The notes under the pieces are model-generated. The model had not been told where the DNA came from, did not search any database, and saw only the letters and a program-made list of their open reading frames with translations. Below are positions 1-64,000 of a DNA stretch of 64,000 bases, in pieces (the first letter of the stretch is position 1; each line of letters begins with the position of its first letter). The translations under genes and the position numbers were made by a program. Source of the DNA: Rhabdothermincola salaria (lineage in GTDB: Bacteria > Actinomycetota > Acidimicrobiia > Acidimicrobiales > Acidimicrobilacustridaceae); the NCBI RefSeq assembly GCF_021246445.1, contig NZ_JAJQXW010000003.1:186001-250000 (forward strand), read 5' to 3'.

Positions 1-2
1 TC

Positions 3-1001
3 GACCAGCTGAAGGCCGAGACCGGCTCGTCGAGCGAGCTGGGCGTCTACATCCAGAGCCCCGACGGCGTCCTGACCGACGAGATGAGCGCCTTCGTGAC
101 CGGCCTGGCGCTCGACACGCTGGAGGGCAACGCCGACACCCTGGTCAACGTGTCGAGCCTGGCCACCACCGTCTTCTACCTGATGGAGGTGCCGGGCGCG
201 TCTCCGCTCCCCCCCACCGGTGAGGACCTCCAGAACGCCTACGCGGTGGCCCCACCCGACATCCAGCAGTCTCTCGTCGCGGACGACGGCAACGCCACCA
301 ACATGGTGTTCCTGGTGGGCCAGTCCTCGCTCGAGATCCGCAAGGACCTCGTCGACGAGCTGAGGGCCACCGTCCAGCCTCCGGCCGGCGCCACCGCCAC
401 CCCCGCCGGGCTGGCGGTGGTCGGGGTCGGCCTGCTCGACAACCTCACCGCCAACCGCCTGCTGCTCACCTGGTTGGCCCTCGGCGGCGTCGCCCTCTGG
501 CTGGTGATCCGCTTCGCCAGCCTGGTCAAGGCGGCCCTGGTGCTGCTACCCGTGCTGCTGGCCGTGGGCCTGGCCGCCACCGTCGTGTGGGCCGCCGGCA
601 TCACGGTGAGCCCGCTGACCACGGTGAGCGGCCCGCTGGTCATCGCCATCTGCACGGAGTTCGCCACGCTCATCTTGTTCCGCCACCTCGAGGAGCGGAG
701 GGCGGGCCACGCCCCCCGAACCGCGGTCGACATCGCCGCGGCCCGCACCGGACGCGCCTTCTTCGCCTCGTCGCTCACCATCGTCGGCGGGTTCGCCGTG
801 CTCCTCGTCTCGCCGCTGCCGCTGCTGCGCGACTTCGGTGCCATCGTGGCCCTCACCGTGGCCATCGCCTTGCTGTCCGCCGTCACGGTGCTGCCACCGG
901 TCCTCATCTGGGCCGACGAGCGCGGTTGGGTGAAGGCCGGGCGCTCGACCGCCACCGATCCCACCGGAGCGGACCGGCGCTCGACCGAGGCGCCCGTCTA
1001 G
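3..1001 (+). CDS. MMPL/RND-family membrane transporter, C-terminal part (5' end outside window)
   Basis: Frame is open from position 3. Several TM helices with RND/MMPL-like C-terminal pattern (RHLEERRAG..TGRAFFASSLTIVGGFAVLLVSPLPLLRDFG). Confidence 0.8.
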   Translation, partial: DQLKAETGSSSELGVYIQSPDGVLTDEMSAFVTGLALDTLEGNADTLVNVSSLATTVFYLMEVPGASPLPPTGEDLQNAYAVAPPDIQQSLVADDGNATNMVFLVGQSSLEIRKDLVDELRATVQPPAGATATPAGLAVVGVGLLDNLTANRLLLTWLALGGVALWLVIRFASLVKAALVLLPVLLAVGLAATVVWAAGITVSPLTTVSGPLVIAICTEFATLILFRHLEERRAGHAPRTAVDIAAARTGRAFFASSLTIVGGFAVLLVSPLPLLRDFGAIVALTVAIALLSAVTVLPPVLIWADERGWVKAGRSTATDPTGADRRSTEAPV

Positions 1002-1097
1002 TCCACATCGCCAGTGGTGGCCTGGGTCCTCGCGCCCGGCGCCGACCGGCCTTCGCGGGGCGCTCGGCACCCGTCGGCGCGCCGGTAGCATCCACTC

Positions 1098-4000
1098 GTG
1101 GCCGATGACTCCCCCCTGCAGATCGCGGGCCCGAACGCGTGGCTCGTCGACGAGATGTACGAGCAGTACCTCGACAACCCGACCTCGGTGAGCGAGTCCT
1201 GGCAGGACTTCTTCGCCGACTACCGCCCGTCGGGTCCAGCTGGTCGGGCCGCACCGCCCACCCCCGCTCCCGAGGCACCGGCGTCCACTCCGGCCCCCTC
1301 GACTCCCGCCGCCACCACACCGGCCGCCCCGGCAGCCTCGGCTGCCGAGACGAAAGAGGCGCCGGCCGAGGTGCCCGGCCAGCCGCTGCGGGGTGCCGCC
1401 GCCCGCATCGTCACCAACATGGAAGCCAGCCTGGCCGTGCCCACGGCCACCAGCTTCCGTGAGGTGCCGGCGAAGCTCCTCGAGGTCAACCGCAAGATCA
1501 TCAACGGCTACCTCACCCGCACGCGGGGCGGGAAGATCAGCTTCACCCACATCATCGGCTACGCCGTGGTGCGGGCCATCGCCGACACCGTCCCGGTGAT
1601 GAACTCGTCGTACCTCGAAGGCCCCGACGGCAAGCCCCGGGTCGTCCGGCCGGAGCACATCGGCCTCGGCATCGCCGTCGACATCGAAAAGGACGACGGC
1701 AGCCGCACGCTGATGGTGCCCTGCGTCAAGCGCGCCGACACCCTCGACTTCGCCGAGTTCCACGCGGCCTACGAGGAGCTCATCCGCAAGGTGCGGTCCA
1801 ACAAGCTCAGCCCCGACGACTTCTCGGGCGTCACCGTGAGCCTCACCAACCCGGGCACCATCGGCACCGTGCAGTCCGTGCCCCGCCTCATGCCGGGCCA
1901 AGGGCTCATCGTGGGCGTGGGGAGCCTCGACTACCCCACCGAGTTCCAGGGCGCCGACCCCGCCACGCTGGCCGACCTGGGCATGTCCAAGATCATGACG
2001 GTCAGCTCGACCTACGACCACCGCATCATCCAGGGTGCCGAGTCGGGGTTGTTCCTGAAGCGGGTCCACGAGCTGCTCACCGGCGCCGACGACTTCTACG
2101 AGGACGTGTTCCGTGCCCTCGGCGTGCCCTACGAGGCCGTCGACTGGCGCCGCGACGTCAACCCCGTCGACCGCGAAGCGGGCATGCTCGACAAGCAGAT
2201 GCAGGTCCAGCAGCTGGTCAACATGCACCGGGTGCGGGGCCACCTCATCGCCGACCTCGATCCGTTGTCGAGCGAGGAACCCCACCTGCACGCCGAGCTC
2301 GATCCGGCCACCTACGGGCTGACCATCTGGGACCTCGACCGCGAGTTCTTCACCGGCGGCATCGCCGGGCGCACCCGCATGAAGCTCGACGACATGCTGG
2401 GCGTGCTGCGCGACGCCTACTGCCGCACGATCGGCATCGAGTACATGCACATCCAGGATCTGGCCGAGAAGCGCTGGATCCAGGAGCACGTCGAAGGCGT
2501 GTCGGTCGAGCTCACCGTCGACGAGAAGCACCACATCCTGGAGCGACTCAACTCCGCCGAGGCGCTCGAGAAGTTCCTGGCCACCAAGTACCTGGGCCAG
2601 AAGCGCTTCGGGCTCGACGGCGCCGAGGCGACCATCCCGCTCATCGATGCCGTGCTCTCCGAGGCGGCCGACGCCCACATGGTGTCCGCCGTGGTCGGCA
2701 TGGCCCACCGGGGTCGGCTCAACCTCCTGGTGAACATCGTGGGCAAGAGCTACCAGCAGCTCTTCAACGAGTTCGAGGGCAACATCGACCCCGAGTCCAT
2801 CCAGGGCTCGGGCGACGTGAAGTACCACCTGGGCCAGACCGGCAAGTTCGAGAGCCGCCGGGGCAACGCCATCCCCGTCGAGCTGGCCGCCAACCCGTCC
2901 CACCTCGAGGCCGTCGACCCGGTGGTGGTCGGCATGGCCCGGGCCAAGATGGACCTCATCGAGCCGCCGGGCAACTACCCGGTGCTGCCGGTGCTCATCC
3001 ACGGCGACGCCGCGTTCGCCGGCCAGGGCGTGGTCGCCGAGACCCTCAACCTGTCCGACATCAAGGGCTACCGCGTGGGTGGCACCATCCACGTGATCAT
3101 CAACAACCAGCTCGGGTTCACCACGCCGCCCACCGCGGCCCGCTCGTCGGAGTACCCGACCGACGTGGCCAAGATGGTGCAGGCCCCGATCTTCCACGTG
3201 AACGGCGACGACCCCGAGGCGGTGGTGCGGGTGGCCCGTCTGGCCTTCGCCTACCGCCAGGCGTTCCACAAGGACGTCGTCATCGACATGGTCTGCTACC
3301 GGCGCCACGGCCACAACGAGGGCGACGACCCCAGCTACACCCAGCCGCTCATGTACAAGCGCATCGACGCCCGCCGCACGGTGCGCAAGATCTACACCGA
3401 GGCCCTCGTCAAGAAGGGCGACATCTCCCTCGAGGAGGCCGAGGCGGCGCTCGACGACTTCCAACAGCGCCTGCAGAGCGCGCTGGACGAGACGCGGTCC
3501 CAGGCGCCCCCGCAGGCGATGGCCAAGGCCCCCGAGCGCACGTACATGGGGGTTCGCCCCCAGGTCGACACCGGGATCTCCCAGGAGGCGCTCGACGAGA
3601 TCTTCGCCGCCCTCGATCGAGTGCCCGAGGGGTTCACCGTCCACCCGAAGCTGGCCAAGCAGTTCGAGACCCGCCGCAAGATGTACACCGAGGACGGCGA
3701 GGTCGACTGGGCCCTCGGCGAGGCGTTCGCCTTCGGTTCGTTGCTCCACGAGGGCACCTCCGTCCGGGTCGCCGGCGAGGACAGCCGACGCGGCACGTTC
3801 TCGCACCGTCACGCCGTGCTGGTCGACTACGAGAACGGCGGCGAGATCACGCCGCTCGACGGCGCGGCGCGCGACGGCGCCAAGTTCTGGATCTACGACT
3901 CGCTGCTCTCGGAGTTCGCCGCCCTCGGGTTCGAGTACGGCTACGCCGTCGAGAACAAGGACGCGCTGGTCGTCTGGGAAGCCCAGTTCGGCGACTTCAT

Positions 4001-4730
4001 GAACGGCGCCCAGGTCATCATCGACCAGTTCATCGTCGCCGCCGAGGACAAGTGGGACCAGACCGCCGGCTTGGTCATGCTGTTGCCCCACGGCTACGAG
4101 GGGCAGGGCCCCGAGCACTCCTCGGCTCGCATCGAGCGCTTCCTCACCCTCTCGGCGGGCGACAACATCCAGGTCTGCAACGCCACCACCGCGGCCCAGT
4201 TCTTCCATCTGCTGCGGCGTCAGATGCACCGAGAGGTGCGCAAGCCGCTGATCGTGTTCACCCCCAAGTCGCTGCTGCGGGCCAAGGCCTCTCGTTCACC
4301 GGTGTCGGAGCTGGTGACGGGCTCGTTCCAGGAGGTCATCGACGATCCGGGGATCACCGACCCTGCCGCCGTGCGACGGGTGGTCTTCGCCTCGGGCAAG
4401 GTGGCCGTCGAGGCCCAGCACGAGCGCGACCAGCGCGGCGCGCCGGTCGCCATCGCCCGCGTCGAGCAGCTCTACCCCTGGCCCTTCGAGGCGGTCGCCG
4501 GGGTGCTCGCCCGCTACCCCAACGCCCACGAGCTGTGGTGGCTGCAGGAGGAGCCCGAGAACATGGGGGCCTGGAACCACATCAAGGGCCACCTGTACGA
4601 GGCGCATGACGACACCCACTCGGTCCACCGCGTGAGCAGGCCGGAGTCGGGCAGCCCGGCCACCGGCGTCCTCGCCATCCACCAGGCCGAGGTCCGCGAG
4701 CTCTGGGACCACACCTTCCGCGACCTCTGA
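1098..4730 (+). CDS. kgd: Multifunctional 2-oxoglutarate decarboxylase/dehydrogenase (E2-like + E1 fusion)
   Basis: N-terminal GPNAWLVDEMYEQY, E2-like TYDHRIIQGAESG, ThDP motif HGDAAFAGQG..INNQ, LPHGYEGQGPEHSSAR. Confidence 0.97.
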   Translation: MADDSPLQIAGPNAWLVDEMYEQYLDNPTSVSESWQDFFADYRPSGPAGRAAPPTPAPEAPASTPAPSTPAATTPAAPAASAAETKEAPAEVPGQPLRGAAARIVTNMEASLAVPTATSFREVPAKLLEVNRKIINGYLTRTRGGKISFTHIIGYAVVRAIADTVPVMNSSYLEGPDGKPRVVRPEHIGLGIAVDIEKDDGSRTLMVPCVKRADTLDFAEFHAAYEELIRKVRSNKLSPDDFSGVTVSLTNPGTIGTVQSVPRLMPGQGLIVGVGSLDYPTEFQGADPATLADLGMSKIMTVSSTYDHRIIQGAESGLFLKRVHELLTGADDFYEDVFRALGVPYEAVDWRRDVNPVDREAGMLDKQMQVQQLVNMHRVRGHLIADLDPLSSEEPHLHAELDPATYGLTIWDLDREFFTGGIAGRTRMKLDDMLGVLRDAYCRTIGIEYMHIQDLAEKRWIQEHVEGVSVELTVDEKHHILERLNSAEALEKFLATKYLGQKRFGLDGAEATIPLIDAVLSEAADAHMVSAVVGMAHRGRLNLLVNIVGKSYQQLFNEFEGNIDPESIQGSGDVKYHLGQTGKFESRRGNAIPVELAANPSHLEAVDPVVVGMARAKMDLIEPPGNYPVLPVLIHGDAAFAGQGVVAETLNLSDIKGYRVGGTIHVIINNQLGFTTPPTAARSSEYPTDVAKMVQAPIFHVNGDDPEAVVRVARLAFAYRQAFHKDVVIDMVCYRRHGHNEGDDPSYTQPLMYKRIDARRTVRKIYTEALVKKGDISLEEAEAALDDFQQRLQSALDETRSQAPPQAMAKAPERTYMGVRPQVDTGISQEALDEIFAALDRVPEGFTVHPKLAKQFETRRKMYTEDGEVDWALGEAFAFGSLLHEGTSVRVAGEDSRRGTFSHRHAVLVDYENGGEITPLDGAARDGAKFWIYDSLLSEFAALGFEYGYAVENKDALVVWEAQFGDFMNGAQVIIDQFIVAAEDKWDQTAGLVMLLPHGYEGQGPEHSSARIERFLTLSAGDNIQVCNATTAAQFFHLLRRQMHREVRKPLIVFTPKSLLRAKASRSPVSELVTGSFQEVIDDPGITDPAAVRRVVFASGKVAVEAQHERDQRGAPVAIARVEQLYPWPFEAVAGVLARYPNAHELWWLQEEPENMGAWNHIKGHLYEAHDDTHSVHRVSRPESGSPATGVLAIHQAEVRELWDHTFRDL

Positions 4731-4793
4731 CGCCAGCGAGCCGGCGCCCGGTGGCGGCGGCGGCGCCGGCGCCGGCGCCAGCGCCAGCGGGCG

Positions 4794-6137
4794 TCACGCG
4801 AGCAGGTCGCGGGCCACGGCGTCCCACATCTCGGTCGAGAGCCGCAACGACGTGGTGTCGACGCGCTCGTCGTCGCCGTGGAACATGGCGCCGTAGTCCT
4901 CGAAGGTGAGGTGCTCGCTGAAGAGCCCGAAGCCGTAGGCGGTGGCGCCGGTCCGCCGGAAGAAGCGGGCGTCGGTGGCGCCCACGGTGAGGAACGGCAC
5001 CGTCTCCGAACCGGGGTACCAGCGCTGCGTGAGACGCGAGAGGCTGCGCCACAGGGGGGTGTCGGTGGCCGACGAGCTCGACGGGTCCTCCCGGTCGGGG
5101 ATGAACTCCACCTTGGCCGCCAGGTCGCCCAACGCGGCGTCGAGCTCGGCGTGCACTTCCGCCGCGCCCTGGCCGGGCAGGGTGCGGATGTCGACCTGGA
5201 GCTCGACGGTGTCGGGGATGACGTTGATCTTGGTGCCGCCCTCGATGATCGTGGGGGCGAACGTGGTGTGGGTGCAGGCGTGGAACTGGCGGGCCATCCC
5301 CACCGGGAGCTGAGCCAGGACGTCGTGGATGCCGTCGGGTGACAGCAACGGCTCGGTGATCTCGGGTGGGTAGCCCATGGAGGTGATGAAGCGTCGCCAC
5401 GTGTCGTGGATGACGGTCTCGGGCACGTGCTCGGCGAGGCGACGCACCACCTCGGCCGCGGTGACCAGGGCGTTGTCGGTGCGGTAGGGCTGGGAGCCGT
5501 GGCCCGGCGTCCCCCCGATGCGCAGGGTGCCCCACATCGAGCCCTTCTCGCCGACGATCACCGGGAGCTTGAGCCCGGCCGGGCTCGGCAGGGGGATCCC
5601 GCCCGACTCGGTGATGACGTAGTCGGCGGCCACCGCGTCGAGGTGGTGCTCGACGAGATGCTCGGCCCCGTAGGTTCCCAGGGCCTCCTCGTCGGCGACG
5701 GCCAGGTACACGAGGGTCCCGTCGGGGGTGAAGCCGCGGCGGGCCAACTCCTTGAACGCCACCGCCATGGACGCGGTGAGGTTCAACATGTCGACCGCCC
5801 CCCGGCCCCACACCTCGCCCTCGATGAGCTCACCGCCGAAGGGGTCGTGGCGCCAACGGGCCTCGTTGGCCGGCACCACGTCGGTGTGGCCCATCAACAG
5901 CAGGGTGGGGGCCTCGGGATCACGCCCCTCGATGCGACCCACGAGGCTGGTGCGTCCGGGGCCGGCGGTGTAGCGCTCGAGATCGAGGCCTGGGCCCTCC
6001 AGGTAGTCGGCGAGGAGGCCGGCGCTGCGCTCCTCGTGCCCGGACCCGGCGGTCCCGTCGTTCACGCACCGGTTGCGGATGAGCCCCTGGAGCAGCTCGG
6101 TGCACTCCCCCTCGAGGGCCATCGTCGTGGCGTCCAC
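4794..6137 (-). CDS. M20/M25/M40 family metallopeptidase/hydrolase
   Basis: GHTDVVP, GRGAVDM, DEEA, ESGG, GATDAR and FHGDDER motifs. GTG 6137 lies 7 nt after a TACGCT -10 box. Confidence 0.9.
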   Translation of the reverse strand: MDATTMALEGECTELLQGLIRNRCVNDGTAGSGHEERSAGLLADYLEGPGLDLERYTAGPGRTSLVGRIEGRDPEAPTLLLMGHTDVVPANEARWRHDPFGGELIEGEVWGRGAVDMLNLTASMAVAFKELARRGFTPDGTLVYLAVADEEALGTYGAEHLVEHHLDAVAADYVITESGGIPLPSPAGLKLPVIVGEKGSMWGTLRIGGTPGHGSQPYRTDNALVTAAEVVRRLAEHVPETVIHDTWRRFITSMGYPPEITEPLLSPDGIHDVLAQLPVGMARQFHACTHTTFAPTIIEGGTKINVIPDTVELQVDIRTLPGQGAAEVHAELDAALGDLAAKVEFIPDREDPSSSSATDTPLWRSLSRLTQRWYPGSETVPFLTVGATDARFFRRTGATAYGFGLFSEHLTFEDYGAMFHGDDERVDTTSLRLSTEMWDAVARDLLA

Positions 6138-6342
6138 CCTCGGCAGCGTAGGCTGAGCGGGACAGACACACCGTGGAGTCGCCCCGAACCTCCCGACCGT
6201 GACGTCGCCGCGACCGCCCCGTCCAGGGTCGGTGCGCAGCGCCGTCGGGTCGGATCCGGGTTGGTGCCCTCGACGGTCCGCCCCTCCGGGGCCCCACCGC
6301 TTCCGCCTCTGGGCGGAGAACACAGAAGAGCCGACAACCCAC

Positions 6343-7803
6343 ATGATCCGATCCCACGTGGTCGTCGATGGATCGAACATCGCGACCGAGGGGCGCACCA
6401 GCCCCAGCCTGCGCCAGCTGGACGACGCAGTGAAGGCTTTCCTCGACGAGCACGCCGTCGAGACCCTGACGGTCGTCGTCGACGCCACCTTCCCCAACCG
6501 CATCGAGCCATCCGAGCGCGCCGAGTACGAAGAGGCGATCCTCGCCGGCGAGCTGGTGACGCCCCCCGCGGGGGCCATCGGCCGAGGCGATGCCTTCATC
6601 CTGCAGATCGCCGAGAAGGTCGGGGCCACGGTCCTGTCCAACGACTCCTTCCAGGAGCTGCACCCCGCCCATCCCTGGGTGTTCGACGAGGGTCGCCTGA
6701 TCGGCGGCAAACCGGTGCCCGGCGTGGGCTGGGTGTTCCTGCTGCGGTCGCCCGTGCGAGGCCCGGTGAGCCGCCGAGCGGTGCGCGAGGCCAAGGACAA
6801 GGACCGACCGCGCGAGAAGAGCGACGACGGCCGGCGGCGCTCGCAGAGCGAAGGCAAGTCCAAGCGCCCCAAGGGCGGCGGCGAGACCAAGACCGCCGGC
6901 GACAGCTCGTCCAAGGACTCGAAGCAGTCCAAGGAGCGGAGGAACCGTCCCGCCAAGAAGCCGGCCGAGCCCCTCAACGAACCCCTTCCCTTCATCGAGT
7001 TCGTGGCCGCCCACCCGATCGGCAGCACCCTCGAGGGCAAGGTCGAGACGTTCTCCTCCCACGGCGCCTACGTCGAGGCCGGCGGCGCCCGCTGCTACGT
7101 GCCTCTCAAGCTGATGGGCGACCCACCGCCGAAGCGGGCTCGTGACCTGATGACCATCGGCGAACGCCGGCTGTTCGCCGTCCACTCCCTCGATACCCCC
7201 CGACGCGGGATCGACCTGGCCATGGTCGACGCTCCGCCGATCAGCTCGCCTCGCCCCGACGACGACGCCGAGACGACGACAGCCCCATCCAGTGAGTCGC
7301 CTCAGCATCGTCCCCCCACGACATCGGACGGGCCGCCGGCCGACTCTGTTTCCGCGGCAACGAAGCCGCGTCGCGGTCGCCGATCGGGGGCACCAACCAC
7401 CACGGACGTTGACGCAGTTGGTACAACTACGCGATCCGATCAACACGCCGAGGAGGCGACGGTGACCCCAGCAGCGAAGAAGGCCCCGGCCAAGAAGGCG
7501 CCCGCGAAGAAGGCACCCGCCAAGAAGACCGCGGCGAAGAAGGCGCCCGCCAAGAAGGCACCCGCCAAGAAGACCGCGGCGAAGAAGGCGCCCGCCAAGA
7601 AGGCACCCGCCAAGAAGACCGCGGCGAAGAAGGCGCCCGCCAAGAAGGCACCCGCCAAGAAGACCGCGGCCAAGAAGGCGCCCGCCAAGAAGGCACCCGC
7701 CAAGAAGACCGCGGCCAAGAAGGCGCCCGCCAAGAAGGCACCCGCCAAGAAGACCGCGGCCAAGAAGGCACCCGCCAAGAAGACGACCTCGCGTCGCCGC
7801 TGA
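6343..7803 (+). CDS. NYN/PIN-like ribonuclease domain + S1-like domain + histone H1-like PAKK tail
   Basis: [29 protein letters not shown] (PIN/NYN acidic residues). S1-like [21 protein letters not shown]-terminal [10 protein letters not shown] repeats. Confidence 0.8.
7462..7803 (+). CDS. Possible nested in-frame histone H1-like protein (113 aa)
   Basis: AGGAGG at 7451-7456, 5 nt before in-frame GTG 7462 at the start of the PAKK tract. Confidence 0.55.
7477..7785 (+). repeat. Coding tandem repeat: 15-bp units arranged in ~45-bp higher-order units ([15 protein letters not shown])
   Basis: Repeated aagaagaccgcggc(g/c)aagaaggcgcccgccaagaaggcacccgcc. Confidence 0.95.
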
Positions 7804-7823
7804 CCCTCAGCTCCCGTCGTGAT

Positions 7824-7850
7824 CGGTGCCCCGCCCGAGGCGGGGCACCG
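7824..7850 (+). terminator. Probable intrinsic terminator hairpin
   Basis: CGGTGCCCCGCC-CGA-GGCGGGGCACCG, a perfect 12-bp stem 20 nt after the stop codon. Confidence 0.7.
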
Positions 7851-7903
7851 TCGCGTCCGAGGCCCGTCGGCGGGTCCGCAGGGCCTCGGTAGCCTCGGAA
7901 CCC

Positions 7904-9580
<1,677 letters not shown>

Positions 9581-9586
9581 GCCGTC

Positions 9587-9615
9587 GGCTCCGGGCGGGA
9601 CCGTCCCCCGGAGCC
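9587..9615. terminator. Hairpin between convergent genes
   Basis: GGCTCCGGG.GGGAC-C-GTCCC-CCGGAGCC inverted repeat. Confidence 0.55.
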
Positions 9616-9619
9616 CGGC

Positions 9620-10288
9620 TCAGGCCTCTCCCAGCGACTCGGTGGGCAACGGTAGGTGGGCGTCGAGCACGGCGAGATACGGCTCCACCTCGCCCTCGTG
9701 AGGCAGGGCGCGCAGCTCGTCGGCGGTGCGGCGGCTGTTGACCGCCCTGGTCACCTCCCACGGAGTGGTGACCAGCACCCACCCGGGCGGGGCGTCGTGG
9801 GACCGCCAGGTCCGCACCCCGCACCGGGCCTCGATGCTCCCGAGACCGGCCGCCTCCAACGGGGCCGTCAGGCCGGCGAGCGTGCGAGGCAGGACCATGT
9901 CCACGTCGAGGGCGTCGTAGTCGGCACGGCCGATGGCGCCCCTCAGGTCGTGCTCGTGCACGGCCAGGTCGTCGAAGAGCAGCCCGGCCCCACCGGACAG
10001 CAGACCTCGCAGGCCCTCGTCGATGCTCGTCCACTCCTCGACGAGGGACGCCAGCGACCGGCCCCGGCGGGCCTCGACCAGGCCGTCGAGCCAGGCCTGG
10101 AGCTCGCCGCCGGGGACGTCGCCCGACGAGAGGGCCGCGGGCAGCCCGCTGCAGTGCGCCACCAGATCCGTGACCGACCAGTCCGGGCAGGCGGGGACGG
10201 TGCGGGCCAACTCGTCCGGATCGCACCCCTCGACCAGCTCGATCATGCGCATCCGCACGCGGTCGTATGCCTCGAACAGATCCCCCAC
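9620..10288 (-). CDS. Mycothiol-dependent maleylpyruvate isomerase (DinB/MDMPI) family protein
   Basis: VPACPDWSVTDLVAH and DLAVHEHDLRGA motifs. GTG 10288 follows an RBS-like GAGAGGGG. Confidence 0.85.
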   Translation of the reverse strand: MGDLFEAYDRVRMRMIELVEGCDPDELARTVPACPDWSVTDLVAHCSGLPAALSSGDVPGGELQAWLDGLVEARRGRSLASLVEEWTSIDEGLRGLLSGGAGLLFDDLAVHEHDLRGAIGRADYDALDVDMVLPRTLAGLTAPLEAAGLGSIEARCGVRTWRSHDAPPGWVLVTTPWEVTRAVNSRRTADELRALPHEGEVEPYLAVLDAHLPLPTESLGEA

Positions 10289-10334
10289 GACGTCCCCTCT
10301 CGTCACGCCGACCGACCCCCGGTCGTGGACCGGC

Positions 10335-10344
10335 ACCCTAGGGT
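10335..10344. promoter_or_regulatory. Palindromic, possibly bidirectional -10 element (TAGGGT on both strands)
   Basis: ACCCTAGGGT between divergent genes; the + strand box is 6 nt before the cysQ GTG. Confidence 0.5.
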
Positions 10345-10350
10345 ACGGAG

Positions 10351-11142
10351 GTGAGCGCCACCCCGGAACGACACGACCCCACCGACACCGCCGACGACCA
10401 TGCCCTGGCCGCCCGCCTGGCCACCGGGGCCGGGGAGCTGCTGTTGGGCCTGCGCTCCGAGCTCTCCGCCGAAGGGGCCGACGAGCGGACCATCAAGGAC
10501 GCCGGCGACCTGCGGTCCCACGACTGGCTCATGGCCGAGCTGGCCACCGCCCGACCCGCCGATGCCGTGCTCTCCGAGGAGGGCAAGGACGACCAGGTCC
10601 GACTCCGGGCGTCTCGGGTGTGGATCGTCGACCCGCTCGACGGCACGCGCGAGTTCGGCGAAGGACGTGACGATTGGGCCGTGCACGTGGCCCTCTCCGT
10701 CGACGGTGTCCCGGTCGTGGGGGCGGTGGCCCTCCCCGGGCTCGACCTCACCCTCGCCAGCGCGCCGGCCGCCACCGTGCCGGCCCGACCCGATGGCGCG
10801 CCCGTGCGCCTGGTCGTGAGCCGGAGCCGTCCGCCGGCCCTCGCCACCGCCGTGGCCGCCTCGCTCGGCGGCGAGCTGCTCCCCATGGGCTCGGCCGGCG
10901 CCAAGGCCATGGCCGTGGTGCGGGGCGAGGCCGACGTCTACGTGCACGGCGGCGGTCAGTACGAGTGGGACAACTGCGCGCCGGCGGCGGTGGCGCTGGC
11001 CGCCGGGCTGCACGTGTCGAGGCTCGACGGCTCGCCCCTGCGCTACAACAACGCCGATCCCTACCTCCCCGACCTCGTCGTGTGCCGGGCCGAGCTGGCC
11101 GACGACGTGCTGGCGGCAGTGGCGGCCGCGGGCGAGGTCTGA
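10351..11142 (+). CDS. cysQ: 3'(2'),5'-bisphosphate nucleotidase CysQ
   Basis: LSEE, WIVDPLDGTREF, GSAGAK and EWDNCAPAA inositol-monophosphatase family motifs. Confidence 0.92.
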   Translation: MSATPERHDPTDTADDHALAARLATGAGELLLGLRSELSAEGADERTIKDAGDLRSHDWLMAELATARPADAVLSEEGKDDQVRLRASRVWIVDPLDGTREFGEGRDDWAVHVALSVDGVPVVGAVALPGLDLTLASAPAATVPARPDGAPVRLVVSRSRPPALATAVAASLGGELLPMGSAGAKAMAVVRGEADVYVHGGGQYEWDNCAPAAVALAAGLHVSRLDGSPLRYNNADPYLPDLVVCRAELADDVLAAVAAAGEV

Positions 11143-11196
11143 ACGAGGTCGCGGTCGGCCGCCGCCCCCCGGGCGCTGGTGACCTCTCGGGTTCGT

Positions 11197-12522
11197 TCAG
11201 CCCAACCCGAGCCGGTCGGGAGCCATCGCCCGCTCTCGCCACTCGCCGTCGGGCACGTGGCGAGCGACCTCCTCGGTGAGCAGACGACGCAGCACCTCGA
11301 CCGCCGCTTGGTCGTCGGGTCGTCGCGCCGCGGCCCGCACCGCGTCGAGCGCGGCCACCAGCCGCCGCGAGATCTGGGGCGAGGACGCGCCGTACAAGAT
11401 GATCTCGGTGAACCCGAGGTCGAGCAGGCGGCCGAAGGTGGCCACTGGCCGCACGACGCGCACCACGCCCTCGTCGTCGTGGTAGATGCCGTCGGGGTCC
11501 TCCCGCCCGGCGGCCAGCACCAGCAGCTCCTCGACGCGCTCCAACGCCTGGAGGGCCGTGGTCGGGTCGTTGACCGCCGGCGACAGGGCCTTGGAGGCCA
11601 CGTCGACGAGCTGGCGCAGCCCGTAGGAGGGGTCCTGGTAGAGGTTGCGCTCGACGCCGAGGTGGAAGGCAGAAGCCAACCGGGCGGGATCGACCGGGGT
11701 GCCACCGTGCAACCGGGCCACCAGCAGGCCGTGGTGCACGTGCACCCCGATCTCGGTGGTGAGCTCGATCACCGTGTCGTGGGCCACCGCCAGCTCCACC
11801 AGCGGGGGGATGCCGACGCCTTGCAGGACCCCGGACCGCCGGCGCCAGTGCACCACCGAGGTGATCGGGCCCAGCTCGGGAACCTCGACCGGCTCGTCGT
11901 GACCCGTGGCCGCCCGGTTGGCGACCACCGCCCGGCGGGTCTCCTCGGCGATCGTCTCGACCACGACGCTCACCTGCATGGCCCGCACGATGGCGTGCAC
12001 GTAGAAGACGAACACGACGAGGCAACCCATCGTGCCCAAGACCACCATCAGCAATGAGAAGACGGGGACGAAGGGGTCGCGGCCCAGCTCGCCCTCGAGG
12101 CCGGGTGCACCGGCGTCGAGCTGCAGCATCACCATCAAGGCGAAGAGGAACGTGCCCAGGAAGATGCCGAGCGTGAACTTGGTCAGGGGGGCCCGCACGA
12201 AGGTGCGCAGCAGGCGGGGCGAGTACTGCTGGCTGGCCAGCTGCAGGGCCACGATGGTGATCGAGAACACCACACCGAGGAAGGTGAGCAACGCCGGCGC
12301 GATGGTCGTGATGACGGCGCGGGCGTCCTCGACCGACCACCACGTGGCGTCGGCCTCGGGCTCGTAGGCGATGGCCTCGTCGATCCCCTCGCTGACCAGC
12401 CCCAACACGAAGGCCACGGCGAGGCACCCCATGGGGACGACCCACAGCGAGGAGCGGATCGTCTCGACCCACTGCGACCGCTGGGTGTTGCGTCGTTCGA
12501 TGGGCGCGACCGTGCTCGACAT
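11197..12522 (-). CDS. DUF2254 family membrane protein
   Basis: FSITIVALQLASQQYSPRLLR and QDPSYGLRQLVDVASKALSPAVNDPTTA. Confidence 0.9.
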   Translation of the reverse strand: MSSTVAPIERRNTQRSQWVETIRSSLWVVPMGCLAVAFVLGLVSEGIDEAIAYEPEADATWWSVEDARAVITTIAPALLTFLGVVFSITIVALQLASQQYSPRLLRTFVRAPLTKFTLGIFLGTFLFALMVMLQLDAGAPGLEGELGRDPFVPVFSLLMVVLGTMGCLVVFVFYVHAIVRAMQVSVVVETIAEETRRAVVANRAATGHDEPVEVPELGPITSVVHWRRRSGVLQGVGIPPLVELAVAHDTVIELTTEIGVHVHHGLLVARLHGGTPVDPARLASAFHLGVERNLYQDPSYGLRQLVDVASKALSPAVNDPTTALQALERVEELLVLAAGREDPDGIYHDDEGVVRVVRPVATFGRLLDLGFTEIILYGASSPQISRRLVAALDAVRAAARRPDDQAAVEVLRRLLTEEVARHVPDGEWRERAMAPDRLGLG

Positions 12523-12635
12523 GGCCTCGCGAGTCTGACCGAACCGCCGCCGCGAGGGAGGGACCTCGTCGGCCCGCCCGGCACCTGTGCGCCCGACCGA
12601 GGCAGCCGGGGACCCGCTCCGTACACTCGGCCCCG

Positions 12636-14261
12636 ATGGCCGTGACTCCCCCCACCGAGCCCCTCTCCCGCCCCGAGGACGATGCCCCGAACGACCTGTC
12701 GATCGGGGCCTTCTCCGACGACCCGCCGTGGCTGGTCGACCCCGAGGTGATGCCCTGGCGGGAGGCCGTCGACGCCGTGCGCTGGGTCACCCGGGCCCAG
12801 CTCCCCGACCTCATCCGACCTCGCCGACTCCCACGCGGTCGTCGGGTCTTCACCGTCGTGCGCCGCCTCGGCACCGCCCTGTTGCCCTGGTACCTGATCG
12901 ACCGGCGCAAGGGACGCGAGCTCAGCCGGGCCGGCCTCTCTCGACGGTTGCGCATCGCCGCCGAGCACCTCGGCCCCACCTACATCAAGCTCGGTCAGAT
13001 CATCTCCTCCGGTGAGGGGCTCTTCCCCGAGGAGCTGGTGACCGAGTTCAAGAAGTGCCGGGATCAGGTCCCGCCCCAACCGTTCCGCGACGTGCGCACC
13101 ATCATCGAGACCGACTTCGGGCGGCCCCTCGAGGACGTCTTCGCCGCGTTCGAGCGCACGCCGTTGGCGGCAGCATCGATCGCCCAGGTGCACGCCGCCA
13201 CCCTCCACACCGGCGAGCAGGTGGTGGTGAAGGTGCAGCGGCGCACCGTGGGCGAGCGGGTCCACGCCGACCTCGAGGTCATGGCGTGGCTGGCCCCGTT
13301 CCTCGTCGGCCGCATCCCGATCGCCGCGCTGGCCAACCCGCCGGCGCTGGTCGAGCTGTTCGCCGAGACGATCACCGAGGAGCTCGACTTCCGGCTCGAG
13401 GCCCAGAACATGCTCGACGTGGCGGCGTCGTTCGTCGAGCTCGGGCAGCGCGGCTACGTGGTGCCCCGCCCCCACCCCGAGCTCGTCACCCCCCGTGTGC
13501 TCGTCATGGAGCGCCTCGACGGCTTCAACTTCGACGACGTCGCCGCCATGAAGGACGCCGGCGTGGACACCCACGCGGTGGTGCGCACCGGCATGATCGG
13601 GTTCATGGAAGGGGCCCTCATCTGTGGCATCTTCCACGGCGACCTGCACGGCGGGAACCTGTTCGTGATGGCCGACGGCCGCACCGCCCTGCTCGACTTC
13701 GGCATCACCGGGCGCATGGGGGAGGCGCAGCGCCTGGCGTTCCTGCGCCTGTTGCTGGGGGCGACCACCAACGACGTGCGCACCCAGCTGGCCGCCCTGC
13801 GCGACCTGGGAGCGCTGCCCCTCGACACCGACCTCGAACAGGTCATCGTCGATCTCGACCTCGAAGGCGCCCCCATCGACCCGACGTCGTTGACGCCCGA
13901 CGAGATGATCCACGAGATCCAGCGGGTGGTGAAGCTGCTGCTGGGCTACGGCGCCCGGATGCCCAAGGAGCTCATGCTCTACGTCAAGAACCTGGTGTTC
14001 CTCGACGGGGCCATCGCCCGCCTCGCCCCCGACCTCGACCTTTTCGCCGAGATCACCAGCATCGCCATGCACTTCACCCAGACCCACGGCCAGCGGATCT
14101 TCACCGACATCGGGGTCGATGCCGCCGGCGTCGAGTTCGACTTCACCGGGGTGAAGGCCGGGTTCGGCGTCGACCCGGGCATGGAGCGCCTCACCTACCG
14201 CGAGCTGCAGGCCCGGCGTGAGCTGATCCGCTCCCGCTTCGAGGACCGCGAGGTCTCCTGA
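12636..14261 (+). CDS. AarF/ABC1/UbiB family atypical kinase
   Basis: LGPTYIKLGQ, AAASIAQVH, VVVKVQR, FHGDLHGGN, LLDFG. Confidence 0.93.
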   Translation: MAVTPPTEPLSRPEDDAPNDLSIGAFSDDPPWLVDPEVMPWREAVDAVRWVTRAQLPDLIRPRRLPRGRRVFTVVRRLGTALLPWYLIDRRKGRELSRAGLSRRLRIAAEHLGPTYIKLGQIISSGEGLFPEELVTEFKKCRDQVPPQPFRDVRTIIETDFGRPLEDVFAAFERTPLAAASIAQVHAATLHTGEQVVVKVQRRTVGERVHADLEVMAWLAPFLVGRIPIAALANPPALVELFAETITEELDFRLEAQNMLDVAASFVELGQRGYVVPRPHPELVTPRVLVMERLDGFNFDDVAAMKDAGVDTHAVVRTGMIGFMEGALICGIFHGDLHGGNLFVMADGRTALLDFGITGRMGEAQRLAFLRLLLGATTNDVRTQLAALRDLGALPLDTDLEQVIVDLDLEGAPIDPTSLTPDEMIHEIQRVVKLLLGYGARMPKELMLYVKNLVFLDGAIARLAPDLDLFAEITSIAMHFTQTHGQRIFTDIGVDAAGVEFDFTGVKAGFGVDPGMERLTYRELQARRELIRSRFEDREVS

Positions 14262-14440
14262 GCGTGGTGGTCGGGCGCCACCGCCTCGGCGACGTCGTGC
14301 TCGCCCGCGCCGCGGACCGTCGAGAGCCACCCGGAGCCGGCTGACCAACACCCCGGCGCACCGGTCCCCGGTTGGCGGAAGCACACCCTGCGACCCCTAC
14401 TGTGAAGCGCTTCGACCGACGCAGGGGGATGGGACCAGCC

Positions 14441-15928
14441 GTGACCGAGATGTCCGTCGTGGAGCCGACGGCGGCCCGATCCGGCGAGGGCGGCTGGCGG
14501 GAGCTGGCGACGGCGGCGTTCGTCGTCGTGATCTGCGCCCAGGCCGCCTCGGGCATGGTGCAGGGCGCGGCGCCGATGGCGCTACCGGCCATCAGCGCCG
14601 ACCTCGGGGCCTCCAGCAGCGCCATCCAGTGGTACGCCTCGCTGTTCCCCCTCGGCTTCGCTCTCGTCTTGATCCTCGCCGGACGCGTGGGAGACCTCTT
14701 CGGGACCCGACGGCTGTTGCTGCTCGGCTACGGCGCCGTGGTGGCCGCCCTGGTGCTCAGCGCGGTGGCGCCGACCACCCCCGTCCTGCTCGTGGCCCGA
14801 CTCCTGCAGGGCGTGGCCACCGGGGTCATGGCCCCGCAGCTGTCGGCCACGATCCAGCGCCTGTTCCAGGGCCACGGCCGCACCCGGGCCTTCGCCGTGT
14901 TCTTGATGGCCACCGGTGGTTCGTTCATGCTCGGCCAGCTGGTCACCGGTGCCCTCATCACGTCGGACCTCATGGGCCTGAGCTGGCGCTGGGCCTACCT
15001 CCCGTCCATCCCCTTCGCCCTGGCGACGCTCGTCGCCGCCTGGCGCGTGCTGCCCCGCACCTTCCGGGGCACCGCCGGGCGTCTCGACCTCGTGGGCGCC
15101 GCCGCGCTGGGCATCACCGCCTTCTTGTTGATGTTCCCGGCCATCCAGGGTCGCAACGCCGGATGGCCGCTGTGGCTCGTCGTGATGTTGGGGTCGTCCG
15201 TCCCCGCCTTCCTCGCCTTCCTCGCCTACGAACGGCGGGTGATCGACCGGGGCGGGGATCCGCTGGTGAACCCGACGCTGTTCGCCATCTCGTCGTTCCG
15301 GGTCGGGAACCTCATCACCGTCGCCGTCAGCCTGATCACCTACGCGGTGCCGATCTACATGATCCTGACCATCCAGTCCGGCTTCGGGCGCACGCCGTTC
15401 GAGGCGGCGCTGCTCACCGCTCCCATGCCCTTCGCCAACATGTTCGGTGCGCTGCTCGCCGCTCCACTGGTTCGCCGCCTGGGCCGAGGCGCCGTCGCCG
15501 TGGGCGGGCTGCTGACCGGCCTGTCGTCGATCCTGGTCCTGGTGGCCACCGCCGGGTCCCCCGACACGGTCGAGGCCACCCACCTCCTCCCGGGCATCGC
15601 CCTGCTCGGCTTCGCCTCGGGCATCTCGATCGCGTCGACCATGAGCATCGTGCTCCACGAGGTGCCCCCGGCCTACGCCGGGGCGGCGGCCGGGGTGCAG
15701 TCCACCAGCCTCCAGCTCGCCGGTGCGGTGGGCATCGCCTTCTTCGGCATGGTCTTCTACGGCGCGATCGCCGAGTCCACCGACAAGGCGGCCTACCTCA
15801 CCGCCATCACCGACGTGCAGTGGATCGCCGTCGGTCTGGCCCTGCTGCAGACCATGGCGGTCGTGTTCCTGCCTCGCCACCGACCTCAGCCACTCGATCC
15901 CGCCGTTCCCCTCGACGCAACGGCATGA
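14441..15928 (+). CDS. MFS transporter (DHA2-like); start approximate
   Basis: Motif A GRVGDLFGTRR, ARLLQG, many TM helices. Confidence 0.88.
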   Translation: MTEMSVVEPTAARSGEGGWRELATAAFVVVICAQAASGMVQGAAPMALPAISADLGASSSAIQWYASLFPLGFALVLILAGRVGDLFGTRRLLLLGYGAVVAALVLSAVAPTTPVLLVARLLQGVATGVMAPQLSATIQRLFQGHGRTRAFAVFLMATGGSFMLGQLVTGALITSDLMGLSWRWAYLPSIPFALATLVAAWRVLPRTFRGTAGRLDLVGAAALGITAFLLMFPAIQGRNAGWPLWLVVMLGSSVPAFLAFLAYERRVIDRGGDPLVNPTLFAISSFRVGNLITVAVSLITYAVPIYMILTIQSGFGRTPFEAALLTAPMPFANMFGALLAAPLVRRLGRGAVAVGGLLTGLSSILVLVATAGSPDTVEATHLLPGIALLGFASGISIASTMSIVLHEVPPAYAGAAAGVQSTSLQLAGAVGIAFFGMVFYGAIAESTDKAAYLTAITDVQWIAVGLALLQTMAVVFLPRHRPQPLDPAVPLDATA

Positions 15929-15955
15929 CCCACCGCCGACTCGGGCCTGGCTCGC

Positions 15956-16186
15956 GAGCACCTCGGCGGGTATCGCCTCCGGTTGACCTTCGCCGACGGC
16001 TTGGTCGGTGACGTGGACCTCACCGACCGTTGTGCGAACCCACGGGGACCGATGTTCGAGCCACTTCGCGACGTCGAGTTCTTCGCCCGGGTTGCGATGG
16101 ATCGCGAACTCGGCACCGTGGTCTGGCCGAACGGCGCTGACCTCGCTCCCGAGGCCCTCCACGAGCAAGCCCTGAGCCTCGCCTGA
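15956..16186 (+). pseudogene. DUF2442-family (putative antitoxin) fragment, 5'-truncated
   Basis: EHLGGYRLRLTFADG..DL..GPMFEPLRD..FF..GTVVWPNGADLAPE. The frame runs back to the MFS stop codon with no start upstream of the homologous region, and no DUF4160 partner is present. Confidence 0.7.
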
Positions 16187-16189
16187 AAG

Positions 16190-16216
16190 GCACCTCCATC
16201 CGGCGTTCGGAGATGC
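16190..16216 (+). repeat. Cassette-boundary site A
   Basis: GCACCTCC-AT-CCGGCG-TTC-GGAGATGC, 3 nt after the DUF2442 stop. Confidence 0.7.
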
Positions 16217-16329
16217 TCGCCCGGCGATGACCGCCCCCAACTCGTAACCTCCGGGGCATAGGGCAGCGCGGGACTCATGCGCATCGGCTGGAGATGCGAA
16301 CCGCGGCTGCTCCGATGGGAGCGCGTGCC

Positions 16330-16977
16330 ATGTCCTTCTTCGGACCTCCGCCGGATTCCCCGACCGGGATGCCGATGGAGCCCCCGAAGTGGGGCCCACC
16401 AGTGTGGGATCGGCCCGCGGAGGACACTCTCGGGGTCTCAGTCGGCATGTCAGTGGTCTTGGCGGTCACCGACGAGCACGCCGTCGTCTTCGACAACGTG
16501 CACGCCTTCTCCAACGGCTTCACGTTCGACTTGGTACAGATGCGCAACCCGAACATCCCGGTTGACTTCTCACAGATGCACCAGCGGCCCATGTTCATGA
16601 ACGGTCCGCGACTTGGCTTTGAGTTCGTCGACGGATCCATCGTCACCACCGAGCAGCCAGGGATTCCAGCAGTACCTGGCGGCGGAGCTCCCGGCGGGTG
16701 GTCATCGACGACCATCTCGGCCGCAGCGGCCTCCTCGGAGAGGCCAGGCTTCGACGCCGAAGGTGTGCCGACCGGGCACGTGCTGCGAACGCGCGGCAGC
16801 GGCGGGTCCCAGTACCGGCAAGCCACCGAGCTCTGGTGCTTCCGTCTACCGCCACCGGGACCGATGACGATCCATGCCGACTGGCCCGATCACTTTGACG
16901 AAGTGGCCATCGATGTCGACGCCACTCCGATCGTCGACGCCGCGGGCCGTTCGAGGATCCTGTGGCCTAGAACGTGA
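16330..16977 (+). CDS. Hypothetical protein (cassette cargo)
   Basis: 215-aa ORF with a Pro-rich N-terminus and LWCFRLPPPGPMTIHADWP; stop codon lies inside site B. Confidence 0.75.
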   Translation: MSFFGPPPDSPTGMPMEPPKWGPPVWDRPAEDTLGVSVGMSVVLAVTDEHAVVFDNVHAFSNGFTFDLVQMRNPNIPVDFSQMHQRPMFMNGPRLGFEFVDGSIVTTEQPGIPAVPGGGAPGGWSSTTISAAAASSERPGFDAEGVPTGHVLRTRGSGGSQYRQATELWCFRLPPPGPMTIHADWPDHFDEVAIDVDATPIVDAAGRSRILWPRT

Positions 16978-17003
16978 CCCGCATAGCCGGTGCTACGGGG
17001 CGC
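16974..17003 (+). repeat. Cassette-boundary site B
   Basis: GTGACCCG-CATAG-CCGGTG-CTA-CGGGGCGC; contains the stop codons of both flanking genes. Confidence 0.6.
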
Positions 17004-17157
17004 CCGGCTGGGAACGAGCGACCAAGACGCCAGATGGATGTGCCGGACCTGCGTCGCCGTCCTGGCGAGTGCAGCGGGTTCCAACGACCACTGCAAAGAC
17101 CAGGAGGGCCACGAAGAAAGCGGCGATGATCCACTGCGTTCTCGTCTCAGGTGTCAC
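16993..17157 (-). CDS. Small membrane protein, 54 aa (cassette cargo)
   Basis: AGGAG RBS before GTG 17157; single TM WIIAAFFVALLVFAVVVG. Confidence 0.6.
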   Translation of the reverse strand: MTPETRTQWIIAAFFVALLVFAVVVGTRCTRQDGDAGPAHPSGVLVARSQPGAP

Positions 17158-17240
17158 GGCTCTCCTCAGCGTCCCAGCTGCGCCGATGGGCTGGCAAACG
17201 CGTCCGAGCGTGAGACGACGCGGGCCTCTCTCCGGTTCCC

Positions 17241-17270
17241 GTGTCACCCACTCCCGGCGTTCAGAGGCAC
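17241..17270 (+). repeat. Cassette-boundary site C
   Basis: GTGTCACC-CACTC-CCGGCG-TTC-AGAGGCAC. Confidence 0.7.
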
Positions 17271-17275
17271 TTGGC

Positions 17276-17572
17276 TTACTCGTGGAGAGCCTCGGAGACG
17301 ATGAGATCGAGGCGTTGGCCCAGGTGATCGCGATAGAGGCCATTGCTGCTCCGGAGCTTCGCGCCCGGGAACGTGGCGCGCAGTGCTGCCTCAAGGGCGG
17401 CGCGTGCAGCTCTTGGATCCGGCGCCGCTCCGACCTCGTCTACAACCCGTGTTGCAACGTCATCCCAGTAGTTCCCGTCCCAGTGGCTCTCAGTCAGCCA
17501 TGGCTCCAACACCTCGACCTCGCGCATCGCTGCCGACCATCGTCGGACTAGCTCGTCCCGCGCCGCCGCCAT
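17276..17572 (-). CDS. Hypothetical protein, 98 aa (cassette cargo)
   Basis: ATG 17572 lies 7 nt after a TAGGTT -10 box; stop is 5 nt from site C. Confidence 0.6.
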   Translation of the reverse strand: MAAARDELVRRWSAAMREVEVLEPWLTESHWDGNYWDDVATRVVDEVGAAPDPRAARAALEAALRATFPGAKLRSSNGLYRDHLGQRLDLIVSEALHE

Positions 17573-17609
17573 AGGGCCCAACCTATCGATCAGCTGCCGC
17601 CACCCAGGA

Positions 17610-17638
17610 GCATCTCCTTGTCCCGGCGAAAGGGACAC
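17610..17638 (+). repeat. Cassette-boundary site D
   Basis: GCATCTCC-TTGTC-CCGGCG-AA-AGGGACAC. Confidence 0.62.
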
Positions 17639-17647
17639 GTCGTGCTG

Positions 17648-17956
17648 TCAGAAGTGCAGGCGCCGTCCCTGGTCTTCGTCATCCGGTGCGTCGTTGAAGT
17701 CTCTACCGATCAGCCAGACCAGCCCCCGCTCTGGTGTCCCGTCCGGCATCAAATCGCGGACCAGTGCGATCGACCACCGCCGATCGGGACCCGCCTCGGT
17801 ACGTGCCCAAGCGATGACCTCACTCACATCTGAGTCACTGATGTCGAAGGTCTCGGCCGAGTAGGACGGGCCGGCTCCGCTGAAGACGTACACCCGGAAG
17901 ACTGCTCCGTGGTCCTCCCAGCCGCAGTCTCGTTCATCCACAGGAGTGACGCGCAC
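17648..17956 (-). CDS. Hypothetical protein, 102 aa (cassette cargo)
   Basis: VDERDCGWEDHGAVFRVYVF..DVSEVIAWA..RGLVWLIGRD; TAGGGT -10 box 6 nt before GTG. Confidence 0.75.
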   Translation of the reverse strand: MRVTPVDERDCGWEDHGAVFRVYVFSGAGPSYSAETFDISDSDVSEVIAWARTEAGPDRRWSIALVRDLMPDGTPERGLVWLIGRDFNDAPDDEDQGRRLHF

Positions 17957-17980
17957 GCTCGGACCCTACCGATCAGACCT

Positions 17981-18006
17981 GGTTTCCTTCCGGCGTTCTG
18001 AGACGC
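17981..18006 (+). repeat. Cassette-boundary site E
   Basis: GGTTTCC-TT-CCGGCG-TTC-TGAGACGC. Confidence 0.65.
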
Positions 18007-18045
18007 GAGCGTGGCGGCGAGCAGGTCCCGGTTAGCGTCGCCCGA

Positions 18046-18396
18046 GTGGAAGTGGTTCAACCGGTGGGGAGGGTGGCTCGCGCAACGGTGCGAGTGGTGC
18101 TGGTCGGACTCCTTGCAACCACCGGTCTCATCGTCATCGGGGTGGCCCTCGCCTTTCACTTGTGGCAGAGGGAGGCGGCTCGGATCAGCTGCCCGATGGG
18201 CTACTTCTTCGATCCCGGAGATTGGATGGGGCTAGACCCGCCCGTGTGCCGGAGCGAGTCGGGCTCGTCAGCTCTACCCCTGATCCACGACTTGGCCTGG
18301 TGGGAGCCTTGGTGGTCCACCCTGCTCCTTGTGGCCGTGGTCCTGCTCTGCGTCGGGACAGTGCGGAAGCTGGGCGGCGTTGTCTGGCGCGTGTAG
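18046..18396 (+). CDS. Small two-TM membrane protein with a Cys pair (cassette cargo)
   Basis: Two hydrophobic helices flank a C..C loop; TAGCGT -10 box 7 nt before GTG. Confidence 0.65.
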   Translation: MEVVQPVGRVARATVRVVLVGLLATTGLIVIGVALAFHLWQREAARISCPMGYFFDPGDWMGLDPPVCRSESGSSALPLIHDLAWWEPWWSTLLLVAVVLLCVGTVRKLGGVVWRV

Positions 18397-18431
18397 ATCG
18401 CAGGCCACTCGGAGTCTCGTCGACGCCGAGA

Positions 18432-18461
18432 GGTCCCCCTATGGCCGGCGATCTGGGCACC
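18432..18461 (+). repeat. Cassette-boundary site F
   Basis: GGTCCCCC-TATGG-CCGGCG-ATC-TGGGCACC. Confidence 0.68.
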
Positions 18462-18494
18462 AGGGAGACCGGGCGGTCGGGTGGTGGGCCTGTG

Positions 18495-19481
18495 TCACTG
18501 CACTGATAGGGGGCCACTGATTGGTTGGCCGTCGGCGCTGGTCGCGGAGACGGTGATTGTCACGGGTAGCGGGATCACCGACATGACTCCGAGAGCACCC
18601 GGGAGGTTGCCGTCGGCGGCCACGACCAGTTCGTTGGTCGTGGAGTCGAGTTGTCCGGCGAGCTGGACCTCGTAGGTGAACGTCGACCCCGGTTCGAGTC
18701 CGCTGGCGGTGAGCAGCACGGTGCCGTCGCGCTCGGCGCACACCTCCCCCTCTCCGGCCGAGAGGCACGATCTGGCGGGTTCGGCCGAGATTGAGACGTC
18801 CTCGATTCCGTTGGCGGCGACGAAGGCCCGCCACCCGGGGTCATCCACGCGTCCGAGGGCCCCGATGGTTTCGACCAGCGGGCTAGAGCCGATGTCGGGC
18901 GCTGCGCAGAGGCGTCCGGTGTCGTCGCCTCGGACGAGCAGGTCCACGGACAGGGACCCCTCGAGCCACACCGCGGTGGCCGCTGCGTTGCCCTGCGGTC
19001 CCGGTTCATCATCGATCGTGGGCTCATGGCCGCAGTGGACGTACACCGAGCCGATCCCGTCCACTTCGATGGCTTCCGCTCCTGCCGCCCTCAGCTCCAG
19101 GTACTCCTCGGAGGGCTGTTCGCCGGCGAAGTCGAGCTGGGTCAGCTGGTAGGGCTGTCCGTCGACGGTGAAGTTGATCGTGGAGCCGCCCGGCACCTGG
19201 ATCCCCGAGATGTCCGTCGCGTCGAGGGGAGGGACGAGGTAGCTCCCCGCGCCCGATGTCACCGGGATTGACGCGTCGTCGCGGGTGAGCACGACTGCGG
19301 CGATGCCCCCGACGACGAGCACCATGGCGGCCACGGCAAAGACGATGGACCGTCGGCCACGGGCCAGGACCTCAGGTTGGGTGGCGTAGTCGCCCACGGC
19401 CGTCGCGTCTTGGATGTCGACTCCTGACAGGTTGCGGTGGGCGAGGGCTCGGAGTTGTTCTTCGAGTGGTCGACTCATCAC
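18495..19481 (-). CDS. Putative membrane-anchored anti-sigma factor/sensor
   Basis: LEEQLRAL N-terminus, one TM, large extracytoplasmic domain; overlaps the stop codon of the ECF sigma gene. Confidence 0.65.
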   Translation of the reverse strand: MMSRPLEEQLRALAHRNLSGVDIQDATAVGDYATQPEVLARGRRSIVFAVAAMVLVVGGIAAVVLTRDDASIPVTSGAGSYLVPPLDATDISGIQVPGGSTINFTVDGQPYQLTQLDFAGEQPSEEYLELRAAGAEAIEVDGIGSVYVHCGHEPTIDDEPGPQGNAAATAVWLEGSLSVDLLVRGDDTGRLCAAPDIGSSPLVETIGALGRVDDPGWRAFVAANGIEDVSISAEPARSCLSAGEGEVCAERDGTVLLTASGLEPGSTFTYEVQLAGQLDSTTNELVVAADGNLPGALGVMSVIPLPVTITVSATSADGQPISGPLSVQ

Positions 19482-19936
19482 GCCTCCTCTCCCTTGAGGT
19501 CACGGCGAAGCCGGGAGAGGCCCCGCCTCACGAGAGTGCCGATGGTGGACTCGGATCGTCCGGTCATCCGGGCCACGTCGGCCTTGGACCAACCGCAGCC
19601 GACCACCAAGAACACGGCGAGGCGTTGCTTCTCCGGAAGTCGCCCGAGGGCGGAGGCGAGCGCCGGCTCGTACTCTGGGGGCGCCTCGACCGGCAGCAGG
19701 TACTGCGGAGGGATCCGTTTGCGGCGAACGCGGGTCTGGGAGCGGCCGACCTTGAACAGGTAGCCGACCGGGGATTCCATGGCCATCACCCGATGCCGGT
19801 GCTCCCACGCGTAGGCCATGGCCAGCGCGTGGCCGTCCTCACCGCGGTCCGGGCCGAGCGCGCCGATCAGCGCCTGACGGAGCGGGACGCCCACCTTGAC
19901 GGCGAACTCGTCGAAGCTCTGGTCGTTCTCCACCAT
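19478..19936 (-). CDS. ECF (SigE-like) RNA polymerase sigma factor
   Basis: AMAYAWEH..SPVGYLFKVG; region 4 LPEKQRLAVFL..GWSKADVARMTGRSESTIGTLVRRGLSRLR. Confidence 0.88.
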   Translation of the reverse strand: MVENDQSFDEFAVKVGVPLRQALIGALGPDRGEDGHALAMAYAWEHRHRVMAMESPVGYLFKVGRSQTRVRRKRIPPQYLLPVEAPPEYEPALASALGRLPEKQRLAVFLVVGCGWSKADVARMTGRSESTIGTLVRRGLSRLRRDLKGEEA

Positions 19937-20102
19937 CGGTTCCAGCGTCCGCCCTCCGTTGCTCACAGTACCTAGAGGCAACAACGCACCGAGATCCGCG
20001 ACACCGAAGGCCACCCGCCCCGCCCGGCACCACTGCAGGACACCCGGAGGGGGGTTCGACGGTGCCCAGGCGGGTTGTGCAGCAACGAGAAGGGTCGTGC
20101 TC

Positions 20103-20130
20103 GCGTCACCCAGCCGGCGTTAGCGGACAC
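20103..20130 (+). repeat. Cassette-boundary site H
   Basis: GCGTCACC-CAG-CCGGCG-TTA-GCGGACAC; TTA is the stop codon of the adjacent gene. Confidence 0.65.
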
Positions 20131-20359
20131 CCGAGCCCGAAGCCCCTCGGTCCTTCCTATACATCGCCTCGAGTGCGGCCCAGATCCCAACGGCGACCAC
20201 CAGCATGCCGAGCACGACACTGAAGTAGATCCACCGGGCCGCCTCGGCTTCCTCGACGACACCCCGTACGAGGGCCACGACGGATCCGAAGGCGAGAAGC
20301 CGCACCAGCCAGCGCCGGCGTCGCCACCAAGGCCAGTCCCGTGTTCCGTCATCCGCCAT
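20120..20359 (-). CDS. Small two-TM membrane protein (cassette cargo)
   Basis: 79-aa ORF with two hydrophobic segments, between sites H and I. Confidence 0.6.
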   Translation of the reverse strand: MADDGTRDWPWWRRRRWLVRLLAFGSVVALVRGVVEEAEAARWIYFSVVLGMLVVAVGIWAALEAMYRKDRGASGSGVR

Positions 20360-20391
20360 GAGGCACACCTACCCTGTCGGTACTCCTGAGA

Positions 20392-20420
20392 GGTCCCCAA
20401 GACCCGGCGATCAGGGGCAC
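20392..20420 (+). repeat. Cassette-boundary site I
   Basis: GGTCCCC-AAGAC-CCGGCG-ATC-AGGGGCAC. Confidence 0.7.
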
Positions 20421-20554
20421 TGTCAGAACCAGCGTGCCGGGGGTGAGGTGGGCGCCTCGTCGTGTGGTCCACGACAGGACTCATTGCGGTAGTTCGACGG
20501 CCGGGTTACGTTGCAGGCGCCTCTCGGGGGAGGGGCATTCCTGGCGGAGGACTC

Positions 20555-21058
20555 ATGGTGGACAAGGTCAACGTGCTGCTCCCGGCGATCGCAGTGTCGA
20601 AGTACGTGCGTGTCGGTGTGGTGGCGATTGGTCTCACGGGTGCTCTGGCTGGGTGTGGCTCGACGACGGACAGCACGGCGACGACCACCACCACGCAGGC
20701 TCCTGCCGCGACTGGCACCTCAGACGTAGTGTCGCCGCCGATCACCTGGGGTGGTGGGGGAGACATCGGCGGGATGGAGGCCATCATCATCGGCGACCTG
20801 GACAGCGACGGGCACTGCTGGGGGATTGACCTCATTGGCGACGAAGGGCGAGCCCTGGTCGCATGGCCGAAAGGCACCCAAGCCGAAGGTGACGCGGTTC
20901 GCTTCCCAGACGGGTCCCTCCACCGGCCGGGGGATCGGCTCGAGGATGCCGGGGGCCGCGTATCCCTCGACGCGAATCTGGCCTCGATGATCGGCGCCGA
21001 GGCCGAACGCCTCCAGTCGTGCCGCCAAGGCGAAACCGACGTTGTCTTCATCAACTGA
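20555..21058 (+). CDS. Putative lipoprotein (cassette cargo)
   Basis: GGAGG RBS, lipobox LAGC, Thr-rich linker, GDL..GHCW..LVAWPKGT domain. Confidence 0.7.
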   Translation: MVDKVNVLLPAIAVSKYVRVGVVAIGLTGALAGCGSTTDSTATTTTTQAPAATGTSDVVSPPITWGGGGDIGGMEAIIIGDLDSDGHCWGIDLIGDEGRALVAWPKGTQAEGDAVRFPDGSLHRPGDRLEDAGGRVSLDANLASMIGAEAERLQSCRQGETDVVFIN

Positions 21059-21119
21059 CCCCCAACGACCGGTCACGCAAGGCGGGGGTTCGCCGTCGGC
21101 TCCCGTCCCTGCGAGACCT

Positions 21120-21146
21120 GGGGCCGTCATTGGCGCTGATGGGCAC
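21120..21146 (+). repeat. Degenerate terminal cassette-boundary site K
   Basis: GGGGCCGT-CA-TTGGCG-CTG-ATGGGCAC. Confidence 0.45.
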
Positions 21147-21245
21147 CTCACGGTCCTGCCACCAGCGACCTGACCAATCTCACACGCCACGGAGCGCCGC
21201 CTCGCCGCACTAGCTCGGCGCCCACGCCCATCGCACCACAGTCCA

Positions 21246-21277
21246 TCGGTGGCTCGGTGGCTCGGTGGCTCGGTGGC
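21246..21277. repeat. Simple sequence repeat (TCGGTGGC)x4
   Basis: Four perfect 8-bp copies upstream of nucS. Confidence 0.95.
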
Positions 21278-21350
21278 GCCGGGGGTGCCATCAATGTGCC
21301 GATATGGGACGGCCGAGCGGAGTCATCGGCTCACCTAGCCTGGCGGGGTC

Positions 21351-22010
21351 ATGCGTCTCGTCATCGCCCGCTGCTCGGTGGACTACGACGGCCGGTTGTC
21401 GGCCCATCTCCCCCTCGCTCCCCGCCTGATCATGGTGAAGGCGGACGGGTGCGTGGCCATCCACGCCGACGGCGGGGCCTACAAGCCGCTGAACTGGATG
21501 AACGCGCCGAACCGCCTGGTGGAGGAGGAGGGCCGCTGGGTGGTCACCAACCCCAAGGGCGAGACCCTCACGATCACCCTCGAGGAGGTCCTCCACGACT
21601 CGGCCCACGAGCTCGGGCTCGACCCGGGGCTGCAGAAGGACGGCGTGGAGGCCCACCTCCAGGAACTGTTGGCGGCCGACCCCAACACGATCGCCGACGG
21701 CCTGGTGCTGGTCCGCCGGGAGTTCCCCACCGACATCGGCCCGGTCGACCTGCTCTGCCGCGACGGTGACGGCCGGGCCATCGCCGTCGAGGTCAAGCGG
21801 CGGGGCGACATCGACGGCGTCGAGCAGCTGGCCCGCTACCTCGAGCGCCTCGAGCGCGACCCCACCCTCCGGCCGGTGCGGGGCATCTTCGTCGCCCAGC
21901 AGATCAAGCCCCAGGCCAAGGTCCTGGCCGCCGATCGCGGCATCGACTGCGTCGAGGTGGACTACGACGAGCTCCGTGGCATCGAGTCCAACGTCCTGAA
22001 GCTCTTCTGA
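21351..22010 (+). CDS. nucS: Mismatch-specific endonuclease NucS/EndoMS
   Basis: [55 protein letters not shown]-terminal clamp-binding-like LKLF. Confidence 0.97.
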
Positions 22011-22212
22011 CCCCTGCCCCGCAGAGAGGGAAGCGGCACGCCCGCCGCCGCTGCTGGGTCACGCCGAACCATCCCGTCCGCACCACCGAGCCTTCTCGGC
22101 CTCGTCCCCGCCCGGCCTGCCTCCCGCTGATCGGGCGCGCATAGGCTCCGGCCCGGTGTCAGCGGCACCGAGAGCGACCTCGGTCGTCCGTCGGCCAACT
22201 TCGGGGGAGTCG

Positions 22213-23397
22213 ATGACCACTGACACGGCGGGCGATACCGACCCGGTCGAGGCCTTCGCCCAGACAGCATCGACGATGCCCGCGGGTGATCTGGCGGCCA
22301 TCGTGATCGCGGCCGGAAGCGCACTCGGGGCCGCGTCGGTCCGCTTGCTCGTCGCGGACTACGCCGTGTTGTCCCTCCACGAGCTCGGTGACACCGATCC
22401 GGATGCTCGCCAGACCCCGATCGAGGGCACGCTCGCGGGACGAGCGTTCGTGCGAGAGGAGGTCGTGGTGTCCGGCGACGGCCCCATCACCGTCTGGGTG
22501 CCACTGACCGAGGACAGCGAACGCGTCGGCGTCCTCCAGTTGGAGTTCACCTCCTGGGACGAGCAGATGCTCCCCGGGATCGAGGCCACGGCCCACATGC
22601 TGACGCTCATCGTGCTCAGCAAGCGGCGCTACACGGATGCCCTCTTCCGGAGTCGCCGAAGCGAGCCCCTCTCGGTGGCGGCCGAGATCCAGTGGGATCT
22701 GCTGCCCCCGCTGTCGTACGTGACCGACGAGGTGTCGATCTGCGGGATGCTCGAACCGGCCTACTCGATCGGCGGTGATTCCTTCGACTACGCAGTGAAC
22801 GGCGATCACGTGGAGTTCAGCATCGTCGATGCCGTGGGCCGTGGGATGCCGGCAGTGCTGAAATCAGTGCTCGCCATCAACACGCTCCGCAACGCCCGCC
22901 GAGAGCAGATCCCGCTCGAGTCCGCCTACCTCCACGCCGGCGAGCTGCTCGCCGAGGAGTGGCACGATTCGAGCTTCGTGACCGGTCAGATCGCCTCGCT
23001 CGAGCTGGCGACGGGCCGACTCTCCTGGCTGAACGCCGGCCATCCCCTTCCGCTACTGGTGCGCGGCGGACGCTGCGTGGGCGAGCTGCACTGCCGGCCA
23101 TCGCTCCCGATGGGACTCGGAGGCGAGGTGGTCGAGGTGGCGAGCAATCACCTCCAGCCGGGTGATCGGGTGCTCTTCTACACCGACGGCGTGACCGACA
23201 CGAGGTCGGCCGACGGTGAGCCGTTCGGGCTGCCCCGCCTCATCGACTACCTGGAGCGGGCCACGCTCGACCGAGTGCATCCCACCGAGACCGTCCGCCA
23301 TCTGTCCGCGTCGATCGTGCACCACAACGGCATCGGCCTCAGCGACGACGCCACCCTTCTGCACCTCGAGTACCGCGGGCAGCACACCAGCTCCTAG
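22213..23397 (+). CDS. PP2C/SpoIIE-family Ser/Thr phosphatase
   Basis: AEIQWDLLPP, GGDSFDY, DAVGRG, NAGHPLP, YTDGVT, DDAT. Confidence 0.9.
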   Translation: MTTDTAGDTDPVEAFAQTASTMPAGDLAAIVIAAGSALGAASVRLLVADYAVLSLHELGDTDPDARQTPIEGTLAGRAFVREEVVVSGDGPITVWVPLTEDSERVGVLQLEFTSWDEQMLPGIEATAHMLTLIVLSKRRYTDALFRSRRSEPLSVAAEIQWDLLPPLSYVTDEVSICGMLEPAYSIGGDSFDYAVNGDHVEFSIVDAVGRGMPAVLKSVLAINTLRNARREQIPLESAYLHAGELLAEEWHDSSFVTGQIASLELATGRLSWLNAGHPLPLLVRGGRCVGELHCRPSLPMGLGGEVVEVASNHLQPGDRVLFYTDGVTDTRSADGEPFGLPRLIDYLERATLDRVHPTETVRHLSASIVHHNGIGLSDDATLLHLEYRGQHTSS

Positions 23398-23449
23398 ACC
23401 GAGGAGGGAGACCGGTCCGAGCCGGAATCGGGGACCCGACCAGGCGAGC

Positions 23450-23980
23450 TCACTCGATCGGGCACCACTGCTCCTCGAGGCCGGCCAGGGCCGAGAAGCG
23501 CCCGACCAGGCACATCACACACAGCAGACCGATCTCGACGATCTGCTCGGGGGTGAAGTGGCGGCGCAGCTCGGCCTTGTCGGCCTCGGTGATCGACAGG
23601 TGGTCGGTGGCGAAGGTGGTGGCGAAGGTGACCGCGGCGAACTCTGCCTCGGTCATGTCGCGACGCTCGCCCTCGCCGATCTCGGCCACCAGCTCCTCGG
23701 TGAGCCCGGCCTCGACGGCCGCCGGGTGGCGCCCCGCCATGCACACCTGGCACCGGGTGGTCTGGGCCACCGCGATGCGGACCAGCTCGGTGAGACGAGG
23801 GCCGAGGTGGTTGTCGAAGCGCAGCTGGCCATAGACCTCGTTGTAGCGCCGGAAGTGGTCCGGGGCGTGGGCCATCATCCGGATGAAGTCGCGCAGGCCG
23901 GGCCGCTGGGTTCCCTCCCACTGCGCCCGCAGGTCGTCGGGCAGCTCCTCCACCGGCACCAACGGCACGAACTCGTCCAT
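23450..23980 (-). CDS. Carboxymuconolactone decarboxylase/AhpD family protein
   Basis: ELVRIAVA..CQVC..H and FTPEQIVEI. Confidence 0.85.
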   Translation of the reverse strand: MDEFVPLVPVEELPDDLRAQWEGTQRPGLRDFIRMMAHAPDHFRRYNEVYGQLRFDNHLGPRLTELVRIAVAQTTRCQVCMAGRHPAAVEAGLTEELVAEIGEGERRDMTEAEFAAVTFATTFATDHLSITEADKAELRRHFTPEQIVEIGLLCVMCLVGRFSALAGLEEQWCPIE

Positions 23981-24012
23981 CGCACTACCCCTCTCGTAGG
24001 TACTGAAGGCGG

Positions 24013-24049
24013 CGAGGCCAGGGCGGGAGCGAACCCGGTCCTGGCCTCG
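24013..24049. terminator. Stem-loop downstream of the SDR gene
   Basis: CGAGGCCAGG...CCTGGCCTCG inverted repeat. Confidence 0.55.
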
Positions 24050-24061
24050 GCGTCGGTCGGA

Positions 24062-24970
24062 TCAGGCCTGGCGGTCCTGGCCGAACATGTCGGCGTTGGG
24101 CCGGGCATCGGCCATGAGCGACTCCACCACGGCTCCCATCGCGCTCGGGTCGTGGGTGGGCGCCTCGACGGTGGGACCACGGTGCCAGCCCTCGGCCACC
24201 GCCAGGTGCGTGCCGCTCACGTCGAAGACCCGCCCGGTGACGCCCTTGGACTCCGAAGAGGCCAGCCAGGTGACGATCGGGGCGATCCACTTCGGCGACA
24301 GCTGCTCCTTCATCTCGTCGGAGGCCTGCCCCATGCCCAGGTTCTCGGTGAGGCGAGTGAGTGCCGCCGGGGCGATGGCGTTGACGGTCACGCCGTAGCG
24401 GGACAGCTCGTCGGCGGCGATGATCGTGAAGCTGGCGATGCCCGCCTTGGCCGCGCCGTAGTTGGTCTGGCCGACGTTGCCGTAGATGCCCGAGGGCGAG
24501 GTGGTGTTCACGATGCGGGCGTCGACCTCCTCGCCGGCCTTCGAGCGCTCCCGCCAGTGAGCGGCGGCGAAGTGCGCCGGCCCGGCCGTGCCCTTCAGGT
24601 GCACCTTGATGACCGCGTCCCACTCGCCCTCGCTCATGTTGGCCAACATGCGGTCGCGCAGGATGCCGGCGTTGTTGACGAGCACGTCGAGGCGGCCGAA
24701 GTGCTCGACCGCCTGGGCCACGATGCGCTCGGCGCCGGCCCACTCGCTGATGTCGTCGGTATTGGCCACCGCCTCACCGCCGGCGGCGGCGATCTCGTCG
24801 ACGACCTGCTGGGCCGGACCGGCGTCGGTGCCGGTGCCGTCGGCCGCACCCCCGATGTCGTTGACGACCACCTTGGCGCCGTGCTCGGCCAGCATCAGTG
24901 CGTACTCGCGCCCGATGCCCCGCCCCGCACCCGTGATGATGCAGACCCGTCCCTCGCACAGTCGTGCCAT
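24062..24970 (-). CDS. SDR oxidoreductase (resembles the mycobacterial Rv3548c type)
   Basis: TGAGRGIG, NNAGILRDRM, YGAAKAG. Confidence 0.92.
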   Translation of the reverse strand: MARLCEGRVCIITGAGRGIGREYALMLAEHGAKVVVNDIGGAADGTGTDAGPAQQVVDEIAAAGGEAVANTDDISEWAGAERIVAQAVEHFGRLDVLVNNAGILRDRMLANMSEGEWDAVIKVHLKGTAGPAHFAAAHWRERSKAGEEVDARIVNTTSPSGIYGNVGQTNYGAAKAGIASFTIIAADELSRYGVTVNAIAPAALTRLTENLGMGQASDEMKEQLSPKWIAPIVTWLASSESKGVTGRVFDVSGTHLAVAEGWHRGPTVEAPTHDPSAMGAVVESLMADARPNADMFGQDRQA

Positions 24971-25076
24971 CTGTGTCTCCTTCGTCGCCGGCGCCCCTCG
25001 CCGGTCGGTCGTACGACGAGACTACGCGGGCCCTCCCGGGCCGGCACCGGGGCCCCGACCGAGAAAACCGTCCCCA

Positions 25077-25096
25077 CCTACCGACCAGTCGGTAGG
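25077..25096. promoter_or_regulatory. Palindromic operator (TetR-like) overlapping the desaturase -10 box
   Basis: CCTACCGAC-CA-GTCGGTAGG; TAGGCT at 25093-25098 is 6 nt before the GTG. Confidence 0.65.
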
Positions 25097-25104
25097 CTGT
25101 CGCC

Positions 25105-26259
25105 GTGACCGCCACCGACTCGACGCCCACCCTGGAACCAGCGGCACCCGAGGCCCCGGCCCGAGGCTCGCTGAAGCCCGTCCTCGACGTCATCCCCCCC
25201 GAGGCCTACGAGAACCCAACGTGGAAGGGCCTCGCCTACCTGGCCCGCGACCTCGTGCTCTACGCGCTGGTGGTGGCCGGCCTGATCCTCGTCGACAACC
25301 CCATCGCGGTGGTGGCCCTGTGGGTGCTGTCGGGCCTGGTCATCTCCGGGCTTTTCGTCATCGCCCACGACGCCGCCCACGGCGCGCTGTTCGCCAGCAA
25401 GCGGATGAACCGGGTGGTCGGCACCATCGCCATGCTCCCGGCCTGGCACGTCTACGAAGGCTGGGTTCTCGGCCACAACCGCATCCACCACGCCTACACC
25501 GTGCGGGAGGGGTACGACTTCGTGTGGCACCCCTACACCCCCGAGCAGTACGCGGCCATGTCGCCGTTGGGCCGGCTGCGCCACCGCATCGAGTGGTCCT
25601 GGCTCGGGGCCGGCGCCTACTACCTGCGCGAGGTGTGGTGGCACAAGATGATCGTCGGCGCCCCGCCCAAGCGCTGGGCCGCCGCCGTGCGCCGCGACCG
25701 CATCCTGGTGTGGTCGTTCGTGGCCCTGGCCACCCTCGCCCTCGGCGCCCTCGGGTGGGCCATGGACGGCACCGTGGTCGGTGCCGTGTGGATGGTCGTG
25801 AAGGTGCTGGTGGTGCCCTTCCTCGCCTTCACCTACGTGATCGCCACGTTCGTGCACGTCCACCACATCCAGCCCGACATCCGCTGGTACCGCCGGCGCG
25901 AGTGGACCAAGTTCAAGGGCCAGATGGAGGGCACCACGGTGCTGCGGGCCCGCTTCGGGCTCAACTTCTTCTTCCACTGGATCATGGTCCACGTCCCCCA
26001 CCACGTGGACATGCGCATCCCGATGTACAACCTCGAGCTGGCCACCGCCGCCATCGACGAGGCCTTCCCCGGCACGGTCCACGACGAGCCGCTGCGCTTC
26101 CGTGACTTCGTTGCCAACACCCGCAAGTGCCGGCTCTACGACTTCGACGAGGGCCGGTGGTTCACCTACCGCCAAGCCCGCGAGCACCTCGCCGCCGCGC
26201 CCCCGACCCAGGCCGAGCAGCCGACCTCCGCCGGCCTGGCCACGGCGCCGGGAGCCTGA
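25105..26259 (+). CDS. Membrane fatty acid desaturase (delta-12/omega-6-like)
   Basis: His boxes HDAAH, HNRIHH, HVPHH and IPMYNL. Confidence 0.92.
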   Translation: MTATDSTPTLEPAAPEAPARGSLKPVLDVIPPEAYENPTWKGLAYLARDLVLYALVVAGLILVDNPIAVVALWVLSGLVISGLFVIAHDAAHGALFASKRMNRVVGTIAMLPAWHVYEGWVLGHNRIHHAYTVREGYDFVWHPYTPEQYAAMSPLGRLRHRIEWSWLGAGAYYLREVWWHKMIVGAPPKRWAAAVRRDRILVWSFVALATLALGALGWAMDGTVVGAVWMVVKVLVVPFLAFTYVIATFVHVHHIQPDIRWYRRREWTKFKGQMEGTTVLRARFGLNFFFHWIMVHVPHHVDMRIPMYNLELATAAIDEAFPGTVHDEPLRFRDFVANTRKCRLYDFDEGRWFTYRQAREHLAAAPPTQAEQPTSAGLATAPGA

Positions 26260-26318
26260 CCCGCCCCGGTCAACGGGTTTGGTCGAGGAGCCTCCCCCTC
26301 CTGAGCGGGGAAGGTCGG

Positions 26319-26807
26319 CTACTCGCCGTCGGGGTCGAGGTCGGGACGCCCTTCCGGACCCCAGTCGTAGCCGAGCGCGTCGAGCCAACGGGCGATCTCG
26401 GCCACCCGCCACGACACCGTGCCCGGATGCTGCGGATCGTCGAAGCCGACGATGAGCGCCGCCTTCTCGAGCACCCGGGCGTCGGGCGCCGACGTGGAGA
26501 CCGAGGTGATCTCCGAACGGGCCAGCACATGGGTGCGCCGCGGCGCCCAGGTGACGAACACCAAGGTGTCGTCGCTGGCCGCCAGCACGCCCTGGCCCCG
26601 TAGCCCGCCGGCCTCCTCGGGCTCGGACCCGAAGCCGACGGCCTTGGGTTCGATCAGCCGGACCCGATCACGACCACCGAGGGCGTCGCGGGCCTCGGCG
26701 ATGGCGGCGTCGGCCCGCTTCTGCAGGATGGGGTTGAACGCCAGCGCGGCCACGGCGAGCAGCACCACGATGGCGATCAGGACGATGACGACGACGTTCA
26801 CGTTCAC
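26319..26807 (-). CDS. Hypothetical membrane-anchored protein
   Basis: N-terminal TM followed by a beta-rich domain ([15 protein letters not shown]). Confidence 0.7.
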
Positions 26808-26877
26808 GTTCCTCACACGAGCGGGGACGGAGACATCCCGAGCCGGATCTTGCCAGAGGCCACCGGCCGGTACGGTC

Positions 26878-27237
26878 ATGGTTGTGATCGAGGTCAGCCT
26901 GGACCGCTTCGAGGAGCTCGTCGCCGACGCCCTCGACGCCCTGCCCCCCGCCCTGGGCCAGCTCATGGACAACGTCGTGGTCTTCGTCGAGGACGACCAC
27001 GAGGAGGGGATCCTCGGGCTGTACGAGGGCATCCCCCTCACCGAGCGCGAGCAGTACGGCGTGGGCTGGGGCGAGCTGCCCCTCCCCGACCGCATCACCG
27101 TGTACCGCCTCCCGATCTGCCGGCTGGCCCGCGACGAGGACGACGTGGTGGAAGAGGTGCTGGTGACGGTCGTGCACGAGGTGGCCCACCACTTCGGCAT
27201 CGACGACGACCGTCTGGTCGAGCTGGGCTGGGACTGA
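26878..27237 (+). CDS. Zincin-like metallopeptidase family protein
   Basis: [31 protein letters not shown]. Confidence 0.92.
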
Positions 27238-27286
27238 GCCATCGCCGCGGGCGGGTCGGCGCGAGGCCCGCCCCTCCTCGCGGTGG

Positions 27287-28090
27287 TCAGTGCTTGTGGT
27301 GGTGGTGCTTCTTCTTGGTCGACGGCAACGCCTGGCCTTCGTCGCCGTGCTTGTCGACGTGGCGGTGCACGGCCAACGCCGCCCCGACGATGCCGGCCTG
27401 GTTGAGCAGCTCGGCGGGCACCACCTCGGTGCGGCACGTCAGCAGCGGGACGAAGTGCTCGGCCTTCTTCGAGACCCCACCGCCGAGGATGAACAGGTCG
27501 GGCCAGAACAGGTCCTCGAGCATCACCAGGTACTCGCTGACCCGGGCCGCCCAGTCCTCCCACGACAGCTCGTCGCGCTCCCGCACGGAGTTGGCCGCCC
27601 ACTTCTCGGCCCCGTCGCCGCGCAAGGGGAGGTGCCCGAGCTCGGTGTTGGGCACGAGGCGTCCGTCGACCACCAGCGCGCTGCCGATGCCGGTGCCCAG
27701 GGTGAGGGCGATGACCAGCCCGGGCTCGCCGTGGGCGGCACCGAAGCGGGCCTCGGCCTCGCCGGCCGCGTCGGCGTCGTTGACCACCGTGACCGGTCGA
27801 CCGGTGGCCTTGGTGAACAGCTCGGCGGCGTGCAAGCCCACCCAGGCGTCGTCGAGGTTGGCGGCGGTGTGGACCATGCCCCCCTTGACGACACCAGGGA
27901 ACGTGCACCCGATGGGGCCGTCCCAGTCGAAGTGCTTGACGCACTCGGCGAGCACCGTCGACACGGCATCGGGCGTGGCCGGCTTGGGGGTGAGGAGGCG
28001 GAGCCGATCGGTGAGCAGCCGGCCCCGCTTGGTGTCGACCACGGCCCCCTTGATGCCGGTGCCGCCGATGTCGATGCCCAGAGCCTTCAT
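27287..28090 (-). CDS. ppgK: Polyphosphate glucokinase (ROK family)
   Basis: [44 protein letters not shown]. Confidence 0.9.
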
Positions 28091-28143
28091 GGCGCGGGAG
28101 TCTGCCACGTGCGGACGCGTCGAGGGGGCGGGCAGGGCCCGGT

Positions 28144-31047
28144 TCAGGCCAGGTCGCCGAAGCGGTGGACCCAGCGCCGAGCCTGGCGCAGGCGCCGTTC
28201 GACGGTGGCGCCGAGCCACAGCGACACCACCCCGGCCACGGCCAGGACCGCCCACCGGGGGATCTGCGCGGCGACGGGGGCCACGGTGTGCAACCCGATC
28301 ACGACCAGCCCGACCGCACCCAGCGTGACCGGTGCCTGGAGCCGGCCTTCGGTGCCGACGACCAGGGCGCCCAGGCAGACCACGGCCACGCCGACCGCCC
28401 GGCTCCCGTCGCCGTCGAGGGCCAGGACGAGGCTGGGCAGGACGCCCACCAGGAGGCCGGGGGCGTAGGCGAACCACGAGCTGAGGGAGCGGTCGCCCCT
28501 GCGCCCGACCCAGCCCGCGCCGAGGCAGACCACCGCGGTCGGCGCCGTGTAGGCCTCGACGACCCCGACCCCCGCGATGCCGAGCCACGACCAGCTCGCC
28601 ACCACGGCGAGGGCGAGCGCCACCAGCTCCAGTCGTCGCCACGTCGGCTCCAGACCGGCGATGGCTGCGCCGGCGGCGCCGAGGGTGAGACCGACGGCGA
28701 GGGCGTGCGCCCCGTCACCGGGCCAGGGGACACTCCGGGCCGCGAGGCCGGCCAGGGTGACCAGGACCACGGCTCCAGCGCTGAGCCCCGCCGCAGGATG
28801 CAGGTGCCGGGCCAACACATGGGGGGTGGCGGCGACCGTGGCCGAAGCCACCAGCACCGCCATCGCCCCGCCCACCTCCGGGCTCCACCCGCCGGCGAGC
28901 ACCCCGAGCGCGGCGGCCCCGGACGCCACCGGGGCGAACACGCCGACCGCCCCCTGGGCGACACGGCGCATGGGGGTGAGCGCGGTGACGGCGAGGGCCG
29001 CGGCCGCGGCCACGCCCAGCGCCACGGCGACCGGCCAGCGCTGCTCGGCCCAGGCCGGTTCGGCGCCCCACGCCGCCAGCGCGAGGGCGGCGGTGGCGGG
29101 TGCGGCGACGACGAGCCGCAGCTCGCGACCCCACGGGCGCACCGAGGTCGCCAACACCAGCGCCGCCGCCGCCCCGATGGTGGTGGTGAGCACGACCATC
29201 GGGAGGGCGGCCGTGACCTGGGCGTCCTCGACGGTGACCACGACCGCCGGGGCCACGCCCAACAGGGATGACACCGCCACGGCGACGAGAGCGAGTCGCA
29301 GTCGGGGCAGGAGCCAGGCCGAGGCGCCGGCCAGCGCCCCGGTGAGACCCACCACCGCCAGCGTGAGGGGCGCGTCGGCCAACGACCACCCGGCCGCCGC
29401 CACCAGCGGAGGGGCCGCCGCCAGCGCCCACCAGGGCGATCGGCACCACCGAGCCAGGAGATGGACGGCCACGGTGGAGAGCAGGACCCCGAGCAGCGCC
29501 AACACGGCATAGGAGGCGCCGGCGCCCACGACCGCGAGGAGCAGGCCCACCCCGGTGGTCGCCACCGCCGCGGCGACGCCGGCCTCCCGGTCGAGGAGAC
29601 GACGACCAGGGAGCCGATCCAGACCGGCGACCAAGGCGGTGGCGGCCACCACCAGGAGGGCGACGGCGGCGGCGCCCGTGCCGCCGATGGTCTCGTAGCG
29701 CACGACGTCGACGGCGTCGACGGCCGGCACGTTGGTGCGGAAGGCCTCGGTGGCGCCCGTGGCCCACGGGTCGGCGAGCAGCAGCCAGGCCGACGCGCCG
29801 GCGGTGACCGCCACGTCGACGGTCCCGAGGAGAGCCGGAACCGCGACGACGACACCGGCGACCAGGGATCCGGCCCGCAACCACGACGGCCCGACACGGG
29901 CCGCCACCACGGCCACGGCACCCGACGCCACCGCGATGGTGGCCAGCCATGGACCCGACACGAGATCGGCCACGGCCACCAGGGGGACGACCAGCACGAC
30001 GAGGGCCGACGTGGTCACGAGGAGCACACCGAGGGCCGGGTCGAGGACCCGCCGCCAGGCCCACCGGGTGGCGAGCGGGAGCACGCCCGACGTCGCCAGC
30101 ACGGCGGCGGTCACCGGGCCGGCACCCCGGTCGGCGGCCACGAACCCGGTGGCCACGAGGCCCTCGGCCCACAAGAGCCAGGCGACGGTGGTGACCGCAC
30201 TCGCGCCGTCGCGCCAGGAGAGGACCCTCGAGAGGCGGGCGCCGGCGAGGGCCACCACCGCGGCGAGGGCCGCGGCGCCGACCGCGGCGGCGACCGCCGA
30301 GCGGGGCACCGTGAGAGCCAGACCCAGCGCCACGCCGAGCACCAACGGCCCGACCTGACGGCCCACCGCCAGACGGAGGCCGGCGCCGAGACCGACGCCG
30401 ATGGCACCCACCAGGGCCAGGCCGGCCACCCACCAGACGTCGAGGGGCAGCTCGGCTCCCACCCCCACCCGGCGTAGGGCCAACCAGTCGACGCCCACCA
30501 GGGCCAGCAACACCCCCGCCAGCGCCTCGGCGGTGGCCGGGAGGCGTCGGGCCGCGGCCACGGTGAGCGCGGCGACGGCGAACGTCGCCCCGGCCAGCAG
30601 CGCCGCCCGTCCGCCGTCGCCCAACCGGGGCCACGCCACCACCGCGAAGACGAGGGCGGCGAGGGCCAACAGCACGGCTCCCACGGCGAGCAGGGTGTTG
30701 CGCAGGGCCTGCGGTCGCCACTCTCCCTGGGTGGCCGGGGGCGATGGCGGGAGCGACGGGACCCCATCCGCGGGGATGGCCCCGGCCGGGGGCGGCGGGA
30801 GGTGCACGTAGGCGGGGGGCGGGGGGAGGGCCGACCACGCGGACGACTCGAGGGGTCGCCCCACCACCTCGGCTCGCGCCGCGAGGAGGCGTTGCTCCTC
30901 GGCCGCCAGCGCGGCCAACCGCTGCTCCCTGTCCTCGATCAGCGCCCGACGGGCGGCCGCCAGGTGCCGCAGCTGGTCGTCGATGGCGGCCAACGGGTCG
31001 GTCGGCGGTTCGGGGCCGGTCGTTCCGGGTGGTCGGTCGTCGGGCAT
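28144..31047 (-). CDS. Large multi-TM membrane protein (SCO7613-like)
   Basis: Coiled N-terminus, [45 protein letters not shown] before ATG 31047. Confidence 0.8.
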
Positions 31048-31205
31048 CGGCTGCTCCTCGTCGCCCCAGGTCCACGAGGGTCGCCCGGCGACCGAGAGGG
31101 AGGGTGCGGTGCGAGCCGGCGTCGCCGATGGACCACCCTCGAGCATGGCAACGTACCGGCCATAGGGCCCTGTGAAAAGGGAGGCCACGGGCGTACGGTC
31201 GAGAC

Positions 31206-32317
<1,112 letters not shown>

Positions 32318-32321
<4 letters not shown>

Positions 32322-33145
32322 CCACCACCACCCGGCCCGCCGCTGTGGCCGGCCTCTTCTACCCCGACGATCCCGAAGCGCTGACCGCCATGGTCGACGC
32401 CGACCTGGCCGAGGGGGCCGCCCGGCTGCCCCGGCTCCCCCTCTCGGTCGAGACAGGAGGAAAGGGCCCGAAGGCCCTCGTCGCACCCCATGCCGGGTAC
32501 GTGTACTCGGGTCCGGTCGCAGGCACGGCCTACGCCGCCGTCGCCGAGCGCAAGGGCACGGTCAGCCGTGTCGTGCTGCTGGGCCCCGCGCACCGCGTGG
32601 CCCTGCGCGGCATGGCCGTGCCGAGCGTCGACGCCTTCGCCACCCCCCTCGGCTCCGTGCCCGTCGACGACGCCGCCCGCCGAGCGGCACTCGACTGCCG
32701 TGGGGTCCACCTCGACGACCGCCCCCACGCCCAGGAGCACGCGCTGGAGGTGCACCTGCCGTTCCTGCAGCGGGTCCTCGGCCCGGACGGCTGGCAGGTG
32801 CTGCCCATCGTGGTGGGCCACGCCACGGCCGAGCAGGTCGCCGCCGTGGTCGAGCGTCTCTGGGGCGGACCCGAGACCTTGTTGGTGGTGAGCTCGGACC
32901 TCAGCCACTACCACGACCAGGCCACCGCCGACCGGCTCGACGCCCGCACCGCCTCGGCCATCCTCGCCGGTGCGGTGGACCGGATCCGCCCCAACGACGC
33001 CTGCGGCGCCCACCCCCTACGGGGGCTGCTCTGGGCCGCCCGCCGCCACGGCTCGAAGGTCACCCTGCTCGACCTGCGCTCGTCGGCCGACACGGCCGGC
33101 GAGCCGGACCGCGTCGTCGGCTACGGCGCCTTCGCCGTGGGCTGA
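32318..33145 (+). CDS. amrB: AmmeMemoRadiSam system protein B (MEMO1 family)
   Basis: RPAAVAGLFYP, PHAGYVYSG, EHALEV, SSDLSHY, VVGYGA; ATGA overlap with amrS. Confidence 0.95.
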
Positions 33146-33149
33146 ACGC

Positions 33150-33731
33150 GTGTCCCGCGCTCCGACCCCGCAGCTGGATCCGCCGCTGCAGCACTGGCTG
33201 CTGGACCTGGCCCGGTCGACCGTCCGCTCGGCGTTGGACGGGCACGGTCTGGTCCTACCCGACCCGGCAACCGTCCCGGAAGGGGCCGGCCTCCCGGGAG
33301 CGGCGTTCGTGACCCTGCGCCGCGGCGGCCGCCTCCTCGGTTGCATCGGCTCGATCGAGGCCCACCGCTCGCTGGCCGACGACGTCGCGGCCCACGCCTA
33401 CGACGCCGCCTTCCGCGACCCCCGCCTCCCGGCAGTGACGGACGACGACTGGCCGCGCATGGACGTCGAGATCTCGGTCCTCGGGCCGCTGGAGCCGCTG
33501 GACGTCCGCGATCGAGTCGAGCTGGCCGCCGCGCTGCGCCCGGGGGTCGACGGCGTCCTGCTCACGAGCGCCGAAGGCCGCGGGACGTTCCTGCCGTCGG
33601 TCTGGGCCCAGGTGGGCGACACCGACGAGTTCCTCGACGCACTGTGGCACAAGGCCGGTCTGCCTCCCCGCCGTTGGCCGCGCGACCTCGTCGTCGAGCG
33701 GTACCAGGTCACCGAGTTCGACGACGCCTGA
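33150..33731 (+). CDS. amrA: AmmeMemoRadiSam system protein A (AMMECR1 family)
   Basis: AFVTL..LLGCIG, AAFRDPR, EISVL, TFLPSVW, KAG. Confidence 0.93.
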   Translation: MSRAPTPQLDPPLQHWLLDLARSTVRSALDGHGLVLPDPATVPEGAGLPGAAFVTLRRGGRLLGCIGSIEAHRSLADDVAAHAYDAAFRDPRLPAVTDDDWPRMDVEISVLGPLEPLDVRDRVELAAALRPGVDGVLLTSAEGRGTFLPSVWAQVGDTDEFLDALWHKAGLPPRRWPRDLVVERYQVTEFDDA

Positions 33732-33801
33732 CCCCCGCCGTCACCCGGTGGATCGGTCGGCGGTTCGAGCCGCTCCGCCGGCGACGGGGATGGGGGGCCG
33801 C

Positions 33802-35442
33802 TCAGGTCCGACGGGCGGCGCGATAGCGACGGATCAGCGCACTGGTGGAGCTGTCGTGGGCCAGATCGGGCTCGGCGTCGGCGGTGAGCTCGCCGATGAT
33901 GTTCTGGGCCAGCAACTTGCCGAGCTCCACCCCCCACTGGTCGAAGCTGTTGATGCCCCACACCGCCCCCTGCACGAAGGTCTTGTGCTCGTAGAGGGCG
34001 ACGAGCTGGCCGAGCGTGGACGGGGTGAGCTCGGGGAGCAGGATCGACGTCGAGGGCCGGTTCCCGGGGAAGGTGCGGGCGCTCACCAGCTCGGGTGCCA
34101 CCCCTTCGGCCGCCACCTCCTCGCCGGTCTTGCCGAAGGCCAGCGCCTCGGGCTGGGCGAAGAAGTTGGCCATGAAGACGTCCTGGTGGCCGTCGACCTC
34201 GTGCGGGGGGTGCACCAGACCGATGAAGTCGCACGGGATGAGCCGGGTGCCCTGGTGGATGAGCTGGTAGAAGGCGTGCTGGCCGTTGGTGCCGGGCTGA
34301 CCCCACACGATCTCGCCCGACGACGTGCCGAGCGGCCGCCCCCAGCGATCGACCGACTTGCCGTTGCTCTCCATGGAGAGCTGCTGGAGGTACGGGGTGA
34401 GGTGCCCGAGGTAGTGGCTGTAGGGCAGCACGGCCAGCGTCTCGGCGCCGAAGAAGTTGGCGTACCAGACCCCCAGCAGCCCGAGGATCACCGGCAGGTT
34501 CTGCTCGAGCGGCGCCGTGCGGAAGTGCTCGTCGACGGTGCGGAACCCGGCGAGCATCTCCTCGAACCGCTCGGGCCCGATGGCGATCATGAGCGACAGA
34601 CCGATGGCCGAGTCGTAGCTGTAGCGACCGCCGACCCAGTCCCAGAAGCCGAACATGTTGGCGGTGTCGATGCCGAACGCCCGCACCTCCTCCGCGTTGG
34701 TCGACACGGCCACGAAGTGCTTGGCGACCGCCGCCTCGTCGCCGAGCGCGGCGAGCGACCACGCCCGCGCCGTGTGGGCGTTGGTCATCGTCTCGAGGGT
34801 GGTGAACGTCTTGGACGCGATGATGAACAGGGTCTCGGCCGGGTCGAGGTCGCGGGTGAGCTCGTGGAACTCGGTGCCGTCGACGTTGGACACGAAGCGC
34901 ACGGCGAGGTCGGGGTCGGCGAAGGGCACCAGGGCCTCGTGGGCCATGTGCGGGCCCAGGTCGCTGCCACCGATGCCGATGTTCACGACGGCGCGGATGC
35001 GCTTGCCGGTGTGACCGGTCCACTCGCCCGAGCGCACCCGGCGGCTGAAGTCGGCCATGCGGTCGAGCACCTCGTGCACACCGGGCACCACGTCGTGGCC
35101 GTCGTGGTCGCGGATCACCGCGTCGCGCGGGGCCCGCAGGGCCACGTGGAGCACGGACCGGTGCTCGGTGACGTTGATGGGCTCACCGGCGAACATGGCG
35201 TCGCGCAACGGCTCGACGCCCGCCCGCCGGGCCAGGTCGAGGAGGCGGGCCATGGTGGCGTCGGTGACCCGGTGCTTGGACCAGTCCACGTAGAGGTCGC
35301 CCACCTCGCCCACCAGGCGGGTGCCACGGGTGGGATCGTCGGCGAACAGGTTGCGGAGGTGGCGGGGGGCCAGTTCGTCGTGGTGGGCCACGAGCGCAGC
35401 CCACTCCGGGGTGGACTCGATGGGGTCTGGGGTGGCGGTCAT
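33802..35442 (-). CDS. pgi: Glucose-6-phosphate isomerase
   Basis: [39 protein letters not shown]. Confidence 0.98.
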
Positions 35443-35466
35443 CGTGGGCTCCGAGGTGGTGAGCGG

Positions 35467-36411
35467 TCAGAGGAGGGTGATGCGGAAGCGGGCTCGGTAG
35501 CTCTCGCCCGGCGCCACCATCGGCGTGAGGCCGTCGCCCAACGCGTTGATGGGAGCGACCATGGGCTCGAGCGCCACGAAACGTTCGCCCGGTGGCGAGT
35601 AGACCTGCCCGTACTCGTACCCGGGGTCCATCGCGAGGGTGAGCTGGCGGCTGCGCCCCGACACCGTGAGCAGTCGGTGGTTGGCCCGCAGGCGGTACGC
35701 ATCGTCGTAGCCCGGCTCGACCAAGGGTGCCTTGCGCGAGTAGCCCGTCTCCTCCTCGCCGGAGGGCAACATCCGGTCGTCGAGCTGGAGGCGGTCGCCG
35801 GTGGGCAGGTGCACGCGCAGATCGGCCGGATCCTCGCCGGGCAGCTGGAAGTAGGGGTGCCATCCGAACGACGCCGGCACCGAACGCCGCCCGGTGGCGG
35901 TGATCGTGGTGGTGACGTCGAGATCGCCCGGACGGACCCGCATGCCCACCGTGATCTCGTGGGGGAACGGGAACGAGGCCATGACCTCGTCGGCGGCGGC
36001 GGCGTCGAAGCGGGCGCTGAGCCGGGCGTAGCCGTTGAGCGCCTCGGCCCGGTCGACCACCCACCCGGCCCGACCGATCATCGTCCCGTGGATGGGCAGG
36101 CCGTTGGCGTCACGGTGCAGGCCGGGCGCATCGGACAGGTCGACGCGCGTGCGGTTGACCTTGTAGGTGTCGCCGCCGATCCGGTTGGCCCAGGGCGCGA
36201 GGAGGGGCAGTCCGGTCGTGTGGCCGGCGAGCACCGCCTCGGCCTGGCCCCGCAGGACCAGGAACTCGCGTCCACGGTGGCGAAGGGAGGTGCCCAGGAG
36301 CCCCAACCCGGGCACCACCGTGAACTCGGTGGGACCGGCCTGCAGCACGAACGCACCGTGCCCCTCGACCTCGGTCGGCACGAGGGAGACGGGGACCGTC
36401 GAGATGACCAC
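35467..36411 (-). CDS. Aldose 1-epimerase family protein
   Basis: PWANRI, IHG, FPF, FGWHPYF, ALEP. Confidence 0.88.
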   Translation of the reverse strand: MVISTVPVSLVPTEVEGHGAFVLQAGPTEFTVVPGLGLLGTSLRHRGREFLVLRGQAEAVLAGHTTGLPLLAPWANRIGGDTYKVNRTRVDLSDAPGLHRDANGLPIHGTMIGRAGWVVDRAEALNGYARLSARFDAAAADEVMASFPFPHEITVGMRVRPGDLDVTTTITATGRRSVPASFGWHPYFQLPGEDPADLRVHLPTGDRLQLDDRMLPSGEEETGYSRKAPLVEPGYDDAYRLRANHRLLTVSGRSRQLTLAMDPGYEYGQVYSPPGERFVALEPMVAPINALGDGLTPMVAPGESYRARFRITLL

Positions 36412-36419
36412 CGCGCTGG

Positions 36420-37454
36420 TCAGGCCCCAGGCGCGGTCGACGGCTTCTCGTCGTGGCCGCCGAACTGCTTGCGCATCGCCGAGAGGACCTTGTCGGCGAA
36501 GTCGGCCTCGCCCCGCGAGCCGAAGCGCTCGTACAACGCGGCCGTGAGCACGTGGGCGGGAGCCCCCACGTCGATGGCCGCCAGCGACGTCCACCGACCC
36601 TCGCCCGAGTCGCTCACCCGACCGGCGAAGGTCTCGAGGCCGGGATCGTCGACGAGGGCGGCGGCGGTGAGATCGAGCAACCACGAGGCGATGACGCTGC
36701 CGCGCCGCCAGACCTCGGCGACCGCCGTGTTGTCGATGTCGTACTGGTAGTACTGCGGATCGCGCAGCGGGGTGGTCTCCGCGTCGACCTCGCGGTGCTC
36801 GTTGCCGGCGTTGGCGTGAGCGAGGATGTTGAGGCCTTCGGCGTAGGCGGCCATCACCCCGTACTCGATGCCGTTGTGCACCATCTTCACGAAGTGACCG
36901 GCCCCGACCGGCCCGCAGTGCAGGTAGCCCATCTCCTCGGGTGTCGGGTCGCCGGTGCGGCCCGGGGTGCGGTCGATCCCCCCGACTCCCGGGGCGATGG
37001 TGCGAAAGACCGGGTCGAGGTGGGCCACGACCTCGACCTCTCCCCCGATCATGAGGCAGAAGCCCCGCTCCAGGCCGAACACCCCACCGCTGGTGCCGAC
37101 GTCGACGTAGTGCACGCCGGAAGGGGCGAGCGCCTCGGCTCGGTCGACGTCGTCGCGGTAGTAGGTGTTGCCCCCGTCGATGACGATGTCGCCCGCGTCC
37201 ATGCGACCGGCCAGATCGTGGACGGTGTCGCCTGCGTAGGCGGCGGGCACCATGACCCACGCGGCGCGCGGGGCGTCGAGCTTGGCCACGAAGTCGTCGA
37301 GGTCGGAGGCACCGGTGATGGCGTCGCTCTCGGCCACCAGCTCGGTGACCGCCGAGTCGTTCACGTCGTAGACCACGCACGTGTGTCCGTCGCGCACGAG
37401 GCGACGGACCAGGTTCGCCCCCATCCGGCCGAGTCCGACCATCCCGAGCTGCAT
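36420..37454 (-). CDS. gnd: 6-phosphogluconate dehydrogenase, decarboxylating (short form)
   Basis: GLGRMG, IDGGN, DVGTSGG, KMVHNGIEYG, DSGEGRW, MRKQFGGH. Confidence 0.96.
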   Translation of the reverse strand: MQLGMVGLGRMGANLVRRLVRDGHTCVVYDVNDSAVTELVAESDAITGASDLDDFVAKLDAPRAAWVMVPAAYAGDTVHDLAGRMDAGDIVIDGGNTYYRDDVDRAEALAPSGVHYVDVGTSGGVFGLERGFCLMIGGEVEVVAHLDPVFRTIAPGVGGIDRTPGRTGDPTPEEMGYLHCGPVGAGHFVKMVHNGIEYGVMAAYAEGLNILAHANAGNEHREVDAETTPLRDPQYYQYDIDNTAVAEVWRRGSVIASWLLDLTAAALVDDPGLETFAGRVSDSGEGRWTSLAAIDVGAPAHVLTAALYERFGSRGEADFADKVLSAMRKQFGGHDEKPSTAPGA

Positions 37455-37581
37455 GGTGCATTCCCCTTCGTCGACGAATCGTCCCCCGGGTGAGGGTCCA
37501 GCCGACACCCGGCGGACCCCATCGTGGCACCGATGGGCGCGCCGGTGCGGTTGCGAACAGATGAACGAGGGGAGGCGGGCC

Positions 37582-38202
37582 TCAGACGGGGACGGCCACG
37601 CCGGACCACATCGCCGACATGACCTTGGGCCCGGCCAGCTGGAACCGGGCCAGCTCTTCGAGACGGAACCCGGCGGCCTGCAGCAGGTCGGGGATGTCGC
37701 GGGTGATGTGGCAGCCCCCGGCCAGGCGCTTCTGGACGGGCTCGAAGCGATGCTGGTTGCGCGCCACACGTGGGTCGTCGGAGATCCCGTGCTCGACGAA
37801 GTGCAAGCTCCCCCCGGGGCGCAGGACCCGCCGGACCTGGTGGAGGGCGCCGAGCACGTCGGGGATGGTGCACAGGGTCCAGGTGGACAGGGCGTGGTCG
37901 ACCGACGCGTCGGGCAGGTCGAGGTGGGCGCCGTCGAGGCCGACGTAGGTGACCGGTGGGCTGTCGGGGTGGGCCGCCAGGCGCTTCTCGGCCAACTGGC
38001 GCCCGACCAGCGCAGGGTCGACGGCCAGGACGTCGGTGACGGCGGCCGGGTAGAGCCCGATGTTGGGACCCGAACCGAAACCGATCTCGAGGACGGTGCC
38101 GGAGAGGCCGTCGACGACCGGGCGCCGGACCTTCTCCATCTCGGCGTTGCCGCACATCACGTCGATGACCCGCGGGAGGACCTGCGCCTCGTAGAAGCCC
38201 AT
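37582..38202 (-). CDS. Class I SAM-dependent methyltransferase
   Basis: LEIGFGSG, TLCTIPD, LRPGG..FVEHG, GGCHITR. Confidence 0.9.
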   Translation of the reverse strand: MGFYEAQVLPRVIDVMCGNAEMEKVRRPVVDGLSGTVLEIGFGSGPNIGLYPAAVTDVLAVDPALVGRQLAEKRLAAHPDSPPVTYVGLDGAHLDLPDASVDHALSTWTLCTIPDVLGALHQVRRVLRPGGSLHFVEHGISDDPRVARNQHRFEPVQKRLAGGCHITRDIPDLLQAAGFRLEELARFQLAGPKVMSAMWSGVAVPV

Positions 38203-38211
38203 GGCGAGAGA

Positions 38212-40713
38212 CTACGTGCGGAGCCGGCGGACCAGCTCGGGCAGGCCCGGGGTGGGGCGACGCAGGACCACGTGCGCCTCTCCGATCTCCACCGCGCGGG
38301 CGGTGGCCGCCACTGGTGCGAGGTGCAGCTCGACGACCTCGGGCAGCTCGTCGGCGACCACACCCACCCGCACCAGGAGGTCCTCCAGGCGATCGACCGC
38401 CAGCGGCGGCGAACCGCGATGGCCCAACAGCAGGGGGGCGAGGCGCAGCGAGCGCACGAGCTCGGCGGCATCGCGCTCGGTGAGCGGCACGATCCGCGAC
38501 GCACGGTCGCCGACGAGCTCGGCCACCTCGCCCCCCATGGCCAGGGTCACCAACGGCCCGAACGCCCGATCCTGGACGACACTGACGGTGGTGACCACCC
38601 CCTCGCCCCCGACGTCGCGAGCGTCGGTTCCGGCGGCGACGGCGATCCCGTAGCCGCGCAGCAGGGAACGGGCGGTGGCCGCGTCGAGGACCACCTCGCC
38701 GTCCGCCCCGGCGAGGGCCTCGTCGACGAGACGGCGGGCGGTGGCCCGGTCGAGGCCGTCGGGCTCCGGCACCGGCCCCGGCTCCCGGCGCCGCCAGTCG
38801 GCGTAGCCGGCCACGCGCGCCAGGGCCGCCGACGCGGCCACGGGCGAGTCGAACACGGGGACGCGTGGCTGGTCGCGCTCGTCGAGCAGGGCCGCAGGGG
38901 GGCACGACGCCGAGAGGTGGGTCACGACGACCGGCTTGTCGCCGGCGGAGGCGGCGGCCCGGATGGCCTCGGCGATCGCCTCGTGGTCGCCACCGATGGG
39001 CGGGGTCACCACCACGTGCACCATGTCGGTGGTGTCGTCGGCGAGAACCCGGCCGATGGCGTCGGCGTACTGGGCGGCCTCGGCCAGCACCGGCAGGGGC
39101 AGCACCCCGCTCGCTGCGGGCACCGCCCACGCCGCCAGCTCGCCGGTGCCACCGGCCTCCGGGCCCAGGTCGGCCAGGCGGAGGCCCGCGGCCAGCGTGG
39201 CATCGACGGCGAGCAGCCCCACCCCGCGGGCGTTGGCCACCACCGCCACGCGGTCGCCCCGCGGTAGCGGCTGGTCCACCAGCACCGAGGCGACATCGAA
39301 GAGCTCGTCGATGGTGTCGACGCGCACGACCCCGGTCTGGGCGAACAGGGCGTCGACCGGCCCGTCGGGGCCGCCGCCGTCGGGGGCGCCCCGCCGTCGG
39401 CCCGACTTCACCGCCACGACCGGCTTGCTGGCCGACACCCGGCGGGCGATGCGGGCGAACTTCCGGGGGTTCCCGAAGCTCTCGAGGTGCAAGCAGATGA
39501 CGGCCGTGTCCGGGTCGTCCTCCCAGTACTGCAGCAGGTCGTTGCCGCTCACATCGGCCTTGTCGCCGACGGAGGCGAACGAGGACACGCCGAGGCCCCG
39601 GCGCGTGGCCCACTCGAGCAGGGCCATGCCCACCGCCCCCGACTGGCTCTGGATGCCCAACCGCCCCCGGGGTGGTTGCACCGGGACGAAGGTCGCGTGC
39701 AGGCCGAGGTGGGTGTTGACCACGCCCATGGAGTTGGGCCCCACGATGCGCAGGCCGCCGCGCCGGGCCGCGGCGAGGACCTGGCGCTCCCTCTCGGCAC
39801 CCTCCGGGCCCGTCTCGGCGAACCCCGTCGAGATGATCACCAGCCCCATGACCCCCTTCTCGGCACACTGGGCGACCACCCCGGCCACCGCCTCGGCCGG
39901 GGTGGCGATCACGGCCAGATCGACCTCGCCGGGGACGGCCAGCACGTCGGGATGAGCGGGAACGCTGGCCACGTGGGAGGTGTTGGGGTTCACCGGGTGG
40001 ACGGGTCCGGCGAACCCGCCCGCCAGCAGGTGGGTGAAGAGGCGGTAGCCGGTGGAGTCCGGGTCGGCGCTGGCCCCGATGACCGCAACCGAGGACGGCC
40101 GCAGGATCCGTTCGATCGATCGGGCCTCGGCCCGGTGCTCGCGGCGCTCGACCGCGTCGCGAGCTGCGTCGGTGGAGGCGATGGGGAACTCGACCTCCAC
40201 CACGCCGTCGGCGAAGCGGTCGACGGTCTGGTAGCCGGCGTCGTGGAAGACCCGGATCATCCGCCGGTTGTCGGGCAGGGTCTGGGCCACGAAGCGCCCG
40301 ATGCCGTTCTCGCGTCCGGCGGCGGCGAGGTACTCGAGCATCACGGTCCCCAGGCCCCGGCCCTGGTGGTGGTCGTCGATCGTGAACGCCACCTCGGCGT
40401 CGGGGCCGACCTCGCCCACCGGGCGGTCGTCGAGGCGGTCGTAGCGGGCCACGGCGATGATCTCGCCCCCCACCACGGCCACCAACGCCACCCGCGCCTC
40501 GAAGTCGACGGTCGTGAAGAAGCGGACCTCGTCGTCGGTGAGCTCGCTCTTGGGGGAGAAGAACCGGTAGTAGCGGGTCTCGCGGGACAAGCGGTGGAAG
40601 AACCGCAGGTAGGCCTCGGTGTCGCTCGGGAGGATGGGGCGGATGTGGACGGTGCCACCATCGGCGAGGACGACGTCGAAGTCCCAGTGGGGCGGGAAGG
40701 GCGTCGCGGTCAC
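38212..40713 (-). CDS. GNAT + CoA-binding (NDP-forming acyl-CoA synthetase-like) protein, Pat/PatA lysine acetyltransferase type
   Basis: N-terminal GNAT (HQGRGLG), PSSVAVIGAS, VGPNSMG, SQSG, ESFGNPRKF; GTGA overlap with the upstream gene. Confidence 0.88.
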   Translation of the reverse strand: MTATPFPPHWDFDVVLADGGTVHIRPILPSDTEAYLRFFHRLSRETRYYRFFSPKSELTDDEVRFFTTVDFEARVALVAVVGGEIIAVARYDRLDDRPVGEVGPDAEVAFTIDDHHQGRGLGTVMLEYLAAAGRENGIGRFVAQTLPDNRRMIRVFHDAGYQTVDRFADGVVEVEFPIASTDAARDAVERREHRAEARSIERILRPSSVAVIGASADPDSTGYRLFTHLLAGGFAGPVHPVNPNTSHVASVPAHPDVLAVPGEVDLAVIATPAEAVAGVVAQCAEKGVMGLVIISTGFAETGPEGAERERQVLAAARRGGLRIVGPNSMGVVNTHLGLHATFVPVQPPRGRLGIQSQSGAVGMALLEWATRRGLGVSSFASVGDKADVSGNDLLQYWEDDPDTAVICLHLESFGNPRKFARIARRVSASKPVVAVKSGRRRGAPDGGGPDGPVDALFAQTGVVRVDTIDELFDVASVLVDQPLPRGDRVAVVANARGVGLLAVDATLAAGLRLADLGPEAGGTGELAAWAVPAASGVLPLPVLAEAAQYADAIGRVLADDTTDMVHVVVTPPIGGDHEAIAEAIRAAASAGDKPVVVTHLSASCPPAALLDERDQPRVPVFDSPVAASAALARVAGYADWRRREPGPVPEPDGLDRATARRLVDEALAGADGEVVLDAATARSLLRGYGIAVAAGTDARDVGGEGVVTTVSVVQDRAFGPLVTLAMGGEVAELVGDRASRIVPLTERDAAELVRSLRLAPLLLGHRGSPPLAVDRLEDLLVRVGVVADELPEVVELHLAPVAATARAVEIGEAHVVLRRPTPGLPELVRRLRT

Positions 40714-42359
40714 GGGGACAGCCACGCCCCGGCGGTGATGAGCTGGGCCGGTGTGCGGCGCCCCGGGGCGCCCTCGGGGAAGGTCCAGTCGGCCAGACCG
40801 TGCACGGAGGGGGTGGTGACGATCACGAACCGCTGGCGCACCAGGTAGACGTAGGGGAGACGATCGGCCAGCTGCTCCTGCACGACCCGGTAGGCCTCGA
40901 CCCGGGTCTCGAGGTCGGGTGCGGCCCGGCTCTCGTCGAGCGCGGCGGTGAGCGCGGCGTCGTCGTTGCGGGCGAAGTTGAGCGAGAGCTGCCCGGGCGG
41001 TCGCACCGTGCCGGCGGCGATGAAGGAGTAGGAGCGGTCGAGGGTGGGGTCGCCGAACAGGATCCACCCGGTGGCCTGGTAGTTGCCGTTGAGGGCGTCG
41101 GCGATGAGCGTCGCCTGGTCCATGGTCTCGATGACCATCTCCACGCCGATGCTGCGGAAGCGCTCCTGGGCGGCCTCGGTGACGGCCCGGATCTCGGGGG
41201 TCGACGGGATGTGGATGGTGTACGACAGCGGTTCGCCGTTCTCGGCCTGGTACTGCTCGTGGAGGCGACGGGCCTCCTCGAGGTCGTAGGCGGGGTAGTC
41301 GGTCTCGGCGAAGTAGGGCGAGGAGCGGTCGAAGGGCCCTTCGGCCGGGGGGAAGAGCCCCAGGTACCCGATCTCGGAGCTGCTCTGGCGGTCGGTGCCG
41401 GTGGCCACGATGCGCCGGGCGAGCGGGTCGTCGAAGGGGGGCGCCGCCAGGTTGAGGGCGACCATGGTCACGCTCGTGTCCTCGGGGTCGCCGGTGAAGA
41501 CCTGGAAGGTGCCGTCGCGGGCCTCCTCGGCGAGGGAGAGGATCGACGCCGGGTCGTTGGTCTCGACGACGTCCACGCTGCCCGATCGAATCGCGGCCGC
41601 TCTCGACGACGGGTCGGCGAGCACCCTGAACTCCACGGCGTCGAGGTACGGCATGCCCTCACGCCAGTAGGTCGGGTTGGCCTCGACGCGCAGGGTGGAG
41701 TCCGGCACCCAGTCCACGAACGTGAAGGGGCCGGTGCCGACCGGGTTCCGGGCGCCGTCGGGGTCGGCGAGCATGCTGGGCGCAGCCATCACCCCCGTCT
41801 GGGCCGTGAGCGTGTGATCGAAGGTCGCCCACGGTTGGTTCATCACCACCCGCACGGTGAGGGGATCGACGACCTCCACCCGTTCGACGGCCAACAGGGC
41901 GGTGGCGGTGAGCGGCGAGGCCCGATGGGCGTCGAGGTTGGTCTTCACCGCATCGGCATCGAGCGGCGTGTCGTCGTGGAACAGCACCCCTGGCCGCAGG
42001 CCGATGAGCCACTCGGTGGCATCGGGGTTCGGTTCGAGCGAGAGGGCCAGGTAGGGCTGGGGGTTCCCCTCGGGGTCGTAGGCCGCCAGTCGGTCGAAGA
42101 CGGCGTTGGCCACGATGTACGCGGAGCTGGCCCACCGGTTGGCGACCGGGTTCCACCCGTCCGTCTCGGCATTGAGGCCCACGCGCAACGTCCCCCCGAG
42201 CCGAGGCGGGTTCTCGTACTCGGCGACCTGGTCGAGGTCGACCTCGGCCGATCGGGCGGGGCCTGCGTCGGAGGAGTCCCCACCGCACGCGCCGAGCACC
42301 GACGCCGCACCGAGGCACACGCTCAGCACCCTGATGACGCAGCTGCGACTGACGCTCAC
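40710..42359 (-). CDS. ABC transporter substrate-binding lipoprotein (family 5)
   Basis: Lipobox LGAC, PYLA, LRPGVLFHDDTP, PVGTGPF, PPFDD. Confidence 0.9.
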   Translation of the reverse strand: MSVSRSCVIRVLSVCLGAASVLGACGGDSSDAGPARSAEVDLDQVAEYENPPRLGGTLRVGLNAETDGWNPVANRWASSAYIVANAVFDRLAAYDPEGNPQPYLALSLEPNPDATEWLIGLRPGVLFHDDTPLDADAVKTNLDAHRASPLTATALLAVERVEVVDPLTVRVVMNQPWATFDHTLTAQTGVMAAPSMLADPDGARNPVGTGPFTFVDWVPDSTLRVEANPTYWREGMPYLDAVEFRVLADPSSRAAAIRSGSVDVVETNDPASILSLAEEARDGTFQVFTGDPEDTSVTMVALNLAAPPFDDPLARRIVATGTDRQSSSEIGYLGLFPPAEGPFDRSSPYFAETDYPAYDLEEARRLHEQYQAENGEPLSYTIHIPSTPEIRAVTEAAQERFRSIGVEMVIETMDQATLIADALNGNYQATGWILFGDPTLDRSYSFIAAGTVRPPGQLSLNFARNDDAALTAALDESRAAPDLETRVEAYRVVQEQLADRLPYVYLVRQRFVIVTTPSVHGLADWTFPEGAPGRRTPAQLITAGAWLSP

Positions 42360-42472
42360 ACGTGCCCTCCCACGTCGACCCCGACAGTGCCCCGCCGCGC
42401 CCACCGAGTGCCTCAGTGTGCCATAGGCAGCTCGCGCCCCGGCGGCCGACCACGGCCGCCGGGCTCAGATGC

Positions 42473-43051
42473 TCACCCGGTGAAGGAGAACCCGTCCAGG
42501 AGGACCTCGAGGCGGTCGGACTCCTCGCCGACTCGCCCGAGGTGGAGGACCTGGACCAGCCGATCGCCGTCCTGGAAGGCCACGCCGGAGGTGACCAGGT
42601 CGCCGTCGACGACCTCGAACGCCACGGCCTCGCGTCCCTGGAACGACCCGTCGGCGTCGAGCAGGGGCGACTCCGGATCCGTCGTGCCCCCCATGCCCAT
42701 CGCCGTGCCTTCCAGCAACTCGGACACCCGCTGCGGATCGACGAGGCCCGGCGGCAGCACGGTGGTGATGATGCTCAGCGCCTCCGAGTCGGTCTCCCAC
42801 GTGGAGCTCTCGGCGCTCATCGGCTCGGTGACCCCGGCGACCTGGACCGGGTCGCTGCGTCGCTCGACCTCGCCCGGGAAGGTGGCGGTGAAGCCGTCGC
42901 CGGTCACGGTGACGCCGCCGTCGGCATCGCTGGTCGCCGCGACCTCGCTGCTGGCGTCGCTGGTCGCTGCGACCCCGTCGTCGTCTCCGCCGCAGGCGGC
43001 GGTGAGGAAGAGCAGGGCAAGGGCCAGGGCGAGGAGACCACGTCGAATCAT
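42473..43051 (-). CDS. Putative lipoprotein
   Basis: Signal peptide with TAAC lipobox; GFTATFPG domain. Confidence 0.75.
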   Translation of the reverse strand: MIRRGLLALALALLFLTAACGGDDDGVAATSDASSEVAATSDADGGVTVTGDGFTATFPGEVERRSDPVQVAGVTEPMSAESSTWETDSEALSIITTVLPPGLVDPQRVSELLEGTAMGMGGTTDPESPLLDADGSFQGREAVAFEVVDGDLVTSGVAFQDGDRLVQVLHLGRVGEESDRLEVLLDGFSFTG

Positions 43052-43112
43052 GGCGGCCGACGGTACGCAGCCCGGCGGCGTCTCGTCGATGGGAACTTCT
43101 TCCCATCGCCCC

Positions 43113-44372
43113 TCAGCCGTTGGCCACCACGTCGGCGCCCTCGGCCGGGCCGGGGAGGCCCTCTTCGCCGGCCTCGGCGTCGTCGGGCTCGTGACCGGCC
43201 TGATGGCGCACCCACAGGGTGGACAGGAACTTGTCCACCGCCCTCACCACCCGACGGCTGCGGATGGTGGTCACCAGGTCGAACGCGTGCTGGGCGCCGT
43301 GCAGCTCGATGTAGACCACCGGGTTGTCGGAGACCGCCGCCAGCTCGTCGACGAAGCGACGGGCATCCTGGACCGGCGCCAGGGTGTCGTAGTCGCCGTG
43401 GATGACGAGGAACGGCGGCGCATCACCACGGAGGTTGTCCCGCGGGGACGCCGAGGCGAACTTCTCGGGCTCCTCGTCGAGGAACGCCTTGACGATCATG
43501 GGCTGCAGGAACCACTGCACGAACTCGTCGGGCATGGTGCCGTCGCGGTTGGTGAAGTCGTAGACCCCGTAGAAGGGCACCGCCGCCTGCACCGACGTAT
43601 CGGCGTCCTCGAAGCCGGGCTGGTACCGGGGGTCGTTCGGGGTCAGGGCGACCATGGAGGCGAGGTGCCCACCCGCGGAGCCGCCGGTGACGGCCACGAA
43701 CGAGGGGTCGACGCCGTACTCGTCGGCGTGCTCGCGGATGAAGGCCAGCGCCTGCTTGAGGTCGATGAGGTGGTCGGGCCAGGTGGCACCCGGGCTCAGC
43801 CGGTAGTTGGCGTTGAAGCACACCCAGCCCCGCTTGGCCATGGCCTTGAGCAGGGGGATGCCCTGCTCCCGCTTGTCCCCGATCACCCAGGCCCCGCCGT
43901 GGATCTGCAGCAGCGCCGGACGACGCTCACCCGGGGGCGGCGGATCGACCGGCTCGAACACGTCGAGGCGCAGCACGCGGCCGGCCACGCGGCGAAAGGG
44001 GATGTCCTTGCGTCGGCGGATCGCCAGGCGGCCCGCTTCGGGGGCCTCGTCGGTGAGCGCGGCCAACGCCTCCGAGGCCACCCCGGCAGTACCCCAGCTG
44101 CGCAGCACCATGACCACCATCGCCACCCAGTTCACCGCCGCCAGCACCAGCCCCACCCAGCCGGCCCAGTGCTGGAGGGCACCGGCCCACACCAGCGCGC
44201 CGGTGAGCACCAGCCCCACCGGCAGGAACAGCGCGGAGAGCTCGATGGTCACGGCCGACGCGAAGAACGAGGGGACGAAGAGGAGCCGGTTGCGGCGTAT
44301 GGGACGGAAGGCGTTCACGGTGAAGGCCACCGCCACGACGCTGAGCACGAGGAGCAACCACGATGCCCACAT
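43113..44372 (-). CDS. Membrane-anchored alpha/beta hydrolase (HSL-family esterase, LipM-like)
   Basis: N-terminal TMs, HGGAW, GGSAGG, HGDYD, HAFD. Confidence 0.9.
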   Translation of the reverse strand: MWASWLLLVLSVVAVAFTVNAFRPIRRNRLLFVPSFFASAVTIELSALFLPVGLVLTGALVWAGALQHWAGWVGLVLAAVNWVAMVVMVLRSWGTAGVASEALAALTDEAPEAGRLAIRRRKDIPFRRVAGRVLRLDVFEPVDPPPPGERRPALLQIHGGAWVIGDKREQGIPLLKAMAKRGWVCFNANYRLSPGATWPDHLIDLKQALAFIREHADEYGVDPSFVAVTGGSAGGHLASMVALTPNDPRYQPGFEDADTSVQAAVPFYGVYDFTNRDGTMPDEFVQWFLQPMIVKAFLDEEPEKFASASPRDNLRGDAPPFLVIHGDYDTLAPVQDARRFVDELAAVSDNPVVYIELHGAQHAFDLVTTIRSRRVVRAVDKFLSTLWVRHQAGHEPDDAEAGEEGLPGPAEGADVVANG

Positions 44373-44489
44373 CACCCCAGTGTGCCCTCGGGTGGGGGCG
44401 TTTCGCTCGGGTCGCCCGCCGGCCCGGCGACGACGCGCTCCCGGTGCAAGACTGCGCCTCCCATCCCTCCGTCGCCGAGCGAGGCACCG

Positions 44490-45887
44490 ATGCCCCAGCG
44501 ACTCAGCGGTCTCGACGCCGCCTTCTTGTACTTCGAGACGCGGTCCATGCCGATGAACGTGGCCTTCACCGCGGTGCTGGACCCGTCCACGGTGCCCGGG
44601 GGCTACTCGTTCGAGGAGATGCGCAGCCACATCGCGGCCCGTGTGCCGCTCGTCCCCAAGCTCCGGCGCAAGGTCGTCGACGTCCCGTTCCGGATCCACC
44701 ATCCGGTCTGGGTCGACGACGCCGACTATCGGCCCGAGCACCACATCCACCTGGCCCGGCTCGATCCGCCCGGCGACGAGCGGGCCCTCGCCGACTTCGT
44801 GGCCGACCTGGTGAGCCGCCCCCTCGACCGTCGCCGACCCCTCTGGGAGTTCTGGGTCGTCGAAGGCCTCGAGGGCGGGCACATCGCTCTCGCCGGCAAG
44901 GTCCACCACTGCGTGGTCGACGGCGTGTCCGGCGCCGACCTCATGCCGGCCTTCTTCGGCCTGGCCCCCGAGCCCGAGCCCATCGAGCCCCCGCAGACCC
45001 CGTCCGCCACCCTCCCGGGCGAGCTCGAGCTGCTCGGGTGGTCGATCGCCGACCGCGTGCGAGGCACGGTGGCGGGGATCGGAGCGCTGGGGCGGGTGGG
45101 CTGGGCCACCGACGCCATCCGGCGGCTCCGCCTCGAAGGCGAGCCGGCGGGAGGCACGCCGATGACCGCACCCCCGACGCCCTACAACGGGGCCATCACG
45201 GCCGGCCGTTCCATGGCCTTCGGCCGCCTGCCCCTCGACGGCGTCAAGGAGATCCGCCAGGCCACCGGCGCCAAGCTCAACGACGTGGTGCTCACCATCA
45301 CCGCCGGGGCCCTCCGTGCCCACCTGCTCGACCTCGATGCCCTCCCCGACCAGCCGCTCGTGGCCGCCGTGCCCGTGTCCGTGCGGCGCGAGGACCAGTT
45401 CGGCGACCTCAACAACATGGTGGCGGTGATGTTCGAGCCGCTGCGCACCGAGGTCGCCGACCCCCGCCGACGCCTCGAGCTCACCACCGCCGATTCGGCC
45501 GCGGCCAAGCGCGAGCAGCAGATCGTCGGCAAGTCGACCCTCGTCCAGCTCACCGAGATGGTCGACCCCCTCACGACCGGCATGGTGTGGGACCTCTACT
45601 CGCGGGCGGGCATGGCCGACCGCCACCGACCGGCGGTGAACGCCGTGGTCTCCAACGTGCCGGGTCCGCCCGTGCCCATCTACCTGGGTGGGGCCAAGGC
45701 CTTGCGGCTCTACCCGATGGGCCCGGTGGCCGAGTCGATGGGGCTCAACCTCACCGTCATGAGCTACGACGGCCACCTCGACATCGGCCTGCTCACCGCC
45801 AGCGCCCTCGTCCCCGACGCGTGGGAGGTCGTCGAGCACGTCGAAGCGGCCTACGCCGCGCTGCGCCAGGCCGTCGGCCTGGCCTGA
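44490..45887 (+). CDS. Wax ester synthase/diacylglycerol acyltransferase
   Basis: RLSGLDAAFL, RPLWE, HHCVVDG, SNVPGP. Confidence 0.93.
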   Translation: MPQRLSGLDAAFLYFETRSMPMNVAFTAVLDPSTVPGGYSFEEMRSHIAARVPLVPKLRRKVVDVPFRIHHPVWVDDADYRPEHHIHLARLDPPGDERALADFVADLVSRPLDRRRPLWEFWVVEGLEGGHIALAGKVHHCVVDGVSGADLMPAFFGLAPEPEPIEPPQTPSATLPGELELLGWSIADRVRGTVAGIGALGRVGWATDAIRRLRLEGEPAGGTPMTAPPTPYNGAITAGRSMAFGRLPLDGVKEIRQATGAKLNDVVLTITAGALRAHLLDLDALPDQPLVAAVPVSVRREDQFGDLNNMVAVMFEPLRTEVADPRRRLELTTADSAAAKREQQIVGKSTLVQLTEMVDPLTTGMVWDLYSRAGMADRHRPAVNAVVSNVPGPPVPIYLGGAKALRLYPMGPVAESMGLNLTVMSYDGHLDIGLLTASALVPDAWEVVEHVEAAYAALRQAVGLA

Positions 45888-45992
45888 CGACCCGGCGGGC
45901 CGGATCCGGCGTTCCCCGGCGGGGGCGCGTCACGAACGGGGGCGTGACGCAGCCTGGCGTGACCCCGGCCACAGTGTCGTACGATCGGCCGC

Positions 45993-47624
45993 ATGGCCTA
46001 CAACTTCGCTGACATGTTCGAGCACACCGTCGACACGGTGCCGGACCGGGTGGGCATCGCGTGCGAGGGCGAGCACCGCACGCTGGCCCAGCTCGAGGAC
46101 GCCGGGAACCGCCTCGCCCACCACCTCATCGCCGCCGGCGTCCAGCCGGGCGACCACGTGGGCATCTACGGACTCAACAGCATCCAGTGGGTCGAGGCCC
46201 TGCTGGGGGTCATCAAGGCCCGAGCCGTCCCGGTCAACATCAACTTCCGGTACGTGGCCGACGAGCTGCGCTACCTGTTCGACAACGCCGACCTGGTGGC
46301 GCTGTTCTACGACGCCCAGTTCGGACCCCTCGTCGCCGACGTCCGCGACGAGCTGCCCCTCCTCAAGACCCTCGTGCGCATGGACGACGGCAGCGGCACC
46401 ACCGACGAGCTGGGCGCCACCGACCTCGCCGACGCCCTGGCCGCCAACTCCCCCGAGCGGGACTTCGGCGAACGCAGCGGCGACGACCAGGTGATCATCT
46501 ACACCGGCGGCACGACCGGCATGCCCAAGGGCGTGATGTGGCGCAGCGAGGACATCTTCTACGCCCTCGCCGGCGGCATCGACATGGCCACCCGCGAACG
46601 GGTGCCCGACGAGTACCACCACGCCCGCCAGGCGCCCGAGAAGACCCCGACGGTGATGATGAACATCCCCCCGCTCATGCACGGGGCCGCCTTCGTGGGC
46701 ACCATCGGCCAGATGCTGCAGGGCAACACCGCGGTCCTGCTGCCCAAGTTCGACCCCTACGAGGTCTGGCGCACCATCGAGCGCGAGAAGGTCAACGCCA
46801 TCCTCATCGTGGGCGACGCCATGGCCCGCCCCATGATCGAGGCGTGGGAGGACATGGACGCCAAGGGCGAGACCCCGGACATCTCGTCGCTGTTCGCCAT
46901 CTCCTCCACGGCGGCGATCTTCAGCCAGACCGTGAAGGACCGCTACCTCGACACCTTCCCGAACCTCATCATCACCGACTCCATCGGCTCCACCGAGGGC
47001 GGGTTCAACGGCACCATCGTCGTCACCAAGGGTGAGCCGCCCAAGACGGTGGGGGCCAAGAGCGGCGGGCTCAACGTCAACGCCATGAACGACACCCACG
47101 TGCTCGACGACGACCTCAACATGGTCGAGCCCGGCTCCGGGGTCATCGGTCGCCTGGCCCGGGGCGGCAACATCCCCCTCGGCTACTACAAGGACGAGAA
47201 GAAGACCGCCGAGACCTTCGTCATCGGCCCCGACGGCAACCGCTACTCCATCCCCGGCGACTTCGCCACGATCGAGGCCGACGGCACCATCACCCTGCTC
47301 GGCCGCGGCTCGGTCTGCATCAACACCGGCGGCGAGAAGGTGTACCCCGAGGAGGTCGAGCAGGTGCTCAAGTCCCACCCGGCGGTGTACGACTGCCTGG
47401 TCGTGGGGATCACCGACGACCGCTGGGGCCAGAAGGTGACCGCCGTCGTGCAACCCCGCGAGGGTGCGAGCCTGGAGCTCGAGGAGCTGGCCGCCCACGC
47501 CCGCGAGCACCTCGCCGGCTACAAGGTGCCCCGCACCCTCCACCTCGTCGACAGCATCCAGCGCTCGCCCAGCGGCAAGCCCGACTACCCGTGGGCCAAG
47601 AAGCTGGCCGAAGCGGCGAGCTGA
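45993..47624 (+). CDS. Acyl-CoA synthetase (FadD19-like)
   Basis: YTGGTTGMPKG, PLMHG, GRGSVCINTGGEKVYPEEVE, SPSGKPDY. Confidence 0.9.
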   Translation: MAYNFADMFEHTVDTVPDRVGIACEGEHRTLAQLEDAGNRLAHHLIAAGVQPGDHVGIYGLNSIQWVEALLGVIKARAVPVNINFRYVADELRYLFDNADLVALFYDAQFGPLVADVRDELPLLKTLVRMDDGSGTTDELGATDLADALAANSPERDFGERSGDDQVIIYTGGTTGMPKGVMWRSEDIFYALAGGIDMATRERVPDEYHHARQAPEKTPTVMMNIPPLMHGAAFVGTIGQMLQGNTAVLLPKFDPYEVWRTIEREKVNAILIVGDAMARPMIEAWEDMDAKGETPDISSLFAISSTAAIFSQTVKDRYLDTFPNLIITDSIGSTEGGFNGTIVVTKGEPPKTVGAKSGGLNVNAMNDTHVLDDDLNMVEPGSGVIGRLARGGNIPLGYYKDEKKTAETFVIGPDGNRYSIPGDFATIEADGTITLLGRGSVCINTGGEKVYPEEVEQVLKSHPAVYDCLVVGITDDRWGQKVTAVVQPREGASLELEELAAHAREHLAGYKVPRTLHLVDSIQRSPSGKPDYPWAKKLAEAAS

Positions 47625-47639
47625 CCGCACCCGCCCGTC

Positions 47640-47660
47640 GCCCGGGGGGACACCCCGGGC
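47640..47660 (+). terminator. Hairpin after the acyl-CoA synthetase gene
   Basis: GCCCGGGG-N5-CCCCGGGC. Confidence 0.45.
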
Positions 47661-47777
47661 GTAGCGGCGTTACAGTGACGAACGTGTGTCGAGTGCCACC
47701 CACGGGTGGCCGGCACGCCACCCACTCCACCACACGCCACCACGGCGGCACCCGGCCGCCGACACAGGGGGAATGCA

Positions 47778-49241
47778 ATGCACACCTATGACAAGTTCTT
47801 CATCGGGGGCGAGTGGGTCGATCCCGCCGGCTCCGACACGCTCAAGGTCACCTCGCCCAGCTCCGGCGAGATCGTCGGCTCCGTGCCGGTGTCGACCCCC
47901 GCCGACATGGACCGTGCCGTCGCCGCCGCCAAGGAGGCCCTGACCGGCGAGTGGTCCACCTGGACCCAAGAGCAGCGCGCCGACCTGATCCAGCGGGTGG
48001 CCGACGGCATCAAGGCCCGCCAGGAGGACTTCAGCGGCCTCATCACCGAAGAGGTCGGTTCGCCGTTCTACTTCTCGATGTTCGGCCAGGTCCTCGCCGC
48101 AGCGATGATCCTCGAGGCCTTCGCCGCCCACACCCGCACCTTCGCCTTCGAGGAGCGCCGCGACGGCGCCCTCGGCGGCCAGATCATCGTGCGCCGCGAG
48201 CCGGTCGGCGTGGCCGCCGGGATCATCCCCTGGAACGTGCCGCTGTTCATCACCTGCCTGAAGCTCGGCCCGACGCTGGCCTCGGGCTCGACCATCGTGC
48301 TCAAGCCCGCTCCCGAGACCCCGCTCGACGCCAACGTGCTCGCCGAGATCCTCGTCGAGGCGGGCGTGCCCGCCGGTGTCGTCAACATCGTCGCCGCCGA
48401 CCGCGAGGTGGGCGAGCACCTGGTGCGCCACCCCGACGTCGACAAGGTGAGCTTCACCGGTTCCACCGCCGCCGGCCGCAAGATCGGCGCCATCTGCGGC
48501 GAGCAGCTCAAGCGCTGCACCCTCGAGCTCGGCGGCAAGTCCGCCGCCATCGTGTGCGAGGACGCCGACCTCGAGGAGACCATCCCGCACCTGATCGGTG
48601 GCGGCCTCATGAACAACGGCCAGGCCTGCGTCGCCCTCACCCGCGTGCTGGCCCCGCGGAGCCGCTACGACGAGATCCGCGACGCCCTCGCCGCCGCCGT
48701 GTCGGCTCAGGTCGTGGGCGACCCCACCAACCCCGACAACCTGGTGGGCCCGCTCATCGCCGACCGCCAGAAGGTCCGGGTCGAGGGCTACATCACCAAG
48801 GGCCGCGAGGAAGGCGCCACCGTCGTCGTGGGCGGCGATCTTCCCGAAGGCCTCGGGGAAGGCCACTTCGTGGCCCCGACGCTGTTCGCCGACGTCGACA
48901 ACTCGATGACGATCGCCCGCGAGGAGATCTTCGGCCCGGTGCTGTCGCTCATCGCCTACGACACCCTCGACGACGCCATCGCCATCGCCAACGACAGCGA
49001 CTACGGCCTGGCCGGCGCGGTGTACACCACCGACATCGCCAAGGGCATCGACGTGGCCCGCAAGGTGCGCACCGGCACCTTCGCGGTGAACACCACCCAG
49101 GGCATGGACTTCAACGGCCCCTTCGGCGGCTTCAAGAACTCCGGCATCGGCCGTGAGCTCGGCCCCGAGGGCATCCACGCCTTCTGCGAGGACAAGACCA
49201 TCTCGCTCCCCGGTGGCATCGACCTTCCCATCGGAGGCTGA
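47778..49241 (+). CDS. Aldehyde dehydrogenase
   Basis: PWNVP, FTGST, LELGGKS, GQAC, EEIFGPV, PFGGFKNSG. Confidence 0.95.
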   Translation: MHTYDKFFIGGEWVDPAGSDTLKVTSPSSGEIVGSVPVSTPADMDRAVAAAKEALTGEWSTWTQEQRADLIQRVADGIKARQEDFSGLITEEVGSPFYFSMFGQVLAAAMILEAFAAHTRTFAFEERRDGALGGQIIVRREPVGVAAGIIPWNVPLFITCLKLGPTLASGSTIVLKPAPETPLDANVLAEILVEAGVPAGVVNIVAADREVGEHLVRHPDVDKVSFTGSTAAGRKIGAICGEQLKRCTLELGGKSAAIVCEDADLEETIPHLIGGGLMNNGQACVALTRVLAPRSRYDEIRDALAAAVSAQVVGDPTNPDNLVGPLIADRQKVRVEGYITKGREEGATVVVGGDLPEGLGEGHFVAPTLFADVDNSMTIAREEIFGPVLSLIAYDTLDDAIAIANDSDYGLAGAVYTTDIAKGIDVARKVRTGTFAVNTTQGMDFNGPFGGFKNSGIGRELGPEGIHAFCEDKTISLPGGIDLPIGG

Positions 49242-49316
49242 CACTCGGCGGCCGAGGCCGCCACAGGACGACCGTCGAGGGGCCGGCTCCGTGCCGGCCC
49301 CTCGTCGCGTCCGTGA

Positions 49317-50624
49317 TCAGCCCCCGTGCTCCCGCCAGGCCGAGACCGGACCGAGGGCCTCGACCAGCACCTCGCTGCCGGAGAGATCGACCGGCACGGC
49401 GGCACAGGACCGTCCGCCGGACCGGGCCGCCTCCTCCAGCCGGTCGACGAGGCGCCCGTCCCCTCCAGCGGGGGCGCCACCCCACACCTCGACGACGAGG
49501 GGGAGGTCCCGTTCCGCCGCCAGGTCCACCACGGCTCTGGTCAGGTCGGTCACCGGTGCGGCGGTGACCGCCAGGGCCGGGCGATCGTCGAGCGCGGCGA
49601 CGAACGCGGTGGCCGCGGCGAACCCGTCGCACGGGCGGGCGGGCACCACCACCGTGGCCGCGCCGGGGAACAGGCCCCGGGCCAGCCACAGGCCGGCCGG
49701 CCCGGCATCGGCGGCCACGACCCCACCTACGGGCAGCAGCCCGAGGGTCTCCGCCGAGGTGGCGACCAGACCACCGGCGGCGTCGGAGGCGTGGTCGACG
49801 AGGGAGGCGAGGACCCGGGTGAGGTCGGATCCTCCCGGAGCCCGCTCGGCCACCTCGGGCCAGTGGCGGGCCATCAAGGCCAGGTGCCAGGGCTCGACCT
49901 CGAGCACCTGCACGGTGTCGGCCAGCGGCGGGGCCTCGGCGGGGTCGATGCCCGCGGTCACCACCAGCTCGGCGTCGGCCAGTCCGCTGCGCACGGCGTC
50001 GTCGGCCTGGAGTCCCACCACCCCCAGCCAGGCCGGGTCGTCGAGGGGCAGCACGCCCACCGCCCCGGGGGTGGCCACGACCCCCGCGCCGGTGCGCCTC
50101 GCCGCCTCGGCCACGGCCGGCGCCTGGCCGGCCCGGACCACACCGGGCCCGACGAGCAGCACCATCGAGAAGCCGGCGAGCGAGGGGGACAGGGCCACCA
50201 GCTGGTCCGAGGCGGCCGAGACGTCGAGCGGCTCGACCCCTTCAGGAGCCGGGGCGGTGAGGTCGAGGCCGCCCAGGTCGATCTCGGAGGCGGTGAGCAC
50301 CTCGCCGAGGCTCCACCCGGCCACGAGCAGCGGGAGCTCGGATGGGTCGGCGACCGGATGAGCCTCGACGACCAGGCCGGGTTGGGACGTCAGGCGCAAC
50401 CGGGCGTCGGAGAGCAGGGCGACGCCGGGGCCCGCGGCGTCCCCGGTGACCGACCGCCCGTCGGCGTCGGCCAGCACGGTGGCCAGCGCGTCGCTGGGAA
50501 CCTCGATGACGTCGAGGCCGGGCAGCGGCGCCGGAGGGTGCGCCCAGGAACAGAAGACCCGGCGGGCCCCCTGCGCCAGCAGGCATCGAGCGAGCAGATC
50601 GGCGACGGTCGGGGGCGTGGGCAC
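49317..50624 (-). CDS. Degenerate ThDP-enzyme-like (acetolactate synthase fold) protein
   Basis: TVADLLARCL..GARRVF, LVGPGVVR, GVLPLDDP..GVVG; no HE or GDG motif seen. Confidence 0.6.
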   Translation of the reverse strand: MPTPPTVADLLARCLLAQGARRVFCSWAHPPAPLPGLDVIEVPSDALATVLADADGRSVTGDAAGPGVALLSDARLRLTSQPGLVVEAHPVADPSELPLLVAGWSLGEVLTASEIDLGGLDLTAPAPEGVEPLDVSAASDQLVALSPSLAGFSMVLLVGPGVVRAGQAPAVAEAARRTGAGVVATPGAVGVLPLDDPAWLGVVGLQADDAVRSGLADAELVVTAGIDPAEAPPLADTVQVLEVEPWHLALMARHWPEVAERAPGGSDLTRVLASLVDHASDAAGGLVATSAETLGLLPVGGVVAADAGPAGLWLARGLFPGAATVVVPARPCDGFAAATAFVAALDDRPALAVTAAPVTDLTRAVVDLAAERDLPLVVEVWGGAPAGGDGRLVDRLEEAARSGGRSCAAVPVDLSGSEVLVEALGPVSAWREHGG

Positions 50625-50729
50625 GGCCCCAGTATCGCGGCGCTCGGCGCAGGCGCCGCTCCGACGCGAGCCACCGGCGGGGAAGAGCCACTACCCTCGA
50701 ATGGTCCGCGAGCCCTGGGGGCGACGTCC

Positions 50730-51968
50730 ATGGACCCACGCAGGATCGGCCTGACGATGGTTGGCGCGGGCGCGGCCGCCCAGGTGGGCGGGCTGGCGCT
50801 CGACGCCTGGAGCCATGCGGCCGACGGTCGCGGCCCCGACGGCGTGCTCGGGACGCAGGACGTGGGTCACCTGCTCTTCGTCGCCGGTCTCGTCGCCGTC
50901 GGCCTGGGCGCGGTGCTGGCCCTCCTCGGCCCTCGCCTGTACGCCACGACGGGCGACACCGGCCCGGGGCGCCGCCTGGCCCAGTTCGGGGCGCCCGCGG
51001 TGGCGATGGCGCTGGTGGTCGGAGGGCTGGTCGGCGCCGGCTCGTCCAGCCTCGCCGGTGCCCCTGCGTCGAGCTCGCCGGACCCGAACCCGGACCACGA
51101 CCACGACGCCACCACCGTCGCCGCCGAGGCACCGCGCTGCGATCTCGACGTGAACCCGGCGGCCTACTACCGCGAGGCGGTGATGCACGGGGTCGACCTC
51201 AACGGCGGTGCGATCGATCACGATCACGCCGGCGCCGATCCGGCCGCCGGCATCGGTGAGGGCGAGGTCGCCGGGGCCGACCCGGGCCCGACCACCGCCC
51301 CTGCCGAGGACCACGACCACGACGGCCCGCAGGCCTGGACCCCCATCACCGATCCCCAGGTCTGCGAACAGCTGCGCACCGAGCTGGCCGAGGCCTCCGC
51401 GGTGGCGGCCCGCCACCCCACCGCGGCCGACGCCCGCGACGCCGGCTACGTGATGGTCACCACCTACATCCCGGGCATCGCCTCGCACTGGATGAACTTC
51501 GGGCTCGTCGACACCACGTTCGACGTCGGCGCGCCGGAGATGCTGCTCTACGACGGCAACGGCGACGACGCCCAGCTGGTCGGGCTCAGCTACTACCTCA
51601 TCGGCAGCGCCGACACGCCGCCGACGGCCGGCTTCGCCGGCGGCAACACCGACTACCACCGCCACATCGGCCTCTGCGTGCGGGGGTCGTTGGTCGTGGG
51701 CGGCGAGGGCACGTCCAGCGAGGAGTGCGCGGCGCGAGGCGGCATCAAGAACGACGGCTCGAGGGCCTGGATGGCCCACGCCTGGGTGGTGCCCGGGTGC
51801 GAGAGCCCGTGGGGGGTGTTCAGCGCCAAGAACCCCAAGCTCACCGACGAGCTGGGCCGCAACTCCGGCCAGGGGCCGCCGTGCAGCGGCTCGGGCACCG
51901 ACTACGACGACACCCCCGGGGTGCCCGCCGAGCTGGCCCACGTCGTGCTGGGAGCGGACGAGCCCTGA
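50730..51968 (+). CDS. Hypothetical membrane protein with His-rich extracytoplasmic domain
   Basis: Three TMs, three DHDH motifs, SHWM, PEMLLY, HRH, MAHAW, several Cys. Confidence 0.75.
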   Translation: MDPRRIGLTMVGAGAAAQVGGLALDAWSHAADGRGPDGVLGTQDVGHLLFVAGLVAVGLGAVLALLGPRLYATTGDTGPGRRLAQFGAPAVAMALVVGGLVGAGSSSLAGAPASSSPDPNPDHDHDATTVAAEAPRCDLDVNPAAYYREAVMHGVDLNGGAIDHDHAGADPAAGIGEGEVAGADPGPTTAPAEDHDHDGPQAWTPITDPQVCEQLRTELAEASAVAARHPTAADARDAGYVMVTTYIPGIASHWMNFGLVDTTFDVGAPEMLLYDGNGDDAQLVGLSYYLIGSADTPPTAGFAGGNTDYHRHIGLCVRGSLVVGGEGTSSEECAARGGIKNDGSRAWMAHAWVVPGCESPWGVFSAKNPKLTDELGRNSGQGPPCSGSGTDYDDTPGVPAELAHVVLGADEP

Positions 51969-51973
51969 GGTGA

Positions 51974-52429
51974 TCAGGCGCCACCGGGGCCATCGCCGAG
52001 CCAACGGTAGGTGGTCCACCCCTCGAGCGGCCGGGCCCCGAGCTGCTCGTAGAGCTCGATCGAGGGGGTGTTCCAGTCGAGCACCGACCACTCGACCCGT
52101 CCGTCGGTGAGGGATCGGAGGTGGCGCAACAGGGCGAGGCCGTGGCCTCGTCCGCGCGCCTCGGGGCGCACGAAGAGGTCCTCGAGCCAGATGCCGGGGC
52201 GCCCCAGGAAGGTCGAGAAGGTCCGGAACCACAGGGCCATGCCGACCACCCCGCCGTGGGTGTCGTCGCAGGCCAGGGTGACCTGGGCCGCTGGTTGCGG
52301 GCCGAAGAGGTGCTCGTCGAGCTGGTCGAGGGTCCAGACCACGTCGGCGGCCATGTCCTCGTAGTCGGCCAGCGCTCGGATGAGCTCGCCGATGGTGGCG
52401 AGGTCGTCGCGCCGAGCGGGGCGGATCAC
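51974..52429 (-). CDS. GNAT N-acetyltransferase (diamine acetyltransferase-like)
   Basis: FSTFLGRPGIWLEDLFVRPEARGRG and EWSVLDWNTPSI. Confidence 0.92.
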   Translation of the reverse strand: MIRPARRDDLATIGELIRALADYEDMAADVVWTLDQLDEHLFGPQPAAQVTLACDDTHGGVVGMALWFRTFSTFLGRPGIWLEDLFVRPEARGRGHGLALLRHLRSLTDGRVEWSVLDWNTPSIELYEQLGARPLEGWTTYRWLGDGPGGA

Positions 52430-52436
52430 GGCCGTG

Positions 52437-53456
52437 TCAGTCGTCGAGCAGGAGGTGGGCGACGCGCCGGCGGTGCCACGCGGCGTCGCCCCAGGCGGCG
52501 GTGAGCGCCCAGATGCGCTTCAGCCACATGTGCACGTCGTACTCGACGGTGTAGGCGATGGCGCCGTGGCACTGGAGGGCCTGGCGGGCGACGAAGGCGG
52601 CGGCGTCGGAGGCCATGGCCTTGGCCGCCGAGGTGTCGCGCTCGATGGTGGGGAGGTCGTGCGCCAGCGAGTAGGCGGCCCTGGCCACGAGGGGCCGGGC
52701 GAAGGAGAGCTTGAGCTCGCAGTCGGCGAGGTGGTGCTTGACCGCCTGGAAGGTCCCGATCGGCACCCCGAACTGCTTGCGGGCCGCCACGTACTCGACG
52801 GTGACGGCCAACAGGTGCTCGGCCAGGCCCAGCAGTTGCGCCGAGGCGGCGACGGCTCCGCGATCGAAGGCGCGGTTGGCGGCTCGCCAACCGGGTTCAC
52901 CGTCGATGATCAGCGCCTCGTCGGCCACGTCCCAGTCGGCCCGGGACAGGCGGCGGGCCCCGTCGACCGACGTCTCCGGGGTGAGGCGCAGACGATCGGT
53001 GGCCACCGCCACCAACCGGTCGTCACGCTGGGCGATCAGCACGTGGGCCAGCTGGGCGTCGGGGACGAAGGGTTGCCCGGCCAGCGCGACGGTGGCGACG
53101 ACCTCACCCGAGGCGATGCCGGGCAACCAGCGCTGGGCGATGTCGGCGCTGGCGTTCTCGGCCAGCAGGGGGGCGGCCACCGCGGTGGTCTCGAGCAGCG
53201 GGCCGGGGAAGGCGAACCGTCCGGTCTCGGTGAGGATCGGGAGCAGGTCCAGCTCGGAGAGCCCGAAGCCGCCGTGGGCCTCGGGCACGGTGAGGCCGAC
53301 CACCCCCATCTCGGCCAGCGCGGCCCACAGCTCGGGGCGGCGGCCGGTCTCGTCGTCCCAGGCGCCTCGCACGACGTCGGGCGGGCACTCCTTGGCCAGC
53401 AGGTCGGCGACGGCGTCGCGGAACAGCAGCTGGTCGTCGGTGAAGGCGAAGCGCAC
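52437..53456 (-). CDS. Acyl-CoA dehydrogenase, short heteromer subunit (FadE32-like)
   Basis: RKQFGVPIGTFQAVKH and LQCHGAIAYT; lacks the SEP..GSD motif; coupled to the upstream ACAD. Confidence 0.85.
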   Translation of the reverse strand: MRFAFTDDQLLFRDAVADLLAKECPPDVVRGAWDDETGRRPELWAALAEMGVVGLTVPEAHGGFGLSELDLLPILTETGRFAFPGPLLETTAVAAPLLAENASADIAQRWLPGIASGEVVATVALAGQPFVPDAQLAHVLIAQRDDRLVAVATDRLRLTPETSVDGARRLSRADWDVADEALIIDGEPGWRAANRAFDRGAVAASAQLLGLAEHLLAVTVEYVAARKQFGVPIGTFQAVKHHLADCELKLSFARPLVARAAYSLAHDLPTIERDTSAAKAMASDAAAFVARQALQCHGAIAYTVEYDVHMWLKRIWALTAAWGDAAWHRRRVAHLLLDD

Positions 53457-53461
53457 AGCGC

Positions 53462-54658
53462 CTACTTTCGGGGAAGGCCGAGCACGCGCTCGGCGACGAC
53501 GTTGCGTTGGATCTCGTTGGTGCCGGCGTAGATGGGGCCCGACAACGAGAACTGGTAGCCCTTCATCCAGGCCCCGCCGTCGACCGCGCTCGGGGAGTCG
53601 TCGACCAGTTCGGCGGACGGGCCGAGCAGCGCCAGGGCGGTCTCGTGGAGGCGCACGTCGAGCTCGGACCAGAAGATCTTCGTGAGGCTCGAGCGGGCCC
53701 CCTGCGGACGCCCCTCGACGATGCCGGTGACGTCGGCCAGGGTGGCCAGCCGGTACGCCTCGGCGTCGATCCAGGACTGGGCCACGTCCTCCCGCAGCGC
53801 CGGATCACCGGCCGCCACCGCGGCGGGGTCGCCCGACGCAGCCAGCGCCGAGCGGCGCTTCCACAGGTCGACCAGGCGGTCGGCGGCGGCACAGAACCGA
53901 CCGGGCGAGCGCAGCGTGAGACCCCGCTCGGACGAGGTGGTGGCCATGGCCACGCCCCAGCCCTGGTCGACCTCGCCGAGCACCAGGTCGTCGGCGACGA
54001 ACACGTCGTCGAAGAAGACCTCGGCGAAGCCCTCGTCGCCGTCGAGTCGCCCGACCCCCCGCACGGTGACCCCGTCGGCGTCGAGGGGCACCATGAGGTA
54101 CGTCATGCCCTTGTGGCGCTCGGCCTCGGGGTCGGTGCGGAACAGCCCGAACAGCCAGTTGCAGAACGCGCCGCGGGTGGTCCAGGTCTTCTGCCCGGAG
54201 ATGCGCCACCCGCCGGCGGCGTCGTCACGCACGGCGCGGCTCTTGATGCCGGCCAGGTCCGAGCCGGCGTCGGGCTCCGACCACCCCTGGCACCAGAGGT
54301 CGTCGGCCGCGGCCATGGCCGGCAGGAACCGGGACTTCTGCGCGTCGGTGCCGAACTCGAAGATGGTGGGGGCCAGCAAGAAGATGCCGTTCTGGGTGAC
54401 CCGCTGCGGGGCACCGGCGCGGTAGTACTCCTCTTCGAAGATCAACCACTCCCACAGCGTGGCGCCCCGTCCGCCGTACTCCTCGGGCCACGACACCACT
54501 GACCAGCGGGCGTCGAAGAGCTTCTTCTCCCACTCGACGTGGAGGTCGAAACCCTCGCGGGTGTCACCCGACGGAAGGCCGTGGGGCACGTTGGCCTCGA
54601 GCCACGCTCGAGCCTCGGCCCGGAAGGCCTCCTCGGCGTCGGTGAAGTTCAGGTCCAT
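53462..54658 (-). CDS. Acyl-CoA dehydrogenase (FadE31-like)
   Basis: WLIFEEEYYRAGAP, WSEPDAGSDLA, ERGLTLRSPGRF, IYAGTNEIQR. Confidence 0.9.
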   Translation of the reverse strand: MDLNFTDAEEAFRAEARAWLEANVPHGLPSGDTREGFDLHVEWEKKLFDARWSVVSWPEEYGGRGATLWEWLIFEEEYYRAGAPQRVTQNGIFLLAPTIFEFGTDAQKSRFLPAMAAADDLWCQGWSEPDAGSDLAGIKSRAVRDDAAGGWRISGQKTWTTRGAFCNWLFGLFRTDPEAERHKGMTYLMVPLDADGVTVRGVGRLDGDEGFAEVFFDDVFVADDLVLGEVDQGWGVAMATTSSERGLTLRSPGRFCAAADRLVDLWKRRSALAASGDPAAVAAGDPALREDVAQSWIDAEAYRLATLADVTGIVEGRPQGARSSLTKIFWSELDVRLHETALALLGPSAELVDDSPSAVDGGAWMKGYQFSLSGPIYAGTNEIQRNVVAERVLGLPRK

Positions 54659-54716
54659 GGCGCGCTCCGCTGGGTGTCGCAGTCCCTCGTGGGGTCATCG
54701 GCGATCGTAGGGCACC

Positions 54717-54735
54717 ATCTGACGAACGGTCAGAT
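54717..54735. promoter_or_regulatory. Palindromic operator 1
   Basis: ATCTGAC-GAACG-GTCAGAT. Confidence 0.65.
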
Positions 54736-54782
54736 CCCACGGGCACTCGGCGGGCACCCGGCCCGGTGTGCGATCCGTCACG

Positions 54783-54801
54783 ACCTGACGGGTCGTCAGG
54801 T
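54783..54801. promoter_or_regulatory. Palindromic operator 2 (overlaps the likely -35; TACACT -10 at 54809-54814)
   Basis: ACCTGAC-GGGTC-GTCAGGT. Confidence 0.65.
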
Positions 54802-54887
54802 TTTCTCCTACACTGTGGTCCACGCCCGGGACGGCCCTCACCGGCCCCCCGTACGGCCCCGGCCACCGACACGAACCAGGAGACCCC

Positions 54888-56132
54888 GTGACGCTCACCG
54901 CCCCCGAGCCCACCGCCACCGAGAGCACCCGCACCATCCCCCGGTTCGTCAGCGTCGACGACCACATCATCGAGCCCGCCGGGGTGTGGCAGGACCGCCT
55001 GCCCGAGAAGTACAAGGCCGTGGGCCCCCGCCTCGAACGCCTGCGGGTGGCCAACCTGCAGTTCAACGGCATGCAGTACAGCTTCGACATCGTCGACGGG
55101 GACTCCGCCGAGGGGAAGTGGGCCGATTTCTGGTGCTACGAGGACCTCAAGGTCCCCATGCGGCGCATCATCACCGCCGTCGGGTTCCCCCCCGAAGAGC
55201 GCACGTTGCTGCCCGTGACCTACGAAGAGATGCGCAAGGGCTGCTGGGACCAGACCGCTCGCCTCGAGGACATGGACGTCAACCACACCGAGGCGTCGCT
55301 CTGCTTCCCGACCTTCCCCCGCTTCTGCGGGCAGACGTTCACCGAGGCCAAGGACCGCGAGCTCGCTCTGCTGTGCGTCAAGGCCTACAACGACTGGATG
55401 GTCGAGGAGTGGTGCGGTGGTGCCGGCCAGGGCCGCCTCATCCCGTTGATCATCGTGCCCCTGTGGGATGCCGACCTCGCCGCCGAGGAGGTCCGCCGCA
55501 ACGCCGCTCGCGGCGTGCGCGCCGTCACCTTCTCGGAGATCCCGCCGTTCCTCGACCTGCCGAGCATCCACACCGGCTACTGGGACCCGTTCTTCCAGGC
55601 CTGCGCCGAGACCGACACCGTCATCAACATGCACATCGGCTCGTCGTCGCGCATGCCGGCCACCTCACCCGACGCGCCCGCCGGCGTGCAGGCCACCCTC
55701 AGCTTCAACAACGCCATGGGCTCGCTGGCCGACTGGATCTTCTCCGGCATCCTCGTGCGCTACCCCACGCTGAAGCTGGCCTACTCCGAGGGCCAGATGG
55801 GCTGGATCCCCTACGCCCTCGAGCGCGCCGACAGCGTGTGGAGGGAGTTCCGGGGCTGGGCCTTCGACAAGGAGGCCGTGCCGGAGCCGCCGTCCTTCTA
55901 CTTCAAGCGCCAGGTGTTCGCCTGCTTCTTCCGCGACAACTTCGGGCTCAAGAACCTCACCGACGTCGGCGTGGACAACGTGACCTTCGAGACCGACTAC
56001 CCCCACTCGGACTCCACCTGGCCCGACACCAAGCAGGTCTTCACCGACATGGTGACCGACCTCTCCGACGAGGACGTCTACAAGCTGGCCCGCGGCAACG
56101 CCATCCGCATGCTGAGCCTCGATCTCGACTGA
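54888..56132 (+). CDS. Amidohydrolase_2 family protein
   Basis: SVDDHIIEP, AYNDW, MHIG, ETDYPHSD. Confidence 0.92.
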   Translation: MTLTAPEPTATESTRTIPRFVSVDDHIIEPAGVWQDRLPEKYKAVGPRLERLRVANLQFNGMQYSFDIVDGDSAEGKWADFWCYEDLKVPMRRIITAVGFPPEERTLLPVTYEEMRKGCWDQTARLEDMDVNHTEASLCFPTFPRFCGQTFTEAKDRELALLCVKAYNDWMVEEWCGGAGQGRLIPLIIVPLWDADLAAEEVRRNAARGVRAVTFSEIPPFLDLPSIHTGYWDPFFQACAETDTVINMHIGSSSRMPATSPDAPAGVQATLSFNNAMGSLADWIFSGILVRYPTLKLAYSEGQMGWIPYALERADSVWREFRGWAFDKEAVPEPPSFYFKRQVFACFFRDNFGLKNLTDVGVDNVTFETDYPHSDSTWPDTKQVFTDMVTDLSDEDVYKLARGNAIRMLSLDLD

Positions 56133-56275
56133 GACGACCCTCGGCCGGGCGAACCGGCGGTGGGCGATCGCCGCCCTGGCGACCCCTCATGTCGGTTGCG
56201 ACGACGATGGCCCGGCGACGTCTGCCGGGCCATCGTCGCGGGTAGGCACCGCAACGGCGTTGGAGGGCGCCGCCC

Positions 56276-57592
56276 ATGCGGCTCATCACATCGGCAGTGC
56301 TCTGGATCTCGCTGTACCTGGCCCTGGCCGTGGCGCCGCTGCTCTTCGCCCTGCTCGCCGACCCTCCCCCGGCGCGAGCGTTCTGGACCGAGCTGTCGGT
56401 CGCCTTCGGGTTCGTCGGGCTGGCCCTGCTCGGACTGCAGTTCGCCGTCAGCGCCCGCTCCAACGGCGTGGACGCCCCCTACGGCCACGACGTGGTCCTG
56501 CGCTTCCATCGCCAGATCTCCATGGTGGCGCTGGGTCTGGTGCTGGCTCATCCCATCATCCTCTTCGTCACCGACGCCGCCCCCTGGGGCCTGCTCAACG
56601 TGTTCGACGCACCGTGGAGGGCCCGCTTCGGCGTGCTCTCCGTGCTGGCTCTGCTCGCCATCGTGGCCACCTCGCTGTGGCGGCTCCAGCTGCGCCTGTC
56701 CTATGAGGTGTGGCGGCTCAGCCACGACCTGCTCGCCGTCGTGATCATGGTGGCCGCCCTGCTCCACGTGGAGCTGGTGGGCCACTACGTGGCCGGCACC
56801 TGGCGACAGGTGCTGTGGGCGGTCATGTCGCTCGGCATCCTCGGTGTGCTCGCCTGGATCCGTCTGATCAAGCCGCTGGCCATGCGGCGTCGCCCCTGGG
56901 TGGTGGACGAGGTCGTCGAGCGGGCCGACGACGTGTGGTCGTTGCGCCTGCGTCCCGTCGGTCACGACGGCCTTCGCTTCGACCCCGGCCAGTTCGCCTG
57001 GATCACGGTCGGCCGCTCGCCGCTGCGGGTCACCGAGCATCCCTTCTCGATGTCGTCGAGCGCCGAGGAGCCCGATCTGTTGGAGTTCACCATCAAGGCC
57101 GCGGGCGACTTCACCTCGACGGTCGGCGAGATCCAGCCCGGCACGCGCGTGTTCGTCGACGGCCCCTACGGCGTCTTCACCCCCATCCGCAACGAAGGCG
57201 CCGGCTTCCTGTTCGTCGCCGGCGGCATCGGCGTCACGCCGATCATGAGCATCCTGCGCACCCTCGCCGACCTGGGCGATCGCCGGCGCATGACCCTCGT
57301 CTACGCCAACCAGACGTGGGACGACGTGGCCTTCGCCGACGAGCTCGCCGATCTCGAGCAGCGCCTGGAGCTGCGCGTCGTGCACGTCCTGGCCGAACCC
57401 GACGAGGACTGGGAAGGTGAAGCCGGCTTCGTCACCCACGAGATCCTCGAGCCCAACCTCCCCGAGCGTCCCGACCGGGTGCGGTGCTTCCTCTGCGGAC
57501 CGGCGCCGATGATGGACGCGGTCACCCACGATCTGCTCGCCCTCGGTCTGGACCTCGAACAGATCCACAACGAGGAGTTCGTCTTCGCATGA
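56276..57592 (+). CDS. Ferric-reductase-like TM domain + FNR-type FAD/NAD oxidoreductase
   Basis: Heme-ligand His residues in TMs, EHPFSMSS, DGPYG, GGIGVTP, CGP. Confidence 0.9.
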   Translation: MRLITSAVLWISLYLALAVAPLLFALLADPPPARAFWTELSVAFGFVGLALLGLQFAVSARSNGVDAPYGHDVVLRFHRQISMVALGLVLAHPIILFVTDAAPWGLLNVFDAPWRARFGVLSVLALLAIVATSLWRLQLRLSYEVWRLSHDLLAVVIMVAALLHVELVGHYVAGTWRQVLWAVMSLGILGVLAWIRLIKPLAMRRRPWVVDEVVERADDVWSLRLRPVGHDGLRFDPGQFAWITVGRSPLRVTEHPFSMSSSAEEPDLLEFTIKAAGDFTSTVGEIQPGTRVFVDGPYGVFTPIRNEGAGFLFVAGGIGVTPIMSILRTLADLGDRRRMTLVYANQTWDDVAFADELADLEQRLELRVVHVLAEPDEDWEGEAGFVTHEILEPNLPERPDRVRCFLCGPAPMMDAVTHDLLALGLDLEQIHNEEFVFA

Positions 57593-57605
57593 GGGAGAGT
57601 CCGCG

Positions 57606-57692
57606 ATGAGGGCACAGCTGACGACCCGGGTGGTGGTGGCGATCACCGTCGTGGTGATCGCCGCATCGGTGCTCTTCGCCCTCGTGCGGTGA
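57606..57692 (+). CDS. Small membrane peptide, 28 aa
   Basis: GAGGGAG RBS then MRAQLTTRVVVAITVVVIAASVLFALVR*; high-GC codon usage. Confidence 0.55.
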   Translation: MRAQLTTRVVVAITVVVIAASVLFALVR

Positions 57693-57741
57693 GTGCACCG
57701 GACCGGAGGGGCGAGACGCCGGGCGCCGGGTACCGTGCCAC

Positions 57742-58348
57742 CGTGGCCCGACGATCCGACACTGCGCGCCCTCGTCGTCGACGGGGCGTCATGCGTCACT
57801 ACGAGCGGCCCCTGCACCGGGATCGGCTCTTCCTCCTCGTCGCCGCGTCCTCGGTGCTGGTCACGGTGGTGTTCGTGGCGTTGGTGGTGCTGCTGACCGG
57901 GCTGCCCGACCAGCCGCTGGACTGGCTGCGTCCGGCGGTGCTCGGCCTGCTCGTGGCACTGCTGTCGTTCCGCCTGCTCGGCATGGGGGTCACGTCGTCG
58001 CGGACCTTCCAGGAGGGCCTGCGCGGCACATCCGGCGAGCACCGTGGCGCGCCCGGGGGCGACGCGCCGGTGCCTCACGACTTCGAGGCGACGGGCCGGG
58101 CCGCCGGCGCGGTCGTGGGCCAGGCGCTGCGCGCCACCCGGGCGGCCCGTACCCCTTCGGCTGCCCCTGACCCCGGCCACGCCACCGAGCCGGGGAGCCC
58201 CGCGGAGACCACGCCCACGGCCTCCGCCGACAACGCGCCCGCCACCCCGGCGGCGACCCCACCGAGGGTCGACGCGACCGCCCGCGTGGCAGGCGCCATG
58301 CTGGGCCGCCGGCTGGCGGAGCGACGACGACGACACGAGGAGGGCTGA
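57742..58348 (+). CDS. Hypothetical two-TM protein
   Basis: TACCGT -10 box 6 nt before GTG 57742; TGATG overlap with the SDR gene. Confidence 0.6.
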
Positions 58349-59094
58349 TGGACCTGGGACTCGTCGGCAAGCGAGCGGTCGTGGCCGGGGCGTCCTCCGG
58401 CCTGGGGCTGGCCTGTGCCCGGGCCCTGGCCGCCGAAGGGGCCCGGGTCGTCGTCGGGGGACGGTCCGAGCAGCGCCTCGGAGACGCCGTAGCCGCCAGC
58501 GACGGGGCGCTCACCGGCGTTGTCGGCGACGTGGGCACGCCCGACGGCGCCACCCAGTGGGCGCTCGATGCGGCGGCGACCCTCGGCGGGGTCGACATCG
58601 TCGTCCCCAACGCCGGGGGACCCCCGCCCGGCACGTTCGCCAGCACCGACCTCGACGCCTACGCCCCGGCGCTCGACCTCAACCTGTTGTCGACCGTGGC
58701 CATGTGCAAGGCGCTGGTCCCGTCGATGCAACAACGTGGTTGGGGGCGGGTGGTGGCCATCACGTCGGTGGCCGTGCGCCAACCCGTCGCCGAGCTCATC
58801 TTGTCCAACACGGCCCGGGCCGGGGTGACCGGCTTCCTCAAGACCCTCGCCCTCGAGGTGGCCTCCGACGGGGTCACCGTGAACTCGGTGCTACCGGGCC
58901 TCCACGACACCGATCGCCTCCGTGCCCTGCGCGGCGGCGACACCGCCGGGCTCGGCGCCACCGTCCCGGTGGGCGAGGTCGGCCGCCCCGAGGACTTCGG
59001 CGCCGTGGTCGCGTTCTTGTGCAGCGAGCACGCCCGTCACATCACGGGCCACGCCCTGCCCGTCGACGGCGGGGCGGTACAGGGTCTGCTCTGA
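58348..59094 (+). CDS. SDR oxidoreductase (3-oxoacyl-ACP reductase-like)
   Basis: MDLGL..GASSGLG, NAGGPPPG, LSNTARAG. Confidence 0.92.
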   Translation: MDLGLVGKRAVVAGASSGLGLACARALAAEGARVVVGGRSEQRLGDAVAASDGALTGVVGDVGTPDGATQWALDAAATLGGVDIVVPNAGGPPPGTFASTDLDAYAPALDLNLLSTVAMCKALVPSMQQRGWGRVVAITSVAVRQPVAELILSNTARAGVTGFLKTLALEVASDGVTVNSVLPGLHDTDRLRALRGGDTAGLGATVPVGEVGRPEDFGAVVAFLCSEHARHITGHALPVDGGAVQGLL

Positions 59095-59098
59095 GGCG

Positions 59099-60037
59099 TC
59101 AGGGGCCGCGGGCGTCGCCTCGGTCGTGCTCCTGCGCCCGACCTCCGACGGCCGTGCCGTCCGGCTCGTCGTGGAGGTCGCCCCCGGCCGACGCCTGGTC
59201 CGCCTCGTGCCCGAAGGCCGCCAGCAGCTGCCGGGCCACCCCCTGGGCCCGCTGGTCCCGGGCCACGAGCACCGAGCACAGCTCGCGGCGGTCGGGGCCG
59301 ACCCCGCCGCGGGCCACGCCCACCACCTCGCCTCGCCGCCGGGCGGTGACGACGACCGGCCGGCATCCCGCCGGGACCGCGGTGGCCGCCGAGTGTGGCT
59401 CGTCGTCGGGCCACTCCCCCGATTCGAACGCAGCGGCCTCTGGATCGAGGAGAGACGAGACGACCAGCTCGAGCTCCACCCCACCCCGCCCCACGACACG
59501 GCGCGGGCCGAAGGGCACATCGGCCACGGGGACCCAGCGGCGGTGGGCGTCGCCGTGGCGTTGCTCCTGGAGGAGGTGGACCCGGTCGAAGGGCACCTCG
59601 ACCACGTAGTCGGACAGGGCGACGAGGGCGGCCGCCCGGCGATCGTCGAGGGCGTCGTCGGCCAGGGTGACGTGGGGTTCGAAACCGAAGGTCAAGGTCC
59701 GCTCGAGGGGACCGACGAACACGTCGTCGCGCAGTCGGCGCACGATCTCGCCGCCCTCGTCCTCGTGCACGCCGAGGTGCACCGTGGCGGTGGCGGGGGC
59801 GAAGGTCGTGGGCGGTCCGAGGCGCGCCACGAACGGCGAGTGCCGGGCGGCCGCCTGCCGCAGTACGGCGAGGGCCTCGGGGAGGTCCTCGACCCGCACG
59901 TTGACCGGCGGCACGAGCGTGAGGTGGGGAGGAACCCTCTCGAGGGCGCCGTCGCCGAGCGCGCGCCGCAACCCGTCGATCTCCGAGTCGAGGGGGGCGG
60001 GCACCAACAGCGCCACCCCGAGGCGCAGCCGAGGCAC
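59099..60037 (-). CDS. 2H phosphoesterase (2'-5' RNA ligase-like) fused to a partial GNAT domain
   Basis: PHLTL and PHVTL motifs; C-terminal VLVARDQRAQGVARQLL. Confidence 0.8.
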   Translation of the reverse strand: MPRLRLGVALLVPAPLDSEIDGLRRALGDGALERVPPHLTLVPPVNVRVEDLPEALAVLRQAAARHSPFVARLGPPTTFAPATATVHLGVHEDEGGEIVRRLRDDVFVGPLERTLTFGFEPHVTLADDALDDRRAAALVALSDYVVEVPFDRVHLLQEQRHGDAHRRWVPVADVPFGPRRVVGRGGVELELVVSSLLDPEAAAFESGEWPDDEPHSAATAVPAGCRPVVVTARRRGEVVGVARGGVGPDRRELCSVLVARDQRAQGVARQLLAAFGHEADQASAGGDLHDEPDGTAVGGRAQEHDRGDARGP

Positions 60038-60104
60038 GGACGCCACCGTAGCGACGGGTCGCCGCGATCACCGGCCCTGCCGCCAGGGCAGGGCAGAATG
60101 GGCC

Positions 60105-60929
60105 ATGGCCGCCGTGATCGACACCGAGCAGTACCGGGTCCAACCGGGCACGAGATTGCACCTCCCCGACTGGCCCACCAAGACCACCAACGGCTTCGAC
60201 GGCGGCAAGGCCGACGCCAAGGCCTGCCTGGAGGAGCTCAACCTCCGCCTCACCGACCTGCAGCAGCTGCTCTACGCCGAGGGCAAGCACAAGATGCTGG
60301 TGGTGCTCCAGGGGATGGACACGTCCGGCAAGGACGGCACCATCAAGCACGTCTTCAAGACCATCAACCCCCTCGGGGTCAAGGTCGCCAACTTCAAGAA
60401 GCCCAACGAGGTCGAGCTGGCCCACGACTTCTTGTGGCGGGTCCACACCCACGCTCCCCGCAACGGTCGCATCGCCATCTTCAACCGCAGCCACTACGAG
60501 GACGTGCTCATCGTCCGCGTCCACGACATGGTGCCCGACGACGTGTGGCGGCCCCGCTTCGAGCACATCCGCAACTTCGAGCAGATGCTGGTGGACGAGG
60601 GCACCGTCGTCGTGAAGTTCTTCCTGCACATCTCGCGTTCCGAGCAGAAGGAACGGCTCGAAGAACGGCTGGAGAACCCGGCCAAGCAGTGGAAGTTCGA
60701 GCACGGCGACATCAGCGAGCGGGCCCACTGGGACGACTACACCACGGCCTACGAGGACGCCATCACCACCAGCGCCACCGTGGGGGCCCCCTGGTACATC
60801 GTCCCCTCCGACCGCAAGTGGTACCGCAACCTGGTGGTCTCCCAGGTCCTCATCAACGCCCTCGAGGACCTCGACATGAGCTACCCCGATCCCATCGACG
60901 GCATCGAGAACATCCGCATCGAGGACTGA
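60105..60929 (+). CDS. ppk2: Polyphosphate kinase 2 family protein (class III-like)
   Basis: QGMDTSGKDG, HDFLWR, FNRSHYEDVL, KFFLHIS, PWYIVPSDRKWYR. Confidence 0.92.
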   Translation: MAAVIDTEQYRVQPGTRLHLPDWPTKTTNGFDGGKADAKACLEELNLRLTDLQQLLYAEGKHKMLVVLQGMDTSGKDGTIKHVFKTINPLGVKVANFKKPNEVELAHDFLWRVHTHAPRNGRIAIFNRSHYEDVLIVRVHDMVPDDVWRPRFEHIRNFEQMLVDEGTVVVKFFLHISRSEQKERLEERLENPAKQWKFEHGDISERAHWDDYTTAYEDAITTSATVGAPWYIVPSDRKWYRNLVVSQVLINALEDLDMSYPDPIDGIENIRIED

Positions 60930-60931
60930 AC

Positions 60932-60971
60932 GCGACACGGGGGAGCACCCGCAGGTGCTCCCCCGTGTCGC
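60932..60971. terminator. Bidirectional terminator between ppk2 and atpC
   Basis: Perfect 18-bp stem GCGACACGGGGGAGCACC-CGCA-GGTGCTCCCCCGTGTCGC. Confidence 0.85.
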
Positions 60972-61013
60972 TGGTCAGTGCTCCCGTTCGGGGCATGGAG
61001 CCCCGACGGGTTC

Positions 61014-61411
61014 TCAGCCGACGGTCTGGCCGGTGGCCACCAGTCGGGCGTGGGCCCGACGCAGGCCGGCTTCGGCCTCGACGTCCTCGCCCTTGGCCAC
61101 GGCGGCCTCGTGGCGCTCCTTGGCCTGACGGGCCCGGTCGGCGTCGATGGCGCTGGCCATCTCGGCGAGGTTCGAGAGGATCTTCACCTGGTCGTTGCTC
61201 ACCTCGATGAAGCCACCGTGCACGGCCGCCAGCTCGGTGCCGCCGTCGACGAGGGCGATCTCGAGGGTCCAGGTGGCCAGTGCCCCCACGAACGGCGCGT
61301 GGCCGGGCAGGAAGGCGATGTCGCCACCGCCGACCGTGCGGGCGCGCACCATGGTGGCGTCCCCGGCGAACAGCGTGCGCTCGGGCGACACGAGTTCGAC
61401 GTGCAGTGGCA

Positions 61412-61412
<1 letters not shown>
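61014..61412 (-). CDS. atpC: F1Fo ATP synthase epsilon subunit
   Basis: VELVSPER, LPGHAP, GGFIEV. Confidence 0.95.
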
Positions 61413-63860
<2,448 letters not shown>

Positions 63861-63863
63861 GGA

Positions 63864-64000
63864 TCAGGCCTCTTCCTCGCGCCGGACCTCGGTCTCGGGC
63901 AGCGTGGCTTCGGCGAGTCCGCCGGCTCGGGCCAGCTCGGCCTCGCCCTGGTCCTCGGCGTCGGGGATGGTGCCGCCGCCGGGGGTGCTGGCGGCGAACT
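63864..64000 (-). CDS. atpA: F1Fo ATP synthase alpha subunit, C-terminal end (partial)
   Basis: Open frame FAASTPGGG..TEVRREEEA* ending 3 nt before atpG; assigned from operon position. Confidence 0.75.
   Translation of the reverse strand, partial: FAASTPGGGTIPDAEDQGEAELARAGGLAEATLPETEVRREEEA

Follow-up and report, generated by a model that had tools for sequence, protein, structure and literature searches.

A block of small genes between an MFS transporter gene and nucS

The window analyzed here is a 64,000-nucleotide stretch of the genome of Rhabdothermincola salaria. Between an MFS transporter gene and nucS, it contains a block of small open reading frames (ORFs), which are given below in window coordinates together with the flanking features.

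14262 to 21350 (no strand assigned): segment absent from four congeners, consisting of the MFS gene and the cassette array
14372 to 15928, plus strand: MFS transporter gene, within the inserted segment; native-like GC3 of 0.93
15983 to 16186, plus strand: DUF2442 ORF, N-terminally truncated (Pfam match begins at profile position 15 of 72); left-most cassette remnant
16294 to 16977, plus strand: cassette ORF of 227 aa, no family
16993 to 17154, minus strand: small membrane-protein ORF of 53 aa, with GGAGAG upstream of a GTG start
17276 to 17638, minus strand: cassette ORF of 98 to 120 aa, likely start at the ATG at 17572; no family
17648 to 17956, minus strand: cassette ORF of 102 aa, no family
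18046 to 18396, plus strand: cassette ORF of 116 aa, hydrophobic; no family
18495 to 19481, minus strand: putative anti-sigma factor of 328 aa with no family match; its ORF shares 4 bases with the sigma factor gene
19478 to 20014, minus strand: ECF-type sigma factor (Sigma70_r4_2; SigE-family subfamily below cutoff)
20120 to 20368, minus strand: cassette ORF of 61 to 82 aa, hydrophobic; no family
20462 to 21058, plus strand: cassette ORF of 167 to 198 aa, with a signal ending in LAGC visible in the translation; probably encodes a lipoprotein, with the ATG at 20555 as its start
21351 to 22010, plus strand: nucS, conserved right flank

Together with the MFS gene, the block forms a 7.1-kb insert of lower GC content. 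The genes on its two sides are neighbors in four congeners (G001 to G004), where the homologs of W12636-14261 and nucS lie 83 to 558 bp apart. The earlier note had proposed comparing the MFS-nucS interval among relatives, and in all four of these congeners the block is absent from that place. The GC content of the block is 0.65 to 0.70, compared with 0.72 for the genome, and the GC3 of the cassette ORFs is 0.69 to 0.84, compared with 0.96 for nucS. No recognizable site was found to the left of the MFS gene, where the inserted segment begins.

Co-oriented sites at the gene boundaries

Nine related sites, re-read in the sequence at the positions given by the earlier note, all lie on the plus strand. 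The bit scores listed with them are those of the independent matrix described below.

Site A, 16190 to 16216, plus strand: core CCGGCG at 16200; 24.9 bits
Site B, 16974 to 17003, plus strand: core CCGGTG at 16987; degenerate
Site C, 17241 to 17270, plus strand: core at 17254; 29.8 bits, the top-scoring site of the genome
Site D, 17610 to 17638, plus strand: core at 17623; right arm short by one base; degenerate
Site E, 17981 to 18006, plus strand: core at 17990; 15.0 bits
Site F, 18432 to 18460, plus strand: core at 18445; right arm short by one G; degenerate
Site H, 20103 to 20130, plus strand: core at 20114; 24.7 bits
Site I, 20392 to 20420, plus strand: core at 20404; 28.1 bits
Site K, 21120 to 21146, plus strand: core TTGGCG at 21130; degenerate, the weakest site and the right end of the array

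The core of the sites, CCGG(C/T)G, is nearly invariant; a loose left arm (approximately GYGTCMCC) lies 3 to 5 bp away from it, and the right arm is conserved as WTC-N-GGGRCA, with W-T-C-N-G-G-G directly following the core. The conserved part spans ~30 bp, and some sites overlap stop codons, as site B does. Cores are spaced 267 to 1,669 bp apart, and the ORF layout agrees with the earlier description of one gene or one coupled pair per interval in either orientation: each interval is occupied by a single ORF or by the sigma/anti-sigma pair, with four units on the plus strand and five on the minus strand.

The sites had also been described as imperfect palindromes, and this was borne out for the short inverted arms but not for folding. 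The folding energy of real junctions was −16.1, compared with −16.2 for random chimeras and −15.7 for arm-shuffled controls, and no hairpin signal beyond composition was found in the sites against either type of control. No Rfam family matched them. With its conserved right arm and loose left arm, the site has the appearance of a short, duplex-type target of a recombinase.

Enrichment and clustering of the sites in the genome

As a plain pattern, the right half of the proposed consensus was weakly enriched, with 4 matches in the window versus 1.26 expected; 8 of 100 shuffles reached 4, and all 4 real matches lay in the block on the plus strand. Because the initial matrices were derived from the sites of the earlier note, site calls in other loci favor look-alikes. 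An independent matrix was trained on 145 recombinase-adjacent sites from other genomes, none of them from this genome or genus. At a threshold of at least 20 bits, this matrix returned 11 matches in the genome, compared with a mean of 1.0 in three second-order Markov genomes, and 4 of the 11 fell in the 5.3-kb block (0.14% of the genome), all on the plus strand. At 14 bits or more there were 34 genome matches versus 9.7 expected, among them five sites of the block (A, C, E, H, and I), all on the plus strand; the other four of the nine (B, D, F, and K) scored below 14 bits. Outside the block, good matches formed a few small co-oriented clusters around low-GC3 genes.

C3:147757-151969, minus strand: cluster of good matrix matches
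C2:398533/399475, plus strand: cluster of good matrix matches
C3:396992/397676, plus strand: cluster of good matrix matches

The motif is thus enriched over a composition-matched background, and its matches are few and clustered rather than spread evenly through intergenic DNA in the manner of a REP element or terminator; the earlier note had named a lack of enrichment or such an even spread as evidence against a cassette system. REP and BIME palindromes, which are dispersed over many intergenic regions genome-wide, do not fit this distribution. More generally, it is very improbable that these sites are palindromes of a REP-like or regulatory kind (protein binding or terminator-like) and serve merely as hot spots of homologous or illegitimate recombination. 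Their position at gene boundaries, their imperfectly palindromic form, and the overlap of some with stop codons (site B) are in keeping with such elements, but they are not dispersed, they are co-oriented whatever the gene direction (87 versus 85 genes across the recombinase loci, by the crude gene calls described below), they show neither a folding signal beyond composition nor an Rfam match, and the breakpoints at which cassettes begin and end are exact to the core.

Cassette copies with breakpoints at the core

Three window cassettes have homologs elsewhere. The ORF at 16294 to 16977 has a homolog with 80% DNA identity in another array, on contig C32 of congener G001, and the ORF at 16993 to 17154 has an 84% homolog in an array on contig C18 of the same congener. 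A 91% copy of the ORF at 17648 to 17956 lies in a second array of this genome itself (C3:150240-150602). In all three, homology ends at the CCGGCG core on both sides; the earlier note had anticipated breakpoints in the core, and it is single cassettes that recur in other arrays. Among metagenome contigs from three runs, likeness to the block begins at the B and F cores, at 16987 to 16989 (B) and, for two contigs, at 18444 (F), these being single low-depth contigs that lend weak support. At 80 to 91% identity, the shared window cassettes have diverged about as much as core genes have between the two species; the events are old, and vertical inheritance with later rearrangement may be among them.

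A Xer-like recombinase at the arrays of relatives

Congener G001 contains three arrays, two of which enclose a 163-aa ORF and a recombinase gene, with inverted sites at the bounds. The product is a Xer-like tyrosine recombinase of 302 aa, and arrays lie on both of its flanks. The array recombinase is ~300 aa long, with R157, H245, R248, H271, and Y280 visible in its sequence, a GKGAK lysine motif, and Phage_integrase and SAM_1 domains; its nearest solved structures are XerA and XerD. It scores 108 bits against an XerC cutoff of 335, 101 against an XerD cutoff of 330, 44.5 against an integron-integrase cutoff of 265 (TIGR02249), and 25.9 against 435 for NF011946, with a match limited to the C-terminal ~60 residues. 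IntI carries a specific insertion in its catalytic domain, for which the array recombinase has no room because its Arg-to-HxxR spacing is 88 aa, compared with 101 aa in this genome's own Xer.

Relatives of the recombinase number 280 in genome_contigs, mostly from Acidimicrobiia MAGs; the best 80 of these are 71 to 83% identical and come nearly all from MAGs of Acidimicrobiia or other Actinomycetota. In the genome of R. salaria no array recombinase was found, the only Xer-like genes being two at 33 to 37% identity, which makes the array here an orphan comparable to a CALIN, a cluster of attC sites lacking an integrase. We infer the link between the window array and the recombinase from relatives, with no copy in its own genome.

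Among the best 80 recombinase loci, most of which are MAG contigs, 72 carry at least one site and 37 carry at least three, and the 1.18 Mb of loci hold 291 sites, whereas Markov sequence gave about 20 per 3.9 Mb. Upstream of the recombinase, 144 of 147 sites are on the minus strand and 3 on the plus strand, and downstream arrays of mixed strand occur in 0 of 59 loci. Salinilacustrithrix flava (L104), the sole named cultured genome of the 80, has only one site of at least 16 bits within 10 kb of the recombinase. The median unit length is 728 bp, and 87 genes are co-oriented with the sites and 85 opposite, as called by a crude home-made caller that left 72 of 189 intervals without a gene. A Pfam family was assigned to 78 of 139 cassette ORFs, and the content is as diverse as that of integrons; the families include GNAT acetyltransferases, methyltransferases, glyoxalases, and APH and ANT(2'')-like enzymes, as well as PIN/RHH, ParE/Phd, MazEF, and regulators. 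Related arrays hold aminoglycoside-modifying-like and bleomycin-resistance-like genes, and no immunity family was found among the 139 ORFs.

It is possible, although unlikely, that host XerC/XerD act on the sites, the modules being mobilized by Xer as pdif or IMEX modules are and the array recombinase being dispensable. At least four small arrays persist in this genome, whose Xer-like genes number only two, and the short inverted arms around a 6-bp conserved center are reminiscent of the general dif layout given in bioRxiv 10.1101/758037. However, the sites accompany a dedicated recombinase at 72 of 80 loci with near-perfect polarity relative to its gene. Within the genus, strong arrays (many matches exceeding 20 bits) were seen in G000 and in the recombinase-bearing G001, whereas G002 and G003 have XerC/D and no match above 18.4 bits. 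Moreover, pdif modules are bounded by inverted sites, and the sites here are direct repeats.

Breakpoints were also compared all versus all among 88 stretches. In seven cassette-sized pairs, between 2 and 4 of the 4 alignment ends fell no more than 25 nt from a core; in two of the seven, all four ends did so. No end near a site was found in 180 of 205 non-recombinase alignments between loci, which are taken as mostly ordinary conserved flanks. Array turnover and module inversion were seen in two pairs of near-identical loci. Loci L074 and L079 match at 98 to 99% identity over a 4.6-kb flank and over the recombinase module, with the module turned the other way round with respect to the flank. 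The array content lying between the two has been replaced, with no shared alignment reaching 100 bp, and the breakpoints fall at cores, at each end of the module as well as where the flank stops. In L063 and L066, both flanks are swapped around the recombinase module.

In 11 of the 80 loci, the recombinase is itself a unit between co-oriented sites, often with PIN/RHH genes following. Such units would be expected if the arrays were stacks of decayed small integrative elements, each of which arrived with its own recombinase and later lost it, with no capture platform. We give this explanation very little weight: the median unit of 728 bp is too short for a 900-bp recombinase gene, and cassette copies in different arrays hold no recombinase remnants. 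It would also invoke the same mechanism as a cassette array and differ only in the history.

Proposed mechanism

By comparison among genomes and loci, the sites, their polarity, the breakpoints, the recombinase association, and the array turnover argue that the block is, with high probability, one arm of a gene-cassette array built by site-specific recombination. The earlier proposal of cassette capture or shuffling through a different ~30-bp site gains support from the enrichment, the insertion, the core breakpoints, and the non-attC character of the sites.

A cassette would run from a right arm through one gene or a small number of genes, facing either way, to the next left arm, with strand exchange in or beside the core, where the homology of cassette copies starts and stops. 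The Xer-like tyrosine recombinase would be the catalyst. In related Acidimicrobiia, its gene is found within the arrays in two arrangements: in one, it has a mirror-oriented arm on each side and is often accompanied by a partner gene of ~160 aa; in the other, it is itself a cassette in a row of co-oriented sites, and a PIN-type toxin-antitoxin pair often comes next. Recombination between direct sites would excise or insert cassettes as circles, the predicted intermediates, and recombination between sites of two mirror arms would invert the middle. Judged from sequence comparison, both expected outcomes, array change and inversion, appear between near-identical loci. Cassettes probably carry their own promoters. 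The window array is probably an inherited, partly decayed orphan, in a genome with several such arrays and no recombinase copy, and could become mobile again only with the enzyme supplied in trans.

Implications

We found no published description of such a cassette system. On balance, we lean toward the view that Acidimicrobiia, and possibly other Actinomycetota, have their own widespread and separately arisen analog of the integron, with a Xer-like recombinase, short duplex-type sites, mirror arms that swap content by inversion, and a recombinase that is a mobile cassette. If so, orphan arrays would be dormant libraries that could be reactivated by a visiting recombinase cassette, because the recombinase is itself mobile. 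The system would bear on the movement of environmental resistance genes, because related cassettes include aminoglycoside-modifying-like and bleomycin-resistance-like genes, and a separate cassette system would explain the trade in small accessory genes in part of the Actinobacteria. Such a system would work with a simpler Xer-type enzyme and with 30-bp sites to which tools based on attC are blind. The recombinase and its site form a compact, directly testable pair, and orphan arrays are recognizable from sequence alone.

Comparison with known systems

Integrons are the textbook gene-capture device, and most of their cassette ORFs face the same way and are driven by a platform promoter. The arrays described here resemble them in having co-oriented sites, one or a few unrelated and mostly small genes per unit, a recombinase gene transcribed away from the array, content turnover between close relatives, and an abundance of toxin-antitoxin pairs, acetyltransferases, and unknowns; the orphan array is like the recombinase-less CALINs. 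Co-oriented sites, one ORF per site, and variable content are thus shared, but cassette ORFs co-oriented from a platform promoter are not (87 versus 85 by the crude gene calls; four plus and five minus in the window). In the system here, the crossover appears to be mid-site, genes face either way, two mirror arms around the recombinase are possible, and the recombinase can be a cassette. An attC site is 57 to 141 bp long, with an R''/L''...L'/R' layout, a GTTRRRY end, and a hairpin fold. The sites here, at ~30 bp and with neither a conserved GTTRRRY nor a hairpin signal, are not attC, as the earlier note had maintained. Complete integrons were not found in Actinobacteria, and integrons are almost absent there, according to PMC9024848. 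No IntI-type integrase was found at the locus or in the genome, and the recombinase of relatives scores 44.5 against 265 bits.

XerC/D-dif systems (Acinetobacter plasmid pdif modules and IMEX, mobile elements that borrow host Xer enzymes) share the general layout of a short inverted-arm site with a 6-bp center at which exchange takes place, modules that end at such sites, and a Xer-type enzyme. In contrast, the system here has one dedicated recombinase far under the XerC/XerD cutoffs and direct repeats in long arrays; the nine window sites are direct repeats, and arrays are uniform in strand, which does not match pdif/IMEX module bounds. Shufflons and other tyrosine-recombinase inversion systems with multiple sites (Rci and its sfx sites) likewise have several sites in opposite orientation around or near one recombinase and undergo inversion, as the near-identical loci do here. 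Shufflons rearrange alternative ends of one gene, whereas the units here are whole unrelated genes and the arrays differ in content and order.

A precedent in kind is rAID-1 of Bacteroidales, in which a XerD-family tyrosine recombinase lies beside an array of small acquired genes; as described in bioRxiv 10.1101/471110, intergenic sequences are repetitive, GC content is skewed, and the genes, most of them for immunity, face one way and lie downstream of the recombinase. The earlier note's description of the array as a candidate new one is therefore qualified: that account of rAID-1 (bioRxiv 10.1101/471110) is a precedent for its kind, and for the array itself no published description was found. 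Mixed orientation, no immunity family among the 139 ORFs, and the absence of the recombinase from this genome place the window array outside rAID-1. The two are alike in layout, with a Xer-type recombinase, small acquired genes, intergenic repeats, and skewed GC content, and the system here is distinguished by its mixed gene orientation, its lack of an immunity family, its arrays that are mirrored around or enclose the recombinase, and its occurrence in another phylum.

Insertion of the cassette array beside nucS

The segment at window positions 14262-21350, which comprises the MFS gene and the array, is an insertion, because the 541-aa gene at 12636-14261 adjoins nucS in four congeners, with spacings of 83, 85, 113, and 558 bp. 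Comparison of the MFS-nucS interval across relatives had been proposed in the earlier note, and in all four of these congeners the segment is missing at the same locus. The GC content of the 5.3-kb block holding the array is 0.65 to 0.70, compared with 0.72 for the genome, and GC3 is 0.69 to 0.84 in its ORFs, compared with 0.96 in nucS. Across 40 relatives, conservation at the DNA level was limited to nucS and MFS paralogs.

The leftmost unit of the array, which encodes a DUF2442 protein, is truncated at the N terminus and the MFS side lacks a site, so that the left end of the array was probably lost. A search for a site at the left end of the insertion, and for an empty-site motif in the congeners, yielded nothing more than a bare CCGGCG on either side, at 14340-14375 (left junction) and in the empty spacers upstream of nucS in congeners G002 and G004 (loci L017 and L018). 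These bare cores could represent a secondary target site or, at a GC content of 72%, could have arisen by chance. At positions 21248-21280, within the poorly alignable junction region some 70 bp before nucS, GGTGGCTC is repeated in tandem three and a half times. Elsewhere in the window, at 7470-7790, BLAST against relatives gave many offset, overlapping alignments, a pattern suggestive of a tandem repeat inside a conserved gene; the relatives share this feature.

Structure and enrichment of the sites

Rereading of the sequence showed the nine sites named in the earlier note (A, B, C, D, E, F, H, I, and K; about 30 bp each) to be present exactly as quoted, all on the plus strand, with core-to-core distances of 787, 267, 369, 367, 455, 1669, 290, and 726 bp. 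The rule of one unit per interval was borne out as well: each interval contains one ORF or a coupled sigma/putative anti-sigma pair, in either orientation, and the B-C interval is occupied by an ORF for a 53-aa membrane protein, with GGAGAG as its ribosome-binding site. The right side of the sites aligns without gaps when anchored on the core (CCGGCG, then W-T-C-N-G-G-G-R-C-A), and the left arm, GYGTCMCC, is looser and lies 2 to 5 bases from the core.

As a plain pattern, the right half quoted in the note showed only mild enrichment within the window (4 matches versus 1.26 expected, with 8 of 100 shuffles reaching 4), and all four real matches fall in the block on the plus strand. Enrichment over background was therefore assessed across the whole 3.9-Mb genome with an independent matrix, built to avoid circularity from 145 unique sites adjoining the recombinase in other genomes, none of them R. 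salaria or a member of its genus; the site matrices nonetheless descend from the sites of the earlier note. At 20 bits or more there were 11 genome matches, 4 of them in the block, compared with a mean of 1.0 in three second-order Markov genomes, and at 14 bits or more there were 34, compared with 9.7, with 5 in the block (A, C, E, H, and I). All block matches to this matrix were on the plus strand; the other four sites (B, D, F, and K) had lower scores and show evident degeneracy. Elsewhere in the genome, the good matches gather in a few small clusters of uniform orientation around genes of low GC3, set amid core genes with GC3 of 0.93 to 0.98. No Rfam family was matched in the window at gathering thresholds.

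Further small co-oriented arrays of this site, around low-GC3 genes, were observed in the R. salaria genome, one of which carries the window's 102-aa cassette in a copy at 91% identity:
C3:147757-151969 (L001 7757-11969), array
C2:398533-399475 (L002), array
C3:396992-397676 (L003), array
C2:141072-142358, array
C1:18069-18875, array

Movement of cassettes as units

DNA homologs of three window cassettes occur elsewhere:
16202-16989, 80% DNA match to G001, a congener, contig C32
16984-17261, 84% DNA match to G001 contig C18
17623-17984, 91% DNA match to a second array of R. salaria
In each, homology starts in or just after one core and stops at the next, and the outer half-sites are unrelated. 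Breakpoints of whole units in the core, which the earlier note had proposed to look for, were seen in three of three cases. When 88 stretches were compared all against all, seven pairs of cassette size had two to four of their four ends within 25 nt of a core, including two pairs with all four; the other 180 of 205 nonrecombinase alignments had no end near a site and appear to be ordinary conserved flanks. In low-depth metagenome contigs from three runs, likeness to the block starts at 16987-16989 (core B) and at 18444 (core F), and the sequence before these points differs from the block, which weakly supports unit-wise movement. No joints or circles were seen in these contigs, each run covering at most 8% of the block's sampled words. 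The evidence for the array system is wholly comparative, with MAG contigs supplying much of it.

Cassette content

Arrays contained 189 intersite intervals (median, 728 bp), for which gene calling was crude, with no gene called in 72. Genes were oriented either way relative to the sites (87 versus 85). A Pfam family was found in 78 of the 139 array ORFs scanned (from a total of 157, with 11 genes for the recombinase or its partner and 7 others set aside). The families included GNAT acetyltransferases, methyltransferases, glyoxalase/bleomycin-resistance proteins, APH and ANT(2'')-like enzymes, PNPOx, ABM, regulators, and sigma factors, and the gene pairs included PIN/RHH, ParE/Phd, and MazEF. 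The window cassettes are almost all orphans: among their ten proteins, searches of Pfam, NCBIfam, and PADLOC matched only DUF2442, which has a weak likeness to the DhiA antitoxin, and an ECF sigma factor. An IS110-family transposase gene (DEDD_Tnp_IS110 and Transposase_20) sits at a cassette position in the array of locus L060 (4295-5398). In this position it may resemble the IS1111/IS110 elements, whose targets are the attC sites of integrons.

The array recombinase and its distribution

Three arrays are present in G001, and two of them enclose a module, bounded by oppositely oriented sites, that consists of a 163-aa ORF, which had no Pfam or NCBIfam match, and a 302-aa tyrosine recombinase. 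This recombinase has Phage_integrase and SAM_1 domains and the catalytic residues (Arg, His-x-x-Arg, His, and Tyr). It scored 108 bits as XerC (cutoff, 335), 101 as XerD (330), and 44.5 as an integron integrase (265); its closest solved structures are XerA and XerD, with IntI4 barely detected. The IntI-type insertion is absent, and the spacing from Arg to HxxR is 88 aa, compared with 101 aa in R. salaria's own Xer. Within the five genomes of the genus, only G001 encodes this recombinase; R. salaria, G002, G003, and G004 have just Xer-like genes of 33 to 37% identity. Next to the third G001 array, on contig C32, is a gene for a 388-aa phage-type integrase (L021 6311-7477) that shows no kinship with the array recombinase; this array may lie within or adjoin a distinct integrated element.

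A recombinase homolog (E ≤ 1e-60) was found in 18 of 151 sampled genomes of the order. A total of 280 relatives were found, and the best 80 of these, at 71 to 83% identity, were nearly all from MAGs of Acidimicrobiia or other Actinomycetota, plus Salinilacustrithrix flava. Among these best 80 loci, 72 had at least one site and 37 at least three, and their 1.18 Mb contained 291 sites, compared with about 20 in 3.9 Mb of Markov sequence scanned with the same matrix. Upstream sites lie on the strand opposite to the recombinase gene in 144 of 147 cases, so that the gene is transcribed away from the upstream array, and none of 59 downstream arrays mixed strands. In the same 80 loci, 19 had a mirror-arm layout (-,+), 14 of them with a homolog of the 163-aa gene, and in 11 the recombinase was a unit within a co-oriented array (-,-), often followed by PIN/RHH genes.

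Loci extracted around the recombinase point to turnover. L074 and L079 are 98 to 99% identical across a 4.6-kb flank and the recombinase module, with the module inverted relative to the flank, and no alignment between their intervening arrays of 4 to 5 kb reaches 100 bp. At each end of the module, and likewise at the end of the flank, identity stops at the core; there, one side of the half-sites is identical and the other unrelated. In L063 and L066, both flanks are swapped around the module. Such patterns are the expected outcomes of recombination between sites in opposite arms and of cassette exchange. The flanks of L063 and L066 are 95 to 97% identical and the module 86%, which suggests exchange of the module itself between arrays. 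At L074 11492-11530 there is also a half-site whose left arm and core are identical to those of a full L079 site; beyond the core, the sequence is unrelated and more AT-rich, and a 428-aa gene follows. This half-site is possibly an array/chromosome junction or an illegitimate event.

Nature of the site and comparison with known systems

Folding energies were nearly the same for real junctions (-16.1 kcal/mol), chimeras of unrelated half-sites (-16.2), predicted circle junctions (-16.1), and arm-shuffled sequences (-15.7). An attC-like folded hairpin was dropped as a candidate, as real and predicted circle junctions fold no better than chimeras. The view that the sites are not classical attC sites was upheld: the conserved GTTRRRY is absent and there is no folding excess, and for these two reasons the site appears to behave like a short duplex recombinase site, with exchange probably in the conserved center. 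Since the core is invariant, exact cleavage positions are beyond resolution.

Searches of the open-access literature found no account of arrays of this kind from Actinobacteria or Acidimicrobiia, and IntegronFinder 2.0 (PMC9024848) reports no complete integrons in Actinobacteria. The nearest published precedent found is rAID-1 of Bacteroidales, in which a XerD-like recombinase accompanies immunity genes separated by repeats (bioRxiv 10.1101/471110). The array system works like an integron, and its recombinase gene is transcribed away from the upstream array as intI is, but by the defining IntI and attC tests it is not one, and its gene orientation, type of site, and mirrored layout enclosing the recombinase set it apart as well. 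The site would follow not the hairpin logic of attC but that of dif-type sites, with exchange in a conserved center, as these are described in general terms in bioRxiv 10.1101/758037.
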